A stretch of DNA of 64,000 nucleotides, taken from positions 10,930 through 74,929 of the forward strand of contig JBHPFX010000002.1 of the NCBI GenBank assembly GCA_042570925.1, given 5' to 3'. The notes beneath the pieces were generated by a model. That model made no database searches and was not told the DNA's origin. It was given only the letters and a program-made list of their open reading frames with translations. Source of the DNA: Patescibacteria group bacterium. GTDB lineage: Bacteria > Patescibacteriota > Patescibacteriia > UBA10025. A program made the translations under genes and the position numbers. Shown here piece by piece: positions 1-64,000 of this stretch. The stretch's first letter is position 1, and the number at the start of each line of letters is the position of its first letter.

Positions 1-675
1 GTATTTGTATCATCTGGAGGTGTCCTGGATAAAGCGGATGTAAAATTTCTTGAGTCACATACAATCGCTAAGGCTATAGAGGTAAATAGATTTAATGTTC
101 AAAATTTAACTTCACCGGTAAAAATTAATTTACATGAATTCAAAATGGCAACTGTTATGGATTTATTTAATGATTTTGAATTATTAATAACCGTATTAGG
201 GTTTAATATTTTTGAACCATTAAAAGAGGATGTCCCGAGCATAGCTAGTAAAAAAGGGGAAATGGAAAAGAAAGAAACAGACACTAGAGAATATGACACT
301 ATCATTGGTCCTTCAATAGGTAGTGGGCGAAAAAATGCCTTTGAAAAAGAGAATGCTTGGTGGGCAGTTAGAATAGGAAAAAATAATATTAAAAAATTAA
401 AATATGTTGGACTTTATGAAGCTGCTCCGGTAAGTGCAATTAGAGTTTATGCAAAAATTACGAAAATTGAACCCTATCATGATTCTCCTGGCAAATATAT
501 TATTCATCATGACGGGAATATACATAAATTAGAAAATCCTATTATTTTGGGGAATCATCCTGAATTAGCATTATTTGGACCACGTTATTATAAACTTGGA
601 GATATTATAAGTTCTAAAACAATGGCTGAATTAACAGATAAAGCATTTGGGACCAATTATCAGGAGAGTAAATAA
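1..675 (+). CDS. hypothetical protein, 5' end outside the window
   Basis: Frame 1 is open from nt 1 to TAA 673-675, so the ORF listed from ATG 145 is probably the C-terminal part of a longer protein. No family recognised. Confidence 0.45.
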   Translation, partial: VFVSSGGVLDKADVKFLESHTIAKAIEVNRFNVQNLTSPVKINLHEFKMATVMDLFNDFELLITVLGFNIFEPLKEDVPSIASKKGEMEKKETDTREYDTIIGPSIGSGRKNAFEKENAWWAVRIGKNNIKKLKYVGLYEAAPVSAIRVYAKITKIEPYHDSPGKYIIHHDGNIHKLENPIILGNHPELALFGPRYYKLGDIISSKTMAELTDKAFGTNYQESK

Positions 676-832
676 GGATAAGTATTTTTCTAGCCAATCA
701 TGAAATTTGGGTTGATTTTTTGCTGCATTAAGCGTAAAGTAAGAGCATACTTTTATTAATGCGTGATGTTTATTAATAACCCGTAAATATAAGGAGGCGG
801 GTTTATTTATTTAATAATTAATTAGAAAAACT

Positions 833-1498
833 ATGAAAAAAGTAATGATAACAGGTTTGGTAGTAATTTGCGCGTTGTTTATTACTACAACAAGCGTGAA
901 AGGGTTACAACTTGTTGCAGAAACACTGGATCTCGAAACAGTGTGGAATAATGAAGTTGTACTAAGAGGCGGTAATCCTTTCACGGCCCTTTGGCAAGCC
1001 CTGGCTAATCTGCAGGAGCAAATTGATAACATCCAGCTCATCCCCGGACCAGAGGGACCTCAAGGCCCCCAAGGTGAGACAGGCCCCCAGGGTCCAGCAG
1101 GGGAAGGGTGGGATGAAGAGCGCTTTGTGGCATTAGAAGCTCGAGTTGAATACCTTGAAAGCCTTCACGCCTCAATTCCTCCTAATGTCATTCTTTGGGA
1201 TAATTATCATCCAACCACTGATCTTACAACAGGTGAAATATTAAATATAAAGGATTATTCAAATGCACAGCTTGAATTTGATTGGCAGGGTACACCAGCT
1301 GGGCATACTTGCCAGTATGCGTATACATATTACGACAATAATCAGGTTGAAACATATTACAGCACTTTTCTTTATCTAGATGGCGGTTGCCAAGGAACAG
1401 CAAATATTTCTATACCCGAAGACGTTGTTTTCATGAGGATTGATGCATGGACACCAGCCTGGGGAACACTAAATGGTGTTTTGCATTTGTTTGAGTAA
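833..1498 (+). CDS. secreted protein with a short collagen-like Gly-X-Y repeat
   Basis: N-terminal hydrophobic signal/anchor (MKKVMITGLVVICALFITTTSV). Seven consecutive GXY triplets (GPEGPQGPQGETGPQGPAGEG), then a Cys/Trp/Tyr-rich C-terminal domain. Confidence 0.6.
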   Translation: MKKVMITGLVVICALFITTTSVKGLQLVAETLDLETVWNNEVVLRGGNPFTALWQALANLQEQIDNIQLIPGPEGPQGPQGETGPQGPAGEGWDEERFVALEARVEYLESLHASIPPNVILWDNYHPTTDLTTGEILNIKDYSNAQLEFDWQGTPAGHTCQYAYTYYDNNQVETYYSTFLYLDGGCQGTANISIPEDVVFMRIDAWTPAWGTLNGVLHLFE

Positions 1499-1521
1499 TA
1501 TTAACCTATAACTAAAAAACG

Positions 1522-1551
1522 CTCGAGCTGTAAATTGCTCGGGTGTTTTTT
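1522..1551 (+). terminator. intrinsic terminator after the collagen-like gene
   Basis: CTCGAGC (1522-1528) pairs with GCTCGGG (1537-1543, one G-U), followed by a T-run at 1546-1551. Confidence 0.5.
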
Positions 1552-1659
1552 AATACTAAATGTTAGTAGATTAGTTTTTTTGTTGCGGAATGCAAATTTT
1601 TCAGCTTGACTTTTTTTGGAAAATAACATATTATAAAAGTGTCTTTAACAACCTAACAT

Positions 1660-1766
1660 AATTATCAAGAGTGCAGCGAGGGAACTAGCCCCACAACCTG
1701 CCGGCAACCCTAAGGCAATCCACTTAGAAGGTGCCAATTCTAGCCCGAAAAGGGAAAAGATAAAGG
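1660..1766 (+). promoter_or_regulatory. SAM-I (S-box) riboswitch aptamer
   Basis: Collinear match to S-box core elements: TTATCAAGAG...GAGGGA.CTAGCCC...CC.GGCAACC...AAGGTGCCAATTC.AGC...AGATAA. The P1 halves TTATC/GATAA are at 1662-1666 and 1759-1763. Confidence 0.85.
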
Positions 1767-1793
1767 TCGATTTTTTATTTGTGAAAATAAAAG

Positions 1794-1824
1794 AATCTTT
1801 CTTTTTCCGGGAAAGATTGTTTTA
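1794..1824 (+). terminator. putative riboswitch expression-platform terminator
   Basis: AATCTTTC (1794-1801) pairs with GAAAGATT (1811-1818), followed by GTTTTAT. It lies between the aptamer and ATG 1842. Confidence 0.5.
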
Positions 1825-1841
1825 TCATTAACATTAAAATT

Positions 1842-2252
1842 ATGGGCATTGATGAGTTTAATAAAAAACGTAGTTTTTTTAGCTTTATTCCCGAGCATCT
1901 GCAAATTCAAAACAAACCGGAATTTGACGACTTTCCCTTGAGAGTCATGTTTATGAAATTCAAAATGCAAAACGGAAAAACCATCAGCGGCACGGCACTG
2001 TATGATCCTGATTTGTTATCATACAAACAAGCAGGGGACAAAAGATCAATGGAGTACCGCAATATATATGGCGGTGACGGTCGGCTGATTATTGAATATA
2101 ATATCCTGAAAAAATCATACTATGGTGAAAAATTTGTCAACGGCAAATCTGTTTTGAAAGCGATGGGCCCGAACTGGAAAATATTTTTTATTCACCTGAC
2201 CATGGCGGGGTTAACAAAAGGGGAGCGCTGTATGTTTGAGCAGGTTTTATAA
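1842..2252 (+). CDS. hypothetical protein downstream of the SAM-I riboswitch
   Basis: 136-aa ORF, soluble-looking, no motif recognised. First ORF after the riboswitch and terminator. Confidence 0.55.
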   Translation: MGIDEFNKKRSFFSFIPEHLQIQNKPEFDDFPLRVMFMKFKMQNGKTISGTALYDPDLLSYKQAGDKRSMEYRNIYGGDGRLIIEYNILKKSYYGEKFVNGKSVLKAMGPNWKIFFIHLTMAGLTKGERCMFEQVL

Positions 2253-2287
2253 TTTTTCTTAAAATCCAATTATTTATTGGGGCCTGC

Positions 2288-2327
2288 TTCCACACCAATG
2301 TATATTGGTGTGTGGAGTTGATTTTAT
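2288..2327 (+). terminator. intrinsic terminator
   Basis: CCACACCAAT (2290-2299) pairs with ATTGGTGTGTGG (2304-2315, 2-nt bulge), followed by a T-rich tract. Confidence 0.55.
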
Positions 2328-2381
2328 TGAGTGAAAGTGGGATGATGGGGGTACATGAATGACAATTATGTACACTAAACT

Positions 2382-2882
2382 ATGATAAATAAACAAACTA
2401 AGATTAATACAAAGGATGCGACAAATCGTAGAGCCACATACAACATCACTGGCGTAGCAGGAGAGTATTTTATTGCAGCTGAACTTTCAAGACGGGGATG
2501 GATCGCAACTATGACGTTAAAGAATACTCCAAATATAGACGTAATTGCAACCACTCCTGATGGAGCTAGAACTCTAAATGTCCAAGTTAAAACTAGATCA
2601 GTTGGAAATAGGCAAGGATGGATTTTAAATAAGGGAATAGAGACTATAGTGCCCGGTAATAATTTTTTTATTGCTTTTGTTGATTTAAAAGGAAAAAATG
2701 AAAGGCCAGATTATTTTTTAATTCCAAAAAATTTGTTTGCAAAATGGATGGCAAAACAACATCAAGAATGGTTAGCCACACCAGGACGTCAAGGACGTCC
2801 ACACGTAGACAATCCTATTAGAGCGTTTGATAAGCCACAGTTTGGCGAATTCGATAAATATCATAATAATTGGGATATTTAA
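2382..2882 (+). CDS. small PD-(D/E)XK-like nuclease-fold protein (DUF4365-like)
   Basis: GEYFIAAELSRRGW ... NIDVIATTPDG ... LNVQVKTRS fits a D...(E/Q)xK nuclease core. The stop lies 10 nt before the next gene's ATG. Confidence 0.45.
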   Translation: MINKQTKINTKDATNRRATYNITGVAGEYFIAAELSRRGWIATMTLKNTPNIDVIATTPDGARTLNVQVKTRSVGNRQGWILNKGIETIVPGNNFFIAFVDLKGKNERPDYFLIPKNLFAKWMAKQHQEWLATPGRQGRPHVDNPIRAFDKPQFGEFDKYHNNWDI

Positions 2883-2892
2883 CACAAAAAAC

Positions 2893-4065
2893 ATGACAAA
2901 AAGAATAAAGAGAGTCTGGCATAAAGAGTTTCTAAAATATATGAATTTTATAGTCAAACACTCTAATTACGAAGGAATGCCTGAGCCATATAAGAAAGAT
3001 GGTGACATACGATGGGTAACTACCGTAAAAAGTAAAATTGGACAACAAAGATTAGAATGGTGGGATAAAAAACGTAAGTCATTAGAAATGGAGAAAGGTA
3101 ATGCTTGGATTTCTAAAGTCGCTAGGGCCATTCACCCAACTGGTGAAAAACCTTGTCAAATTTGCGGAAAAACTAAAAGTCTTGATTATATTTATCCAAA
3201 TAAAAGAGGTGGAAAAAGTCCTGGAGCAATGAGTGACGCCCCGGATCGTTATGATGGGTATCATACATATAACAGCTGTTGTAGATCCACACAAGATACT
3301 GGTAGACATAAAGATAATTTAAATCGTTACGGAGAAGATAGGAGGGCGTACGAAAACTGGTCCGACGGAGACTGGAAGGCTGCTAGTTGGTTGATGAAAG
3401 AATTTAATAAGCACAATTTAAGTCCTGATCATATTGGACCAATATCACTTGGCTTTGCTCATAGACCAAAATTTAATCCACTTACGGCAGCAGCTAACTC
3501 GGCAAAAAATAATCGAATGACCTTACAGGATGTTCGGACTCTTATAAATGATGAAAAAAATGGTGAAGCTGTTGTATCTTGGCACTCAAAATATATTTGG
3601 GATAAATTAAAGTATTTAGTAAAAACAGATGTGGATGCGCTAAAGTTGAGTAAAATAATGAGAGAAAATTTGCATTACGTACTAATAACACTTTCAACAA
3701 TATCAGCTGCTGGTTACAACGACTTTCTTGTTAAAACTTTTCTTCATCCTGAATATGCATATTATTTACCTAGAATTATTGGATTTGATCCGAAAAACGG
3801 TACGTATGCAAAGCTAAAGAAAGTTAAAGGTGCTAAAAAACAGTATAAGAACAATGCAAAAAGGTATATCAGAATATCCATTGAGTCACTTAAGCACTAC
3901 AAAGAAAAAAATAATAGAAAAATTAAAATAATGAAATCAAAAGAATATTCGAACGAACTTGATAAAACTATAAGCTCACTCAATAATAAAGATAATAGTC
4001 TAGCAGAAAGACATTTAAAAAACTCGTTAGAGTATTTAGCCGAAGAGTTATTAAAAAGATTTTAA
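2893..4065 (+). CDS. putative restriction endonuclease with an HNH (beta-beta-alpha-Me)-like motif
   Basis: CQICGK and CC Cys pairs. SPDHIGPISLGFAHRPKFNPLTAAANSAKNNRMT reads as an H-N-N motif. Converges on two DNA MTase genes, and the stop codons overlap at 4062-4065. ATG 2893 chosen over 2827 to avoid overlapping the upstream gene. Confidence 0.55.
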   Translation: MTKRIKRVWHKEFLKYMNFIVKHSNYEGMPEPYKKDGDIRWVTTVKSKIGQQRLEWWDKKRKSLEMEKGNAWISKVARAIHPTGEKPCQICGKTKSLDYIYPNKRGGKSPGAMSDAPDRYDGYHTYNSCCRSTQDTGRHKDNLNRYGEDRRAYENWSDGDWKAASWLMKEFNKHNLSPDHIGPISLGFAHRPKFNPLTAAANSAKNNRMTLQDVRTLINDEKNGEAVVSWHSKYIWDKLKYLVKTDVDALKLSKIMRENLHYVLITLSTISAAGYNDFLVKTFLHPEYAYYLPRIIGFDPKNGTYAKLKKVKGAKKQYKNNAKRYIRISIESLKHYKEKNNRKIKIMKSKEYSNELDKTISSLNNKDNSLAERHLKNSLEYLAEELLKRF

Positions 4066-5177
4066 TTTGTAGAGTAGAGTTTAGGTGAGATTGTACCAGC
4101 AAGAAATTCCTGATATCTGTTTTTTGGTTTAAGCTTAACTTTCCTTACATTAATACCTCCGTTGACCTTAATTGATGGCAGGTTTCCTATAGCAGTTTTT
4201 ACACTAGAAAAGTTATTTTCATCACGTATAATTGGCTCAGGAAAGCATTTTTCTGGGTCACCTTTAAGTACGCCAATCATAATCACTCTTTTTCTTTTTT
4301 GTGGAACCCCAAATTGAGCTGTATTCATCTTTTTACCTAGTAATCTATAGCCAAGATCAGAAAAATTATCTTTTATATTTTTATAAGTATTTCCATTATC
4401 ACTTGTTAATACTCCTTCAACATTTTCTATCAAAATTGCCCTGGGTTTAGTCTTTTTCACTATATAAACAAATTCTTTATAGAGAAAATTTCTTGGGTCA
4501 TCAATAAGACGCTTTCCAGCATGAGAAAATCCTTGGCATGGCGGTCCACCTATTACAATGTCAATTTTCTTTTTTCTTATAGTGTTTAATAATACTTTTT
4601 TTATTTGTTTCGTTGTAATATCTCCTTCCAGAAAAAGAGTTTTCTTGTGGTTACGTCTATAAGTTTCGCAGGCAGCTGGAAAATTATCATTGGCTGCTAT
4701 TATTTTATAACCAGCCCACTTGAACCCTAAGCTTAAGCCCCCGGAACCACAAAACAAGTCTAGTACATTATTAGTGTTTGTGACCTTTTTGATCTCCTTA
4801 GCTATATGATAAGCAAGCAATGGCGGGACAGCATTTCCGATTTGTTTAGGTAAGGATGTTTTTGATCCATAGAAAAAATAGTTATCTGGAAATGATTGTA
4901 ATCGTGCAGCTTCTCTAGCACTTATGACTCTATTATCTTTAGGATGAATATATGAGCCATTACCCGGTCTGTTAAAATAAGTGGTTATTGTGTAACTGGG
5001 TTTTGACCACATAAGTCTACCGTATAAAGTGGTTCTGCCGCCATTTTTTCTAATCTGCTCAAGTCTTTTGGAGGGAATACTTTTAGGAATATTTTTCCAG
5101 TTTCCTCCTTCTGGTATCGACTTAACCATTTTTAAGTCATTTGAACTGAGAGAGTACGTTACATGGTTATAAAGCAT
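4062..5177 (-). CDS. DNA (cytosine-5) methyltransferase, circularly permuted motif order
   Basis: N to C order: motif IX (RVISAREAARLQSFPDNY), X (QIGNAVPPLL), I (DLFCGSGGLSLGF), IV (GGPPCQGFSHAGKR), VI (ILIENVEG), VIII (QFGVPQKRKRVIMIG). Confidence 0.85.
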   Translation of the reverse strand: MLYNHVTYSLSSNDLKMVKSIPEGGNWKNIPKSIPSKRLEQIRKNGGRTTLYGRLMWSKPSYTITTYFNRPGNGSYIHPKDNRVISAREAARLQSFPDNYFFYGSKTSLPKQIGNAVPPLLAYHIAKEIKKVTNTNNVLDLFCGSGGLSLGFKWAGYKIIAANDNFPAACETYRRNHKKTLFLEGDITTKQIKKVLLNTIRKKKIDIVIGGPPCQGFSHAGKRLIDDPRNFLYKEFVYIVKKTKPRAILIENVEGVLTSDNGNTYKNIKDNFSDLGYRLLGKKMNTAQFGVPQKRKRVIMIGVLKGDPEKCFPEPIIRDENNFSSVKTAIGNLPSIKVNGGINVRKVKLKPKNRYQEFLAGTISPKLYSTN

Positions 5178-7692
5178 AGTTTTGTGTTTGTTTGATTATA
5201 TAGGTGATTAATTCATTTTGTTTATACTTACTAAAAACATGTTTTATCTCATTTTTTGAAATGTTATATATCTTAAATACTAAAATATTTAACTTACTTA
5301 ATCTTTTGATGTCCGTACTATTAATATTTTTAACTAATTGACAAATATATTCAATATTTTTTTTGTTTGTATGAGCAATCGGGAGATCGTTAAGTTCATA
5401 ATTACTAATATGATTATTAGAGTTAGTCAGATTAAACCTCCAATCAAGTAAGTATGAGTTTAAAAGTCCTAATAGATAATCTAACTTGATATCATCGCCA
5501 ATTTGTAGTTTATTCTCTTTTGAAATAAAATTACATGAGTTGCCTAAAATAAATCCTTTCGGGACTTTTACAAATTTTAATCTTTTATCTGAATTTATAT
5601 TTGAAATTTGTTGACAAACTAATCGCTCCTGTTTAATGTATTGACTTTTACTGCTTAATTTTGCAATAAATTCCTCCTTAATAAATTTGTTACTCTTACT
5701 AAAGTTGAACTCATTAATATTTATTCCCTTTAAAAGCGGATATGAGGTAGCTTCATTTGTTACATATTTTTTATCTAGAGTTAAATCAAGTTCACCGCGT
5801 AAATTATTTATTGATAGAAGTTGTTTAATTTTATTATGTTTGGAGATTTTATTTAATATTTTCCAGCCTATGCTATTTTCAGCAATTATTGGAATTGTTG
5901 ATGAAATATTTATTAAATCATTTATATTGATGTCAATTTTATCATTATGAATTTTATTAATACTATCAACATCATTTACAACTGAGAAATTATCTCCAGA
6001 ATAACTTTTATTAATTCCAAAAAAGCAAAAAGATTGAGTTATGTCAGGAAAGAACTTGTTTTTTTCTGGAATTATATATATATTACTAATTTTGTAGTTA
6101 TAAAAAATTCTCTTCCGAAGTTTTTCGCTTTGAAGGTCGTTTAATAATGTTATTGGAATTAGTAGTCCAATACGACTGTCATCATGTGAGTAGTTTTCAA
6201 TAATTTCTTCTACAAATAGCTTATAATAATTTAAAGTACCTTGGTTATATTTATAGAAATTATTATTTTTAATAAATTGAATAATATTTTTTATTTGTTC
6301 ATGATATCCATTATTTGTTTTTTTGCCATATTTATCACCGTTTGCTTTTAATAGTTTATATGGTGGATTTGTTATAATAATGTCAAATCCATCTTTTACA
6401 TTAAATATATTTCGTGGGTCAATTTTTATTATTTGCGATCCATTGATGTCGAATAATAAATCACCAATGTAATAATTATTATCAACAAGTTTGATTTGAT
6501 AATTATATTTCCTGTAAATATACTTTTTTAAAATGATTTTTAATAATTCTATTGCTTCATCGTCAATGTCGGCACAGTAAATGTTATTCAGCACTTTTTG
6601 GAGATCATGTTGAGAGCAATTCTTATTTATTTTAAACAAATAATCGATATATGCAATTATAAAGATACCGTTTCCTGCACAGGGCTCAAGAAACTTCTTT
6701 TCAAGCAGCTGTTTGAAAGTAAGACCCTGAAGAGATTCAATGATTATTTGCTCTGCAATTTGATAGTCGGTGTAGTAAATACCAAAATGTTTTCTTTCAT
6801 TTGTGTTATAAAGTTTCTTTTTTTCTTTTTCTTTTTGATGGGTTATACCAATAAGTTGAATTAGCTTAATTAAATCAACATGATTATTATTGCTAATTGA
6901 TTTATATATATAATCTTCAAGAGTATTGTTGATCTGGAGTGGCTTTGAAAAGAATGAAAATAAAATATCTAACAGTTGTTGTTTAGAAATACTCTTTAAA
7001 TTAATATTATTATAGATATCAATTAATAGAATATTTTTTGAAATACTAAACCTTTTATTAAGTAATTGATGTTGATTATTTGCTGTCTTATTGTCAAAAT
7101 TCCTAATAATCTTTACTACTAAACCTCTTATTTCAACTTCGTTTCTATAAATTGGCAAAAATGTAGGATTAGCTGGTTGAAGTCTAAATCTATTACCTTC
7201 TCGATACAATTTTTTGAGAGTTGCTTCATTATCATCAATAATTGCGACAACAGTTTGTCCATTATCTGCAATTTTCTGTTGACGGATAATTACAATATCT
7301 CCATCAAAAATTCCTTCTTTTATCATGCTATCGCCTTTAACTCTAAGCGCATAATGATTTCTTAATAAGTTAATTTCTTCTTTAGGAATTGATACGCTAG
7401 AATCGGGTATCTCTATAGCCTCAATTGGTTCTCCGGCAGCTATCGTCCCTTTGATTGCAATTTCTATTAAGTTACTGCCACTTTTGCTTAGCTCAACTCC
7501 TCTTGCTGAATGATTATTTCTAGTCAGAAATCCTTTCGACAATAAAGCTTCAATATGCTGATGTACAGTTGATGGCGCAGATAACTTAAAATGACGGCGT
7601 ATTTCCTCAAAGGTAGGGGAGTAGCCGTTTTCGCTTATGTATTTAGTAAGATAATCGAGTATTTGCTTTTGTCTCTTGGTGGGCGTAGCCAT
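5167..7692 (-). CDS. LexA repressor (wHTH + S24 peptidase) fused to a gamma-class N6-adenine DNA methyltransferase
   Basis: LexA part: wHTH, IAAGEPIEA cleavage context, GDSM Ser and TLKKL Lys. MTase part: LEPCAGNGIF (motif I), IIITNPPY (motif IV) and a TaqI-like C-terminal region (LLGLLNSYLLDWRF). One uninterrupted ORF. ATG 7692 (MATPTKRQ) preferred over 7776. Confidence 0.8.
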   Translation of the reverse strand: MATPTKRQKQILDYLTKYISENGYSPTFEEIRRHFKLSAPSTVHQHIEALLSKGFLTRNNHSARGVELSKSGSNLIEIAIKGTIAAGEPIEAIEIPDSSVSIPKEEINLLRNHYALRVKGDSMIKEGIFDGDIVIIRQQKIADNGQTVVAIIDDNEATLKKLYREGNRFRLQPANPTFLPIYRNEVEIRGLVVKIIRNFDNKTANNQHQLLNKRFSISKNILLIDIYNNINLKSISKQQLLDILFSFFSKPLQINNTLEDYIYKSISNNNHVDLIKLIQLIGITHQKEKEKKKLYNTNERKHFGIYYTDYQIAEQIIIESLQGLTFKQLLEKKFLEPCAGNGIFIIAYIDYLFKINKNCSQHDLQKVLNNIYCADIDDEAIELLKIILKKYIYRKYNYQIKLVDNNYYIGDLLFDINGSQIIKIDPRNIFNVKDGFDIIITNPPYKLLKANGDKYGKKTNNGYHEQIKNIIQFIKNNNFYKYNQGTLNYYKLFVEEIIENYSHDDSRIGLLIPITLLNDLQSEKLRKRIFYNYKISNIYIIPEKNKFFPDITQSFCFFGINKSYSGDNFSVVNDVDSINKIHNDKIDININDLINISSTIPIIAENSIGWKILNKISKHNKIKQLLSINNLRGELDLTLDKKYVTNEATSYPLLKGININEFNFSKSNKFIKEEFIAKLSSKSQYIKQERLVCQQISNINSDKRLKFVKVPKGFILGNSCNFISKENKLQIGDDIKLDYLLGLLNSYLLDWRFNLTNSNNHISNYELNDLPIAHTNKKNIEYICQLVKNINSTDIKRLSKLNILVFKIYNISKNEIKHVFSKYKQNELITYIIKQTQNYAL

Positions 7693-7800
7693 TATATATT
7701 GACAAACTTTAATGGTAATATTACACTTCCAGTATACCGAAAATCTACCGAAGTTGAAATAGGGAGTTATCCACAATATTTAAGATTAATAAATACTGCT

Positions 7801-8505
7801 GTGAGCAACGTTAATCGTACTTCCGGCGATCTAAAAAAAGAGCTAGTAGATCAGCTAGAACTATTAAAAAAATTAGTCGAACTATATGATAAGGGAACTA
7901 TTGTTGCCGCAAAGTCTATTGCGACTACTATTAGAGTACTTGTCCATGACACCACTAACTCACGTTCGCTAGCTGGGCAGTTAGACATGAAGAAGCTACC
8001 ATTTTTTGATACTATTGCTTTTCTTAGGGTTCCTTCAGGTCCAAATATAATCCGAGCCGGAAGTTTTGCAGGACTTTTATATCGTAGTAATAAGGGTCCT
8101 ACCCCAATGCTAGATAGAATTCCAAGAGGTGAAGCTAAATATGTTCCATTTAGTCACTTCTGGAATAGAGTCGTTTTTACAGATAATTATAGCGTCAACT
8201 TTACGCGAAGCGATGTTATACTTGATCTAGCTAATAAGGACGGTGGTGCCCATGTAGACCCAAAGTTAGATGAAAAGTATATCAACATAGCTCGAAAAAA
8301 TTCGATGGGGTGGTTTAGATCTTCCGATGGGAAAAGCTGGTTTGCGGAAGAAGGTGTTATCTATGCTACCGTACGTCAGATTGGCCATGAAATACTACGA
8401 TCATTTGTGCTAGACTATCCAAAAAAGCAGCCGGCGGTGGAACAGGGAATATTAATGAGCGGTCAGGGTATATATATTGAGGTAATAAAGTCCAGGAAGA
8501 AATAA
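7801..8505 (+). CDS. hypothetical protein, start uncertain
   Basis: The ORF is open from 7591, but that start overlaps the divergent LexA-MTase gene. In-frame GTG 7801 or TTG 7699 are alternatives. No family recognised. Confidence 0.4.
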   Translation: MSNVNRTSGDLKKELVDQLELLKKLVELYDKGTIVAAKSIATTIRVLVHDTTNSRSLAGQLDMKKLPFFDTIAFLRVPSGPNIIRAGSFAGLLYRSNKGPTPMLDRIPRGEAKYVPFSHFWNRVVFTDNYSVNFTRSDVILDLANKDGGAHVDPKLDEKYINIARKNSMGWFRSSDGKSWFAEEGVIYATVRQIGHEILRSFVLDYPKKQPAVEQGILMSGQGIYIEVIKSRKK

Positions 8506-8638
8506 CTCTTAGTTGCTTTTCTACCAGTAGCTTTCTCATGGGCTCATTTTCTTATCCCCCAAAAATTACCGCAATGTTTCACAACCTCAATCCCTCCAAA
8601 GTCTAAGAAAATTTACCCTAGTTTATAAATATTAAAAA

Positions 8639-8664
8639 CTCTTCTTTTCAGAAGAGGTTTTTTT
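8639..8664 (+). terminator. intrinsic terminator
   Basis: CTCTTCT (8639-8645) pairs with AGAAGAG (8650-8656), followed by a T-run at 8658-8664. Confidence 0.65.
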
Positions 8665-8709
8665 GAATTATAGCGTTTACAGGAAGAAGGATTCTGCACG
8701 AATGCCAAC

Positions 8710-8820
8710 TTTTTGCTATACTCATCCTAAGGCAGACGTTAGTACTATCCTGACGGCTACTTTAAGAATCAGTTTTTTATCTATTTCCTAACGTAATTCA
8801 TATTTCACATACCCAAAGAT
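8710..8820 (+). repeat. decayed copy of the ABC-F promoter, leader and first codons (partner 11895-12005)
   Basis: About 111 bp aligns at roughly 90 percent identity with 11895-12005, including the TGCTATACT -10 box. The start codon reads ATA here versus ATG in the functional copy. Confidence 0.8.
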
Positions 8821-8873
8821 CTGGAGTGCACTGGTATCTGGTGGAAACAGAAGGTTAGTAAAAAGTATACAGA

Positions 8874-9110
8874 ATGACAAAACACATTTCGCTCGACAAT
8901 AAGGAAGTCACGTATACATTGCGCAAGAGTAGACGGGCCCGTAGAATGCGCCTTGCGGTATTTGTCGATGGTTCAGTTGTTGTTACGACGCCGTATAATC
9001 TTCGTGAGAATATTGACAGCTTTGTTGACAACTTAGATTTATTAATGTATACTAAAGTTGTCAACTACCCATATGGATATTCGAAAGCGTATTCTCAAAG
9101 AAATACATAA
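8874..9110 (+). pseudogene. truncated 5' fragment of a DUF45/YgjP-type metallohydrolase gene
   Basis: The first 142 nt duplicate the start of the intact gene at 10154. The last 73 bp (8943-9015 vs 10223-10295) differ at one position, after which the sequences diverge. Confidence 0.7.
9024..9065 (+). promoter_or_regulatory. sigma70-like promoter inside an 11-bp inverted repeat
   Basis: TTGACA (9025-9030), 17-nt spacer, TATACT (9048-9053). GTTGACAACTT (9024-9034) and AAGTTGTCAAC (9055-9065) are perfect inverted repeats. Confidence 0.55.
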
Positions 9111-10107
9111 TACCGGCGAAGTCCGGTCTGCAGATATCGTCCATGAAACCGGCTTTTCTCGCGAATATGTCGGTCGTTTTTTGCGCAAGCTCCAGCAGGA
9201 AGGAAAAATCATGTTAATCGGTAGGGCAAATCAGGCGCGGTATATTTCCACTTCGCCACAGGCGGTGGAAAATGCTAAGCGCAATATCCTGCAAAAACAA
9301 CTGATCCTAAAGAACAAAAACCACGATCTGAGCGAAGATCGTGTACTGGAGAGACTCAAGAGAGAAACAGGTATATGGGTGAAACTCGCCACCCAAGCAT
9401 CCGCTATACTTGACTACGGGTTCACCGAGATGCTCAATAATGCCATTGATCATTCAGGATCGCGATTGATCAGTATACGCCTCGATCGTGAGAAAGATAT
9501 GGTCTTTTTCGAAGTGATTGATGAGGGCGTCGGGATATTCCGAAATATTATGAGGACACGAAAGCTACGTAATGAAGAAGAAGCGATTGAGGAGCTGATG
9601 AAAGGAAAGCAAACAACGATGCCGAAGGCTCATTCCGGAGAAGGAATCTTTTTCACTTCAAAAGCTGCTGACATTTTGATTATCCAGAGTGGAAGCACGA
9701 AGCTAGAGTTCAATAATGTTGTAGGTGATATCTTTGTAAAAAAGAGACAGAACCCCCTCAAAGGTACGCGCGTCTCATTTATGCTCCGACTTCCTACGCG
9801 AAAGTCATTGAACCAGATATTTCGTCGGTACAGTGATAAAACGATGTCATTTTCAAAAACTCAGGTACGTGTCAAAATGTTCATGGCTGGGAGTGAGTAC
9901 ATCTCAAGGTCGCAGGGTAGGAGATTGACAGCTGGTCTTGATAAGTTTAAGACGATTTCCCTTGATTTTAAGGGAGTGACATCAGTCGGTCAGGCTTTTG
10001 TTGACGAGGTATTTCGGGTATTTCAGATGCGATATCCAAAAATTACTATAAAACCGATTAACATGAATAAGGCAGTAACATTCATGATTGAACGAGCGAA
10101 GCGGTAA
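9073..10107 (+). CDS. wHTH + GHKL-type ATPase + STAS-like (DUF4325) domain protein
   Basis: N-terminal wHTH (SADIVHETGFSREYVGRFLRKLQQEGKI). N-box MLNNAIDHSG, G1 box IDEGVGIF, G2-like GEGIFFTSK. C-terminal DFKGVTSVGQAFVDEVFRVF. Confidence 0.6.
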   Translation: MDIRKRILKEIHNTGEVRSADIVHETGFSREYVGRFLRKLQQEGKIMLIGRANQARYISTSPQAVENAKRNILQKQLILKNKNHDLSEDRVLERLKRETGIWVKLATQASAILDYGFTEMLNNAIDHSGSRLISIRLDREKDMVFFEVIDEGVGIFRNIMRTRKLRNEEEAIEELMKGKQTTMPKAHSGEGIFFTSKAADILIIQSGSTKLEFNNVVGDIFVKKRQNPLKGTRVSFMLRLPTRKSLNQIFRRYSDKTMSFSKTQVRVKMFMAGSEYISRSQGRRLTAGLDKFKTISLDFKGVTSVGQAFVDEVFRVFQMRYPKITIKPINMNKAVTFMIERAKR

Positions 10108-10153
10108 TGGACAGGCTGGTGCACGTAGGTGCTATCAGTAAAGATTTCAAAGC

Positions 10154-10723
10154 ATGACAAGAAACATATCCTTCGATAATAAGAATATTTCGTATACATT
10201 ACGCAAGAGTAAACGGGTCCGCAGAATGCGCCTTGCGGTATTTGTCGACGGTTCAGTTGTTGTTACGACGCCGTATAATCTTCGTGAGAATATTGCGGAG
10301 AAATTTATCCGGGAAAAAAGTAGGTGGCTTTTTACAAAATTGGATTATTTTAGACAATTCAAACTCAAACCCGTTGCTCGACATAGTCAGGGGAGCTACT
10401 TAAAAAGTAGAGATGATTCATATAGATTTGTAATAGAGCGTGTTCAACATTTCAATAATGAATATACATATCCTTTTAAACGAGTTAGTATACGAAATCA
10501 AAAAACACGGTGGGGAAGCTGCTCTAAAAAAGGCAATCTTAGCTTTAACTATAAAATCACCTCGTTACCACCACGATTGGCTGATTACATTATCGTCCAT
10601 GAACTATGTCATTTGAAGGAGTTTAATCATTCCAAGAAGTTTTGGAGCTTGGTTGGACAAACCTTTCCGGATTACAAAGAAATAAAGAAAACGCTAAAAC
10701 AGTATAGCTTGAGTTTAGGATAG
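10154..10723 (+). CDS. DUF45/YgjP-family (M48-like) metal-dependent hydrolase
   Basis: WGSCSKKGNLSFNYK and the HExxH motif in IIVHELCHLKEFNHSKKFW. Confidence 0.75.
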   Translation: MTRNISFDNKNISYTLRKSKRVRRMRLAVFVDGSVVVTTPYNLRENIAEKFIREKSRWLFTKLDYFRQFKLKPVARHSQGSYLKSRDDSYRFVIERVQHFNNEYTYPFKRVSIRNQKTRWGSCSKKGNLSFNYKITSLPPRLADYIIVHELCHLKEFNHSKKFWSLVGQTFPDYKEIKKTLKQYSLSLG

Positions 10724-10918
10724 TTGATTCAACACCTCATGCCCTACACCCAATGAGTCAGTTTTGGGGTAGGGTGGTAGTGTTTTCTAACCACTCCGGG
10801 CATCGATAGAGGGTGTCATTTTTATAGGTTTACACTTTAAAGTTATAAAGTATTGACTTCTAGTGATTTTAATCATAAATAGTCAAAATAACGTGAATCC
10901 TACTTCAATTATGGGTAA

Positions 10919-10959
10919 ATTCACGGTTTATTGACAAAATACCGTGAATAGTGTAGTAT
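10919..10959 (+). promoter_or_regulatory. Fic gene promoter bracketed by a 9-bp inverted repeat
   Basis: TTGACA (10931-10936), 17-nt spacer, TAGTAT (10954-10959). ATTCACGGT (10919-10927) and ACCGTGAAT (10941-10949) are inverted repeats. A third CGTGAAT lies at 10892-10898. The ATG is 6 nt after the -10. Confidence 0.5.
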
Positions 10960-10965
10960 AACAGT

Positions 10966-11841
10966 ATGGTAACTCCAAATCATGTTCAAAAGCGGATCAA
11001 TAAGCTAAAAAAAGAGTATGAAACGCTCCGGAAAGGAAAAACGGAACTTTTGAAGTTGATTGAGGAAGCTGAAGTCCCTGAGAGCGTGTATAATTCAAAC
11101 GCTATTGAAAACTCTACTCTGACACTGAAGGAGACTGAGAAAATCCTCCTCGAGATGGAGGTAGAAAGAAATATCGACTTGCGAGAGGTGTTTGAAGCCA
11201 AGAACCTGGCACGCATTATGGAGTACTTGCGAAACAAGGATTTTTGGGGAGGAGTGCTGGATGTGGGAAAAATCCTACTGCTCCATAAAATGCTTCTGGA
11301 AAACATCAGTCCCAATATAGCCGGACGCCTAAGAAAAAAAGGCGAGTACGTCCGGGTCGGCACGCATGTCGCTCCCGCGCCCGAAAAGGTCGAAGGGTTG
11401 TTACAGCAGGCAATGATTGATTTTGCCAGTGACGATCGATCCTACTTTTTAGATAGTATAGCTAATTTCCACTTGGACTTTGAGACAGTGCATCCGTTTA
11501 ATGACGGGAACGGTCGTATCGGTCGCGCGCTGATCAATTTACAGTTGAGAAAATTTGGGTACCCCCCGATAATAATCCATAATAAGGATAAAAAGGGCTA
11601 TTACCGTGCTTTCAGGGAGTACCGCTATGATAGAAAACTCAAAACGATGTCGAGTTTGCTCGCGCTCTCATTGCTCGAATCCCTCCACAAACGTATTACT
11701 CATCTTCAGTCAAAACAGATTTCTCCGCTCTCTGACTACGCAAAACACAATAAACGATCGTTACGTTCGCTACTGAATAGTGCCAAGCGACAAACAATAC
11801 CGGCGTTTCGGCACAAAGGTGTCTGGCATATTGGCCAGTGA
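10966..11841 (+). CDS. Fic family protein (AMPylase-type) with N-terminal inhibitory motif
   Basis: Fic motif HPFNDGNGRIGRAL. SNAIEN matches the (S/T)xxxE(G/N) inhibitory-helix motif. Confidence 0.85.
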   Translation: MVTPNHVQKRINKLKKEYETLRKGKTELLKLIEEAEVPESVYNSNAIENSTLTLKETEKILLEMEVERNIDLREVFEAKNLARIMEYLRNKDFWGGVLDVGKILLLHKMLLENISPNIAGRLRKKGEYVRVGTHVAPAPEKVEGLLQQAMIDFASDDRSYFLDSIANFHLDFETVHPFNDGNGRIGRALINLQLRKFGYPPIIIHNKDKKGYYRAFREYRYDRKLKTMSSLLALSLLESLHKRITHLQSKQISPLSDYAKHNKRSLRSLLNSAKRQTIPAFRHKGVWHIGQ

Positions 11842-11894
11842 GACGCAGCTTGGTTGCTCAGGGTGGTGGAGAAGGGTTCGGCACAAAAGCCGAG

Positions 11895-12005
11895 TTTTTG
11901 CTATACTTATCCCAAGGCAGACGTTAGTACTATGCTAACGGCTACTTTAAGACTCGGTTTTTTATCTATTTCCTAAAGAAACTCATATTTCACATGCCCA
12001 AAGAT
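11895..12005 (+). repeat. functional ABC-F promoter, leader and start (partner of 8710-8820)
   Basis: TGCTATACT extended -10 at about 11899-11907, an ~85-nt leader with hairpin CGTTAG/CTAACG, and ATG 11994. Confidence 0.75.
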
Positions 12006-13457
12006 AATGTAGTTCTCAGTTTCTCTGATGTTACCTTCGCCTATGGCGGGGGAAAGCCATTGCTTGAGGAGGTAAGCTTCTCTGTCCGTACGGGGAGTCG
12101 CATCACCCTGATGGGTCAGAATGGAGCGGGGAAAAGTTCAATTTTCAAGCTGATCACGGACGAGATTAAACCGACTGATGGCCGGGTATCCCGTACTCCA
12201 CCGAGTGCCAGTGTCGCCATAGCCCGTCAAGTCATGCCTAAGGAGGCGCTTGATTTAAATGTTCGCGACTACTTTGAAACCGCGTTTACTGATGTACAGC
12301 ACAAACTGGATAAAATGATTCAGGAAGTATTTGATATCGTTCATCTCTCACTGCCTTTGGATCGCATCATCCGCCAACTGTCCGGCGGACAGCAGGCCCG
12401 ATTGCTTTTAGCACATGCTTTGATTCAGAAGCCGGATATTCTGTTGCTCGACGAGCCGACAAACAATCTCGACCAGTACGGTATCGACCATCTAACCGGT
12501 TTTCTTGTGATGTACGAAAAAACATGTCTCGTCATTTCCCATGATGCTGATTTTTTAAACGCTTTTTCGGATGGCGTGCTCTATCTCGATGTCCACACTA
12601 AGAAGGTAGAACAATATATGGGAAATTACACGGATGTCGTGGAGGAGATTACGAAGCGGATTGAACGCGAGAATTTACAGAACGCGCGGATGCAGAGGCA
12701 GATCAGAGAAAAGCGTGCACAGGCTGAGGTGTTTGCCCATAAGGGCGGCAAGCTTCGTGGCGTAGCAAAACGTATGCGTGAATCTGCGGAGGAAGCTGAA
12801 GAAAATATAGTGAGTGTGCGCAGAGAAGACAAACCAATTCGGAAATTTACTATTCCCAGTCAGGACTTCGGTCCGCATTTTGGCGGGACAGTTGTCCAGC
12901 TTCACGCGGCTACGGTTATACGCGACCACAAAGCTAAGGAGCGGAAGCTCGACGTTACTGTCCGTAAAGGTGATCATGTGGTTATAGCAGGACCGAATGG
13001 TATCGGCAAAAGCACCCTGCTGGCAAAAATTGCCGGAGGGTCATCCGATTTTGCTACTGTGGCACCGGAGGCTTTAGTCGGGTACTATCAACAAGATTTC
13101 GGCAACCTCGACAGCGACCAACTTGCTTTCGATGCGTTGAAGGCGGTTATGTTTGAGGATGATGAGCACCTGTTGAGATCAACAGCGGCCGGATTCTTAC
13201 TTGATGGCAAATTGCTCACCCAGCCTATCGGCGCACTGTCTGAAGGGCAAAAAGGTCTGCTGTCATTGTGCCGGTTTGTCCTGCAGAAACCAGGCTTGCT
13301 CGTCCTCGACGAACCGACAAACCATATCAACTTTCGCCATCTGCCGATCTTAGCCAAGGCTCTCGATGAGTATAGTGGTGCCTTGATCATGGTGTCCCAT
13401 ATCCCGGAGTTTGTCAGTCAGATACGGATTGATACTGTGGTTGACCTGGATCGTTGA
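11994..13457 (+). CDS. ABC-F family ATPase (two ABC domains, no TM domain)
   Basis: Walker A GQNGAGKSS and GPNGIGKST. Signatures LSGGQQARL and LSEGQKGLL. Walker B LLLDEPTNNLD and LVLDEPTNHIN. Charged inter-domain linker. Confidence 0.85.
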   Translation: MPKDNVVLSFSDVTFAYGGGKPLLEEVSFSVRTGSRITLMGQNGAGKSSIFKLITDEIKPTDGRVSRTPPSASVAIARQVMPKEALDLNVRDYFETAFTDVQHKLDKMIQEVFDIVHLSLPLDRIIRQLSGGQQARLLLAHALIQKPDILLLDEPTNNLDQYGIDHLTGFLVMYEKTCLVISHDADFLNAFSDGVLYLDVHTKKVEQYMGNYTDVVEEITKRIERENLQNARMQRQIREKRAQAEVFAHKGGKLRGVAKRMRESAEEAEENIVSVRREDKPIRKFTIPSQDFGPHFGGTVVQLHAATVIRDHKAKERKLDVTVRKGDHVVIAGPNGIGKSTLLAKIAGGSSDFATVAPEALVGYYQQDFGNLDSDQLAFDALKAVMFEDDEHLLRSTAAGFLLDGKLLTQPIGALSEGQKGLLSLCRFVLQKPGLLVLDEPTNHINFRHLPILAKALDEYSGALIMVSHIPEFVSQIRIDTVVDLDR

Positions 13458-13508
13458 TCGAGAAAAGGGTCGGGCACAAGAACCGGGCTTTTTTGGTATA
13501 CTCACTTT

Positions 13509-14084
13509 ATGAATAAACCAACTAAGATAATCCTCATCCATGGAAATGGTGGAGGCACAGGCACCGACTACTGGTTTCCATATGTGAAAGCCCAGTTTGA
13601 ATCACTCGACATACCTGTGATCGCGGAGACATTTCCAGATAGCGTAGAAGCGAAGGCGGCTGTGTGGCTGCCGCATTTAGAAAAGCTTGGTGCGGATGAG
13701 CATACTATTCTCATCGGCCATTCATCCGGGGCGGTGGCGACTTTGCGGTATGCGGAAAATCACAAACTATACGGCTCGGTGCTTGTGGGTGTGAATCATA
13801 CTGACCTTGGACTGGAAAGCGAAAAGATCAGCGGGTACTATGACCATCCATGGAAGTGGGACGTTATTAATAAAAATCAGAAGTGGATTATTCTTTTTGC
13901 CTCAAAGGACGATCCGTATATCCCCATCGACGAACCTCGCTATATTCACCGACAGCTTAAATGCGAATACAATGAGTATACTGACAAGGGACACTTTGGT
14001 ACTGTTGATTCAAAGAGAGGATATGACAGGCCTATGACGGAGTTTCCGGAGCTGGTCGCATCGGTGAAAGGGAAATTGTCTTAA
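13509..14084 (+). CDS. alpha/beta serine hydrolase (YdeN/RBBP9-like)
   Basis: ILIHGNGGG, nucleophile elbow GHSSG, and a C-terminal D...H. Confidence 0.6.
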   Translation: MNKPTKIILIHGNGGGTGTDYWFPYVKAQFESLDIPVIAETFPDSVEAKAAVWLPHLEKLGADEHTILIGHSSGAVATLRYAENHKLYGSVLVGVNHTDLGLESEKISGYYDHPWKWDVINKNQKWIILFASKDDPYIPIDEPRYIHRQLKCEYNEYTDKGHFGTVDSKRGYDRPMTEFPELVASVKGKLS

Positions 14085-14100
14085 ACAAAAAAAACTTATA

Positions 14101-14195
14101 CAAAGATCATGCGTGTTCCCATCCGAAAACCAGGAAAGAGAGTTAGGCCGAGTGGCCAGCTTTTTGGTATACTCACTATATCAATAAACCCCAAA
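14101..14195 (+). repeat. mosaic scar: copy of the greA 5' end joined to a copy of the hydrolase promoter/start
   Basis: 14101-14138 matches 14727-14764 (greA start, 33/38). 14158-14190 matches 13487-13520 (TGGTATACT promoter plus start; ATG reads ATC here). Confidence 0.7.
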
Positions 14196-14315
14196 AAACA
14201 ACCCCTTAAATTTCGGGACATAAAATAAATATAAAATAACCCTCATGACTAACCTCCACCTCGCCGAAAAAGAAGCCACTTAGTTAAGAATTGATAAACT
14301 AATATACTCTATGCT

Positions 14316-14672
14316 ATGGAAACCAATGGTATGAGCGAAAACAACCAGAAGCCCACGGTTGGGAAAGACCCGCTACATTTCATAAAAGGCGTGTTGTGGG
14401 TGTTGCTCTTGATCAGTTTTGCCATGATTGCCATTTCCTTTACCTCCGTTGGCCTTAAGATTCCCTACATATATACAGGGTATGCTCTTCTCCCGGGTGT
14501 TGCGATCATTCTAGGAGTTCTTGAGCTATTGAGTCACGGCGCCCACATACGGTTGGAACAAAAGAAACCAACTAGCTCGAAGATTGCCTCTAAAGTCGCT
14601 TTTTGGTTTATTATTGTTTGCTTCGCCGTACTCGCATTTTCAATTCTTGGTACGTCGGTGGGCTGGTGGTAG
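14316..14672 (+). CDS. small membrane protein
   Basis: Three or four predicted hydrophobic helices. TATACT lies 7 nt upstream of the ATG. Confidence 0.5.
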   Translation: METNGMSENNQKPTVGKDPLHFIKGVLWVLLLISFAMIAISFTSVGLKIPYIYTGYALLPGVAIILGVLELLSHGAHIRLEQKKPTSSKIASKVAFWFIIVCFAVLAFSILGTSVGWW

Positions 14673-14734
14673 AGGGTAAAGGCTAGAGTTTATTTATGCC
14701 ACACTAAAATCACTTTGCCCAAAATTCCAAGATC

Positions 14735-15232
14735 ATGCGTATTCCTATCCGAAAACCCGGAAAATATACTCATTCTAAAACGGACCTGCATCTCACTCAG
14801 GCTAAGCTTGATGAGATGAAAAAGGAGTTAGAGAGGTTAGTAAGTATTCTCCGTCCCAAATCGATGAAGGAAGTCAGCCGGCTTGCCGAGATGGGGGACT
14901 TTTCTGAGAATGCGGCGTATCAGATCTCTAAAGGCCGCTTGCGAGGGATCAACGCGCGAATCTTGGATCTGGAAGAACGTATAGGAAAGGTGGTAATTAT
15001 TGAACCAAAAGACAATGCCCACATTCAAATTGGACACCGGGTGACTGTCGAAGCAAATAGAAAACAGCTCACGTATCTGATACTGGGATCTACGGAGTCT
15101 GATCCCGGTCAGAGTGTTATTTCACATACGTCTCCACTTGGTGCCGCATTGATCGGGAAGGCGGTCGGGGATACTGTGACGGTAAAACTGAAGGAAAAAG
15201 ACGTAAAGTATGAAATTATAAAGGTAGAATAA
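14735..15232 (+). CDS. greA: transcription elongation factor GreA
   Basis: N-terminal coiled-coil region with AEMGDFSENAAYQ, and a C-terminal FKBP-like domain. Confidence 0.85.
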   Translation: MRIPIRKPGKYTHSKTDLHLTQAKLDEMKKELERLVSILRPKSMKEVSRLAEMGDFSENAAYQISKGRLRGINARILDLEERIGKVVIIEPKDNAHIQIGHRVTVEANRKQLTYLILGSTESDPGQSVISHTSPLGAALIGKAVGDTVTVKLKEKDVKYEIIKVE

Positions 15233-15239
15233 GAAGGAC

Positions 15240-17033
15240 TTACTTCTTCCTCGCAGCCCGGACTCGATCGGATTCTTTTAACATCTGTTTACGAAGTCTG
15301 GTGCTCTTTGGAGTAATCTCCAGATATTCATCATCATTCATTATTTCCATCCCACTTTCGATCGTTATCTCCAATGGCGGAGTGAGAGAAATGGCGTCAT
15401 CAGAACCGGATGCGCGCATATTTGTTAAACGTTTTCCTTTGATAGGGTTCACTTCCATATCATCTCCTTTTGATACATTTCCGATAATCATACCTTCGTA
15501 TACTTCCACATTTGGTCCGATGTACAGCTGTCCGCGAGTTTGCAGGTTATATAGTGAAAACCCCAGAGCTTTTCCTTGTGCCATAGAAATCATAGAGCCG
15601 GTACTTCGTTTTTCAATTTTTCCCGCGTGAGGCTTGAAATCAATAACACGTGAAGCCATAATTCCATGCCCTCGCGTATCGATGATAAACTCACCTCTGT
15701 ATCCAAGAAGTCCTCTAGTGGGAATTTCAAAGAGTAAACGGGTCTGGGTGTCGTGCTGGTGCATATTTGTCATCTTCCCGCCGCGGTTGGATAGTATTTC
15801 AATCACTGCTCCGGAGAATTCATTTGGAATATCAATCGTTACTTCTTCGAATGGTTCATGTAATTTTCCGCTAATTTCTTTTGTAATCACTTGCGGTTGT
15901 GAAATTTGCATTTCGTATCCTTCACGCCTCATGTTTTCCAGTAAAATAGCGATGTGCATCTCACCTCGTCCATGGATTCGATAACGATCCTTTTCGGTAA
16001 AATCAATGGCCAGACCGACATTTACTTCCAGTTCTTTTTTTAACCGGTCATGAAGCTGGCTGTTTGTCACGTACTTTCCTTCTTGGCCCGCAAAAGGCGA
16101 GTTATTTACAAGTAAGTCGAGAGAGATAGTCGGCTCGTCAATTGAAATTGCGGGCAGGGCTTCTTGGTCTTCAGACTCACAAATTGTCTCACCGATATCT
16201 ATGTCCGCTATTCCTGATGCCATCATTATGTCGCCGGCTTTGGCTGTCTGGACTTCTTGTCTTTCAAAACCATGAAAAGTGAAGAGCTTAGTGATCGTTG
16301 CTTTTCTGTTTTCACCTTTAGAGTTTTTCACAATGATTTCCTGTGCTTTGGAAATCGTACCCTCATATATTCGTCCAATTGCAAGGCGTCCTAGATAATC
16401 GTCATATCCTAAGTTAAATGGCTGCATTCGAAGTTTGAGTGATGTGTCATGGGGAGAAGGAGGTACATGTTCTAAGATAGTATCTAAGAGCGGGGACATG
16501 TCTGTTGATTCGTCCGTCATTTTTTTCTTAGCCATACCTTGAGTGCCAATTGCATATACGGTGATGAAATCCAGTTGCTCATCGTGTGCTCCGAGATCCA
16601 TAAATAGTTCTAATACTTTATCATGAGCTTTATCAGGATCTGCGGCCGGCTTGTCAATTTTATTTAGAACAACAATAGGTTTTAATCCAATCTCTAAGGA
16701 TTTTTTTAACACAAAACGAGTCTGGGGCATCGGGCCTTCCTGCGCGTCAACAATTAAAAGAACAGAATCAATTGAGCGTAATACGCGTTCTACTTCAGAG
16801 CTAAAATCAGCGTGACCGGGAGTGTCCACGATGTTTATTTTTGTGTCCTTGTATATGAGAGAAGCGTTCTTCGCATATATAGTAATGCCGCGTTCCTGCT
16901 CGAGAGTATTGGAGTCCATAGTTTCACCCTCTTTTACCATGCCCGTTTGCTTCATCATCGCATCAACCAAAGTAGTCTTCCCATGATCAACGTGGGCAAT
17001 GATTGCGATATTTCTTGTTTCTTTGTACTCCAT
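15240..17033 (-). CDS. typA: translational GTPase TypA/BipA
   Basis: [18 protein letters not shown] (G1), DTPGHADF (G3), NKIDK (G4), EF-G-like domains. ATG 17033 ([12 protein letters not shown]) preferred. Confidence 0.9.
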
Positions 17034-17252
17034 GAATTGGGTAAAAAATAAAATGGCCGCTTTGGCCAACCTTGTTATGAAGATAGACTATACCAGTACA
17101 TATAACTTGTGTCAATAATACGAGGCACTAGTTGGTGTTATTACAGTGAGACCCTGAATAGAACCTGATATCCATCAGGACTAAAGGTTCAGGGTGGTTA
17201 GATGGGTTCAGGGTGGTTGAATAAGTTAAAAATGGTAAGAGGGATGTGGCGA

Positions 17253-17308
17253 TTGACAGGATGGTTAACATATGTTAACCTATAGAGGTAAATAACTTAT
17301 TGGTTAAC
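17253..17308 (+). promoter_or_regulatory. promoter/operator of the Doc toxin-antitoxin operon
   Basis: TTGACA at 17253-17258. Perfect 18-bp palindrome GGTTAACATATGTTAACC at 17263-17280, plus an extra half-site GGTTAAC at 17302-17308. Confidence 0.6.
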
Positions 17309-17318
17309 ATAGCTAAAC

Positions 17319-17576
17319 ATGCCGGAAAAAGAATACATTTCCACTATTGAAGCTGCAACGATACTTGGTATCAGCCGTGTTGCGGTATTTAAGAAAATTA
17401 AAAAAGGCGATTTAAAAGCAAAGAAGGTTGGTCGGAATTATGTTATTGACCGTGAAGCTGTGCTCGCACACCAAGGTGTCAAACTTGACGAGCGGGCCAA
17501 GGTAGAGATTGGCAGGGCGGTAGACAAAACGGTGAAAGAATACGGAGAAACATTAAAAATGCTCGGTGATGCCTAG
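17319..17576 (+). CDS. excisionase/MerR-type HTH antitoxin
   Basis: ISTIEAATILGISRVAVFKKIKKGDLKAKKVGRNYVI. Overlaps the toxin start. Confidence 0.7.
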   Translation: MPEKEYISTIEAATILGISRVAVFKKIKKGDLKAKKVGRNYVIDREAVLAHQGVKLDERAKVEIGRAVDKTVKEYGETLKMLGDA

Positions 17577-17997
17577 GAAAAGTACGCAACTTTCCGTTGA
17601 AGAAGTGAAACTTATCGCGCATAAACTTGCGAGACTGCATTTGACGTTCAATGAACCGATACCGGATTTCTCGACTCGGTTTCCGGGAAAGCTGGAAAGT
17701 TGTCTTGCTACGCCGTTTCAGAAGTATTCGAAGAAATCACTCTACCAGGGCCTCACGAAGAAAGCGGCTGTGATGTTTTATCTTATGGTCAAAAACCATC
17801 CTTTTCAAAACGGCAATAAACGGATTGCAATGACCAGCGTGTTTGTTTTACTGCATAAAAACGACAAGTGGCTGAAAGTTGATACAAAAGAGCTTTACAA
17901 TTTCGCCTTGTGGGTTGCGGAGAGCAATTCAAAATTGAAAGATGAAGTGATTGCGGCAACTGAGAAATTCTTGAATTCATACATTGTTGATTTGTAA
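17569..17997 (+). CDS. doc: Doc (death-on-curing) family toxin
   Basis: Doc-type Fic motif HPFQNGNKRIAM. 8-nt overlap with the antitoxin gene. Confidence 0.8.
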   Translation: MPRKSTQLSVEEVKLIAHKLARLHLTFNEPIPDFSTRFPGKLESCLATPFQKYSKKSLYQGLTKKAAVMFYLMVKNHPFQNGNKRIAMTSVFVLLHKNDKWLKVDTKELYNFALWVAESNSKLKDEVIAATEKFLNSYIVDL

Positions 17998-18140
17998 TAC
18001 TGACCATTTAAAAAAATATGATGAGCAGCTTGGCTATGAAATTATCATTGAGTGTGCTAATGTATGTCCGTGAAGAGCATAATTCGTGATACATGGCAGG
18101 GCATGGCACTTTGCCCGTATTCTTTAATTATCAAATATAC

Positions 18141-19448
18141 ATGACAAACGAACAACAATTAAATTTCCACGGACTCGGGATTGCCCCGAAACTGCTCCAA
18201 ATACTGGATCAAAATCGTTTTATGAAGCCGACGCCTATTCAGGCAAAAACAATTCCAATGGGAATCGAAGGGAAAGACCTGATAGGTATCGCGCAAACAG
18301 GTACGGGAAAGACGCTGGCATTTGGGATTCCTATGATGCAAAACATTGCGCGTCATAAAACACGGGGACTTGTAATTGTTCCAACACGCGAACTTGCTGC
18401 CCAAGTCGATGAGATGCTTATGCGTTTTGGCAGGTCACTTGGATTTAGAACCGCCGTCATCGTAGGAGGAGCGTCTGCGCCACAGCAGATTCGCGCGCTT
18501 AAAAATAAGCCGCACATCATCGTAGCGACACCGGGGAGGCTCATTGACCATCTTTCACATAATCAGGGACTCCTTCGGGAAATTGGCATACTTATTTTGG
18601 ATGAAGCTGACAGGATGCTTGATATGGGTTTTGCACCTCAGATAGAAAAGATTCTTGCTCGCACGCCCAAACAGCGTCAGACCCTGCTTTTTTCTGCGAC
18701 GATGCCGCAGTCAATCGTATCGATCGCGAGCCGGCACATGCACCTGCCGTTGCGTGTTGAAATCGCGAAATCCGGGACCACCGTCAAGGAAGTCGATCAG
18801 GAAGTGATTTTCCTTACTCAAAACAACAAGCAGACAATGCTGAAGATTCTCCTCGGAAGACACGCAGGTTCAATACTTGTTTTTACCCGGACGAAGTGGG
18901 GAGCTAAGAAGCTTGCCCGTTCGATCCGTTCTATGGGATTTACGGCAGCTGAAATACATTCAAACCTCAGTCTCGGTCAGCGCCGTCAGGCAATTTCGGG
19001 ATTTAAAAACGGCAAGCACCGGATTCTTGTCGCGACAGACATCGCAGCCCGTGGCATCGATGTGAACAACATTGAGATCGTCATTAATTACGATTTGCCG
19101 AGCACGCCTGATGATTATGTGCACCGCATCGGTCGTACGGCACGAGCCGGAAAAAAAGGAAAAGCAATTTCGTTTGCTACTCCTGATCAGCATCGTGATG
19201 TCAGGGATATCGAAAGACTTATTCGTACACAGCTTGTAGTTCAAAAAGAAGATTCACTGCCGAAGTCGGCTCCTCATCAAACACCTTATATTCAGCAGCG
19301 GCAGCATTCTCAAAACCGTTCGCAGCCATCCCATTACCGTAAACGACATTATAGTCATGGCTCAAGCTCAAACCGGTCTTATCAGTATCCAAAGAGAAAA
19401 CGTTCCCGGAACCGACCAGGCTCGAGTCAAAGACGACGAAATTTCTAA
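18141..19448 (+). CDS. DEAD-box ATP-dependent RNA helicase
   Basis: Q motif (F..LG...TPIQ), AQTGTGKT, PTRELA, DEAD, SAT, HRIGRTARAG. Basic, Ser/Arg-rich C-terminal tail. Confidence 0.9.
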   Translation: MTNEQQLNFHGLGIAPKLLQILDQNRFMKPTPIQAKTIPMGIEGKDLIGIAQTGTGKTLAFGIPMMQNIARHKTRGLVIVPTRELAAQVDEMLMRFGRSLGFRTAVIVGGASAPQQIRALKNKPHIIVATPGRLIDHLSHNQGLLREIGILILDEADRMLDMGFAPQIEKILARTPKQRQTLLFSATMPQSIVSIASRHMHLPLRVEIAKSGTTVKEVDQEVIFLTQNNKQTMLKILLGRHAGSILVFTRTKWGAKKLARSIRSMGFTAAEIHSNLSLGQRRQAISGFKNGKHRILVATDIAARGIDVNNIEIVINYDLPSTPDDYVHRIGRTARAGKKGKAISFATPDQHRDVRDIERLIRTQLVVQKEDSLPKSAPHQTPYIQQRQHSQNRSQPSHYRKRHYSHGSSSNRSYQYPKRKRSRNRPGSSQRRRNF

Positions 19449-19492
19449 AAAGTCCTCGTAAGTCTGATACGTATCGGCGTGTTTAGGTTTTT

Positions 19493-20341
19493 TTAGTTAC
19501 ACGCGACTCTACTCCCATCCAAATCTAAATTCATTTTGAGCCAGCTAAAATTCATACTGGCAGCCGTTTCACAGAACTCGTCAGTATCAAGATTGTATTC
19601 TACCCCAAGGACTGCCTTGTTATTCTGAATAAAAGGCAGTAATGTCTCGCATTCATCATATTCAAAACATTGTTCGTTTATCGCAAAATCAAAATAACCC
19701 ACCAGATCATCCACCTGATCCAAATCATTCTTCAACGCAATCGAAAGATTTCGTTTATGTGCTTCTGATGCGAGCCATTGATTGTAATTTCTTTGATCTT
19801 CGTATGTTAAATCAAATCCACTGTCATTTTGATATCCGTCAACATTATCGGGCTCCACGCCGTCGCATTTTTTTTGAACTGCTGTATCGAGACGCTGACG
19901 TATTGTTGACGCAAAATTTTCATAGTTAGAAATATCAAGCCATTTTTCATCCTGCCATCCGTCGAGCGTTTTTCCGATAACTTCATCAGGAAAGTCCGAC
20001 GCATCTTCACGAAATGATTCCCAGCTGCCCGCGGAAAAATAGCATATAACCTTACTGCCGTTACTGTGCAGTTGGTCGATCGTTGCTTGAGGAGTATTTA
20101 TGAGATCAATATCATAAAGCGCAACATCGTGTGTCGTATTGATAGCGCCGGATAATTGCCACTGCCATGTAATCCCTGGCTGCGGAATGTACCACGTTGC
20201 TTGTGTATTGATGTTCGTATTTGCATTGCTAGTATTAACATTTGTATTTGCTTCTTCAGATTCCTGCTGAGTCAGAATTATATAACCGATCACAAGCAAA
20301 ATGAACAGTATGATAAGGGAAATAAAAATTGTTTTTTTCAT
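19493..20341 (-). CDS. secreted GH114-like glycoside hydrolase (endo-alpha-1,4-polygalactosaminidase family)
   Basis: N-terminal TM/signal and an Asn/Thr-rich linker. WQWQLSG, ICYFSAGSWE, CDGVEPDNVDGY and ALKND are typical of the family. Confidence 0.6.
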   Translation of the reverse strand: MKKTIFISLIILFILLVIGYIILTQQESEEANTNVNTSNANTNINTQATWYIPQPGITWQWQLSGAINTTHDVALYDIDLINTPQATIDQLHSNGSKVICYFSAGSWESFREDASDFPDEVIGKTLDGWQDEKWLDISNYENFASTIRQRLDTAVQKKCDGVEPDNVDGYQNDSGFDLTYEDQRNYNQWLASEAHKRNLSIALKNDLDQVDDLVGYFDFAINEQCFEYDECETLLPFIQNNKAVLGVEYNLDTDEFCETAASMNFSWLKMNLDLDGSRVACN

Positions 20342-20477
20342 GTTTGTAGTATATCATTAATATATACATTTTGTATTAATTAAGATAGAATGTACTGAAT
20401 ATGTTTTCGTCACAAGACACTTCTCTATGTGAGGTGTTTTTGGTATACTAACAATAGTAAGAATTAACTCTCTACAT

Positions 20478-20813
20478 ATGATTGGCATGGAAAGAATGGG
20501 GTCAGCATTTAGGGAAATGATAAGTGGGAGAGGCAGTAAGAAAGAGCAAGAGCCGGAGGTTCATGTTGATGAACTTCATTCCCAATTTCTTAATGGAGCC
20601 ATTGGACAAAGAGAATTATTTGCCGCTTTGCCACCTGATAAAGTTGAAGAATTTATTCAACATCATAAGTCTGTAGCTTCAACCATAGATACTTCACAAA
20701 ATCGTCAGTTATTCTTCAGACTTAATCAGTTAAATAATCTCATCGATAAAGGCGGTTTTGAAAAAGGAGTCAATGGAGCACATGGTGTCAATGTTGTCGA
20801 ACGGTGGAATTAA
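20478..20813 (+). CDS. hypothetical protein
   Basis: 111-aa ORF with no recognised motif. Confidence 0.4.
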   Translation: MIGMERMGSAFREMISGRGSKKEQEPEVHVDELHSQFLNGAIGQRELFAALPPDKVEEFIQHHKSVASTIDTSQNRQLFFRLNQLNNLIDKGGFEKGVNGAHGVNVVERWN

Positions 20814-20841
20814 TATTAACCTTATAATTAATTAAAAATAT

Positions 20842-20964
20842 ATGAATGATATTTATTCAGTTCTCGGCTGGGGGTCGCCAATCGGCATCGGGCTCTTTCT
20901 CGTTCTTCTGGCAGGTTTTATCTACATCTTGTCAAAGATAAAGGACGATAAGAAGGATAAATAA
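20842..20964 (+). CDS. possible 40-aa single-pass membrane peptide
   Basis: MNDIYSVLGWGSPIGIGLFLVLLAGFIYILSKIKDDKKDK. Below the ORF-track size cut-off; fills an otherwise empty gap. Confidence 0.35.
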   Translation: MNDIYSVLGWGSPIGIGLFLVLLAGFIYILSKIKDDKKDK

Positions 20965-20984
20965 TCCACACAGAAATTCAAAGT

Positions 20985-21191
20985 ATGAAACATCTACCGG
21001 GATTCGTACCAGTTCAATTTAGGGTAGTAGGAGTGATACTATTAGTTATTGGGATTATTTTACTTGCACTGCTGGGCGTTGACTATGTTGCAGAATGGGA
21101 TCTTTTTCCTAATGAGATTCTGTATGTCGGTATCGGATTATTAATTATTGGACTGTATATACGATTAGCCGCTCAAAAAGAGAAAGTATAG
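20985..21191 (+). CDS. small two-helix membrane protein
   Basis: Two hydrophobic segments in 68 aa. Confidence 0.45.
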   Translation: MKHLPGFVPVQFRVVGVILLVIGIILLALLGVDYVAEWDLFPNEILYVGIGLLIIGLYIRLAAQKEKV

Positions 21192-21280
21192 TAATCGCGC
21201 AGTGTCCTTACGCTATAAAGTCAGGCCTCGTGAAAAAGCACTCAGCGCGTTTGAGTGTTTTTTGATATAATGAATTTAAT

Positions 21281-22003
21281 ATGAAAAATCAAAAGAGCGA
21301 CGAAAAAAAACAGGATATCATGAGAGAATATTATAATTCTTCAGAATACTACGAGGATGAGGATTTTTTACATTCTAAAAAACCCTCACCATTTCTCCAG
21401 CACATGATTAATAATGTTATGAGTATTTATCGTCCCGAAAAAAGAGAACGCATACTCGATCTGGGTTGCGGGTGGGGAAACATATCACTCACTCTCCAGA
21501 AAGAAGGACACAACGTGACCGGTCTAGACTACTCAACAAAATCAATAGACATGTGCAGAAAGAGTGCCCGTACCCTTGGACTTGATGATAAGAAATTCGT
21601 TTGCAGAGACGCAGTACATACAGAATTCGATAATGCGTCTTTTGATGTCGTGTACTGTGCTGATCTAGTGGAACATTTATATCCAGATGTGTATCTAGAC
21701 ATGTTGAAGGAAGTGCAGCGAATTCTCAAACCAGATGGAAAATTTGTTATATATACCCCGAATCCCTCACATATAATTGAATTCATGAGAAGTCATAATA
21801 TTATTCTCAAGCAGTATCACAGCCATGTGGATCTCAAAAGTATGGAGCAGTTGAAACAATCACTCCAAAATAACCACTTCACTGTTAAGAAGGCGTTTTA
21901 CATGGAATCTCATTTACCGGTAATTAGTTTGATTGAAAAACTTCTTCAGTCTTTTATTCCGCTATTCAGGAGAAGAAATGCCGTATTGGCAGTAAAAAAT
22001 TAA
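21281..22003 (+). CDS. class I SAM-dependent methyltransferase
   Basis: Motif I ILDLGCGWGNISL, acidic loop, post-I and post-II motifs. Confidence 0.75.
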   Translation: MKNQKSDEKKQDIMREYYNSSEYYEDEDFLHSKKPSPFLQHMINNVMSIYRPEKRERILDLGCGWGNISLTLQKEGHNVTGLDYSTKSIDMCRKSARTLGLDDKKFVCRDAVHTEFDNASFDVVYCADLVEHLYPDVYLDMLKEVQRILKPDGKFVIYTPNPSHIIEFMRSHNIILKQYHSHVDLKSMEQLKQSLQNNHFTVKKAFYMESHLPVISLIEKLLQSFIPLFRRRNAVLAVKN

Positions 22004-22024
22004 ATCTGCGACTAAGAAGAATAT

Positions 22025-22711
22025 ATGAGAGAACGATTTATTCCGGAAACCACCGAGAGAGAAAAAAAGAAAAATATCTTCGAAGATCCTGAATGGAGAA
22101 AGTTTAGGGCCGACTATTTGCTTAAATCATTAGGTCTGGAATATGAAGATTTGCGAGATAAGCAAGTGCTTGATGTGGGCGCTGGTCCACGTTTTGTAGA
22201 GCGAGAAGCTGACAAACGGGATATACGCGTTCATTCGTTAGATCGATCAAGGGAAGCAATTATGTTTCCTCCGAAGTTAGAAGGAGGTATTGTGGCTGAT
22301 GCCGAAGCTCTTCCGATAAAGGAAAAGTCAATTGATGTGGTGATTTCTGCAGGGGCTGCGCCACCATTTTCCAGAAGCGAAAAAGAAACCATTGCATATA
22401 TGAATGAAATTGAAAGAACTCTGTCTGATGAAGGAGAGGCACGAATTGCCGCAAAACCTTATCCTTTCATTGCAGAAAAAATAATTCCTGAAAGGTTACA
22501 TGGACCCGTGAAGTTTCTTAGTGTTGAAGAAAGAGATGAACTCGAGACATTAAAGCAAAAAGCACAACAGGAGAGTTTTGAATTTTTACAAAATGAGGGT
22601 TATCATATTGAAAGTCAACAAGCTGAGTTTACTATGAGTGATCCAACTCAAAAGAAGGAGCAGGATTATTCAAAGGAATATTGGATTCTTAGAAAGCGTA
22701 AAAAAAAGTAA
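22025..22711 (+). CDS. putative SAM-dependent methyltransferase
   Basis: VLDVGAGPRF glycine-rich motif and DVVIS motif. Confidence 0.5.
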   Translation: MRERFIPETTEREKKKNIFEDPEWRKFRADYLLKSLGLEYEDLRDKQVLDVGAGPRFVEREADKRDIRVHSLDRSREAIMFPPKLEGGIVADAEALPIKEKSIDVVISAGAAPPFSRSEKETIAYMNEIERTLSDEGEARIAAKPYPFIAEKIIPERLHGPVKFLSVEERDELETLKQKAQQESFEFLQNEGYHIESQQAEFTMSDPTQKKEQDYSKEYWILRKRKKK

Positions 22712-23310
22712 TGAATATCTCATCTATCTTTGGATTTCTTGCAGGTATTACCGCGTTGGTAGCGTACGGACTTTATTTTAAGCAGGCATTTAAAAATCAA
22801 TCCACGCCAAATCCAGCAACATGGTCGATCTGGTTTTTTATCGGCATTATTAATACCGTAACATTTTTTTCTGTCACGAATAATAATATCTGGCAAAGCT
22901 TTATTGTTATCGCCGTGACGTTTTCACTTTTTATCGTTGTTCTCTATGCTTTTTTAAGAGGTAAATTTTCGAAAATAACCAAAATTGAGATAGTAGTTTT
23001 TGTTCTCGCTCTTGCGATCGGTATTTTCTGGCAAATTACTTCTAATGACAGAATGTCAAACTTACTCCTGCAGGGCATATATGTTATTTCGTACATTCCA
23101 ACAGTTACAGGAATTATTACTGGTCGGGTTAAGGAGCATCAAGCAGCTTGGGCCACAGTTGTTATAGCATATTCATTTTCCACATTAGCACTAGTTTTTG
23201 GAACTCAAATTGATTGGGTCGCGTTTGTACATCCAATAGTCAATGGTTTATTGGGCAACGGTGTCATTGTTGCGCTGATACTACTAAAAAAATCAGGAAA
23301 GATTAAGTAG
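22711..23310 (+). CDS. polytopic membrane protein
   Basis: Six or seven hydrophobic helices. The start overlaps the upstream stop (TAATG). Confidence 0.5.
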   Translation: MNISSIFGFLAGITALVAYGLYFKQAFKNQSTPNPATWSIWFFIGIINTVTFFSVTNNNIWQSFIVIAVTFSLFIVVLYAFLRGKFSKITKIEIVVFVLALAIGIFWQITSNDRMSNLLLQGIYVISYIPTVTGIITGRVKEHQAAWATVVIAYSFSTLALVFGTQIDWVAFVHPIVNGLLGNGVIVALILLKKSGKIK

Positions 23311-23333
23311 TGATTATTTGATATACTGAATAT

Positions 23334-23876
23334 ATGGACATGAAAAAAATTGGATATAACCATGGAAGATTCCAGCCATTGCATAATGGACATTTTAATA
23401 CATTTTTAAAGATATTAAAGAAATATGATGAACTTTGGGTTGGAATAGCAAATCCACTTCGTAATATTCCGCCAAATATGGAGAAGCTGAGTGATGATTT
23501 ACGAGAAAGTTTGGAGCGAGCACGGGACCCTAAGAATAATCCTTATTCGTTTATTGAGAGATATGAAATGATACGTAATGCTTTGTTTGAACATGGAGTT
23601 GATATGAACCGCGTGCATATCCTGCCGCACTTTGGATTTTATGAGGCTGAAAATTGGAAGGAGTTTATTCCTAAAGGTGCAACGATCGTGTTATCCGCAA
23701 AAGATTATCATCATTATTCAAAAATTAAGATATATAAGGATATGGGATGGGAGGTTGACTTTGTTGAACCACTGCCGGGAGTTTCCGGTAGCATTCTTGA
23801 TAAAGAATGGCCAAACGGAACATGGCGTGAATTAGTTCCAAAAGGTGCATGGAAAATATTGGAAAGTCATAAGTAG
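23334..23876 (+). CDS. cytidylyltransferase-fold nucleotidyltransferase (NMN adenylyltransferase-like)
   Basis: GRFQPLHNGHF contains the HxGH motif. Confidence 0.6.
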   Translation: MDMKKIGYNHGRFQPLHNGHFNTFLKILKKYDELWVGIANPLRNIPPNMEKLSDDLRESLERARDPKNNPYSFIERYEMIRNALFEHGVDMNRVHILPHFGFYEAENWKEFIPKGATIVLSAKDYHHYSKIKIYKDMGWEVDFVEPLPGVSGSILDKEWPNGTWRELVPKGAWKILESHK

Positions 23877-23884
23877 TATTTATC

Positions 23885-24079
23885 ATGAACGGCCAACGCC
23901 GAGAAAATATCTATCCGGGATTGCTCGTCGCAATCATCCAAAAAGCTGATCAACGCTCTGGAGAATTAACTGAGGGAATCGTTCAGGACATTCTCACAAA
24001 TTCGCCTTCGCATCCACACGGAATTAAAGTGAGGCTGGAAACGGGAGAAGTGGGGAGAGTGCAGGAAATTGCGGAGTAG
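23885..24079 (+). CDS. YwbE-family small protein (DUF2196)
   Basis: QKADQRSGELTEGIVQDILTNSPSHPHGIKVRLETGEVGRV. Confidence 0.6.
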   Translation: MNGQRRENIYPGLLVAIIQKADQRSGELTEGIVQDILTNSPSHPHGIKVRLETGEVGRVQEIAE

Positions 24080-24210
24080 ATAAGTTTTTTGTATGATGCA
24101 AATGGGGCAAATCACTTTTGCCGTGTTTCTTCGGGATCCTTCCTCTTCGCTTCATTCCCCTAGGAACTGATGTCAGAGTCAGGATGGTTTGGTAAATTTA
24201 AGCAAAAAAT

Positions 24211-24507
24211 ATGAATGACAAGCAGTATTTTGTCTATATTTTAACGAACAAACGGCATACAGTTTTGTATGTCGGCTTTACGAGTGATTTGATCGGTAGA
24301 ATTGAGAATCATAAGTGTAAAATTGTAAAGGGATTCACTAATAAATATAATATTAATAAACTGGTGTATTTCGAGGTTATTGAAGATTATAATACCGCTC
24401 TAGCGAGGGAAAAGCAGATTAAAAATTGGCATCGTGAGTGGAAATGGGGTCTTGTTAAGAAGAAAAATCCTGATCTAAAAGATCTGACAAAAATAATAAA
24501 TTCATAA
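24211..24507 (+). CDS. GIY-YIG nuclease superfamily protein
   Basis: YFVYILTN...LYVGFTSDL..R...H and REKQIKNWHREWK. Confidence 0.8.
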   Translation: MNDKQYFVYILTNKRHTVLYVGFTSDLIGRIENHKCKIVKGFTNKYNINKLVYFEVIEDYNTALAREKQIKNWHREWKWGLVKKKNPDLKDLTKIINS

Positions 24508-24544
24508 AAAATAATACCATGCTGAACTTGATTCAGCATCCCGA

Positions 24545-24660
24545 AGTAAATCAACGGGACTCCGGATCAAGCCCGGAGTGGTGTTATATGAGGAATCCTG
24601 GGGTTATATGCTAATTGCAGTAAATCAACGGGACCCTTCGCTACGCTCAGGGTGGTGTGG
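24545..24660. repeat. two tandem units of AGTAAATCAACGGGA + hairpin + TGGTGT
   Basis: Unit 1 starts at 24545 with hairpin CTCCGG/CCGGAG. Unit 2 starts at 24619 with hairpin ACCCT/AGGGT. GTTATATG is also duplicated (24584 and 24603). Confidence 0.65.
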
Positions 24661-25839
24661 TTGTGGTTTAATGTCTTTCAGAAACAGATAAAAAATCGGT
24701 ACGATAAAGAGTAGGACACCGAATAATTTAAATGCCGCATTTATATCATACAGATCTGCAAAATACCCAAGAAAGGGAGAGGCGAGTGTAATCCCGAGCA
24801 TACTGACGGAACTGTCAATTGAGATAAGTGTTGCCCGTTTACTGGAGTCAATACTCTCATTCAGCCAATAATTAATAGTCGTGTGCCGTAAGCCGAATAA
24901 TATTGTTGGGATTACTATTAGGATTCCCGCAGTCATACTTTGTGTAAATGTTGCAAGCAATATAAATACTGGTACGCCAAATCCTGCGAGAAGGAGGATA
25001 TTTTTGTTTCCGATATTTTTTGCAAGTAAGTATGCACTATATTCACCAATTGCCATAAGTGCTGTCATTCCAGCAACAAGATACCCGATAGACACAACCG
25101 ATATTGTTTTAAATTCGAAAAAAATTGGTGTAAGCTGCAACAATCCTTCACCGAATGCAAAAACCGTAAAACCTGAAATGATAATGAGGAGAATTTGTTT
25201 CTGTGAAATTACACGATTGAGCGTAGAGCGCATTTGCTGAAATACGTTTGAATGTTTCTCCTTATCATATTCTGGCTCAATAAAAAAGAGCGTCACAACG
25301 AGGGCAATGGTTAAGGGGATAAATGTCATTAGAATTGGAAGCCTAAATGAGGATTCCGCCATATATCCTCCCGCGATTGACCCAATCGTTGCGCCTACTG
25401 CCCAAAGAGCATAATACGTACCGATTGTTTTTTGATATATTTTTTCTCTACCCAGCTGCTTCAACGTGTCATAGAGCAATGCACTATCGGCACCTCGCAC
25501 AAGACTTGAGGCGATCGCCAGTATAACTGCAAAAAGAATAAACATCAGCATACTCCCTCCAATAGCCAGAAACACAAGAGCGATAATACCCACGAAGTTT
25601 CCAAGTACGACCGTTTTCTTTCTTCCAAAAAGATCAGCTATTGCTCCTGCCGGGATTTGGAAGAGAACTGATACGATACCCTCGGTTGCATAAATAATTG
25701 CCACATTTGTCAGTGAAAAAAGTGTGCTCTCATAATAGAGAGCGACGATAGGCAAAAAGAACAGCATGCCACCGATGATGGATGAGGTGTATAAAAGCGG
25801 GATATTGCGCGAAAGCTGTTTTGTTTGTGTGGATAGCAT
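24625..25839 (-). CDS. MFS transporter
   Basis: About 12 TM helices and DLFGRKK loop motif. The last codons (HHPERSEGSR) are read from the repeat element. Confidence 0.8.
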   Translation of the reverse strand: MLSTQTKQLSRNIPLLYTSSIIGGMLFFLPIVALYYESTLFSLTNVAIIYATEGIVSVLFQIPAGAIADLFGRKKTVVLGNFVGIIALVFLAIGGSMLMFILFAVILAIASSLVRGADSALLYDTLKQLGREKIYQKTIGTYYALWAVGATIGSIAGGYMAESSFRLPILMTFIPLTIALVVTLFFIEPEYDKEKHSNVFQQMRSTLNRVISQKQILLIIISGFTVFAFGEGLLQLTPIFFEFKTISVVSIGYLVAGMTALMAIGEYSAYLLAKNIGNKNILLLAGFGVPVFILLATFTQSMTAGILIVIPTILFGLRHTTINYWLNESIDSSKRATLISIDSSVSMLGITLASPFLGYFADLYDINAAFKLFGVLLFIVPIFYLFLKDIKPQPHHPERSEGSR

Positions 25840-25915
25840 AAAAACGATCGTTTACATATATGTATGTAGATGTATGGTAAGGCATGAGTAGTTATTAATC
25901 AAGAAATTTGGTAAA

Positions 25916-26629
25916 ATGGGTGATATGAAAAGATCTCTTAGCCAACTGAAGAAAGATTTTTTGAAGCTGGCAAACCCAAAACAGGCAAAATTATTGCAGG
26001 GTTTTTTCAAAACTGGTAAAGGGGAGTATGGCGAGGGGGATGTGTTTCTGGGAATAAAAGTGCCAGTCCAGCGCACGCTGGTTATAAAGTATCGCGATCT
26101 TCCTCGCAAAGATGTTTTAAGCTTGCTTCAAAGTAAGATTCACGAACATCGTTTGACGGCAGTACTCATTCTCGTCGATCAGTTCAAAAGAGCTGATGAA
26201 AAGGATCGGAAGGTTATTTACCGACAATATCTCAAGAATGCAAAAAAGGTGAATAACTGGGATTTAGTGGATTTATCAGCTCCGAACATTGTCGGTACGT
26301 TTCTACTACACAAACCAAGAACGATTCTCTATAAGCTTGCGAAATCAAATAATCTCTGGGAACGCCGTATTGCCGTACTGGCCACGTTTATGTTTATTCG
26401 AAATAATGATTTTACCGATGCGTTAAAAATTACAGATGTTCTTTTGAATGATAAGCATGATTTGATACACAAAGCGGTTGGGTGGATGCTCCGGGAAGTT
26501 GGTAAACGAAATCAGAAAGTTGAGGAGCAGTTTTTGAAGAAGCATTATAAAAAAATGCCCCGAACGATGCTCAGGTACGCGATTGAGAAGTTTCCAGAAG
26601 GGAAGCGAAAAGGATATTTGCTCAAATAA
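25916..26629 (+). CDS. DNA alkylation repair protein (AlkD-like HEAT repeats)
   Basis: [24 protein letters not shown] and [11 protein letters not shown] are typical of the family. Confidence 0.65.
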
Positions 26630-26674
26630 GCTGCTGTTTGATTATTATATAATTTTTTGCTATACTTGATTACT

Positions 26675-27544
26675 ATGAATGTGATCGAGGTTAAAAACTT
26701 TAAGAAATACTTCGGAAAGACAAAAGCCGTTGATGACATTTCCTTTTCCGTGCAGAAGGGAGAGATCTTTGGCTTTCTTGGACCTAATGGAGCAGGGAAA
26801 ACTACCACTATTCGTAGCATGATGGATTTTATTCGACCAACTGGTGGACATATCACAATACTGGGAAAAGATGCACAGAAGGACAGTGTCGAATTAAAGC
26901 GGAGGATAGGGTATTTATCGGGCGAATTACGGTTATATAAAAAATGGACTGGTCATGATCATATTAATTTTGTAAAAAACATACATGGTGGAGAAGTTGT
27001 TGCAAAAGAAATTTCAGAACGTTTTGACTTCGATCCAAGTCTTAAGGTGAAATCGTTATCTTCTGGAAACCGCCAGAAGCTGGGTATCGTCATGGCATTT
27101 ATGACTCAGCCGGAGCTTTTAATAATGGATGAGCCGACTAATGCGCTTGATCCGCTGTTACAGAACGAAATGTATGAATTGATAGAGGAGGTAACACGGC
27201 AGGGCACCACAGTCTTTATGTCCTCACATAATTTAGCTGAAGTTGACCGTGTATGCAGCCGAGTAGCAATTATTAAGCAGGGAAAAATTGTAGCAACGGA
27301 AAGCATCAAGAATTTAAAGGAAAAAAGACTGTATACCATCACTGCTTACTTCAAGGATGCATTTAATAAAAATGATTTTGTGTTTGATGGAGTCAATATA
27401 AAGAAAGAAATTTCGGGTGGATTAATCCTAAGCGCAAAAGGTGATATTAACCCATTGGTAATGAAGCTGGGACAGCATACACTTCGTGACTTGAGGATAG
27501 AACACGCGTCATTGGAAGATATATTTTTAGAATTTTACGAATAA
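26675..27544 (+). CDS. ABC transporter ATP-binding protein (ABC-2 type)
   Basis: GPNGAGKTTT, LSSGNRQKLGI, LIMDEPTNALD, SSHNL. TATACT at 26661-26666 lies 8 nt upstream of ATG 26675. Confidence 0.9.
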   Translation: MNVIEVKNFKKYFGKTKAVDDISFSVQKGEIFGFLGPNGAGKTTTIRSMMDFIRPTGGHITILGKDAQKDSVELKRRIGYLSGELRLYKKWTGHDHINFVKNIHGGEVVAKEISERFDFDPSLKVKSLSSGNRQKLGIVMAFMTQPELLIMDEPTNALDPLLQNEMYELIEEVTRQGTTVFMSSHNLAEVDRVCSRVAIIKQGKIVATESIKNLKEKRLYTITAYFKDAFNKNDFVFDGVNIKKEISGGLILSAKGDINPLVMKLGQHTLRDLRIEHASLEDIFLEFYE

Positions 27545-27548
27545 AAAT

Positions 27549-28352
27549 ATATTTACCTTATTCCTAAGGACAATTAAAGACAGAAAAACCTCGATAATGG
27601 TTTTTAGTGCAGCGGGAGTATTACTGCTCTGGATGTACATTTTGCTTTTCCCTACCATGCAGGAACTGGCAGGCGACTTTTTGAAATTGTTGGAAGGATA
27701 TCCTGAAGCTTTTACGAATCTATTTCCGATCAGCGAGGCAAGTTTCTCCAGCATAGAAAACTTCCTTGCGGTCGAGCAGTATAGCTTAATGGTTCCCTTG
27801 TTAATAATATTCATGCTCGTGGCAATTGCGGGAAGTGCGTTATCGGCCGAGGTTGAACGTGGTACCGCAGAGATATTACTCGCGCGGCCAATTTCTCGTA
27901 TAAAAATATTTTTTGCACGCTATAGCGTTGGTATTTTCTCACTACTGCTCTTTATCATCTTTTCGACGTTTATGATCATCCCATTGGGTGGATTGCATAA
28001 TGTTGAATACACGTTAGCGAATTTTACCTCGATCTCAATATTATGTTTTATTTTTGGATGGGCAATATTCAGTATCGCAATGATGTTGTCAGCGATTTTT
28101 TCTGAAATGAGTAAAGTATATATGATTATGGGCGGAATGCTGGTTGGAATGTACGTGCTCTTGATTATTGCAGGAATAAGCGACAAGTGGCAGAACGTAC
28201 AATATGGGTCATTTTTTTACTATTATGATCACAATCAAGCACTTCTGCATAATACGATTGACGTATTCAATATTATTCTCTTTTCAGTAATCGCCGTCAT
28301 TTGTACTTCAATAGCTGCATATAGATTCAATAAGAGAGATATCGCTGTATAA
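27549..28352 (+). CDS. ABC-2 family permease, paralog 1 (start uncertain: ATA 27549 or ATG 27597)
   Basis: Six TM helices. In-frame homology to paralog 2 extends 16 codons upstream of ATG 27597. Confidence 0.7.
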   Translation: MFTLFLRTIKDRKTSIMVFSAAGVLLLWMYILLFPTMQELAGDFLKLLEGYPEAFTNLFPISEASFSSIENFLAVEQYSLMVPLLIIFMLVAIAGSALSAEVERGTAEILLARPISRIKIFFARYSVGIFSLLLFIIFSTFMIIPLGGLHNVEYTLANFTSISILCFIFGWAIFSIAMMLSAIFSEMSKVYMIMGGMLVGMYVLLIIAGISDKWQNVQYGSFFYYYDHNQALLHNTIDVFNIILFSVIAVICTSIAAYRFNKRDIAV

Positions 28353-28362
28353 AGAATTTGTT

Positions 28363-29166
28363 ATGTGGACAATACTTTTAAGAATTCTCAAAGATAGAAA
28401 AATTTCCCTAGCAGTGTACTGTCTCACTGGCATGGCTCTTTTGTGGATATTCATCGCCATGTTCCCAATTATTCAGGAACAGACAACTGCAATTTTAGAT
28501 GTTGTTGAGGGAATGCCAGAAGGATTTCTTAAGGCTTTTGGTATGGAAGGAGACAGTATAACTACGATAGAAGGATTTTTGGCAGGGAAGCAATACTCAG
28601 CTACCTGGCCGATTATGGTGATATTACTCCTTGTCGCTTTAGCTGGAACAGTGATTGCCGGAGAGATTGAGAAGGGATCCATCGAAATCACCTTATCCAG
28701 ACCAGTGTCGCGGTTGAAAATTTTCTTTGGAAGATACTTAGTCGGCCTATCAAGCTTAGTAGTGTTTACGTTTTTTTCTGTTTTTTCGATAGTCCCTTTG
28801 GCTGCGTTGTATAATATTGATATTGAATTTACCAATATTGTGAAACTTACCATAATCACTTTTTTGTTTGGTTGGGCCATCTTGAGCTTATCAATGTTTT
28901 TATCCACTTTATTTTCAGAAAAGAGCAAAGTATATATGATTGTTGGTGGTCTCATGGTTGGAATGTATATTCTGAATACAATTGCACTGATTAAAGAAAG
29001 TATTGATTACATCAAGTATGCCTCATTTTTTCACTATTTAGACACGGTGGGTGCATTAATATTTGATACTATTGGAACAACTTCGATTATTGTATTTATT
29101 TGTTCGGCGGTGGTATTTACCGTTTTTGGTGCATGGTGGTTTAAGAAGAGAGATATCGCAGTATAA
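28363..29166 (+). CDS. ABC-2 family permease, paralog 2
   Basis: Collinear similarity to the 27597 ORF (LRILKDRK, AGEIEKGSIEITLSRP, LFSEKSKVYMIVGG). Confidence 0.8.
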   Translation: MWTILLRILKDRKISLAVYCLTGMALLWIFIAMFPIIQEQTTAILDVVEGMPEGFLKAFGMEGDSITTIEGFLAGKQYSATWPIMVILLLVALAGTVIAGEIEKGSIEITLSRPVSRLKIFFGRYLVGLSSLVVFTFFSVFSIVPLAALYNIDIEFTNIVKLTIITFLFGWAILSLSMFLSTLFSEKSKVYMIVGGLMVGMYILNTIALIKESIDYIKYASFFHYLDTVGALIFDTIGTTSIIVFICSAVVFTVFGAWWFKKRDIAV

Positions 29167-29700
29167 AAAAAACGGCCGGAAGCAGACCGTAGAGAAAGTC
29201 CTCCCTCACCAGAGGTCTTCCTCGCATTATGAAAAGCTGAGGGTACTGCCCCGGGTCCTACGAACCAAACGGGGTGCCTTTCATTATGGGCCACAAACGC
29301 TTCCAGCCGCGAAACTCATCACTGTTGTCAAAGGTACCATTTCAAGTAGGGGGATGCCCGGAGAATACGATTCTACAATGAAGCTCCTCTCTCACCTAGG
29401 ATCTCCATATGATGTCGCGCGCGTACAAAGCAGGGCTCATCATTCAAGAGAACGAATTCTCCGTTGCCCGCTAGGATTCCCCAGGCATCACCACTCATTT
29501 ACTAGATGTATTTTTTGCCTAAGTAAAGGTAGTTGATGAGTGCTGGGCTGTCAAGTGCCTCATCATCCTAGAAAGGTGCATAAGTAAGAATGTCCGGGAG
29601 CCGCCTTTATTGACGGTCTCCCGGGGGTCGCCCGCTCTATCAAGAACGAACAATCGCTTAGTAAGTGTAGACGGACCTTGACAGATAATCAATATCTGTT
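29166..29700 (-). ncRNA. candidate large structured RNA, class unknown
   Basis: About 530 nt with no credible ORF. G+C looks higher than the flanks (by eye). At least six GC-rich helices. Minus-strand intrinsic terminator: ACGGUC/GGCCGU plus U8, equal to plus-strand 29165-29190. The 5' boundary is uncertain. Confidence 0.5.
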
Positions 29701-29785
29701 AAGGTTCTTTAAGGTAGTGGTTCTTTACATGCTCATTCACATCTCGTGCTCCGAAAGACTTAATTATTAAGTTTAACGGGGCCAT

Positions 29786-29974
29786 ATGATGAATCACGAA
29801 ACTATGGTCCTTCTCGGTGGTGTGTTACTCACATTTTCGCTCCTGCGAAAACGAACACGTCTATCGAAGAGGACTTCAGGAATGATCACATTATCGGTCC
29901 TTCTCGCCGAGTTTCTGGTATTTGCAACAGGCATCAGCTTGTTTCTACTCGGTGTCAAGGAATTCCTGACATAG
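29786..29974 (+). CDS. small two-helix membrane protein
   Basis: 62-aa ORF with two hydrophobic segments separated by a basic loop, followed by a terminator. Confidence 0.4.
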   Translation: MMNHETMVLLGGVLLTFSLLRKRTRLSKRTSGMITLSVLLAEFLVFATGISLFLLGVKEFLT

Positions 29975-29984
29975 TATTCGAAAA

Positions 29985-30019
29985 CCCCCATGCATTCTGT
30001 GCGTGGGGATTTTCTTTTT
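29985..30019 (+). terminator. intrinsic terminator
   Basis: CCCCA (29986-29990) pairs with TGGGG (30004-30008), followed by ATTTTCTTTTT. Confidence 0.5.
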
Positions 30020-30044
30020 ATGCAAAACACAGTATAATAAAAGC

Positions 30045-30974
30045 ATGAAAATAAAACTTCAACATGCAATAGGACTTGCGTTAGCAACGGCAGTAATCTC
30101 TGGCGTAGCAACCTTTGTAGCAAAAAAGGCTGTAACGGTCGTATCTGATCCGGTGGTTTTCACATTATTGAAAAATGCCATTGTAGCTATGCTACTCATC
30201 GGACTGGCGGTAGTTTTTACTAAGTTTAAGGAACTCAAGGGATTAAGAAAAAAAGACTGGACAAAGCTGATTGCCATTGGTGTGGTGGGTGGGAGTATTC
30301 CATTTATTCTTTTCTTTACCGGTCTAACGATGACAACTGCCGTTAGTGCCGGCATGATTCATAAAACCTTGTTTATATGGGTGGCGCTCCTGGCAGTGCC
30401 ATTCTTAAAAGAACGCGTTGGCTGGAAGCAAGCTGCAGCTTTTATCCTGCTTATTGGAGGTTCATTTGCCCTTGGAGGATTTAAGGGTTTTCAATTTGGC
30501 ATAGGGGAGCTGATGGTGCTGGTCGCAACGCTCTTTTGGGCGGTAGAAAATATTATTGCCAAGAAAGCTCTTGCAAATCTTTCAAGTTTATTGGTGGCTG
30601 GAGCCCGGATGGTATTTGGATCTGTAATACTTTTAGCAGTCGTAGGATTTCAGGGAAATCTGTCATTGATTGGAGGGCTTAATGCTGAACAGTGGATTTG
30701 GACACTCATCCCGGCATTATTCCTCATCGGGTATGTGACGACATGGTATACGGCTTTAAAGCATGCTCCCGCATCTCTTGTTGCCAGCTTACTCGTTCCA
30801 GCTGCATTGATCACGAATGTACTCTCACTCGTTTTTCTTGATAAAGCATTAACTGTTGCTGAAATAGGCGGCAGCATATTCTTTATTGCTGCAATTACTT
30901 TACTCGTGTGGGGAGCTAAGAAGACATCGCTCCAACAGCGGTATGCTGAAGCAACTTCCAACAACACTACATGA
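30045..30974 (+). CDS. EamA/DMT family transporter
   Basis: Ten TM helices in two EamA-like halves. TATAAT at 30033-30038 lies 6 nt upstream of ATG 30045. Confidence 0.75.
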   Translation: MKIKLQHAIGLALATAVISGVATFVAKKAVTVVSDPVVFTLLKNAIVAMLLIGLAVVFTKFKELKGLRKKDWTKLIAIGVVGGSIPFILFFTGLTMTTAVSAGMIHKTLFIWVALLAVPFLKERVGWKQAAAFILLIGGSFALGGFKGFQFGIGELMVLVATLFWAVENIIAKKALANLSSLLVAGARMVFGSVILLAVVGFQGNLSLIGGLNAEQWIWTLIPALFLIGYVTTWYTALKHAPASLVASLLVPAALITNVLSLVFLDKALTVAEIGGSIFFIAAITLLVWGAKKTSLQQRYAEATSNNTT

Positions 30975-31701
30975 TGGAGTAGCCCAATGTGCACGATACG
31001 CTTTCGGGCCGAATAAGCTTCGAATGTGCGGACCTGATGCAAATCAGGAGCTTTCTGCATATTTGAAGGAGGATGTGACTGATGGAGGCCTGACCCACAT
31101 TCTTGAGCAGTTTAAAACTCTCCATCCGTATCTACAGTCCATCGCTTCAGTAAATCATATTCGGGATCCCTTCGATGCACGCGTGGTGAAAGCATACTGG
31201 ATTGGCAATGAGTTGCTAGAAATGATTCCTCAAAAATCTTTTTATGCACATCTCACAGAAAAGCTCGCGCTTAAGAAAAAGACTTCGTCTAAAGATTTTG
31301 ATGAGTTGGTACTGAAACTTCCTAAAGGTGCGCGGATGCACCATTCATTTCATGTTTTTAATGTTTATAAGAGAACAGGAAACCTGGAAGTTCTCCACAC
31401 GGTCGAAAGCATGGATGCGTGTCGAATCAGCTGGGGGAAGGTCGTGAGAATTGACAGCCCAGATGTAATTTTGCAAAGAAAGCCCTTAGTACTTAATGGC
31501 AATCAACTATCACTTGGAGCAGAAGAGGAGTATAAAGTACGCCGGAAGCTTGAAGAAGATGATGTGCTTGATGAAGCTCAGGCGGGGGATTGGGTTACAT
31601 TCCACTGGCATCGCCCGTGCGAAATCGTAACGCCAAAAAGCATTGCCTGGCTGGAATATTATACTCTGAAGCATATTGCCCTCGCTAATCAGACACTCTA
31701 A
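30943..31701 (+). CDS. conserved hypothetical protein with N-terminal CxRYAFxPNxLxxCGP motif (possibly DUF6390-like)
   Basis: The start at ATG 30943 keeps the Cys motif and overlaps the EamA 3' end by 32 nt. The family name is from memory and is low-confidence. Confidence 0.45.
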   Translation: MLKQLPTTLHDGVAQCARYAFGPNKLRMCGPDANQELSAYLKEDVTDGGLTHILEQFKTLHPYLQSIASVNHIRDPFDARVVKAYWIGNELLEMIPQKSFYAHLTEKLALKKKTSSKDFDELVLKLPKGARMHHSFHVFNVYKRTGNLEVLHTVESMDACRISWGKVVRIDSPDVILQRKPLVLNGNQLSLGAEEEYKVRRKLEEDDVLDEAQAGDWVTFHWHRPCEIVTPKSIAWLEYYTLKHIALANQTL

Positions 31702-32069
31702 TGAAGGAAGTATGGATTTTTGGAAATCCTGATCTGCCGGAGGATGCGCTTCCGATCAAGATGGTGCCTAAGCTCAAGGAGCTTTTTCCTGATATTCAAT
31801 TTATATTACGCGACCCGCTGGACGAATGGGATATGCCAAAAAAGCTTGTCATTATTGACACGGTTAAGGGGATCAACAAGGTAACTCCATTTACTTCATT
31901 GGAGCATTTTCAGGGTGTGCCGCATGTGACAATGCACGATTTTGACCTTGGTTCGCATTTAGCGTTTATGCAAAAACTGGGCAAACTGCCGGAGTTTGTC
32001 ATTTACGGCGTCCCGGATACTATTTCTGAAGAAGAGGCTTTGAGCCAGCTTGGTTCTTTACTCCGTTGA
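31701..32069 (+). CDS. hydrogenase maturation endopeptidase-like protein (HycI/HyaD family, short)
   Basis: WIFGNPDLPEDALPIKM, VIIDTV and HDFDLGSHL fit the protease pattern. Adjacent to the [NiFe] hydrogenase genes. Confidence 0.55.
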   Translation: MKEVWIFGNPDLPEDALPIKMVPKLKELFPDIQFILRDPLDEWDMPKKLVIIDTVKGINKVTPFTSLEHFQGVPHVTMHDFDLGSHLAFMQKLGKLPEFVIYGVPDTISEEEALSQLGSLLR

Positions 32070-33354
32070 TGTTGACGGTGAGGAAGTGAGATGCGCAACT
32101 CATGCAGGGATCATATGCCCTGATGAGTTTTTCGAGTTCAAGCTGGAATTCATCACGCGTAGGATTCGTCGGGATAAGTTCTTCAACACGTTTTTTTAGA
32201 TCAGCCTCGATATTAATTTGGTTTTGTCCTGTAGGAACTACAATTTCTCCTTCAATGACCTTACCGTCCTTACCAACGACCACCTTGTGATATAACGTAC
32301 CTCGGGGAGCTTCAACAACTCCGATGCCGGTTCCTTCCTCACGTGTCGGCTGAACGAGCGGCTCTTTTACAAACTTCTGGTTTTGAAGAATTTCTATTGA
32401 ATGATCGATGCAATGAAGAATTTCAACCGCCTGAGCGAGATTATTATCGAAAATGTTCGTAGAGGGGAATTTTTTCAACGTTTCTTTCAATGTTTCCCGA
32501 GTTTTAATATGTAACGCGTCTTTCGCAAGATTAATTCTGGCTAGTGCTCCCACCATATAGGATTCTCCTTTAAACGTATATCCAGATGCATGGGAATGGG
32601 GAATAATTGTGTGATCCAGCATTGACCGGTAGTCATGCTCACTTCTGAAATCTCCCGCATCACTGACCACATTTCCCTCATTGAAGCTGAATGGATTGGC
32701 AACGACAGCCATAAAACGAGTTTTTCGATCCAGCTTGAACTTACTTTTTTCAAATCGTTTGACCGTTCTGACTGCCGCTTCTCTGGAATCCTGTAATTTT
32801 TTTATTGCTTTAGTAACTTCTTCTTCTGTCGGCACTTTCAAAAAACCACCAATTGCCGGAGTAACGGCATGGACACTTCGACCGGCGATAATGATAGAAA
32901 GATAATTTCCTGCGGCCTTCAATTCAAATGCATCATGGAGGATTTGATGCTGTTCAGGGTCATTCTCGTCAAATTCAAGGAACGAATCTTTGCCGTACAT
33001 ATCAGGCAGGGTGAATAAGTACAGATGAAGCGCGTGGTCTCGCAGATTGAGTCCGTACATCGTCAGCTTTTTCATGATTTGAGACTGTTGTGTCGGGGTG
33101 ATGCCCATCGCATGCTCACAAGCCTCAATACTGCATAAAAGGTGCGCATTCGAGCATGTTCCGCAAATTCGAGCGAGAAGTGCCGGCAGGGTCTTATAAG
33201 GCTTGCCGCGCATCGCTTGTGTGTAGAAGCGCTTAAATTCAGTTATGCCAAACTTACAGCGTTCAACTTTATTATTTTTTACATTAATATCAAGCGTTGC
33301 GGCGCCTTCTACTTTTGTAATTTCTTGTGTAAGGGAGAGATCAACTTGATGCAT
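32020..33354 (-). CDS. [NiFe] hydrogenase large subunit
   Basis: N-terminal RICGTCSNAH (RxCGxCxxxH) and C-terminal DPCMSCASH (DPCxxCxxH), followed by a 21-aa tail. ATG 33354 preferred. Confidence 0.85.
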   Translation of the reverse strand: MHQVDLSLTQEITKVEGAATLDINVKNNKVERCKFGITEFKRFYTQAMRGKPYKTLPALLARICGTCSNAHLLCSIEACEHAMGITPTQQSQIMKKLTMYGLNLRDHALHLYLFTLPDMYGKDSFLEFDENDPEQHQILHDAFELKAAGNYLSIIIAGRSVHAVTPAIGGFLKVPTEEEVTKAIKKLQDSREAAVRTVKRFEKSKFKLDRKTRFMAVVANPFSFNEGNVVSDAGDFRSEHDYRSMLDHTIIPHSHASGYTFKGESYMVGALARINLAKDALHIKTRETLKETLKKFPSTNIFDNNLAQAVEILHCIDHSIEILQNQKFVKEPLVQPTREEGTGIGVVEAPRGTLYHKVVVGKDGKVIEGEIVVPTGQNQINIEADLKKRVEELIPTNPTRDEFQLELEKLIRAYDPCMSCASHFLTVNINGVKNQAGSKPLLQK

Positions 33355-33853
33355 TGGTTGGTGGGGGAATGTTAAATTCTTTAAGCATGTCACCAACGAC
33401 ACTGAGGAATTTCTTTTCCGTCATGGGACATCCGGGAACATCAACATCAACTTTGATGACATCTGATAACTTTTTTGCCTTAGGAAGATAATCAAAATGT
33501 TCTAAGACAGGCTGAATCTCCTTGAGTCGTTCTTCATCAAAGTCATTTCTTTGAGTCGAGGGAAGGCCACTTACCGCGCATGCGCCGATAGCCACGACTT
33601 TCTTTGACTTTTCACGAATCAATTTAACCCTGTTGATATGTGATTCTGAAGAAAGTGCTCCTTCGATAAATGCCACATCAAGCTCATCTAAAACGTTTTT
33701 TGTCTGTAGAACTCTTGCATGCCGAATGTCAAGAACTTCTTTCCATGCCCGCCAGTGGTCATTGAGAAGTTCAGTAAATACAATCGTACTGTCTTCACAA
33801 CAGCTGAAAGTAAACCAGCCGATGCGTAATTTTTTTCTTTCCTTTTGAGACAT
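33341..33853 (-). CDS. [NiFe] hydrogenase small subunit (short, group-3/4-like)
   Basis: WFTFSCCEDS, FIEGA, IGACAVSG and VPGCP Fe-S ligand motifs. ATG 33853 preferred. 14-nt overlap with the large subunit gene. Confidence 0.8.
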   Translation of the reverse strand: MSQKERKKLRIGWFTFSCCEDSTIVFTELLNDHWRAWKEVLDIRHARVLQTKNVLDELDVAFIEGALSSESHINRVKLIREKSKKVVAIGACAVSGLPSTQRNDFDEERLKEIQPVLEHFDYLPKAKKLSDVIKVDVDVPGCPMTEKKFLSVVGDMLKEFNIPPPTNASS

Positions 33854-33974
33854 CTTTCTTCCCATATGTGGATAGAAGTATAGCATTTTTTTGTACAGCA
33901 GGCCACGTATTCCCGTTGATGATAAGGGGTAGTTTTGATACAATACATACTGTAATTATTAACAAAACATATCT

Positions 33975-34178
33975 ATGGATGAGCAGCAACATGAATATCA
34001 TGGGGACAAGCCCGAACGCTCCAAACCTCGAATCACCTTAGGTCCGATACTGCTAATTGTCGTCGGTGTATTATGGCTTCTCTCGAACCTTGGTTACAGT
34101 TGGGGAGAGGATGTCTGGATACCGGTGATCATCATCATTGTCGGTGTGTGGCTGATATATAAAAATACGAAAAACTAG
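33975..34178 (+). CDS. small membrane protein (DUF5668-like)
   Basis: LGPILLIVVGVLWLLSNLG plus a second TM helix. Confidence 0.45.
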   Translation: MDEQQHEYHGDKPERSKPRITLGPILLIVVGVLWLLSNLGYSWGEDVWIPVIIIIVGVWLIYKNTKN

Positions 34179-34362
34179 ATATCCAAGTTAAGCAAATGAG
34201 GCCCCTGAAAAAGGGGTCTTTTAGTATCTTGACCCCGCCCTTCGCGAGCGGCGGGGTTGACAAAGTTAAGAATTTACATTAAGGTGGCGTATTGATCTTT
34301 GGACAACACATCATTGGTGGTCAACTAAACCAGACAATCTCGAAAAGGGAGCAGGTGACGAT

Positions 34363-34791
34363 ATGGCGAACAGACGAAGAATTAAGGCTGAAAAAGTGGA
34401 CAAACTACCCAAAGTGTTTTACGTAATTAGGTGGGGATGGTTCGATTTTCCTTGGGTGGTGCTGCTTGCTATGACGCATGCAAATCATTGGACGCACGGG
34501 AAAATCTTTATAGCCGAGGGCCTAGTGACATATTGCCTCGCTGCGCTTCCGATATTCCTGGTTGTAAAGGAGCAAGTCAGATTTCGTCAATGGGGTATCA
34601 AAAATCATCCCGGTTGGATACATGTGTGCGCGTGGGTTGGAACCGTTGTGTTATTCAGTGTTCTTGAATCACTCAATATCGGTTATTCCATGCCACCGCA
34701 TGTAATCAAACTCACCATCTTTGTTGTAAGTGCATATGTCGGTGGAGGAATCATGAATGGAAAACTAACTGCGATGTTTGCACAACGCTAA
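34363..34791 (+). CDS. membrane protein
   Basis: Four hydrophobic helices. SD-like GGGAGCAGGTGA upstream. Confidence 0.5.
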   Translation: MANRRRIKAEKVDKLPKVFYVIRWGWFDFPWVVLLAMTHANHWTHGKIFIAEGLVTYCLAALPIFLVVKEQVRFRQWGIKNHPGWIHVCAWVGTVVLFSVLESLNIGYSMPPHVIKLTIFVVSAYVGGGIMNGKLTAMFAQR

Positions 34792-34835
34792 AGCTGGCAA
34801 CCAATGAAATGATTACGACGGTGATCACCATCGAT

Positions 34836-34875
34836 ACGCCCCGTAGCCGAGAGGAAACGGGGCGTCATTTTATTT
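34836..34875 (+). terminator. intrinsic terminator
   Basis: ACGCCCCGT (34836-34844) pairs with ACGGGGCGT (34857-34865), followed by a T-tract. Confidence 0.7.
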
Positions 34876-34933
34876 ACAAAACTGTGGGCGCCTCACGTGT
34901 GAGACGCCCATGATGGGGAATATCGGAAAGGGA

Positions 34934-35170
34934 TCAAACCGCAGAAACGGTTATCGGGCCGTCAACACGAAGACCGTCATTGACGCGCCAGCTTGTTGAA
35001 CCCGAGGGACGAACAAGAACAACTTGTGGCTCTGTACGGAGCCAGAGAGTCTCTTCGGCTCGTATGTGATGCAACCTGGTCACATCGAGAGTACAATCGA
35101 CATACACTTCTACAGCTGATTTGTCATTACCGGTGACTCGCACACGCTGACCACGTTGAAATTCAGGCAT
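34934..35170 (-). CDS. hypothetical protein
   Basis: 78-aa ORF, G+C-rich, followed by a minus-strand hairpin at about 34885-34912. Confidence 0.4.
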   Translation of the reverse strand: MPEFQRGQRVRVTGNDKSAVEVYVDCTLDVTRLHHIRAEETLWLRTEPQVVLVRPSGSTSWRVNDGLRVDGPITVSAV

Positions 35171-35323
35171 GGCTGTTCCCCTATGTAGTGATGGGTGGGC
35201 AGTTTTGTTGTCTATTATATCTCTACATTATTATATTTTTCATTCAAGGTCAAGAGCGGTGCAGGCTTTTATTAACTTCAAAAAAAAGGTAGACTATATA
35301 CAATTACTAATTATTAGGAGGCC

Positions 35324-36259
35324 ATGTATTGCTCGAATTGCGGAAAATTACTCATGACTGATGCGACATACTGTCGGTCGTGCGGAACAAAAGTCAGACA
35401 GGACACACATGCGATTGCTCGTCGTGCCTTGGTGGGAATTGTCGGGTTTATTGTCGTAGCTACAGCAGCCGCTTTAATCTATTTCTTCTCTTCCGGGAAT
35501 ATATCAAATACGAATACAGGTACTCCGATTGCAATCACCAATTCGTTCTCCCTTTCTCCGGTGAGCACTAAGCCAACGTTAACTGAAATTAAGGCTTCAG
35601 TAGTAAATATATTTTGTCCTGACAGTGAAACATTATCATTCGATGTGGAAGGGTATGGTGGATCTGGTACCCTCATTTCGACTGATGGAATAATTCTGAC
35701 AGCATCGCACATTTTCCCTCAAGATGAGGAGTATTTATATATTCCGGAAGAAGGATGTATCGTTACACTACCTGATCCGGACACTGGTTTTCCGGACGAA
35801 ATGTATGTTGCTCAGCCGACTGTCATTCCTGGATTAAGTGATGACTATGATCTGGCGTACATGGAAATTTATGACGCGTATATCGATGAAGATGGGGTAT
35901 CATATGGAAGATACCCCAGAGTATTTCCCGCTTTTGATGATACGCTTCTTTGTGAGGAGGAGTATGTAGAACTCGGAGAGTCAGTTCGCGTACTCGGGTA
36001 TCCTATTACGAGTGGTGGTGAGACATTAACTATCACTGAAGGAGTCGTAAGCAGTTTTCCGGGTGATGGAACAATATTAACATCGGCAAAAATTGATGAA
36101 GGTAATTCCGGAGGCTTGGCAATCGATCATAATGGTTGTGGACTTGGCGTACCCTCTGCAGTAAGTATTGGTGAGTATGAGAATCTCGGCGTTATCATTT
36201 CAGCCGATCTTGTAGCAGAATTTGACGAGGGGGTGTATGAGCTAGGCGAAGGTATTTAA
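35324..36259 (+). CDS. zinc-ribbon / TM-anchored trypsin-like serine protease
   Basis: CSNCG...CRSCG zinc ribbon, one TM helix, GSGTLIS...TASH, D, and GNSGG serine motif. AGGAGG SD. Confidence 0.65.
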   Translation: MYCSNCGKLLMTDATYCRSCGTKVRQDTHAIARRALVGIVGFIVVATAAALIYFFSSGNISNTNTGTPIAITNSFSLSPVSTKPTLTEIKASVVNIFCPDSETLSFDVEGYGGSGTLISTDGIILTASHIFPQDEEYLYIPEEGCIVTLPDPDTGFPDEMYVAQPTVIPGLSDDYDLAYMEIYDAYIDEDGVSYGRYPRVFPAFDDTLLCEEEYVELGESVRVLGYPITSGGETLTITEGVVSSFPGDGTILTSAKIDEGNSGGLAIDHNGCGLGVPSAVSIGEYENLGVIISADLVAEFDEGVYELGEGI

Positions 36260-36406
36260 TAGTAAAGCGATTTAATAATAACAAGACTACCTCTTATAAA
36301 AGAGGTTGCTTTTGTATCTTGCTCGCTAAGTGAGTTTATGATAAGGTGATATCCAACTTCAAACAAAAAGTAAATAGCTGATCATTCACATTATGGGGAG
36401 GATGCG

Positions 36407-37318
36407 ATGAGCATGATCGAGTTTCAGCAATTAAACGACAGAGGCCTTATACTATTGCACCGGCCAGACTTCAACTATTTCAACACAGGAATGTGCAGTG
36501 AATTGGGAGCCCAACTCACAAGCTGCGCAACAATGGGATTAAAGGGACTGGTCATTGGTACACGGCTGAGGCACTGGAGTGTTGGTGCGGACATTGACGA
36601 ACACTTCCCGGGGCCGGATAACGTCGAAAGGATGCTCCCGGCGTTTCACTCACTGATTCGACGAATAGCTACGTTCCCGATCCCGATTATCGCAGCCATC
36701 AATGGCGCCGTAATGGGCGGAGGGTATGAAGTCGCGCGTGCTTGCCGGTGGGTCGTAGCGATTGATCCGGATCACACGAAGATCGCTCTTCCAGAAATAA
36801 CGCTGGCATGCTTCCCGCCCTTTGGGGTTGCGACCTTGCTACACATCACGGATGATCCTGATGTACGAAGGCAGATTCTTCGTTTCATCATGCTTGGGCA
36901 TGTACTGAAGTGCAAGGAGCCCGATGACCTTCGTCTGATAAAAGATGCTGGGCTCATCGATGACGTATCAGTCGCTTCGCTCAATGAATTCGCTTCTGGA
37001 TTCAATTTTGATCTTCTCAACAATATTCCCAACGTGAGCGATCGATGTAATAACCCGCTCGATGTTACCGTGGGATGGATCCAGGGTGTGCTTGCCGACG
37101 ATGGTGAGGCACTCAGGTCATTAAGCCGACATGCGCTTCTTACTACGTGCGATGCACTTGGTGCAGCTGCGGCCGCATCGAATTTCAACGATGCGCTCAG
37201 TACGGCAGAAACCGAGTACCTGAACCGCATCGTTCCGCATCCTGACTATACCGAGGGATTGACGGCTGCTGGGAGGGGCCGTATACCTGTTTGGAAAGCA
37301 TCCGGATTTCCCGGATAA
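36407..37318 (+). CDS. enoyl-CoA hydratase/isomerase (crotonase) family protein
   Basis: SVGADIDE, IIAAINGAVMGGGYEVARAC and LPEITLACFPPFG. GGGGAGGA SD. Confidence 0.65.
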   Translation: MSMIEFQQLNDRGLILLHRPDFNYFNTGMCSELGAQLTSCATMGLKGLVIGTRLRHWSVGADIDEHFPGPDNVERMLPAFHSLIRRIATFPIPIIAAINGAVMGGGYEVARACRWVVAIDPDHTKIALPEITLACFPPFGVATLLHITDDPDVRRQILRFIMLGHVLKCKEPDDLRLIKDAGLIDDVSVASLNEFASGFNFDLLNNIPNVSDRCNNPLDVTVGWIQGVLADDGEALRSLSRHALLTTCDALGAAAAASNFNDALSTAETEYLNRIVPHPDYTEGLTAAGRGRIPVWKASGFPG

Positions 37319-37342
37319 ACTACGTGCGTGAATAACGCATTC

Positions 37343-37382
37343 AACCCAGTAGCAGAGAGCGATCTCGCTACTGGGTTTTTAT
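37343..37382 (+). terminator. intrinsic terminator
   Basis: AACCCAGTAGC (37343-37353) pairs with GCTACTGGGTT (37367-37377), followed by a T-run. Confidence 0.75.
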
Positions 37383-37477
37383 TATGGGTTGACTCGGGTA
37401 TATAACGGGAGTAAGGTTATCTGTTATAATTTAATCAAATACAAAGGGAACTTTTCATTCATGCTGGGAGGCAGGAT

Positions 37478-37903
37478 ATGAAGCAGAAGGGGTTCTTCAT
37501 CGGGATGGGCGGATGTGTATCCGGCCTGTTGGCGTACCGGGGATTCAGTTTTTGTCTGTGGCTGTTAGATGTGCCACTCACATACGGAGTCTGGATCATC
37601 TTCGGAGTGATGACGGTAATTGCCGCGATCTACCTGTTCAAGACCGGCCCATTGCTCTATGTGGGTCAGCTTTTCTGGGCGACGTTCTTTTTAGCACCTT
37701 TGTCATATAAGGTGATTGGCGGCGCTGTGGGTTACTTCATTAAGTCTGGACCTGACACCGGGGGATTTGTACCACTGATAGCTTTTAGCTTGCGATTCGT
37801 CATTATGCAAATAGTGACACTCATCGTAATCGGTTGTATCGCTGGGTGGTACGACAAGAAGCAACTAATATCGGAATTGTCCAGAACAAGCAAGCTATGC
37901 TGA
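37478..37903 (+). CDS. membrane protein
   Basis: Four hydrophobic helices. GGGAGG SD. Confidence 0.5.
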   Translation: MKQKGFFIGMGGCVSGLLAYRGFSFCLWLLDVPLTYGVWIIFGVMTVIAAIYLFKTGPLLYVGQLFWATFFLAPLSYKVIGGAVGYFIKSGPDTGGFVPLIAFSLRFVIMQIVTLIVIGCIAGWYDKKQLISELSRTSKLC

Positions 37904-38021
37904 TCAGTAGGACGCACAATGATCGCTTTTGCCCGCCGGCTCTCATGAGTTCGGCGGGCGATTACTTGTATGTTGCATTTCAATATTTAGATGTATACTA
38001 TAACCGATTATTACCCTACCT

Positions 38022-39314
38022 ATGGAAAAAAAGAAATTTCTATTTGTATCCCAGAGTGCTCTCATCTCCGATATTGCTTGGCAAACGGTGCGTGAGGGCC
38101 ACGAGGTGAAATATGGCATTGATGACCCTAAGGAGAAAAGCGGGGGGGACGGATTTGTGCCAAAAGTTGCCGATTGGAGAAAAGAAGTAGACTGGGCTGA
38201 CGTCATCATTTTTGATGATGTGCTCGGGCAAGGTCGGGAAGCTGAACGCTTGAGAAAAAAAGGAAAAAGAGTTGTTGGAGGGACGGCCTATACCGACCGT
38301 CTTGAAGATGAAAGATCATTTGGACAGGAAGAACTTAAAAAAAACGGCGTCAACATATTATCATACAAAGAATTTACTGATTTTGATGAAGCAATAGAGT
38401 TTGTAAAGCAAAAACCCGACGAATATGTTGTGAAACCGAGTGGTGAAGCACAAAACATGAAAAACTTGCTTTTTGTCGGAATGGAAAAAGACGGTGCGGA
38501 TGTAATTAGGGTGCTGGAAGCGTACCGGCGTGTGTGGGCGCAGAAAATCAAAGTATTTCAACTTCAGCGAAAAATGACTGGTGTTGAAGTGGCGGTCGGG
38601 GCATTTTTTAATGGAAAGGAATTCGTGTACCCGATAAATATTAATTTTGAACATAAGAAGCTTTTCCCCAGCAATATTGGCCCTTCAACGGGAGAAATGG
38701 GGACAAGTATGTTTTGGTCGGGCCCCAATAAACTCTTTAACAGCACGCTAAAGAAGCTTGAGAAAAAATTGGCAGAGGAGGGGTATGTTGGATATATAGA
38801 TCTCAACTGCATTGTAAACGGATATGGGATATACCCCCTTGAATTCACCGCGCGGTTTGGGTATCCGACAATCAGTATTCAGCAGGACAGTATGGTAACA
38901 ATGATCGGAGAATTCCTGTATTTGTTGGGATCCGGTGAATTACAGCATTTCAAAGTGAAAAAAGGATTTCATGTCGGCGTTCGATTGGTCGTTCCACCGT
39001 ATCCTTATCAGGACACAAATACTTTTGATGTATATTCAAAAGGTGCGATTGTTGTTTTTAAGGGAAAAAATATTGAAGGTATCCACATTGAAGACGTAAA
39101 ACTTGTTAACGGTGAATGGATTCTCACAGGCTCAGCGGGTGTTGCGCTCATCGTTGTGGGATCAGGACTTACCATGAAGCAGGCTCGCGACCAGGTGTAT
39201 AATCGCATTAAAAACATACTTATTCCCAATATGTATTACCGAACTGACATCGGTGAACGATGGTTAGAAGACAGCGATAAACTTCATAGCTGGGGATATC
39301 TTAGAGAGAATTAA
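38022..39314 (+). CDS. PurD-like ATP-grasp protein
   Basis: VVKPSGEAQ, FEHKKLFPSNIGPSTGEMGT and GYIDLNCIV...LEFTARFGYP parallel the PurD motifs. Divergent. Confidence 0.55.
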   Translation: MEKKKFLFVSQSALISDIAWQTVREGHEVKYGIDDPKEKSGGDGFVPKVADWRKEVDWADVIIFDDVLGQGREAERLRKKGKRVVGGTAYTDRLEDERSFGQEELKKNGVNILSYKEFTDFDEAIEFVKQKPDEYVVKPSGEAQNMKNLLFVGMEKDGADVIRVLEAYRRVWAQKIKVFQLQRKMTGVEVAVGAFFNGKEFVYPININFEHKKLFPSNIGPSTGEMGTSMFWSGPNKLFNSTLKKLEKKLAEEGYVGYIDLNCIVNGYGIYPLEFTARFGYPTISIQQDSMVTMIGEFLYLLGSGELQHFKVKKGFHVGVRLVVPPYPYQDTNTFDVYSKGAIVVFKGKNIEGIHIEDVKLVNGEWILTGSAGVALIVVGSGLTMKQARDQVYNRIKNILIPNMYYRTDIGERWLEDSDKLHSWGYLREN

Positions 39315-39420
39315 CAAATTGTCTCCGATATATACTGGTGCAAGAATCAGAGTATTTTGTATCTCTTATTATCGCCTAATGAAAGAAATGATGCTACGGT
39401 GTTGTATTATATAACGTACT

Positions 39421-39987
39421 ATGGATCCGAAGAATCTGAGTGACGAGGAGCTTGTGAAACGCGTTCAGTCAGATGATCAGGAGCTCTATCGCAATATTAT
39501 TGAAAGATACGAGAAAAAACTTCGCAGGTATGCGATGACGTTTGTGCGTGATGCTGATATAGCGGATGATGTTCTTCAAAATTCCTTCATCAAAGCGTTT
39601 ATTAATCTACGAGGATTTAATACAAAAAAGAAATTTTCAAGCTGGATATATCGGATTGTTCATAATGAAGCTTTAAATGAAATTAAAAAGCACAAAAAAG
39701 AATTACGACTCGAAGACGTAGTGGAGTATAAAGATATTCTCTCGAAGGATATTGATATTGCTGAGGAAGTGGATAAGAATAAAGCAAAAGAAATGCTTGA
39801 CGAGTGCTTGGTAAAATTGCCAATAACATATAGAGAACCACTGGTCCTTTTTTACCTTGAGGAACGATCGTACAACGAGATTAGCGATATTTTGCGAATG
39901 CCCATCGGAACAGTCGGAACGAGAATTAAACGCGGGCTCGTAATTTTAAATAAAATTTTTACAAAAATGCCTTCTAAAAACGTATGA
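39421..39987 (+). CDS. ECF-type RNA polymerase sigma factor
   Basis: Region 2 (FSSWIYRIVHNEALNEIKK) and region 4 HTH (SYNEISDILRMPIGTVGTRIKRG). Confidence 0.85.
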   Translation: MDPKNLSDEELVKRVQSDDQELYRNIIERYEKKLRRYAMTFVRDADIADDVLQNSFIKAFINLRGFNTKKKFSSWIYRIVHNEALNEIKKHKKELRLEDVVEYKDILSKDIDIAEEVDKNKAKEMLDECLVKLPITYREPLVLFYLEERSYNEISDILRMPIGTVGTRIKRGLVILNKIFTKMPSKNV

Positions 39988-40739
39988 CCGAAAAGAAATC
40001 ACTAGCTGATACTATAGACGAATCGATTAAGCAACATAAAATTTCTATGCGGCCGAAAGCGTTTTTTATTGTCGGATCAGTCGCTTTTGGCATCGGGCTC
40101 GCAGCATCGGCGCTCGTGACAATATTCTTTGTTGGCGTAATAACGTTTCGTATGCGTGTTCATACGCCGTTTGAATTCTTAGGTGCTGGCGGTCGCGGAT
40201 ATGAGGCATTTATTGCTAATATTCCATGGATACCTTTATTGATCGCGATTGTAGGAATTTCTGTGGGAATTATTCTTATTAAAAAATATGATTTCAGCTA
40301 CAAACGCGCTTTTGTTGGAGTTGTCGCTGGTTTTGTAGTGACGCTCGTTGCTTGTGGATTCTTTGCGGATGCGGTAGGAATTCCAGAGCGGGCTGATTCA
40401 TTTGGTCCTTTAAAACCCTTTACGCAACAAAAATATTCCAACGGTCAGTGGGCGATCGGAACGGTGCAGGATATTTCAGATAGTCGTTTGATTCTTAAAG
40501 CTCCTAGAGGGGAAATGATCGTTGTAGAGATAGATAATGAAACGGTTATTAAACCACAGAAGAATATTCAAGAGGGCGAATGGATAAAAGTTATTGGAGA
40601 AATGAAGGATGATATTTTCTATGCTGATCATATTATGCATGGAGTACCGCCCAGAGGTGCGAAGCATTTTATGCAGCAGCCACCCTCACCCTGCTTTTCA
40701 TCACCTTGTAATGAAAGAATGCCTCCCCCTGTATTGTAG
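39984..40739 (+). CDS. putative membrane anti-sigma factor
   Basis: ATGA overlap with the sigma gene and four TM helices. Role inferred from position only. Confidence 0.45.
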   Translation: MTEKKSLADTIDESIKQHKISMRPKAFFIVGSVAFGIGLAASALVTIFFVGVITFRMRVHTPFEFLGAGGRGYEAFIANIPWIPLLIAIVGISVGIILIKKYDFSYKRAFVGVVAGFVVTLVACGFFADAVGIPERADSFGPLKPFTQQKYSNGQWAIGTVQDISDSRLILKAPRGEMIVVEIDNETVIKPQKNIQEGEWIKVIGEMKDDIFYADHIMHGVPPRGAKHFMQQPPSPCFSSPCNERMPPPVL

Positions 40740-40768
40740 TACAAGCAGAAAGGGGGTGATAACATATT

Positions 40769-41293
40769 ATGAACAATAAAACACTTTTCGCCATCGTAGC
40801 CATAGCAGGGGTCATCGGGGCCACTGCACTGGTCACAACAGCTGTATCCGCGTTTGGGCCGTTTGGCACCAAAGCGCTCGAGGATAAAGCTGAAGTCATA
40901 GGATTGAGCGTTGAAGAACTTGAAACACAACTTGAGGATAAGACTTTCCCTCAAATACTGGATGAACAGGGAATATCTCATACCCAGCTTTTTGAGCATC
41001 GACAAGGTCAGATGCTTGAAAGAAAGGCGGAACTTCTTGGGATGACGATAGAAGAGCTTGAAACACAGCTCGAAGAAAAGCCATTCCATGAAATCCTTGA
41101 TGAGCATGGAATAACACATGAGCAATTCTCTCAGGATCGTCATGAACAGATGCAAGCTCAAATGACCGATCATCTTCAGTCATTAGTTGACGAAGGTACG
41201 ATTACCGAGGAGCAAATGCAGAAAAAGTTGGGCTTCATGGGTGACAAGGGTCCAATGCACGGCGGAGGTCTTCGTGGTCATATGTTCAAATAA
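40769..41293 (+). CDS. secreted protein with a tandem ~41-aa helical repeat
   Basis: Signal peptide. The unit EELETQLE(D/E)K.F..ILDE.GI.H.Q.. occurs twice. Confidence 0.55.
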   Translation: MNNKTLFAIVAIAGVIGATALVTTAVSAFGPFGTKALEDKAEVIGLSVEELETQLEDKTFPQILDEQGISHTQLFEHRQGQMLERKAELLGMTIEELETQLEEKPFHEILDEHGITHEQFSQDRHEQMQAQMTDHLQSLVDEGTITEEQMQKKLGFMGDKGPMHGGGLRGHMFK

Positions 41294-41396
41294 CGAACGA
41301 CGAAAGGTGAACAGATAAAAGCTGTTGCGCACTCGAGAGCAATGGCTTTTTGATTTTTTGACTTAGTTTATCCCGCGGAGTATCATAGAAGTAGTA

Positions 41397-41825
41397 ATGG
41401 GTACTAATAATAACAAACTAACTCCTATCCGCCTCGTTGGCGGTGTTGTAGTATGTGATAACGGAAAATTTTTACTCGTTCAAGAAAAGCAAAAAGATGT
41501 ATATGGAAAATGGAATGTGCCTGCCGGAGAGGTTGAAAAAGGGGACAACCCTGAGGAGACAGCGATAAGAGAAGCAAAAGAGGAAACAGGGTATGATGTT
41601 GAGCTTCAATATCTTATCAAAGTGTGCTATAAGATGGGGAACAGGGCGGCAAAATTTATTTATAAAGCAAAGATCATTGGCGGAGCAGTCGCTATTCGCA
41701 AAAACGAAATTCTGGACGTACAGTGGTTTACATTGGATGAAATGCGCGCAATGAAAGACCAACTACGAAGACCATGGGTTCTCACCGTTGCAGAAATAGC
41801 TGCGGATGCGTGTAAATGTAAATAA
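41397..41825 (+). CDS. NUDIX hydrolase
   Basis: Nudix box GEVEKGDNPEETAIREAKEETGY. Confidence 0.85.
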   Translation: MGTNNNKLTPIRLVGGVVVCDNGKFLLVQEKQKDVYGKWNVPAGEVEKGDNPEETAIREAKEETGYDVELQYLIKVCYKMGNRAAKFIYKAKIIGGAVAIRKNEILDVQWFTLDEMRAMKDQLRRPWVLTVAEIAADACKCK

Positions 41826-41837
41826 TATGACATAGCT

Positions 41838-42326
41838 ATGGAAACGTTTCCGTATATCATCGCCGGCATTGGCGTTATTCTTGCGGGAGCTGGGGTTTTT
41901 TATGTTAGGAATTTCCTTGAAAAAAAGGATGAAACGATTGGTACTCCGGAAAAGAAAGAGGATTCTATCGGTACGATGAAAAAACCTTGGGAGCAGCCTT
42001 CACAGCCCGCATCTCAGGGATATCAATTTACTCCTGATCAAAAACGTAATGCAATTATCATTGCTATTATAGCTTTTGTGATTATTTCTATTATCGGTGT
42101 TACGTATTACAATCAAGCTACACTCCGATCTGATTCGTCTCAGGACTTTTGGAGTGTACTATCAGTATTTCCTTTTTGGGTCATTGTACTTATACCAATT
42201 CTTGCTTCACGAAAAAAGAAACAGGGAAGACAACCCACACAGCGGCAGAATCTCCGTGCAGCGATAATTATTGGCGGTGCAGTATTATTGATACTCGGTA
42301 TCGTTGTTTTTTGGGTAAGCCAATAA
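41838..42326 (+). CDS. membrane protein
   Basis: Four TM helices and a charged loop. Confidence 0.5.
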   Translation: METFPYIIAGIGVILAGAGVFYVRNFLEKKDETIGTPEKKEDSIGTMKKPWEQPSQPASQGYQFTPDQKRNAIIIAIIAFVIISIIGVTYYNQATLRSDSSQDFWSVLSVFPFWVIVLIPILASRKKKQGRQPTQRQNLRAAIIIGGAVLLILGIVVFWVSQ

Positions 42327-42392
42327 AAAAAAGACCCTTTTGGATTGCTCCACGGCATATGGGTCGGAAGCCGTTGATCGGGGTGAACCGAC

Positions 42393-42716
42393 TTATTGCG
42401 GAAAAGGCTCGAGGTCGATGTGAGCTGGAACAGTTACACCGGGTTTGACACATACGGTGCCGTACCAGTCCGCGTACCCGTCCTTGCGGAGGAGTAACAT
42501 ATATCTACCGGGTTCAATCTCGGTAAATGTGTGCGGGGTGACTTCCTCAGTGTTGTTGTAATTCCAGCCGATTTGAGCACCATCAGGAGTGGTAGTGACT
42601 ACGACTGAGCCGAGTGCAGGCTCAGGTTCTACAGGCGTCCTTTCCTGACCGCAACCAGCGATCATAATAGTCACGAAGACCATGACCAGCATTAGTGGCA
42701 GGTGCCAATTTCTCAT
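42393..42716 (-). CDS. PEGA-domain lipoprotein
   Basis: Lipobox IAGC after the signal peptide. PDGAQI...PG.Y...L.K.GY..W pattern. Confidence 0.6.
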   Translation of the reverse strand: MRNWHLPLMLVMVFVTIMIAGCGQERTPVEPEPALGSVVVTTTPDGAQIGWNYNNTEEVTPHTFTEIEPGRYMLLLRKDGYADWYGTVCVKPGVTVPAHIDLEPFPQ

Positions 42717-42819
42717 GTGAACCTCCCCGGGTTCTTTTTGTTGTCAATCGTTATTTTCTGTTTTGTATCGTGTCACTATATTCACTTAATCAAGATTTGT
42801 CAAGAGCTGCAACATCTCG

Positions 42820-43127
42820 TTGATTTAATTCATACACGAGAATATACTTAACGAGCCCAGTCACTAAGGCCGGGTATCGCACCTTCACCCTCAACAGGAG
42901 ACATTCTTATGAAACGAATGTCGGGTATCGTCATCGCCTAACCCAACCCGTCGCTAACCGCATATTTGTGGTCTGTGCGCTATGAATATAGCGGGATGCA
43001 AAGGCAATGGTCCGCAATGACGGATCTCACGAGCGGAGGTGGATGACGATCGATGTAGTATTTCCGCATGCACAGAAGGCCTTTGTCCCGTGATTAGAAC
43101 GTTAGATCACGGGACATATTTATTATT
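42820..43127 (+). ncRNA. candidate small transcript (promoter to terminator), function unknown
   Basis: TTGATT (42820-42825), 17-nt spacer, TATACT (42843-42848). Terminator GTCCCGTGAT/ATCACGGGAC at 43085-43115 plus a T-rich tail. Contains only a 10-codon ORF with an AGGAGA SD (ATG 42909). Confidence 0.35.
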
Positions 43128-43173
43128 CACCCGCAGTAAGGTATACTGTATTCAAAGCTTTAATACGAACACT

Positions 43174-43947
43174 ATGCCAAATGAAGTTGAGACCCCAAAG
43201 CCACGTGAGCAGGAGGAGGCTGAAATACTGAAACCAAAAGAACAAGATACAGAAATTCACAAACCAAAAAAGAAAAAGCATCCTTTTCGAACTTTTCTCA
43301 TCGTTTTAGTGATTATTATTGTGGTACTTATTCTTGGATTAGCGGCAACAGGATTATATAATGTTCCTGGAATATCCGCTGCATTTGGTTTTAATGAACC
43401 AAAGGATTTAGGAGTAGAAACAAGTACACAAGCTTTGGCGAGTCTAAAAGAAAAGATTCCAATGACCATTACGGGAGAAAAGACGGATTTTTCTTCAGGA
43501 ACAGATATATTTTCTGGAGAAATTGCTGTCGACACCACGATCACTGCCGAGGAAGCCTCTTCGTGGCTCCAACGTCATCAGCGGCCTGATCCAATTATTT
43601 CTCAATTAACCATTCGTCAAATGGAGGGAGGTATGGAGATCTCAGGAATGGTAAACCAATATATCAAAGCACCTGTCTACGCAAAAGTAATGATAAACTT
43701 GGTTGATACGAATACAATTGATCTTAATATACAGGAAGGAAAACTGGGAATGTTTTCAGTTCCAGATAGATATTTAGTTGAAGCTGAAGAGTTGCTCGAG
43801 GATAAAGTGAATTCATTAATCAACAACATTCCGGGATTCAGCATCGAAACATACGAACTGCATGATGGATACTCTAACTTTAAGGGGACATTTCCAGAAA
43901 ATGTGAAACCTTCTCCGCTTGGGTGGAGTGATCTGCTGAATTATTAA
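43174..43947 (+). CDS. membrane-anchored protein with a Lys/Glu/Pro-rich N-terminus
   Basis: ATG 43174 follows the GGTATACT promoter. ORF-track start 43039 lies inside the upstream terminator region. Confidence 0.5.
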   Translation: MPNEVETPKPREQEEAEILKPKEQDTEIHKPKKKKHPFRTFLIVLVIIIVVLILGLAATGLYNVPGISAAFGFNEPKDLGVETSTQALASLKEKIPMTITGEKTDFSSGTDIFSGEIAVDTTITAEEASSWLQRHQRPDPIISQLTIRQMEGGMEISGMVNQYIKAPVYAKVMINLVDTNTIDLNIQEGKLGMFSVPDRYLVEAEELLEDKVNSLINNIPGFSIETYELHDGYSNFKGTFPENVKPSPLGWSDLLNY

Positions 43948-43957
43948 TTCAGGAACG

Positions 43958-44512
43958 ATGGATCTTTCAACATTTGGACTTGGCACGACAGGATTATCAA
44001 GTTCAATCATTACCGCACAGCTGATTTTACAGTTTAGTTCGCTCATTGCCGTCATTGTATTTATTGTTGGATTTATAATGGCTCGCATATGGAATGCTCG
44101 TCTCATGAAATTCGAAGTAGAAAAAGGGATCAAGCACCCAGATGGTAAGCTCGGAGCATTTCAGCGGCAGGTCAGAATTGCTGAAGTGGCAATTATTTTC
44201 TCAGTAATTTTTCTCATATTAGGTTTTTTTCTGGCGTTCATCAAGGCCATTTTATTCGTCGTATTCTTTTTTATTGGGATCATCTTGTTCATCATCAATA
44301 TATTAACGAGACGACGACTCAAGAAAACAATGGACACTATAGATGTGAGTAAGCTGTCTTCAGACGATATGAACAGAAGAACAATAATTAAAAAAAAGAT
44401 ATCTTTCTATACGACAATTGCCACCCTTGGTATTATGGGAACCCTGATACTACTTGTCGTAGCGGCAATCACGCTATTTGTCGTCGATATCCCTGAATTA
44501 GAATTAACATAA
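43958..44512 (+). CDS. membrane protein
   Basis: Four hydrophobic helices. Confidence 0.5.
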   Translation: MDLSTFGLGTTGLSSSIITAQLILQFSSLIAVIVFIVGFIMARIWNARLMKFEVEKGIKHPDGKLGAFQRQVRIAEVAIIFSVIFLILGFFLAFIKAILFVVFFFIGIILFIINILTRRRLKKTMDTIDVSKLSSDDMNRRTIIKKKISFYTTIATLGIMGTLILLVVAAITLFVVDIPELELT

Positions 44513-44517
44513 CACGC

Positions 44518-45147
44518 ATGAAACCACAAAAGACATTTACAGCCAAAAGAATTATTCCTGCATTATTAGTGGTGGGAATTGCAGTATATATATTTTTTGC
44601 CGCTGATTTGCCACTAACCTCTGTGCCGAATGATAATAGTAATGACAATACTACTACGACCGCAAATACAACTGGAGCAAGTGGAGGCTCGACTGCAATG
44701 ACATTCGATGAGTGTGTTGCAGAGCAAGGCGTGGGAGGAGGTACTATTGTGCAGGAAAGTTATCCAAGAAAGTGCGTAACACCCGATGGTGAGACATTTA
44801 CCGAAGATATTGGCAACGAGCTCGAAAAAACTGATCAGATTCGCATAACGAGTCCAAGGCCGAATGACACAGTGAACAGCCCGTTGACGATCGAAGGCGA
44901 GGCTTTGGGGCTGTGGTTTTTTGAAGGGTCGTTTCCAATAACTATTCTAGATGCAAATGGAGAAACACTGGGAAGTACCGTTGGTCAAGCAGAGGGTAAT
45001 TGGATGAGTGAAAACTTTGTGTCATTCACTGCAGAAATTACATTTACACGTCCGGAAACTGAAAAAGGAACGCTCATACTAAGCAAAGACAACCCTTCAG
45101 GATTAAATGAAAATTCAGACGAACTACGTGTGCCAGTTGACTTTTAA
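44518..45147 (+). CDS. secreted protein with a Gmad2-type Ig-like domain
   Basis: TM/signal. IRITSPRPNDTVNSPLTIEGEA...FEGSFPITILDANGE... Confidence 0.55.
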   Translation: MKPQKTFTAKRIIPALLVVGIAVYIFFAADLPLTSVPNDNSNDNTTTTANTTGASGGSTAMTFDECVAEQGVGGGTIVQESYPRKCVTPDGETFTEDIGNELEKTDQIRITSPRPNDTVNSPLTIEGEALGLWFFEGSFPITILDANGETLGSTVGQAEGNWMSENFVSFTAEITFTRPETEKGTLILSKDNPSGLNENSDELRVPVDF

Positions 45148-45166
45148 ACAATTCAGCAAAAAGCGT

Positions 45167-46468
45167 GTGAAGATATCCAGGCTCCACATCAATAAATATA
45201 AAAGCATCACTAAGCCGTTCACCCTTAACGAACCGGGGAAGCTCCATTTTTTTATAGGGTCAAATAATGCCGGAAAGACGAATATTCTTGATGCTATTAC
45301 TCAACTCTATCATGATGAAGTAATTCGGCTTAGCGATAAAGAAACAAAGCTTTCGGTGACTTTTTCATTACGAAGTAAATCTGGGAATATATTGCACGTT
45401 GAACAGCAATCCGGTAGTAAATCGTTCACTCTTGATAAGAAAAAAGTGCAATCGGAGAAAGCAGAAAAAGTGCTGAACCATCATATTATCAGGTTGTGCG
45501 CCACGACACCGATTTCGCTCACAAAGTTAGAGGAAGATTTCAATACATTTAAAAAGAAATATCCCCGTGTTTTCCAGGCATTTTATTCGATCCTCAAGAA
45601 ATACATACCTAAAATTACCCTCACAGCCGACTTATTAAAAAGTTATACAGTAAAAGATGATAAATCAATTCAGCCATTTGAGCGGCTGGGAGCTGGATTT
45701 CAGCAGGTTTTTATGATACTTATGTATCTGTTTCACCCGCAATACACTATTTTGCTTCTCGAAGAACCAGAAATTCATCTTCATCCCGCCCTTGTTAAGA
45801 AACTTTTGCGGGTTATCGAGAATGAAAACCGGTATAATCAGATTTTTTTGACAACTCATTCACCTTTGTTTGTTCGCACAACGAACTTACATCGTCTTTT
45901 TCGCGTGACTAAAGAACAGGGGTCAACAAAAGTATTTTCTCCACGATTGCAAGGACAGCATATTAACTACAATCGTCTTAAGCAGGAATTGAATGCGGAC
46001 AACACTGAAATGTTTTTTGCTGATAAAGTTCTCCTTGTTGAAGGTCCTTCAGATCATTTACTTATGCGAGGTCTTATTGATCGCTTTTATGTGGGTGACA
46101 AGGATATAAAAGTAATTCAAACATATGGCAAGAGTAATATCGATATATATGCCGAGCTGTTAAATATGTTTAATATTCCATATTTTGTTTTGTTGGATCG
46201 CGACGCTCTTCATGACACAGGATTACAACTTTTACAAAGGGAACGAAAGGTCTTGTTCAAATCTTCACATGCTCTTACGAACAAACTCAAGCGCCAAGGT
46301 ATCTACGTACTACCCAACGGCAGTATAGAAAATAATTATCCAAGAAAATACCAGCGCCGCAGAAAGCATAAAACTCAAAACGCCCTCTACGCGGCATCAA
46401 ATATTTCCCGGTCAGAATACAATTCACCGACGATGAAATACTTAAAAGAAGTGATTGAATCAATATAA
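45167..46468 (+). CDS. OLD-family ATP-dependent nuclease (ABC-type ATPase + Toprim)
   Basis: Walker A GSNNAGKTN, Walker B ILLLEEPEIHLHP, LTTHSP. Toprim Glu in LLVEGPSD and DxD in VLLDRDA. GTG 45167 (VKISRLHINKYKSI) preferred as the start. Confidence 0.75.
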   Translation: MKISRLHINKYKSITKPFTLNEPGKLHFFIGSNNAGKTNILDAITQLYHDEVIRLSDKETKLSVTFSLRSKSGNILHVEQQSGSKSFTLDKKKVQSEKAEKVLNHHIIRLCATTPISLTKLEEDFNTFKKKYPRVFQAFYSILKKYIPKITLTADLLKSYTVKDDKSIQPFERLGAGFQQVFMILMYLFHPQYTILLLEEPEIHLHPALVKKLLRVIENENRYNQIFLTTHSPLFVRTTNLHRLFRVTKEQGSTKVFSPRLQGQHINYNRLKQELNADNTEMFFADKVLLVEGPSDHLLMRGLIDRFYVGDKDIKVIQTYGKSNIDIYAELLNMFNIPYFVLLDRDALHDTGLQLLQRERKVLFKSSHALTNKLKRQGIYVLPNGSIENNYPRKYQRRRKHKTQNALYAASNISRSEYNSPTMKYLKEVIESI

Positions 46469-46476
46469 GTAGCAAT

Positions 46477-46962
46477 ATGGAAAATCCAGAAATGAGCCCA
46501 AAAAGGAGCGAAACGAATGAAAAGGTAACACCTGACCAAGTTGATCGGGGTGGTGAACAACAAGTAGAAAAATCACTTACCTTAGATGAAAGAACGAAAA
46601 TCGAAAAAGATGATACAATGCGCCTAAATGATGCGAAAGCGGCAATTCAAACTTTACCAGATGGTCCCAAACCTCCAAGATATGTCTCAAAGGATGAGAT
46701 GGGTCCAGCTTATGGCTGGGATACTGATCCGCCTACAATCCGTGAAGACTTGCCTTCGAGCGTTAAATCATTTGTAGGGGCGCATGAGCGATACCACATC
46801 AAGAACCCCACGGATAACTGGCTAAGAGGAGAGATTAAAGCAAGTATCGCTGGTGCATTGAGACATCCAATAGGATTTGCTCGAACCGCTTGGATGAGTC
46901 TTACGAGCAGAGAACGTTTACGATTTTATCGAAATCAAATCAGGCAACACTACGGGGTTTAA
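46477..46962 (+). CDS. hypothetical protein with HERYH motif, partner of the OLD nuclease
   Basis: 8-nt gap after the OLD gene. GAHERYHIKNP is a possible HExxH. No family recognised. Confidence 0.45.
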   Translation: MENPEMSPKRSETNEKVTPDQVDRGGEQQVEKSLTLDERTKIEKDDTMRLNDAKAAIQTLPDGPKPPRYVSKDEMGPAYGWDTDPPTIREDLPSSVKSFVGAHERYHIKNPTDNWLRGEIKASIAGALRHPIGFARTAWMSLTSRERLRFYRNQIRQHYGV

Positions 46963-46971
46963 AATATCTTT

Positions 46972-47000
46972 AAAAGCCCGCTAAAGAGAACGGGCTTTTT
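46972..47000. terminator. bidirectional intrinsic terminator
   Basis: AAAAGCCCG (46972-46980) pairs with CGGGCTTTT (46991-46999) between convergent genes. Confidence 0.75.
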
Positions 47001-47013
47001 AAGATTATTGTAA

Positions 47014-50000
47014 TTACGTTACTTGGCTTGGTACTTTTTTTCGTGATAGCTTATTTTTTAACCACGAACCGACTGAACACCACATGGAATACAAGACGGG
47101 GATTGCAATAAGCGTTCCAAGTGTAGAAAAAATCAGTCCAGCGATGATTGCAGTACCAAGACCGGTCCAAAATGGATCGTAAATTGTAAGTGGAAGAATC
47201 CCACCGATAGTTGTAATTGACGTGGAGAAAATTGGTTTAAATCTTGTATGTCCGGTGCGAACGAGCCGTTCGTACATACCTTCTTCAGGGTATTCGATCT
47301 TATATCGGTTGAATGTTGTAATCAATACAATAGCGTCGTTTACAACAATTCCAACGAGCGCAATCACCCCAAGACCGGAAATCATATTGAGAGTGCTTCC
47401 GACAGTGAATAATCCGGGAAAAACTCCAATAAGTGCAAGCGGTACTGCAAAAAGGATAAGAGCCGGCTGGAAGTAAGAATTAAATTGAAACACTAAGATA
47501 AGGTAGACTGCAAGCATTGCTAGAAGAAATACAATCTGTAGTCTGCTGTAGTCACTTTCAAATGCGGCGAATTCACCTCCATAGCTAATTCCGTCTTTCG
47601 GAAGTCCAAGTGCTATCAATTTATCTTCAGAGAGGTAGTTCCGAATTTCTGTGTCTAATGCAGCTCGATCAACTCCTTCTTCAAGTGAAAGACTAAATGT
47701 TGCTACACGATTTCCTTTAAGTCTCCGAATAGAAACAGAATTCTCGACTTGATCTACTTCTGCCACATCAGTGAGCTGAACAACTCCTCGTGTCGCAGAG
47801 GGAATAAACAGGGCGCGGAGATCATCAACTGAGTCAGTAGACTGCTCTGAAAAGTTCATAACAACTTCATCCGAGACACCATCTTCTCGTACCACAATGG
47901 TACCAATGTTTTGCGGAGTAAAGATCGCGTTGATCGTGCCGGCCGCTACAAGTGAATTGACGCCATTTTGCGTGAGTTTGTCCTGATTAAGATTCACATT
48001 AATTGACGAGACAAGTGATTCGCGCGGCCCATGATAGGTTTCCCTTATTCCTTCTTTTTCAGATACGAATGATTCCAGATCATTGACTGCGTTTACCAAT
48101 GCATCACTATTATTTCCAAGGAATTCCACAGTTATGTCGTATGCATCTGCAGGCGGACCATACGATACGGCTTGACCGAGAACGTCTATATCATCACCAA
48201 TATCACTTTGAATGGCTTCAATACGCTGAGTGAATTGATTCTCGAGGTCGAAGATAGTTGTATCATCTGCGCGGTCTATGGGATCAGCGAAAGTCGCAAA
48301 AACCGTATTTCCGAAAGTATAAAACGTATGAAAGTAGGGCAGCTCAATAATTTCATTTTGCACTTTTAAGAAAGCTTCTTTCTTTGTATCGAACGGCGTA
48401 CCAGCGGGGAAGGTCAGATCTACCTGAATATTCGATCCATCTTTTGATGGAAACTGTTCAAATTCAAGCATCGGAGCAAAATAACCAAAGCTCACTCCGA
48501 GAAGTATTATTGTCACCACTATTACAACGAGTTTGCGCCATCTACTTGGATAGATGGTCCTCATCATTGCACGGTATCCACGACTCAACCAATCAATAAC
48601 ATTTTGCCCTTTATGAATAAATGCAGGAATGAGTAATATCTGTTCCCACTTTTTAATTACTGCTTTTCGACGGTCTTCATATGTTTGTTCTTTAAGTATC
48701 CACCATCCGAGCAAAGGAGTAATTGACATTGCCAACAGATACGAAATTGCCAGAACAATCATTATGGTAAACGGGATGTACTTGAGGAAGTCACCCATAA
48801 TGCCGCCAATTGATGCAAAAGGGATAAATACGACGATAGTTGTCAGTGTTGCAGCAGTAACAGCGGGACCTAGTTTTTTTATACTAGTGAGAGCAGCCTC
48901 TTTTTTCGCTGCTCCTTTTTCTAGCTCATGAACCATACCTTCGGCAATAACAATTGCATTGTCAACCAAAATACCGAGTGTCAGAATCATCGCAAAGAGT
49001 GTTAGGATATTTAGTGAATAGCCAATGGCTACCAGCACAAAGAGTGTAACCAAGAATGCCGTTGGAATGATTAAGGCAACAACAAGCGCTGTTCTAAAAT
49101 TAATAAAGAATAAAAGAACGACAAGAATTAATCCCAAACCAAGAAGGCCGTTGTTTAGCAAACTGTCTATCTGGTCAGATACATATGGCGAGATATCGTA
49201 TCCGGTAACAATATCAACATCATCAGGAATGATTCCTGCTTCCTTGATGTTGTTGATTTCTTCATGAGTTGCTTCGGAAATCCGAACCACATCCCCATCA
49301 GATTTTTTAGACACGAGTATATATACCGATTCCTTAGCATAAGGTTCCCCGTCTTTGAGATATCCTACAAAATGAATCTGCTCACTATCTTTCGGTGTTC
49401 GAACGATCGAAGCAACATCTGATAATTTTACTTTTCCAAGTGGTATATTTCCGATGTCTTCGAGAGACTGAATCGGGGCATTGACGGTAATAGATTCTTT
49501 TCTACCTTCACTCGTCTCCACACTCCCGCCTGGAAGGGAAATGATTTGAGATTGGATGGCACTTTTAATGAGGTCGTAATTCAAACTGTTTTGTGCGAGC
49601 TTTTGTCCATCAAGCGTGATTTGCACTTCATATTCATTAGAAGGGGACACCTCGACACTTTTTATTTCAGGAGAAGCTGTTTCTAATCGGGAACGAATAA
49701 TATCGGCATACTGCAGCAGTTCAGCGGTATCTTGTCCGTTTTGCCCAACAATGCCAAAAGCAACAGTAGGACCCGCTGCTTCGATCGTTTGAACTTCAGA
49801 TTCTACTGTCTCGGGTAGACCAAGCTTTCCGATTTCATCGGAAAGCGTTGAGGCAACCGTATCGGTAAAATCGCCGCTCTCAACAAACACTTCAACACTC
49901 CCAAAGCTATTACCGGCGGTTGAACGAACGTAATCAACACCTTCGATTGCAGTTGAAGCTTGTTCAATGGGAATCAAGACTTCACGCTCAATATCAGCTG

Positions 50001-50190
50001 GGGAAGCCCCAGGGTATACAGCAGTGACGTAAAGGAAGTTAATGGGAATTGATGGAAAATCCTGACGTTGGTTATTTGTCGCACCCCAAATTCCAGCTAG
50101 TAAAATTGCAATTAAAATTAGAATACTGACACGATAGCGTGAAATAAAAAATCGGGACCAGCGGACAAGAAATGATTCGTTATGAGACAT
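47014..50190 (-). CDS. RND-family efflux transporter permease (AcrB-like)
   Basis: 1058 aa with 12-TM topology and two large periplasmic-type loops. No adjacent MFP or OMP gene. Confidence 0.85.
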   Translation of the reverse strand: MSHNESFLVRWSRFFISRYRVSILILIAILLAGIWGATNNQRQDFPSIPINFLYVTAVYPGASPADIEREVLIPIEQASTAIEGVDYVRSTAGNSFGSVEVFVESGDFTDTVASTLSDEIGKLGLPETVESEVQTIEAAGPTVAFGIVGQNGQDTAELLQYADIIRSRLETASPEIKSVEVSPSNEYEVQITLDGQKLAQNSLNYDLIKSAIQSQIISLPGGSVETSEGRKESITVNAPIQSLEDIGNIPLGKVKLSDVASIVRTPKDSEQIHFVGYLKDGEPYAKESVYILVSKKSDGDVVRISEATHEEINNIKEAGIIPDDVDIVTGYDISPYVSDQIDSLLNNGLLGLGLILVVLLFFINFRTALVVALIIPTAFLVTLFVLVAIGYSLNILTLFAMILTLGILVDNAIVIAEGMVHELEKGAAKKEAALTSIKKLGPAVTAATLTTIVVFIPFASIGGIMGDFLKYIPFTIMIVLAISYLLAMSITPLLGWWILKEQTYEDRRKAVIKKWEQILLIPAFIHKGQNVIDWLSRGYRAMMRTIYPSRWRKLVVIVVTIILLGVSFGYFAPMLEFEQFPSKDGSNIQVDLTFPAGTPFDTKKEAFLKVQNEIIELPYFHTFYTFGNTVFATFADPIDRADDTTIFDLENQFTQRIEAIQSDIGDDIDVLGQAVSYGPPADAYDITVEFLGNNSDALVNAVNDLESFVSEKEGIRETYHGPRESLVSSINVNLNQDKLTQNGVNSLVAAGTINAIFTPQNIGTIVVREDGVSDEVVMNFSEQSTDSVDDLRALFIPSATRGVVQLTDVAEVDQVENSVSIRRLKGNRVATFSLSLEEGVDRAALDTEIRNYLSEDKLIALGLPKDGISYGGEFAAFESDYSRLQIVFLLAMLAVYLILVFQFNSYFQPALILFAVPLALIGVFPGLFTVGSTLNMISGLGVIALVGIVVNDAIVLITTFNRYKIEYPEEGMYERLVRTGHTRFKPIFSTSITTIGGILPLTIYDPFWTGLGTAIIAGLIFSTLGTLIAIPVLYSMWCSVGSWLKNKLSRKKVPSQVT

Positions 50191-50359
50191 GATTGTTGAT
50201 TAAATAATTATTTAAACGAGAAATGACGAGTTACAATGTCAAAATAGTATATTATCGAATGAAAACTATGTCAAACGTCTATGTAACACGTGGAATGTGG
50301 ATAGATTTGACAAATATTTTGATCTGTAGTAGTGTTCCAAATAAGATATTTAACAACTT

Positions 50360-50572
50360 TAAAACCCTTGATCGGGTCCCCACAATAGTGGGGATTGGGC
50401 TCGATTTACCCAGCATTGCTGGGGGGTGGTTTCTGCGATAGTGGAAATCCGGCTTCCTCCGTAATCAAAGGATATCTGATGTCGCCCTGAGCGAACCGAA
50501 CTAAGTTCGGTGAGTCGAAGGGGACTGAGTCAGTAAAGTGGTCTCGAATCCGTTTACTGACGGATTTTTTTA
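50360..50572 (+). ncRNA. candidate structured RNA or leader ending in an intrinsic terminator
   Basis: Hairpins TCCCCAC/GTGGGGA, CCCAGC/GCTGGG and ACCGAAC/GTTCGGT nested in CCCT/AGGG. Terminator TCCGT/ACGGA plus T7 at about 50550-50572. Class not identified. Confidence 0.3.
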
Positions 50573-50589
50573 AATCTGTCAAAACATCG

Positions 50590-50680
50590 AGATAGAAAGG
50601 TGGCACCACGAAGGTAATAGTAAGACCCCCGTCCTTTCAATGCATATCATTGTGTATGCATGAGAAGATGGGGGTTTTTG
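50590..50680 (+). promoter_or_regulatory. possible attenuator/riboswitch-like leader
   Basis: GAAAGG/CCTTTC helix (50595-50637) competes for the C-run used by the terminator ACCCCC/GGGGGT plus TTTTTG (50625-50680). Lies directly upstream of an SD-led small ORF. Confidence 0.3.
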
Positions 50681-50725
50681 TTTAGAAAAAATGAGAAAAC
50701 AAACATACAAAAGGAGCTCTTTGAG

Positions 50726-50884
50726 ATGAATGATCAAGATCGAAAAGACAAAGATCGAGATCGACAGACAGATGAAAGTTATGTCCCAGTAAGGGATGAT
50801 CAGGGTGACAAACAACCCGAAAAGAAACGCCCTGTGCTGTCTGTAAGGAGGGAATACAAAATTCCTCCGGGAGCCTATTGCTGA
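50726..50884 (+). CDS. 52-aa highly charged small protein
   Basis: AAGGAG SD 9 nt upstream of ATG 50726. MNDQDRKDKDRDRQTDE... Terminator follows at about 50914-50950. Confidence 0.45.
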   Translation: MNDQDRKDKDRDRQTDESYVPVRDDQGDKQPEKKRPVLSVRREYKIPPGAYC

Positions 50885-50971
50885 CAATAAGGTGATGGGT
50901 CGATCGTACATAAGGGGGTGGTAGCGATACCGCCCTCCTTTTTTTACTAATTTTTGTTATACTACATATAT

Positions 50972-51511
50972 ATGGTAACAATTATTTTTGAATCACACGG
51001 CACGACATTCGACAATGAAAATAAAATTTCATCGGGTCTTCATGACTCGGATCTTTCCCCATCGGGTGAAAAGCAGGCTAAAGAGCTTGGAGATCGGAGA
51101 AAAAAGGATAAGTTTGACGCAATATTCTGCTCTGATTTGATAAGATCGCGTCGAACTGCTGAAATTGCATTCGCTGGGTCGAAGATTCCGATTTTTAACG
51201 ACGCACGACTACAAGAATGTGATTATGGGGATTTCAACGGCTATCCGACTGATGAAGTAGAACCGCTTAAAAGGGATCATATATACAGACCGTTTCCCAA
51301 AGGTGAAAGCTATGAGGAGACATCAGACAGAATGAAAAAATTTCTTGACGATTTATTGATAAGCTTTGACGGAAAAAAAGTTCTGATCATAGGTCATCGG
51401 GCTACCCAATACGGACTCGACAGATGGGCCGATGAAGTTGATTTAAAAGAAGCCGTAACACGGCCATGGAAATGGCAGCCAGGGTGGGAATACCATTATC
51501 CAAAAAAATAA
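50972..51511 (+). CDS. histidine phosphatase (phosphoglycerate mutase-like) family protein
   Basis: ESHGTT (RHG-like), SDLIRSRRTAE and GHRATQ. TATACT lies 8 nt upstream of ATG 50972. Confidence 0.6.
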   Translation: MVTIIFESHGTTFDNENKISSGLHDSDLSPSGEKQAKELGDRRKKDKFDAIFCSDLIRSRRTAEIAFAGSKIPIFNDARLQECDYGDFNGYPTDEVEPLKRDHIYRPFPKGESYEETSDRMKKFLDDLLISFDGKKVLIIGHRATQYGLDRWADEVDLKEAVTRPWKWQPGWEYHYPKK

Positions 51512-51573
51512 ATCTTCTTGACTATACGGTATCGTCATCGTACAGTACAGGTACAGAACTTTAAGGCTATTAT

Positions 51574-52428
51574 ATGGAAGATCAAACATTTGTTTCATCA
51601 CTTGTTGATTGGCTCAGTTCATCAGGAGTGAGAATCTTGATCATTATTGTCGGTGCATTTATCGTTGATAAAGTTATTGACGGGATTGTTGATCGTGCAA
51701 TCGTAAAATATGTAAAGTCGAGACAGAAAGATCGCGACCAGGAGGAAATAACCCAGCGCGCGAAGACCCTCAGTGATGTATTCAATACTACTTCTTCAGT
51801 TGTTTTAGCAATCGTGGCAATAATGATGATTCTACCGGAGCTTGGTATCCAAATCGGACCGTTATTGGCTGGAGCCGGTATAGTCGGTTTGGCAGTCGGA
51901 TTCGGTGCCCAAAATCTCGTACGTGATTTTTTCTCCGGAGTATTCATCGTTATGGAGAATCAGTTTGCTAAGGGGGACATTATTAAAATTAATAATACAA
52001 CAGCCGGATCGGTTGAGGACTTTACTCTCCGAAGAACAGTATTACGAGATTTAGACGGTGTTCAGCACCATATTCCCAATGGGGAGATTACTGCCGTGGC
52101 TAATTTGAGCCAAGATTGGTCTCGCATGAATCTGGATATATCTGTCTCTTATGATACTGATTTAGAGAAAGCGATCAAAGTCATTACTGAGACGGGTGAT
52201 ACGATGTATCAGGACAAAGAGTTCAGGGAACGAATGCTTGAGGCTCCACAGGTGTTGGGAGTGAATAAGTTTGCTGATTCGAGCATTGATATCAAGGTAA
52301 TATGCAAAACCCGTCCGGGAAAAGTATGGGAAGTAACTCGAGAATTCAGGCTTCGCATTAAACAGGCATTTGATAAAGCAGGAATTGAAATTCCATTTCC
52401 GCAAGTTGACGTTCATCAGAAGAGATAA
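51574..52428 (+). CDS. mechanosensitive ion channel (MscS family)
   Basis: Three TM helices and the signature GAQNLVRDFFSGVFIVMENQFAKGD. Confidence 0.85.
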   Translation: MEDQTFVSSLVDWLSSSGVRILIIIVGAFIVDKVIDGIVDRAIVKYVKSRQKDRDQEEITQRAKTLSDVFNTTSSVVLAIVAIMMILPELGIQIGPLLAGAGIVGLAVGFGAQNLVRDFFSGVFIVMENQFAKGDIIKINNTTAGSVEDFTLRRTVLRDLDGVQHHIPNGEITAVANLSQDWSRMNLDISVSYDTDLEKAIKVITETGDTMYQDKEFRERMLEAPQVLGVNKFADSSIDIKVICKTRPGKVWEVTREFRLRIKQAFDKAGIEIPFPQVDVHQKR

Positions 52429-52441
52429 CTAACACCGAACA

Positions 52442-53386
52442 GTGGATCGCACCACATACAATAAACCCAATCTGGTTATCCTTTTTAAGGAAGGGGATCT
52501 TTCGTCATACCCATTCAGCATTCCGGCATATAAACAATCGTATAGGGACTTTTTTTCTATCGCAGAAAAGTATTTTTCAATTTACATTGTTCGTGGAATT
52601 TCGAAATTTCGTGGAAACGGATTATTCACCAGCGGCTATCGATGGAATGGAAGGTCGTTTGCTGCGTATAAAAAAAACATTAATGCACGAATTGTGTATA
52701 ATAAAGGCCAATTATTTTCATCCGGCGGAAAAGAGTGGGCAATGATCAATAAAGGCGGATTACATACTATTGCGATTTTTAAGGACGTAACACATGCAAC
52801 GTTCCCAAAGATCATGAAGCGCGGTTTTCGCGTGAGAAACAAGCAGGATGCTAAGCGAAAGATAAAAAGAATTCGAACTGTTCAGGCAGTATATAAGCCC
52901 ATTGACGGTTTCGAAGGAAAGGGGATTGTTATTACTGATAAAAACCTTCTTATCGCTAAGCTCCGCAAATGTGATGGGCTCCTTGAAGAATTTCTTGATA
53001 CATCAAAAGGCATCCCAGGATTGACCCAATCATATCACGATGTACGGATGACCATCATGGACGGCAAGCTTGTGCAAACGTACATTCGTATTCCAAAAAA
53101 AGGTTCACTTCTTGCAAATGTAGCACGGGGTGGTTCATTGCATGAGTTTTCTTTCCAGAAACTCCCACAAAGTGCCAGAAAGATTATTAGCACTGTTGAT
53201 AAGAAGTTACGGCGTTATGGTCATCGGGTGTATTCAATTGACATTGGATTTGAAGGGAATACTCCGTATGTAATTGAAATTAATGACCAGCCTGGCTTAC
53301 CCTATAAGAAGTGGAAGCAATATTATCGTATGTGGCATGCATCATTGCTTACAGTATTTCGAAATGCTGCGGCAGAGCTGTCTTGA
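52442..53386 (+). CDS. RimK-like ATP-grasp ligase
   Basis: GTG start. YKPIDGFEGKGIVI, DVRMTIMDGKLV, ARGGS and YSIDIGFEGNTPYVIEINDQPG. Confidence 0.65.
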   Translation: MDRTTYNKPNLVILFKEGDLSSYPFSIPAYKQSYRDFFSIAEKYFSIYIVRGISKFRGNGLFTSGYRWNGRSFAAYKKNINARIVYNKGQLFSSGGKEWAMINKGGLHTIAIFKDVTHATFPKIMKRGFRVRNKQDAKRKIKRIRTVQAVYKPIDGFEGKGIVITDKNLLIAKLRKCDGLLEEFLDTSKGIPGLTQSYHDVRMTIMDGKLVQTYIRIPKKGSLLANVARGGSLHEFSFQKLPQSARKIISTVDKKLRRYGHRVYSIDIGFEGNTPYVIEINDQPGLPYKKWKQYYRMWHASLLTVFRNAAAELS

Positions 53387-53401
53387 CGGCAATTTCTTTC
53401 T

Positions 53402-54961
53402 ATGGTCATATATAAGGATTCTACAACCGTGTTATATCGCATCACATCTCTTGCATTTTCAATAGTGTTTTTAGCTGGACTGATTGCTCCGGCGACAAGT
53501 CATGCCCAGGAGTTTTTAGAAGATTCAGAACAACCGCAGGCAAGTATTATACCAGTCATCACATCAGAAGATTTTATATTACTAGAAAAGTCTGAGCTTT
53601 TTGATGCAGGGGAATCAACAATACTTCCTCCTCCAGCTTCAACTCCTATTTATAGATGGTCTTTCTCTGATACGACTGTTCAAAAAACCGGCAAAGAGCT
53701 TATTCGGTCATTTAATCAGACGGGAAGACATCAGGTGACACTCACTATTACGCAGGGAACGCAGCAGGAGCAGGTAAGTAAGATTATCTTCGTCTATGAT
53801 ACGCGGATTCTTCTCATAACTGATCAGGATAAAGAGAGCGGTCTGGATCAAATTGTCGAGCAGGCAGCTGATAACGGAGTATTATTAAAAATTATATCTG
53901 CTGCAGAAGAGGCAACGGGCTTCTTAACTGAAGAAGCCATTGTAAAACGCATAAGCGAAGAAAGCGAATTTATTGATTCAGCTGACGCTTTCATATTCTA
54001 TACAGAATCATCAATAGGATTACAGTCGTTTACGCGGTACTGGCGAGGATTAGAAGATCAAGAGCGCAAGCAGGCATTGCAAGGACAATTTTACGCTCAT
54101 ATATCGGATGAGAATATGGATATCACAGCTCAGATTTCTCTTCAGTCATTTAAAGTAATTCAGCCCTCATATATACTTCTTACACGACGTGAAGCGTTAA
54201 ACCCGATATTTGAAGCAGGGGATTTTACGCATGTCACCTCATCCTTGAGTAGTCGTGCAATCGAATATCGTGTTGTTGATGAACGAAGCGAAAAATCAAG
54301 GTTTTTTATACTTTCTCGATTGGTAACTAATTTTGTTGCGCAGGGAGTTCCATCAAATACGATTTACCTCATATTGGCATTTCCGTTTGTTGCTTTTATC
54401 ATTGCTTTTGCCCGACAGATACTTGGCCTGTCGGCATTTGGAGTTTATACGCCTGCTATGATTGCCATATCTTTTTTAATATTGGGAATCAATTTTGGAA
54501 TGGCAACACTGCTCATAGTAATTGTTGCTGCATGGATTCTTAGATGGCTGCTGAATAAAATTGAACTTTTATTCATTCCTCGTACTGCACTTGTCATTTC
54601 ATCAATTGCATTGTCGTTTCTGGGGGTTATATGGTTTTTGTTGTATTACGGAAGTTCAATTGCTATTTCTCTTGCCATTTTTCCCATGCTGGTTATGTCG
54701 ACTGTCACGGAAAAGTTTATGTCAGCACAATCAGAAGAAGGTTTGCGTTCGGCGCTTTTTGGAGTATTGAGAACCATTATCGTGGCTGGGGGAGCATATT
54801 ATTTTGTCGTATGGCCGGCATTTGCCGATATTCTCACTTCAACACCAGAATTGGTGTTACTGCCGTTATTCCTTCTTATTATACTTGGGAAGTTTACTGG
54901 ATTACGACTTGGGGAGTATTTTCGATTTAAGGCTTTACTACGAGAGGGAACAGAAGAGTAA
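53402..54961 (+). CDS. PKD-like extracellular domain + C-terminal 7TM domain (7TM_transglut-like)
   Basis: N-terminal anchor. YRWSFSDTT...GRHQVTLTI is PKD-like. Seven C-terminal helices ending in GLRLGEYFRF. Confidence 0.6.
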   Translation: MVIYKDSTTVLYRITSLAFSIVFLAGLIAPATSHAQEFLEDSEQPQASIIPVITSEDFILLEKSELFDAGESTILPPPASTPIYRWSFSDTTVQKTGKELIRSFNQTGRHQVTLTITQGTQQEQVSKIIFVYDTRILLITDQDKESGLDQIVEQAADNGVLLKIISAAEEATGFLTEEAIVKRISEESEFIDSADAFIFYTESSIGLQSFTRYWRGLEDQERKQALQGQFYAHISDENMDITAQISLQSFKVIQPSYILLTRREALNPIFEAGDFTHVTSSLSSRAIEYRVVDERSEKSRFFILSRLVTNFVAQGVPSNTIYLILAFPFVAFIIAFARQILGLSAFGVYTPAMIAISFLILGINFGMATLLIVIVAAWILRWLLNKIELLFIPRTALVISSIALSFLGVIWFLLYYGSSIAISLAIFPMLVMSTVTEKFMSAQSEEGLRSALFGVLRTIIVAGGAYYFVVWPAFADILTSTPELVLLPLFLLIILGKFTGLRLGEYFRFKALLREGTEE

Positions 54962-54963
54962 CC

Positions 54964-57294
54964 ATGTCAATTTTTACACGAGCAAAGGGAATTCTCGGAA
55001 TAAACGCTCGGAATCTTCTCTACGTTGCCCGTCTTAATTCACGGGCTGCCAAGCGTTTTGCTGATAATAAAATTTACACGAAACAATTTCTTTCGTCGAG
55101 AAGTATCGGAGTGGCAAAAATATACACCGTCATTCGTACTCACCAGGAGTTGAGGCGATTTCAAATTTCAAGCCTTCCGCCAAGTTTTGTAATAAAACCA
55201 AACCACGGATATGGAGGAGAGGGTATTATCATTATCTCCGGGAGAAAGAAAGATATATTTTATGGCGTGGGAGATGATCGATGGGAATGGAAGGATTTAT
55301 TTCAACATATGGTCGCAATTCTTGATGGAAAATACGCGATATCTGGATTACGTGATGAAATTGTTATTGAAGAAAGATTATTGCCCCATGACTATTTTAG
55401 AAAATACGCTGAGATGGGATTGCCAGATATACGTGTCATTGTGTTTAATTTGGTTCCCACTCTTGCGATGCTTAGGTTGCCGAGTGCAGAGTCTAAAGGC
55501 AAAGCAAATTTACATCTCGGAGCTATCGGGCTTGGAATTGATCTCGGGACTGGGCGGGCAACCTTTGGTGTCCGACATAATAAATTCATCACTAAGCTTC
55601 CAAATGGAGATCGAATTAATACGATTCAGCTTCCTGACTGGGATGAAGTACTGCTCACAGCGTCCAAGTGTCAAAAATATAGCGGTATCGGATATCTTGC
55701 CGTTGATCTCACTTTGACGAATAAGGGAGTGAAGGTGGTTGAGCTGAATGCGCGAGCCGGACTGTCTGCTCAAATTGCGAATCGAGTTTTCCTTCGATCA
55801 CGGTTAGAAAAAGTTGCAGACCTTAAGATTATTACTCCGGAGCAGGGAATTGAAATTGCCAAGACACTTTTTTCATTCAAAACTGCTCGACCTCAGCAAA
55901 CTTCATCAGGAAAGCCGGTGCTGGGACTATATGAGCTTGTCAGGCTTCTTAATACAGATCGGGAGTCCGTTATAGCTAAAATTGATCCTCACAGCGATGT
56001 AACATTGCTGGATGAATCTATACAGCTCGAAAAAGGGGAGAAACTGTTGGATATAAAAATTAAAGATCAGAAAATAAAAGTTCCGGTAAAATCATCTGTA
56101 TTGCCAAGAGAAAAGTATCAGGTAGTGATTGCAGGGAAACATCTTAAGGGATTTCTCATTGATATTGCATCCGAACAGCCGGTTGGTGCACATGCACAGA
56201 TATTAACGGGGAGAAATGAAAAAATTCTTCAGAATGTTGATCGCAAGCTTACTGAGATTTCATCTAGTATTCATTTTCTTGCGCTTGTAAAGCCGCAGAA
56301 CCTCGAACGGATCAAAGAGCTTTTTCTTAAGCACCCGACATCATCACCCCAGTTTTCGTATAAGCCTTTGGATATTGATATTCACTTGCTGCGTCGCGAG
56401 CTAAAAAAAATGCACAAAACATTTCATCACCCACTGGCCGAACTCATGCTGAGAAAAATCGATGAACTGGAAATACGCCTGAATCTCATTGAAGCGCGGG
56501 GAACGAAAAAAATGATGAATAGCTCAATTCAACTATACGGAGATGTTGCTGAAAATGAATTTACTGAAGCCCATAACCTTGTTGTTAAAGGAAATGTGGA
56601 AAAAGATACAAGTGAAAAGATCAGCGTGCCGAATGTTGTAAAGCAATTACAAGACTATTTAGCTCAACATAACCTTTCAAACTGGAAAGTGATTATTCAA
56701 GAGGAGGCAACAACTGACATGCAGGTAAATAAGCGTGGTACGGTGTTTGTCAGAAAAAAAGCGCAGATTACGAGCAATCGTCTAAAAAGTCTCATTGTCC
56801 ATGAAATTGAAACACATGTGTTTCGCCACGAAAATGGCAAACGTCAGCCTTATAGAATATTTGAGCAGGGAACTGCTGGATATCTCGAAACTGAAGAAGG
56901 TCTGGCAATATTCAATCAGGAACAACTTGGTATACCACTTGGAGAAAAAAAACTATGGAGCGCACTTAATGTCATTGGCATCTGGCATGGCAAGCACATG
57001 GGGTTTTTAGATTTATTTCATCATTTGCTTAAAACATATCCGATTAATCGTGATACCGCATGGCGCGTCTGTGTTAAAGTAAAACGCGGATTACATGATA
57101 CTGATGAACATGCAGCATTTACCAAGGACAGAGTATATTTTTCTGGATACAAAAAAGTAAAGTCACTGTATGATGATCAGGGACTGGGCGGTATCCGACA
57201 GTTATATATCGGGAAGATTGGCATTGATGACCTCGACATATTGACACCGCTTGGGCCGTGGAATGTCAAACTTCTCCCATCATTTTTTACGTAA
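54964..57294 (+). CDS. ATP-grasp (alpha-L-glutamate ligase-like) fused to a DUF1704/QEGLA-type metallopeptidase
   Basis: N-terminus GILGINARNLLYV...FVIKPNHGYGGEGIII...LAVDL...VVELNARAG. C-terminus HEIETH (HExxxH) and ETEEGLA (QEGLA-like). Confidence 0.65.
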   Translation: MSIFTRAKGILGINARNLLYVARLNSRAAKRFADNKIYTKQFLSSRSIGVAKIYTVIRTHQELRRFQISSLPPSFVIKPNHGYGGEGIIIISGRKKDIFYGVGDDRWEWKDLFQHMVAILDGKYAISGLRDEIVIEERLLPHDYFRKYAEMGLPDIRVIVFNLVPTLAMLRLPSAESKGKANLHLGAIGLGIDLGTGRATFGVRHNKFITKLPNGDRINTIQLPDWDEVLLTASKCQKYSGIGYLAVDLTLTNKGVKVVELNARAGLSAQIANRVFLRSRLEKVADLKIITPEQGIEIAKTLFSFKTARPQQTSSGKPVLGLYELVRLLNTDRESVIAKIDPHSDVTLLDESIQLEKGEKLLDIKIKDQKIKVPVKSSVLPREKYQVVIAGKHLKGFLIDIASEQPVGAHAQILTGRNEKILQNVDRKLTEISSSIHFLALVKPQNLERIKELFLKHPTSSPQFSYKPLDIDIHLLRRELKKMHKTFHHPLAELMLRKIDELEIRLNLIEARGTKKMMNSSIQLYGDVAENEFTEAHNLVVKGNVEKDTSEKISVPNVVKQLQDYLAQHNLSNWKVIIQEEATTDMQVNKRGTVFVRKKAQITSNRLKSLIVHEIETHVFRHENGKRQPYRIFEQGTAGYLETEEGLAIFNQEQLGIPLGEKKLWSALNVIGIWHGKHMGFLDLFHHLLKTYPINRDTAWRVCVKVKRGLHDTDEHAAFTKDRVYFSGYKKVKSLYDDQGLGGIRQLYIGKIGIDDLDILTPLGPWNVKLLPSFFT

Positions 57295-57355
57295 CAGCAC
57301 AACTTGTTGAGAATATAATGTTAATGATATAGTGAGATACGTATGGTGAGGCATT

Positions 57356-60300
57356 ATGACAAAAAATAAAAACTCAGTACTGTTCTGGATTCCCAGAATC
57401 CTTGGTTTCATTCTTGCTGGGTTTATTTACTTATTTTTTATTGATGTCGGACAGGTGATCATGCTGACCTTTGTTCACGGATTTGAAAGGGCTGCGGCGG
57501 GTAATTTTGCTGAAATGTTCAACTTGAGAGAGATGCTGGCTTTTCGTGATACAACAGAACCTCCCACAGGATCTGAATTTCTGGGCGCTTCAATTTTAGC
57601 AGTTGCTTTTATTCTCATAGCACTGATTGTGATGGTGATTATGGTAGTGGTTCTCTTGATACGAATGGTCATGCTTTGGATACTTGTTATCCTTTCCCCT
57701 CTTGCGTATATTCTCGCGGTCTTTCCCGGTTCTCAGAAATATGCAAGTCAGTGGTGGAGCAGTTTCTGGAAATACGTCATGATCGGCCCGGTTCTCGCAT
57801 TTTTTGTTTGGCTCGCATTAACAGTAACGGCGACCACAACTCCTGATCTTGTTACCAAAATAGATGTTGAGACGCAAGATGTAGAATCGCAAGTGATTGC
57901 AGGTGATACTGAAGGTGACACGTTCGCCGCATCAGTAAATAAAGCTTCAGAAGGTCAGAGTATCTTGAAATTTGTCCTTGGTATCGCGATGCTTATGGGT
58001 TCTTTGATGGTTGCGCAGCAAATGGGTGGCGTAGCTGGTAACCTTGCAGGGAAAGCCGCGTCTGCCATTCAAAGAGGTGGGGCAAAGGCCGCACTTACTC
58101 CCTTCGCAGCTGCAAGGAGCCTTACTGGGTATGGATCGAGACAGTTATACAGGCATACTGGCGTACAACTGAATCCCCGACATTGGATTCAGGGGATCCG
58201 TCAGAATTTCCAAAGAAGAAGTATTCAAGACATTGAAGCCGGTCGGGTAAAAGCGGGTGAGTCGCTTATGAAAGGAGGCAGTATCGGGAGCATGATTAAG
58301 GGATTCACCGGTGCGACAGAAGACTTTAGTGATTATTACTTCAGGGGCTTTTTAGGCACTCGTGGATTAATTGGTGAGCGTGATAAAAAGACTGGTCAGA
58401 TACGTGGAGGGCGCATATGGAGAAGCATCAGAGGAGGAGAAGAGAAGGTTAGTGAGATTCGAGAAAGTATTAAAGGGGAAAGAGCAGAATTAAAAAAAAG
58501 AAAAGATATTCTTGAGAGACGGGCGACACAAGAAGAGAAACCAGAAATTGCTGCTGAAGTTCAGGAAAAGCGTGCTCGGCTTGCAGCAGCACAAAGACAA
58601 TTATCGAGCAATCAATTTGATGAGAGCAGTCTTCAGTTTTTTCAGGAAAAATTAAACGGACTCGATCAAGCAAGAGCACTGATACCCAAGAAAGAAGATC
58701 GCACAGAAGCAGATACCGCTGCTCTGGAAAAGCTTGATCTTGAAGCAAATCATTTACGAGAAATAATTGAAAAGATTAATTTAAGCGGATCGGTGAGGCA
58801 AAGTGCTGAAATGCACGTAGGAGATTTGAAGCTGAAAATGGATACCGCCCGAATTCAAGCAATGGAAGCAAGAGAAGGCGGTCAACCTGACCTTGAAAAG
58901 ATGTTAACAAAAGAAGCTGAGCAGCACTCACAGGATATCAAGGCTATAACAGAAGCTCTTGAATTCATGGATGATCCTGATCATGATGAAAAAGCCATTG
59001 TCGATGAAGGGTCGATAAAGAAAATTGCGGAAGTGCTTGGACGCGGTGGAAAGACTCAAGCTGCTGCAGATGCTACCACGCTGAGCGATGTCGCAAAAGC
59101 ACGAGTTGAGGCTTCAATGCACCGACGAGATCAAGGAAAGGCAAGGCTCGCTGGTAATGAAATCGATGAAAAGAAATTTGCGAACCTTGCCGCAAACGCT
59201 GAACAGCAAATTCAACAACTCGCTCCTACGATGGGAATCAAGGCAGAATTTTTAAGTGACTGGCAAAAGGGCTTAAAAGAAGATCTTGCAGAGCTTCAAG
59301 AAGAGCTCAATGAGCAAAAGGTGGGTACGTTGGCATATAAGCTGAAATCAGAACCTCTTTCCTCTGAAGAAAAGAAACGATTAGAGGATGAAGCTACGGG
59401 TATTAATAAAAAAATTGATCAGCTTAATGCTGATGCTATAGCTGCTCGCGGTCCTCAAGCATTTTTTGCAATGCGTGGACGTCGGGGACTTATTCAGGAA
59501 GAAATGCGCAAGCTTACCACGACAAACGAAGACGAGCTCATCATGCTTGCAGAGAATGCTGTGAGAACAGGAAATGATTTACAGCTTGCCGCTGTTTCCC
59601 TTCAGGCAGCACGAGTAGGCCACTGGAACGAACTTCTTAATGCATTTAAGACTACGGACGTGAGTAAATATATTGATCAGGAGACGGGGGAATACCACAA
59701 AAAGACGCCATGGGGAGAAAAGATTAATCCTGATCATGCCCCGGTAGACAGTGAAGGGCATTTTATGGCCAATCAGGCCGGTACCAGTGCGTTTGTAAGG
59801 GATGTTATGATGGGACAATTAAAGATGGGTGAACAGGACGCATTTTCAATTCAAAACGATTTAAGTAATATCGCAGAGAGCATTCACCACTGGTTTGCAG
59901 GCCAGAGTATTGGTAGTAAAGATGGATTATTTTATCAGCGTGATGCCCGTGAGCAGCAACAAAGAGTGATGATTGAAATGGGTAAAAGAGATGAAGAAAA
60001 ACTTCTTCGAGAAGGTAACCGCCTTGCATGGACGACAGAAGGCTGGGTTGATCCAAAGGATCATGACAAGGGCAGGGTTTCCAAATTAAGTCCGGTAGGT
60101 ATATGGGCACTTGATACGAAGCACAACACAATTACACAAAATCTGGCACGTGGACGTTTTAATAAGAATATGGCTATGAACCTTATGTCTGAAGGAAATT
60201 GGGCTACTGTTGAAGAGATTTATAGAAGGAAAAAGGGTGATGATAAAAAAGCCTTTGGCAAGTTTATGAGAGATGTCAGAAAATTTGCCGGAGAAGCTGC

Positions 60301-60424
60301 CGCTGATACAGCTGTGACTATGTCAGAACAAGTTGATACATACCTTGATGCAGCCATGGATATTCAGGATCGATTGCGAAAAGGATCGCAAGGGCTCAGA
60401 ACTTCCATGGATGAATATTTATAG
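57356..60424 (+). CDS. large membrane-anchored coiled-coil protein (weak VirB6/TrbL-like N-terminal TM domain)
   Basis: About 6 TM helices in the first 250 aa (LVILSPLAYILAVFPGSQKYASQWW), then ~500 aa rich in E/K/A/Q, then a globular C-terminus. Family assignment is tentative. Confidence 0.5.
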   Translation: MTKNKNSVLFWIPRILGFILAGFIYLFFIDVGQVIMLTFVHGFERAAAGNFAEMFNLREMLAFRDTTEPPTGSEFLGASILAVAFILIALIVMVIMVVVLLIRMVMLWILVILSPLAYILAVFPGSQKYASQWWSSFWKYVMIGPVLAFFVWLALTVTATTTPDLVTKIDVETQDVESQVIAGDTEGDTFAASVNKASEGQSILKFVLGIAMLMGSLMVAQQMGGVAGNLAGKAASAIQRGGAKAALTPFAAARSLTGYGSRQLYRHTGVQLNPRHWIQGIRQNFQRRSIQDIEAGRVKAGESLMKGGSIGSMIKGFTGATEDFSDYYFRGFLGTRGLIGERDKKTGQIRGGRIWRSIRGGEEKVSEIRESIKGERAELKKRKDILERRATQEEKPEIAAEVQEKRARLAAAQRQLSSNQFDESSLQFFQEKLNGLDQARALIPKKEDRTEADTAALEKLDLEANHLREIIEKINLSGSVRQSAEMHVGDLKLKMDTARIQAMEAREGGQPDLEKMLTKEAEQHSQDIKAITEALEFMDDPDHDEKAIVDEGSIKKIAEVLGRGGKTQAAADATTLSDVAKARVEASMHRRDQGKARLAGNEIDEKKFANLAANAEQQIQQLAPTMGIKAEFLSDWQKGLKEDLAELQEELNEQKVGTLAYKLKSEPLSSEEKKRLEDEATGINKKIDQLNADAIAARGPQAFFAMRGRRGLIQEEMRKLTTTNEDELIMLAENAVRTGNDLQLAAVSLQAARVGHWNELLNAFKTTDVSKYIDQETGEYHKKTPWGEKINPDHAPVDSEGHFMANQAGTSAFVRDVMMGQLKMGEQDAFSIQNDLSNIAESIHHWFAGQSIGSKDGLFYQRDAREQQQRVMIEMGKRDEEKLLREGNRLAWTTEGWVDPKDHDKGRVSKLSPVGIWALDTKHNTITQNLARGRFNKNMAMNLMSEGNWATVEEIYRRKKGDDKKAFGKFMRDVRKFAGEAAADTAVTMSEQVDTYLDAAMDIQDRLRKGSQGLRTSMDEYL

Positions 60425-60430
60425 CACCTA

Positions 60431-62332
60431 ATGTATATGACTCCAGATACCTCAAAAAATATATTGCCATCATTACAGCTAAAAGATGAAAATATCCAGA
60501 AGCAATTTCGTCGAAAGCTTGATGAGATTATTTTAAGCCAAAATATCGAGCAGGCATATCTATTTAGTATAGTGTTGCGTGATCAGCTGAATAAATCCGA
60601 AGATTTTAAACGGATTGATCAGACTGCATACGAGCAGTATGAAAAAATGATAATCCAGGCTCAGTGGATCGCCCTGCTTAATATGCGCCAAGAACAAGTT
60701 CGCTCGTTAATTGGGCAGAATTTAGTTGAAGGAATTGAGATGGAAGATTTTGGAATATTGCAGGCGATACGTACACGACTCCTTCTTGAGCTCGATGTAT
60801 TGAAGCGAGATAAGTTTAAGAAAGAGCTTCTCTCTGATTTACGATTAAACACTCAGTCGCTTACAAATGAAGTGATACGCAGTAGAGATAAGCGATATCT
60901 TCCAACAGTGAAACAATGGATTCAGGAGTACATTGAGGAAATTGGTTCAGATAATCTTGGGGACAGATTAAAGCAGGCGCAGTTCTTTTCTGCAAATTCA
61001 AATGTTAGAAAATTGTCTCCCGAAGAAAAGCGTCGTCTTGAGATTGTGGTGCATATATATGAACGTCTCGCGGCAGACTCGTCCTCCAAAGAGGGCATCG
61101 AGGAAGCAATACCAATCGATGACCCAAAACGAAAGGGAGTTCTCCGAGAAGGTATCTTTGAAGAAATAAAGCCATACGAAATGGAGAAAGAGTTAAAATA
61201 TGCGGAAAGTATTGCAGAGGCTGTCGAAAAACGAGTACAAGAAGGAGTTGGTAAACAACCGACTTCACTTGAAGCACAGGAGCGTCATCACATTGCAGAT
61301 ATGCCCCGTATCCGAGAACAGGTAGCGAAGATTGTACCAAGAACTAAGGGCCAAATTGATAAAATCGAGGAGATATTTGTTAAAGCAATTAAAGATGAAG
61401 ATACGTATTCAGTTTTGGCGGCACTGTATTATTTAGCAGGAAAGAAAGCTTTTCAGAATTTCTTGTTATCTCGAAAAGACTGGGTGCAGAAAGTATCTGC
61501 ATATATTGCTATTCAATACCCAGGAAAAAAGATCTCGGCATTCATTACAAACAATCTCTCTAGTCCTGAGGTTATACAGGGACTTATACGATATATTCTT
61601 CAAGATCAAATGCGCTTGCCTGAATACCGAGTTGCACTTATCGCTATTGATATCGGAAAATTGCTAGGCAGTGAGTATGAAAAGATGGCATATCCGGATT
61701 CTGAAAAGAAGTCATATGTATGGACAAAGATAAAAGCAGAGGGTGAAAAGTTGATTCTCGAAGAACCTCCCAAAATGACGATATCAGAGGAAGAAGTGCT
61801 TGAAGAGGAAGAAGTGTACGGAGAGAGCTTGGATGAACTTCTCGAGTTTGCGAAAAAGCGCATGAAAGAAACGTTTGTCGCAGAAAGCGTATTAATGGGC
61901 AAGGTTGGAGAAAACGCTGTCGAGCTTAAGAAACAACTGGTAAACGCGTTAAAAACTCGTGACGCAGATAAAGCGGTTGGCGCATTACTCATTCTTTCGA
62001 AGATCGGCAAACTACAGCAAGCCCTTAAAGAAAGCGGCAATTGGAGGGAAACCCTGAAAAATTATATTGCTGATAAGTACAATTCACAGGCACTTAAGCA
62101 GTTTGTTGAAGAGAATCCGACTGATCCGACTGTCGTAAGTGAATTTCTGCAATACGTTCTGCAGGACCGTCTTGGCTTCAAGGAAAGTGAGGCGGCTGTC
62201 GTAGGTATGGAAGTCGGTGACAGAATGGGCGGTAAGTATCAGACAATGTCTGCGGCTGATGAAGAAAATAACATGTTTTCATGGATTCCAAATAAGGTTG
62301 AAGACGGGAAACTGGTACCTGAAGTGAAGTAA
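60431..62332 (+). CDS. hypothetical helical protein
   Basis: 6-nt gap after the upstream gene. 633 aa with no TM helix and no recognised motif. Confidence 0.5.
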   Translation: MYMTPDTSKNILPSLQLKDENIQKQFRRKLDEIILSQNIEQAYLFSIVLRDQLNKSEDFKRIDQTAYEQYEKMIIQAQWIALLNMRQEQVRSLIGQNLVEGIEMEDFGILQAIRTRLLLELDVLKRDKFKKELLSDLRLNTQSLTNEVIRSRDKRYLPTVKQWIQEYIEEIGSDNLGDRLKQAQFFSANSNVRKLSPEEKRRLEIVVHIYERLAADSSSKEGIEEAIPIDDPKRKGVLREGIFEEIKPYEMEKELKYAESIAEAVEKRVQEGVGKQPTSLEAQERHHIADMPRIREQVAKIVPRTKGQIDKIEEIFVKAIKDEDTYSVLAALYYLAGKKAFQNFLLSRKDWVQKVSAYIAIQYPGKKISAFITNNLSSPEVIQGLIRYILQDQMRLPEYRVALIAIDIGKLLGSEYEKMAYPDSEKKSYVWTKIKAEGEKLILEEPPKMTISEEEVLEEEEVYGESLDELLEFAKKRMKETFVAESVLMGKVGENAVELKKQLVNALKTRDADKAVGALLILSKIGKLQQALKESGNWRETLKNYIADKYNSQALKQFVEENPTDPTVVSEFLQYVLQDRLGFKESEAAVVGMEVGDRMGGKYQTMSAADEENNMFSWIPNKVEDGKLVPEVK

Positions 62333-62432
62333 CACATTTAATTAGATAATTCACAAGCGCACTTTAATCTGGGTGCGTTTGTTTGTTTGCATTGACAAAA
62401 GGCTCCAAAATCGGGAGAATAAAATATAACCT

Positions 62433-63986
62433 ATGCCAAGTAATAAGAAAAAAGAAATATGGGTAAAGGGAGCTGAGGTGATTCAAACCAGCATTTTTTT
62501 CATGAGTGAACCGACAAAGTTTTTGGTGCAAGAATGGCCAAAATTCGGCTTAGGTAATAAAATCCAACACTATATTTCATATATGGTGGAGGATTTTTGC
62601 AGAATGTATTTCATTCGCCATGAGTTTGATAGCGGTGCTGAGTTCTTGACACGTAAGATGTTTCGAGATCCAGTCTGGGCCTTACGACTGATTGATAAAA
62701 TCGAGCGGTGGTCAAAACTGTTTATGAACGAATCGAAGAATATTCTTTCAAGTCGTATGAGGACGATGACCGATAAGCAGCTGATTAAATTATACACAGA
62801 CTGTCTTCACTATCATGCTCTGCAGAATGGCGTTGGTGCTTCGGTGAGCTGGCTGGCAGATGCGGAGAAGGAACGTTTTACCAAAGGTTTATGGAGACGT
62901 CTTGAAGAACATATGCAGACAGTTGGGAGCATGCATAACATTGCCGAGGTGTTTAGTATTCTCACTACACCAAGAGAAGAAAGCTTTGTCGCAAAAGAAG
63001 AGCGCGACTTCCTCGCTATAGCGATTACTATTTATCACAGATCACGAGTACGAAACATCTTCCGATCAAACAAAATTAGTAATATTTTGCCACAAATTCA
63101 TACTGTAGATAAAAAGCTTTTTCAGCGAATACGTAATCATCATGCTAAGTATTGTTGGCTGAGTTACCAATATCGCGGTCCAGCTAGCCCCATTGAAGAA
63201 TATCTCGAGAGATGGAAAGAAATGATAAAGGGAAAAAGTAATCCCCAGGCGTTACTCACAAAGTATATTCGTGACAGAAAACAAATACTCGCACGCCAAA
63301 GCTGGCTGGTAAAACACTTGGAGATAACCCCTTCTCTTAAGAAGTTGATTCTTCTTGGGCAACGAATGGTATTTATCAAGGCATTTCGCAAAGAAGCCGT
63401 CTATCATGGCATGTATGCATATGACCCCCTTCTTCGGGAAATGGGTAGGAGGCTCGGACTCACAATTGCTCAAATGTGGGCGATGAAAACTGAAGAAGTG
63501 ACGGATGCTCTACTGAACCACGCATTCAATGTGGATGAATTAAACGATCGTCAAAAACTGGCAGTTGTCTTCATTGATCGTAAACATCACACGATTTATT
63601 CTGGAAAAAAGGCAAAAGTATTTCTTAAAAAACTTTCATTTGAGAAGGCTTACGCAGGGAAAGTAAGAGAGTTTCAAGGTACGCCCGCATGTCCAGGCAA
63701 AGTGCGTGGCATTGTGAAAATAGTCAACATTCCCGAGGAGATGAAAAAGATGAAAAAAGGTGATGTGATGGTCGCGCACAATACGAATCCAAATCTCGTT
63801 CCAGCTATGAAAAAGGCCGCTGCTCTGGTAAGTGAGTCAGGAGGACTAACATGTCATACGGCTATTGTTGCCCGTGAGCTGCGGATTCCATGCATTGTGG
63901 GTGTTATAGGAGCCGATAAACTATTAAAAGATGGCGACAAAGTAGAGGTTAATGCCACTACAGGAATCATTTGTAAGATAAAATGA
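62433..63986 (+). CDS. protein with a C-terminal PEP-utilising-enzyme mobile (phosphohistidine swivel) domain
   Basis: GTPACPGKVRG...GDVMVAHNTNPNLVPAMKKAAALVSESGGLTCHTAIVARELRIPCIVGV. The ~400-aa N-terminal region is not recognised. Confidence 0.65.
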   Translation: MPSNKKKEIWVKGAEVIQTSIFFMSEPTKFLVQEWPKFGLGNKIQHYISYMVEDFCRMYFIRHEFDSGAEFLTRKMFRDPVWALRLIDKIERWSKLFMNESKNILSSRMRTMTDKQLIKLYTDCLHYHALQNGVGASVSWLADAEKERFTKGLWRRLEEHMQTVGSMHNIAEVFSILTTPREESFVAKEERDFLAIAITIYHRSRVRNIFRSNKISNILPQIHTVDKKLFQRIRNHHAKYCWLSYQYRGPASPIEEYLERWKEMIKGKSNPQALLTKYIRDRKQILARQSWLVKHLEITPSLKKLILLGQRMVFIKAFRKEAVYHGMYAYDPLLREMGRRLGLTIAQMWAMKTEEVTDALLNHAFNVDELNDRQKLAVVFIDRKHHTIYSGKKAKVFLKKLSFEKAYAGKVREFQGTPACPGKVRGIVKIVNIPEEMKKMKKGDVMVAHNTNPNLVPAMKKAAALVSESGGLTCHTAIVARELRIPCIVGVIGADKLLKDGDKVEVNATTGIICKIK

Positions 63987-64000
63987 TATACTAATACCGT

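Follow-up and report, generated by a model that had tools for sequence, protein, structure and literature searches.

A candidate ~490-nt structured non-coding RNA gene in two closely related CPR genomes

Large structured RNAs without an assigned function, such as OLE, ROOL, GOLLD and raiA, are rare, and each of them opened new RNA biology. OLE RNA acts in ribonucleoprotein form at the membrane (PMC9723947); this RNA (RF01071) is ~600 nt long and is found in anaerobic and extremophilic Firmicutes. ROOL and GOLLD, likewise large and ornate, assemble into homo-oligomeric cages made of RNA only (PMC12286853). The raiA motif RNA of ~200 nt occurs in Firmicutes and Actinobacteria (PMC10861870), and high-ranking candidate ncRNAs of the stand-alone type have been found from GC-rich intergenic regions (PMC11109978). 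Like the raiA-type ncRNAs, the element described here was found as a long GC-rich intergenic region in an AT-rich genome, appears to be a stand-alone unit with an intrinsic terminator and has no assigned function. It shows no sequence or structure match to the raiA motif, however, is more than twice as long and has two members, whereas the raiA motif has thousands with strong covariation. Our literature searches turned up no account of an RNA of this kind in CPR bacteria.

Within the window (the whole analysed stretch of 64,000 nt), a gap of 619 nt separates the stop codon of a permease gene (29166) from the start of the next credible gene (29786). The first-pass annotation had described a gap of more than 600 nt and in it a segment of about 530 nt, free of ORFs and richer in G+C than its surroundings. 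The length of the gap and the composition (~50% versus 41%) agree with our analysis, but the segment is not strictly ORF-free, as a plus-strand ORF of 157 aa (29063-29536) crosses the gap. The G+C content of 29167-29700 is 49.6%, compared with 40.7% for the whole window, and lies at the 97th percentile of 535-nt windows; the maximum is found elsewhere, at 36460-36994 (53%). The neighbouring genes encode ABC-2 permeases, a small membrane protein, EamA and DUF6390.

A single homologue, with an nhmmer E-value of 4e-63 and the same orientation, was identified at positions 9977-~10469 of locus L006 from the closest relative (Logan SRR22387827). The two elements agree at 342 of 483 aligned positions (71%), compared with 53% identity at the four-fold degenerate sites of the flanking genes (binomial p ~1e-15), a comparison in which alignment optimisation somewhat inflates the non-coding identity. 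Invariant blocks of 12-19 nt are interspersed with variable stems. The carrier genomes are closely related, their flanking proteins being 86-95% identical.

From the comparison of these two sequences, the gap probably holds a self-contained, folded ncRNA gene of ~490 nt on the minus strand, with the following features:

29167-29658, minus strand: candidate ncRNA body, ~490 nt (homologue, folding z-score and consensus fold)
29664-29692, minus strand: sigma-70-type promoter (read from the sequence and aligned with the L006 promoter)
29165-29190, minus strand: intrinsic terminator (scan match; conserved in L006 at 10003-9983)
29526-29554, minus strand: internal promoter-like spacing (read from the alignment with L006)
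29500-29658, minus strand: 5′ domain with hairpins and conserved single-stranded blocks (62% identity to L006)
29345-29497, minus strand: central domain, closed by a 16-bp helix (76% identity to L006)
29172-29310, minus strand: 3′ domain with long-range and inner helices (76% identity to L006)
29676-29704, no strand assigned: 12-bp palindrome CCTTGACAGATA/TATCTGTTAAGG (read from the sequence)

The candidate RNA matches no known RNA family. In searches with Rfam 15 at E <= 10, regions 28900-30100 and 29160-29665 gave chance matches of 10-19 bits against thresholds of 40-63, L006 9900-10540 gave none, and no family was assigned to either copy. The classes covered were RNase P types A/B, tmRNA, SRP, 6S, OLE, ROOL, GOLLD, HEARO, raiA, group I/II introns and riboswitches, consistent with the earlier failure to fit RNase P, tmRNA, SRP, 6S or group I/II intron signatures by eye. 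Elsewhere in the window, a SAM riboswitch at 1659-1766 is the only match above an Rfam gathering threshold, and ARAGORN detected neither tRNA nor tmRNA genes in the 64 kb.

Several more specific identities were considered and rejected. Intron-split tRNA genes are reported in Patescibacteria (PMC13011429). Here, neither tRNA halves flanking a group I intron nor an Intron_gpI match were found, and inspection by eye of the element's ends revealed no GGUUCGAAUCC-type T arm and no D arm. Three recurring RUGAUGAG motifs had been noticed on the minus strand, and they are indeed present at 29322-29315, ~29441-29434 and 29566-29559. Their counterparts in L006 read GGGUGUCC, AAUGUGGG and GAGCCGAA, all replaced, and because none of the three is conserved, we gave their recurrence no weight. 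A box C/D or k-turn RNA was rejected on the same grounds, with C/D-box models scoring 10-11 bits against thresholds of 40-48. A sequence resembling an 11-nt tetraloop receptor (UAUGG...CCUAGG, ~29410-29395) is likewise not conserved in L006.

Transcription would proceed on the minus strand from the sigma-70-type promoter at 29692-29664, which consists of a -35 element TTGATT (29692-29687), a 17-nt spacer and a -10 element TACACT (29669-29664). With 8/12 matches this promoter falls below the threshold of the promoter scan and was identified by reading the sequence; its counterpart in L006, TTGACA-17-TATTAT (11/12 matches; 10504-10476, minus strand), was reported by the scan. The two promoters align, each directly upstream of the conserved AAGCGATTGT. 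The promoter would place the 5′ end of the RNA at ~29658, and its 3′ end would lie within the U-run of the intrinsic terminator at 29190-29165. The terminator scan recovered this previously proposed element (ACGGUC-UGCUUCC-GGCCGU; stem 29190-29172, 7-nt loop, U-run to 29165). The permease gene is convergent, and its stop codon adjoins the terminator. On the plus strand, the U-G pair of the terminator would be an A.C mismatch, and no T-run is present there. In L006, a C-G pair of the stem is replaced by U-A, a compensatory change. A promoter and a terminator on one strand, both kept in the relative, are the sequence signals of a stand-alone ncRNA gene. Inside the RNA, TTGACA (29554-29549) and TACCTT (29531-29526) are separated by 17 nt, and hexamers and spacing are kept in L006. 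The -10 element matches at 3/6 positions and the site is absent from the promoter-scan results; it may be either an alternative start, yielding an RNA of ~350 nt, or conserved RNA sequence.

The 12-bp palindrome at 29676-29704 includes the repeat ACAGATA/TATCTGT, which had been listed among the local helices of the segment. It exists in the sequence but falls beyond the predicted RNA and shares positions with the -35 box of the promoter. Read on the plus strand, the palindrome pairs G.U, which becomes A.C on the minus strand, and TTCTTT follows it. It was not listed by the terminator scan and is possibly a plus-strand terminator, an insulator or an operator. Just upstream of its promoter, at the contig break, L006 carries another, perfect palindrome (at least 16 bp) that differs from this one.

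All inverted repeats named in the first-pass annotation were confirmed in the window sequence:

29203-29208 and 29238-29243: CCCTCA/TGAGGG
29249-29253 and 29270-29274: CCCCG/CGGGG
29492-29498 and 29536-29542: CACTCAT/ATGAGTG
29535-29540 and 29559-29564: GATGAG/CTCATC
29594-29600 and 29618-29624: CCGGGAG/CTCCCGG
29681-29687 and 29693-29699: ACAGATA/TATCTGT

L006 does not retain the helix CACTCAT/ATGAGTG. In the fold suggested by both sequences, a 5′ domain of three hairpins would be followed by a central domain, with a closing helix of 16 bp, and by a 3′ domain whose closing helix uses bases of the terminator hairpin. The 5′ hairpins are 29648-29642/29635-29629, 29622-29596 (outer CCGGGAG/CUCCCGG plus an inner stem) and 29567-29563/29539-29535, and the conserved blocks AAGCGAUUGU, UUACUUAU and CACUUGACA are single-stranded. 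Compared with L006, the first hairpin shows 3/6 compensatory pairs, and the second has an inner stem of altered sequence, a GCAA loop replacing AAUAAA.

In the central domain, the 16-bp helix joins GGUGAUGCCUGGGGAAU (29492-29476) with AUUCUCCGGGCAUCC (29366-29351); its five one-sided changes all leave G-U, A-U or G-C pairs but are mismatches on the plus strand. Two compensatory pairs were found in the helix 29440-29437/29412-29409, and GGGCAACGGAGAAUU, UUCUCUUGAA and GCUUUGUACG are invariant blocks of this domain. The long-range helix of the 3′ domain pairs GCGGCUGGAAGCG (29310-29298) with UGCUUCCGGCCGU (29184-29172), accompanied by GGCC (29292-29289) with GGUC (29188-29185), where pair 29292/29185 is G-C in one copy and A-U in the other. 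An inner helix joins AUGAAAGGC (29284-29276) with GCUUUUCAU (29237-29229) and has compensatory pairs at 3/9 positions.

The folding energy of 29167-29658 on the minus strand is low compared with dinucleotide shuffles (z -3.4, 0/200 as low), against z -1.2 on the plus strand; for L006 the values are z -4.4 (0/200 as low) and -3.6, respectively. The consensus fold of the two sequences reaches -115.6 kcal/mol on the minus strand versus -76.1 +/- 5.9 for column shuffles (z -6.7) and -85.3 on the plus strand (z -3.6). For ten control alignments of coding sequences from the two genomes, z ranged from +0.5 to -2.2. All 111 consensus pairs (111/111) are paired in both sequences, with 17 compensatory and 21 wobble-compatible changes, compared with ~48% paired and 0-3 compensatory for slid-partner controls, the consensus structure having been derived from and then tested on the same two sequences. 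When the MFE structure of one copy was applied to the substitutions of the other, 44-46% of the changed pairs were still paired, no better than slid controls, while compensatory double changes numbered 14 versus 2-7 in one direction and 10 versus 4-11 in the other. Because this cross-prediction is weak, the detailed fold is uncertain; the fold evidence draws on two sequences, and significance of the R-scape type needs many more.

The same segment could instead be a functionless relic, either what is left of an intron or of some mobile element, or intergenic DNA brought by the insertion of the ABC transporter, that looks conserved through the closeness of the two genomes. We consider this unlikely, although the very narrow distribution speaks in its favour. 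Relatives of the flanking genes were searched for the element, which was present at 0/5 loci in a genome scan with the permease and absent from the syntenic position in relatives with a permease 65-81% or an EamA 65-68% identical. Among the permease and EamA relatives examined, L006 alone carries it. This absence implies that the element is dispensable or young outside a small lineage. Kerfeldbacteria relatives, in which a DNA-alkylation-repair gene is followed directly by a small ORF and EamA, lack both the ABC operon and the element, and gene content around the element differs between the two carriers. In ~1.2 Mb of collected loci, the two known copies were the only matches of a covariance model (R1) built on the central domain. 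A metagenome scan with the 14-mer CTCCGGGCATCCCC gave at least 120 chance matches and carries little weight, the pattern being too short; ATTCTCCGGGCATCCCCCT, or GGGCAACGGAGAATT N{80,110} CCGGGCATCC, would be more specific patterns for the element.

Against a relic stand the identity of 71-76% versus 53% at neutral sites, the invariant blocks, the retention of promoter and terminator, the latter with a compensatory change, and the strand-specific consensus fold (z -6.7). The element occurs once in the window and is not framed by terminal repeats, and among the neighbouring genes there is no reverse transcriptase, transposase or nuclease. An RNA of a mobile element (group II intron, IS605/IS110 guide, retron, MITE) was rejected for these reasons; signals of group I/II introns, IS-associated RNAs or retrons were not found either. 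Viral collections gave no match or chance matches only, and blastn against phage and plasmid collections gave none.

Another reading, which we regard as improbable, is a cis-regulatory leader similar to a riboswitch or attenuator, in which the terminator competes with the helix 29310-29298/29184-29172 to control a minus-strand gene that has been lost from the window. As in attenuating leaders (riboswitches, T-boxes), bases of the terminator can pair with an invariant upstream segment instead; the hairpin and the long-range helices cannot form together, and two substitutions are compatible with either fold (position 29185 has 29177 as its partner in the hairpin and 29292 in the long helix, and 29177 can also pair with 29305). 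With two sequences, these pairings fit a switch as well as a closing helix with a second role as terminator. In L006, a 329-aa beta-propeller lipoprotein gene, which would be the regulated gene, lies beyond the terminator in the same orientation and starts ~100 nt downstream of it. This gene, however, has its own promoter between the terminator and its start (TTGACA-17-TACAGT, 10/12 matches). In the window, no minus-strand gene follows the terminator, which adjoins a convergent gene, yet the element is intact with nothing to regulate. Its ~490 nt far exceed known riboswitch leaders, no riboswitch aptamer or T-box model matched, and the closing helix beside the U-run could itself serve as a terminator. 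Because the downstream gene of L006 has its own promoter and the window has no such gene, a stand-alone RNA fits better than a leader, and we do not think that the RNA controls a neighbouring gene in cis.

It is very unlikely that the plus strand is the functional one, with the segment serving the ABC-transporter operon as a structured 3′ UTR that ends at the hairpin 29676-29704 and UUCUUU. There is no plus-strand terminator after the permease stop, so operon transcripts probably enter the segment. The palindrome offers G.U pairing and a U-rich tail on this strand, and the plus strand of L006 folds well (z -3.6). Furthermore, GAGAAAGUCCUCC on the plus strand resembles the RNase P CR-I motif, and GGGGUGCC and CCCGGAGAA likewise resemble conserved RNase P motifs. 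But the z-score of the consensus fold clearly favours the minus strand (-6.7 versus -3.6), the wobble changes of that strand become A.C mismatches on the plus strand, and the plus strand of the window reaches z -1.2 only. In L006, a gene on the minus strand lies between the permease and the element, so that the latter cannot be the 3′ UTR of that operon. An RNase P on the plus strand was rejected: its models matched neither strand, L006 does not conserve the putative partner for P4, and the evidence on strandedness favours the minus strand.

The least probable reading, a decayed or fast-evolving protein gene for example the 157-aa plus-strand ORF or a minus-strand ORF, is also very unlikely. 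A stop-free stretch of 122 codons is present in a plus frame, but at 50% G+C stretches of this length are no great rarity (by our own estimate, ~0.15 are expected in six frames of 620 nt), and no reading frame is conserved or common to the window and L006, where the longest plus-strand ORF has 53 aa. Mismatches distribute over the three codon phases as 60/59/49, lacking periodicity, and indels of 1, 2 and 4 nt break the frame. The 157-aa ORF had no Pfam match, a six-frame query of the segment found no relatives among 5.8 billion proteins, and the single marginal match of the 122-aa frame among 1.84 billion cluster representatives is an artefact of 27 residues repeated six times in a repeat protein.

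The proposal of a novel large structured RNA that reads on the minus strand and ends at the terminator is thus supported by the Rfam null result, the non-coding homologue, the strand-specific fold and the conserved promoter and terminator, although further relatives lack the element. The case rests on two close relatives and is accordingly a modest one, a good candidate rather than a discovery. We lean slightly towards regarding the two copies as the founding pair of a new class of three-domain RNAs of ~490 nt, in a small Kerfeldbacteria-related CPR lineage, each with its own promoter and working as a folded machine (an RNP scaffold, a ligand sensor or a ribozyme) that is perhaps linked to membrane transport. 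Like the orphan large bacterial RNAs, the candidate RNA probably acts in trans in folded form, as a protein-binding scaffold or as a catalytic or ligand-binding RNA; complements of its invariant blocks within the window were short, chance-level matches only. Genomes of CPR/Patescibacteria are small and dense, so a gene-free stretch of ~500 nt under purifying selection is costly and presumably useful. If the assignment is true, this would be one of very few lineage-specific 'ornate' RNAs from ultra-small, genome-reduced bacteria. A further class from an uncultivated lineage would extend a short list and provide a compact target for in vitro probing and cryo-EM.

Compared with ROOL and GOLLD, the element is of a similar size class and likewise stem-dense, orphan and patchily distributed, but their models do not match it. 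ROOL and GOLLD often lie in prophages near tRNAs, whereas the element has no phage genes or tRNA within its 64 kb and no viral or phage matches. The comparison with OLE shows both differences and similarities. The OLE model does not match the element at E <= 10, oapA-, oapB- or oapC-like genes are absent nearby, the k-turn-like RUGAUGA motifs are not conserved, and OLE lies within an operon and counts hundreds of members, whereas the element has its own promoter and terminator and two members. Both are large (~500-600 nt), multi-domain, non-coding RNAs, predicted in the case of the element, with long invariant blocks between variable stems, each restricted to one bacterial group and each without an assigned biochemical function. 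Reminiscent of the link of OLE to the membrane, the neighbours of the element are all membrane transporters.

A structured non-coding RNA of ~490 nt is probably encoded on the minus strand of the gap behind the ABC-2 permease genes, by a gene that is genuine and self-contained. The first-pass annotation had proposed a large structured minus-strand RNA here, a view most likely borne out by a conserved homologue, a consensus fold on this strand and a promoter together with a terminator. The window (G+C ~41%) derives from a Patescibacteria (CPR) genome, and the relatives of the flanking proteins lie in MAGs of Patescibacteria and Candidatus Kerfeldbacteria. The G+C content of 29167-29700 is 49.6%, at the 97th percentile among windows of the same size, not at the top.

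Features of the gap and its borders in the window
Stop at 29166: second ABC-2 permease gene, left border of the gap
29190-29165, minus strand: intrinsic terminator ACGGUC-UGCUUCC-GGCCGU with U-run, detected by scan
29554-29526, minus strand: weaker internal promoter-like spacing TTGACA-17-TACCTT, kept in both copies of the element
29692-29687 and 29669-29664, minus strand: TTGATT and TACACT, 17 nt apart, predicted promoter from sequence and alignment with the closest relative
29676-29704: 12-bp palindrome including ACAGATA/TATCTGT
29786-29974, plus strand: gene for a small membrane protein of 62 aa, the next credible gene after the gap, followed by the EamA transporter gene

Searching related genomes through the neighbourhoods of permease and EamA relatives, we identified one homologue. 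It belongs to the closest relative, Logan assembly SRR22387827 (permease 90% identical), and lies on contig _78313 (in the following called L006) at 9977-~10469, in the same orientation as in the window (nhmmer E 4e-63). The small ORF and EamA are on L165, the adjoining contig. Just upstream of the element, the assembly is interrupted at a perfect palindrome, 16 bp or more in length, which occupies the place equivalent to the window's palindrome but is longer and unrelated to it. The two RNA copies agree at 342 of 483 aligned positions (71% overall, 76% within the central and 3′ regions), compared with 53% for 435 four-fold degenerate sites in five genes flanking the element. Conservation is blocky, with invariant runs of 10-19 nt, e.g. 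ATTCTCCGGGCATCCCCCT, GGGCAACGGAGAATT, CGGCTGGAAGCG and ACCCTCAGCTTTT, between variable stems. Judged by this comparison, the element is a non-coding sequence under purifying selection, and a functionless relic appears unlikely.

Features in L006
10504-10476, minus strand: near-consensus promoter TTGACA-17-TATTAT, directly upstream of the first conserved block AAGCGATTGT
10003-9983, minus strand: terminator
8883-9872, minus strand: beta-propeller lipoprotein-like gene (329 aa) between permease and RNA, with faint PD40/TolB-type matches

The aligned promoter would place the start near 29658 and thus give the RNA its length of ~490 nt. The terminator noted in the first-pass annotation was recovered only in the minus-strand reading; read from the plus strand, it would have an A.C mismatch in place of the U-G pair, and a T-run is lacking downstream. 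Its stem carries a compensatory change from C-G to U-A between the window and L006. The hairpin ACAGATA/TATCTGT exists where it had been described, but because the palindrome overlaps the -35 box, it lies outside the RNA to which it had been assigned. With G.U pairing and a TTCTTT tail on the plus strand only, the palindrome may be a plus-strand read-through terminator for the ABC operon, or an operator. If it terminates such read-through, the transcript would by then have traversed the entire RNA gene as antisense.

An alternative structure is available in which the terminator-hairpin bases pair with GCGGCUGGAAGCG (29310-29298), which is invariant, and with GGCC (29292-29289); two substitutions in the terminator region are compatible with both structures. 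These alternatives resemble a terminator-antiterminator pair, as in an attenuator acting as a cis leader. Such a role is nevertheless improbable: the window terminator abuts a convergent gene, so that nothing is there to regulate, and the L006 beta-propeller gene has its own promoter, TTGACA-17-TACAGT, between the terminator and the start codon. Nowhere in the 64-kb window does this gene have a counterpart. Read most simply, the element is a stand-alone RNA in which the helix closing the 3′ domain has a second part to play in termination, either serving it or competing with it.

Folded with RNAalifold, the two sequences reached -115.6 kcal/mol on the minus strand versus -76.1 ± 5.9 in column-shuffled alignments (z -6.7), and -85.3 on the plus strand (z -3.6); ten 540-column coding alignments from the same two genomes yielded z +0.5 to -2.2. 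Each copy alone also folded better on the minus strand than 200 dinucleotide shuffles (z -3.4 and -4.4). A plus-strand UTR is highly improbable. All 111 of 111 consensus pairs are standard in both sequences, including 17 compensatory double changes and 21 one-sided wobble-compatible changes, while sliding the partners by 1-3 columns left ~48% paired with 0-3 compensatory changes.

Clearest consensus helices, all on the minus strand
29492-29476 / 29366-29351: 16-bp helix; five one-sided changes in L006, all retaining G-U, A-U or G-C pairing, though on the minus strand only
29284-29276 / 29237-29229: helix, three compensatory pairs in L006
29648-29642 / 29635-29629: helix, three compensatory pairs in L006
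29622-29596: hairpin, inner stem rebuilt in L006, whose copy has a GCAA loop
29440-29437 / 29412-29409: helix, two compensatory pairs in L006

When the single-sequence MFE structure of one copy was confronted with the substitutions of the other, 44-46% of changed pairs remained paired, no more than in the controls, and an excess of double changes appeared for one direction of the test but not for the other. On this modelling, a conserved fold exists, its details being provisional with two sequences only. The inverted repeats of the first-pass annotation were all found in place. Its helices CCGGGAG/CTCCCGG and GATGAG/CTCATC are supported; CACTCAT/ATGAGTG is lost in L006, and the recurring RUGAUGAG repeats are not kept there. 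CCCTCA/TGAGGG is present with one pair lost, and would be pseudoknotted with the better-supported 29284/29237 helix.

A decayed gene is the least credible reading, since the window's long plus-strand ORF is lost in L006, mismatches lack codon periodicity (60/59/49 over the phases) and indels between the copies measure 1, 2 and 4 nt. Pfam domains were absent from the gap ORFs, and a chimeric query of all six-frame open stretches had zero matches among 5.8 billion proteins. Exhaustive HMMER searching with the 122-aa plus-strand frame, over 1.84 billion representatives, produced one marginal match; it was rejected as a chance similarity of 27 residues, scored six times along a repeat protein. We favour a trans-acting folded RNA over attenuator, relic, plus-strand UTR and decayed gene.

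Two sets of relatives were without the element: L001-L004 and L007-L010 (65-81% identity), which lack it beside the permease, and L166-L176, L178 and L179 (65-68% identity), which lack it upstream of EamA. In Kerfeldbacteria, the DNA-alkylation-repair gene is directly followed by the small ORF and EamA; in the window lineage, the ABC operon and the RNA sit in between. Viral, phage and plasmid collections held nothing resembling the element, and a metagenome scan with an overly short pattern gave only chance matches among the matches listed.

The ABC/EamA neighbourhood is apparently variable. In relatives, defence genes are found close to the syntenic ABC or EamA loci: a CD-NTase with Cap15 (CBASS; L010 1-1239) and E2-CBASS/JAB/ThiF with AbiEii/AbiEi (L166 1105-7163). 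Another Patescibacteria relative (L179 2741-4878; GCA_043802545.1, JAZDKX010000047.1) has a 335-aa RVT_1 reverse transcriptase beside a 1.1-kb stretch without a called gene, upstream of EamA; this arrangement could be a retron, group II intron or other RT-associated RNA, and it has no similarity to the element. The small ORF (29786-29974, plus strand; L165 143-331) encodes a real conserved protein, 52% identical to a syntenic Kerfeldbacteria ORF of 60-72 aa. Between the window and L165, 184 of its 189 nt are identical. Third-codon identity reaches 0.97 here, versus 0.50-0.66 in the genes next to it and 0.53 at four-fold sites, which is indicative of either strong constraint at the nucleotide level or a recent gene conversion. 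The terminator behind it (29986-30008, plus strand) keeps its stem in L165 via several compensatory changes. EamA may be translated from a leaderless mRNA, as its start codon (30045) follows 7 nt past a TATAAT (30033-30038) that is both perfect and conserved.

An Rfam 15 scan of the window returned a SAM-I riboswitch (1659-1766, plus strand; 57 bits versus a gathering score of 44.4, E 1.5e-10) as the sole match, and ARAGORN found neither tRNA nor tmRNA. Even at E ≤ 10, the element matched no known RNA class, and chance matches of 10-19 bits were the best for it and its homologue. It is a solid candidate, two close relatives being too few for an established new RNA class. The candidate falls within no RNA family described to date, and its known occurrence is so far limited to a single small CPR lineage.
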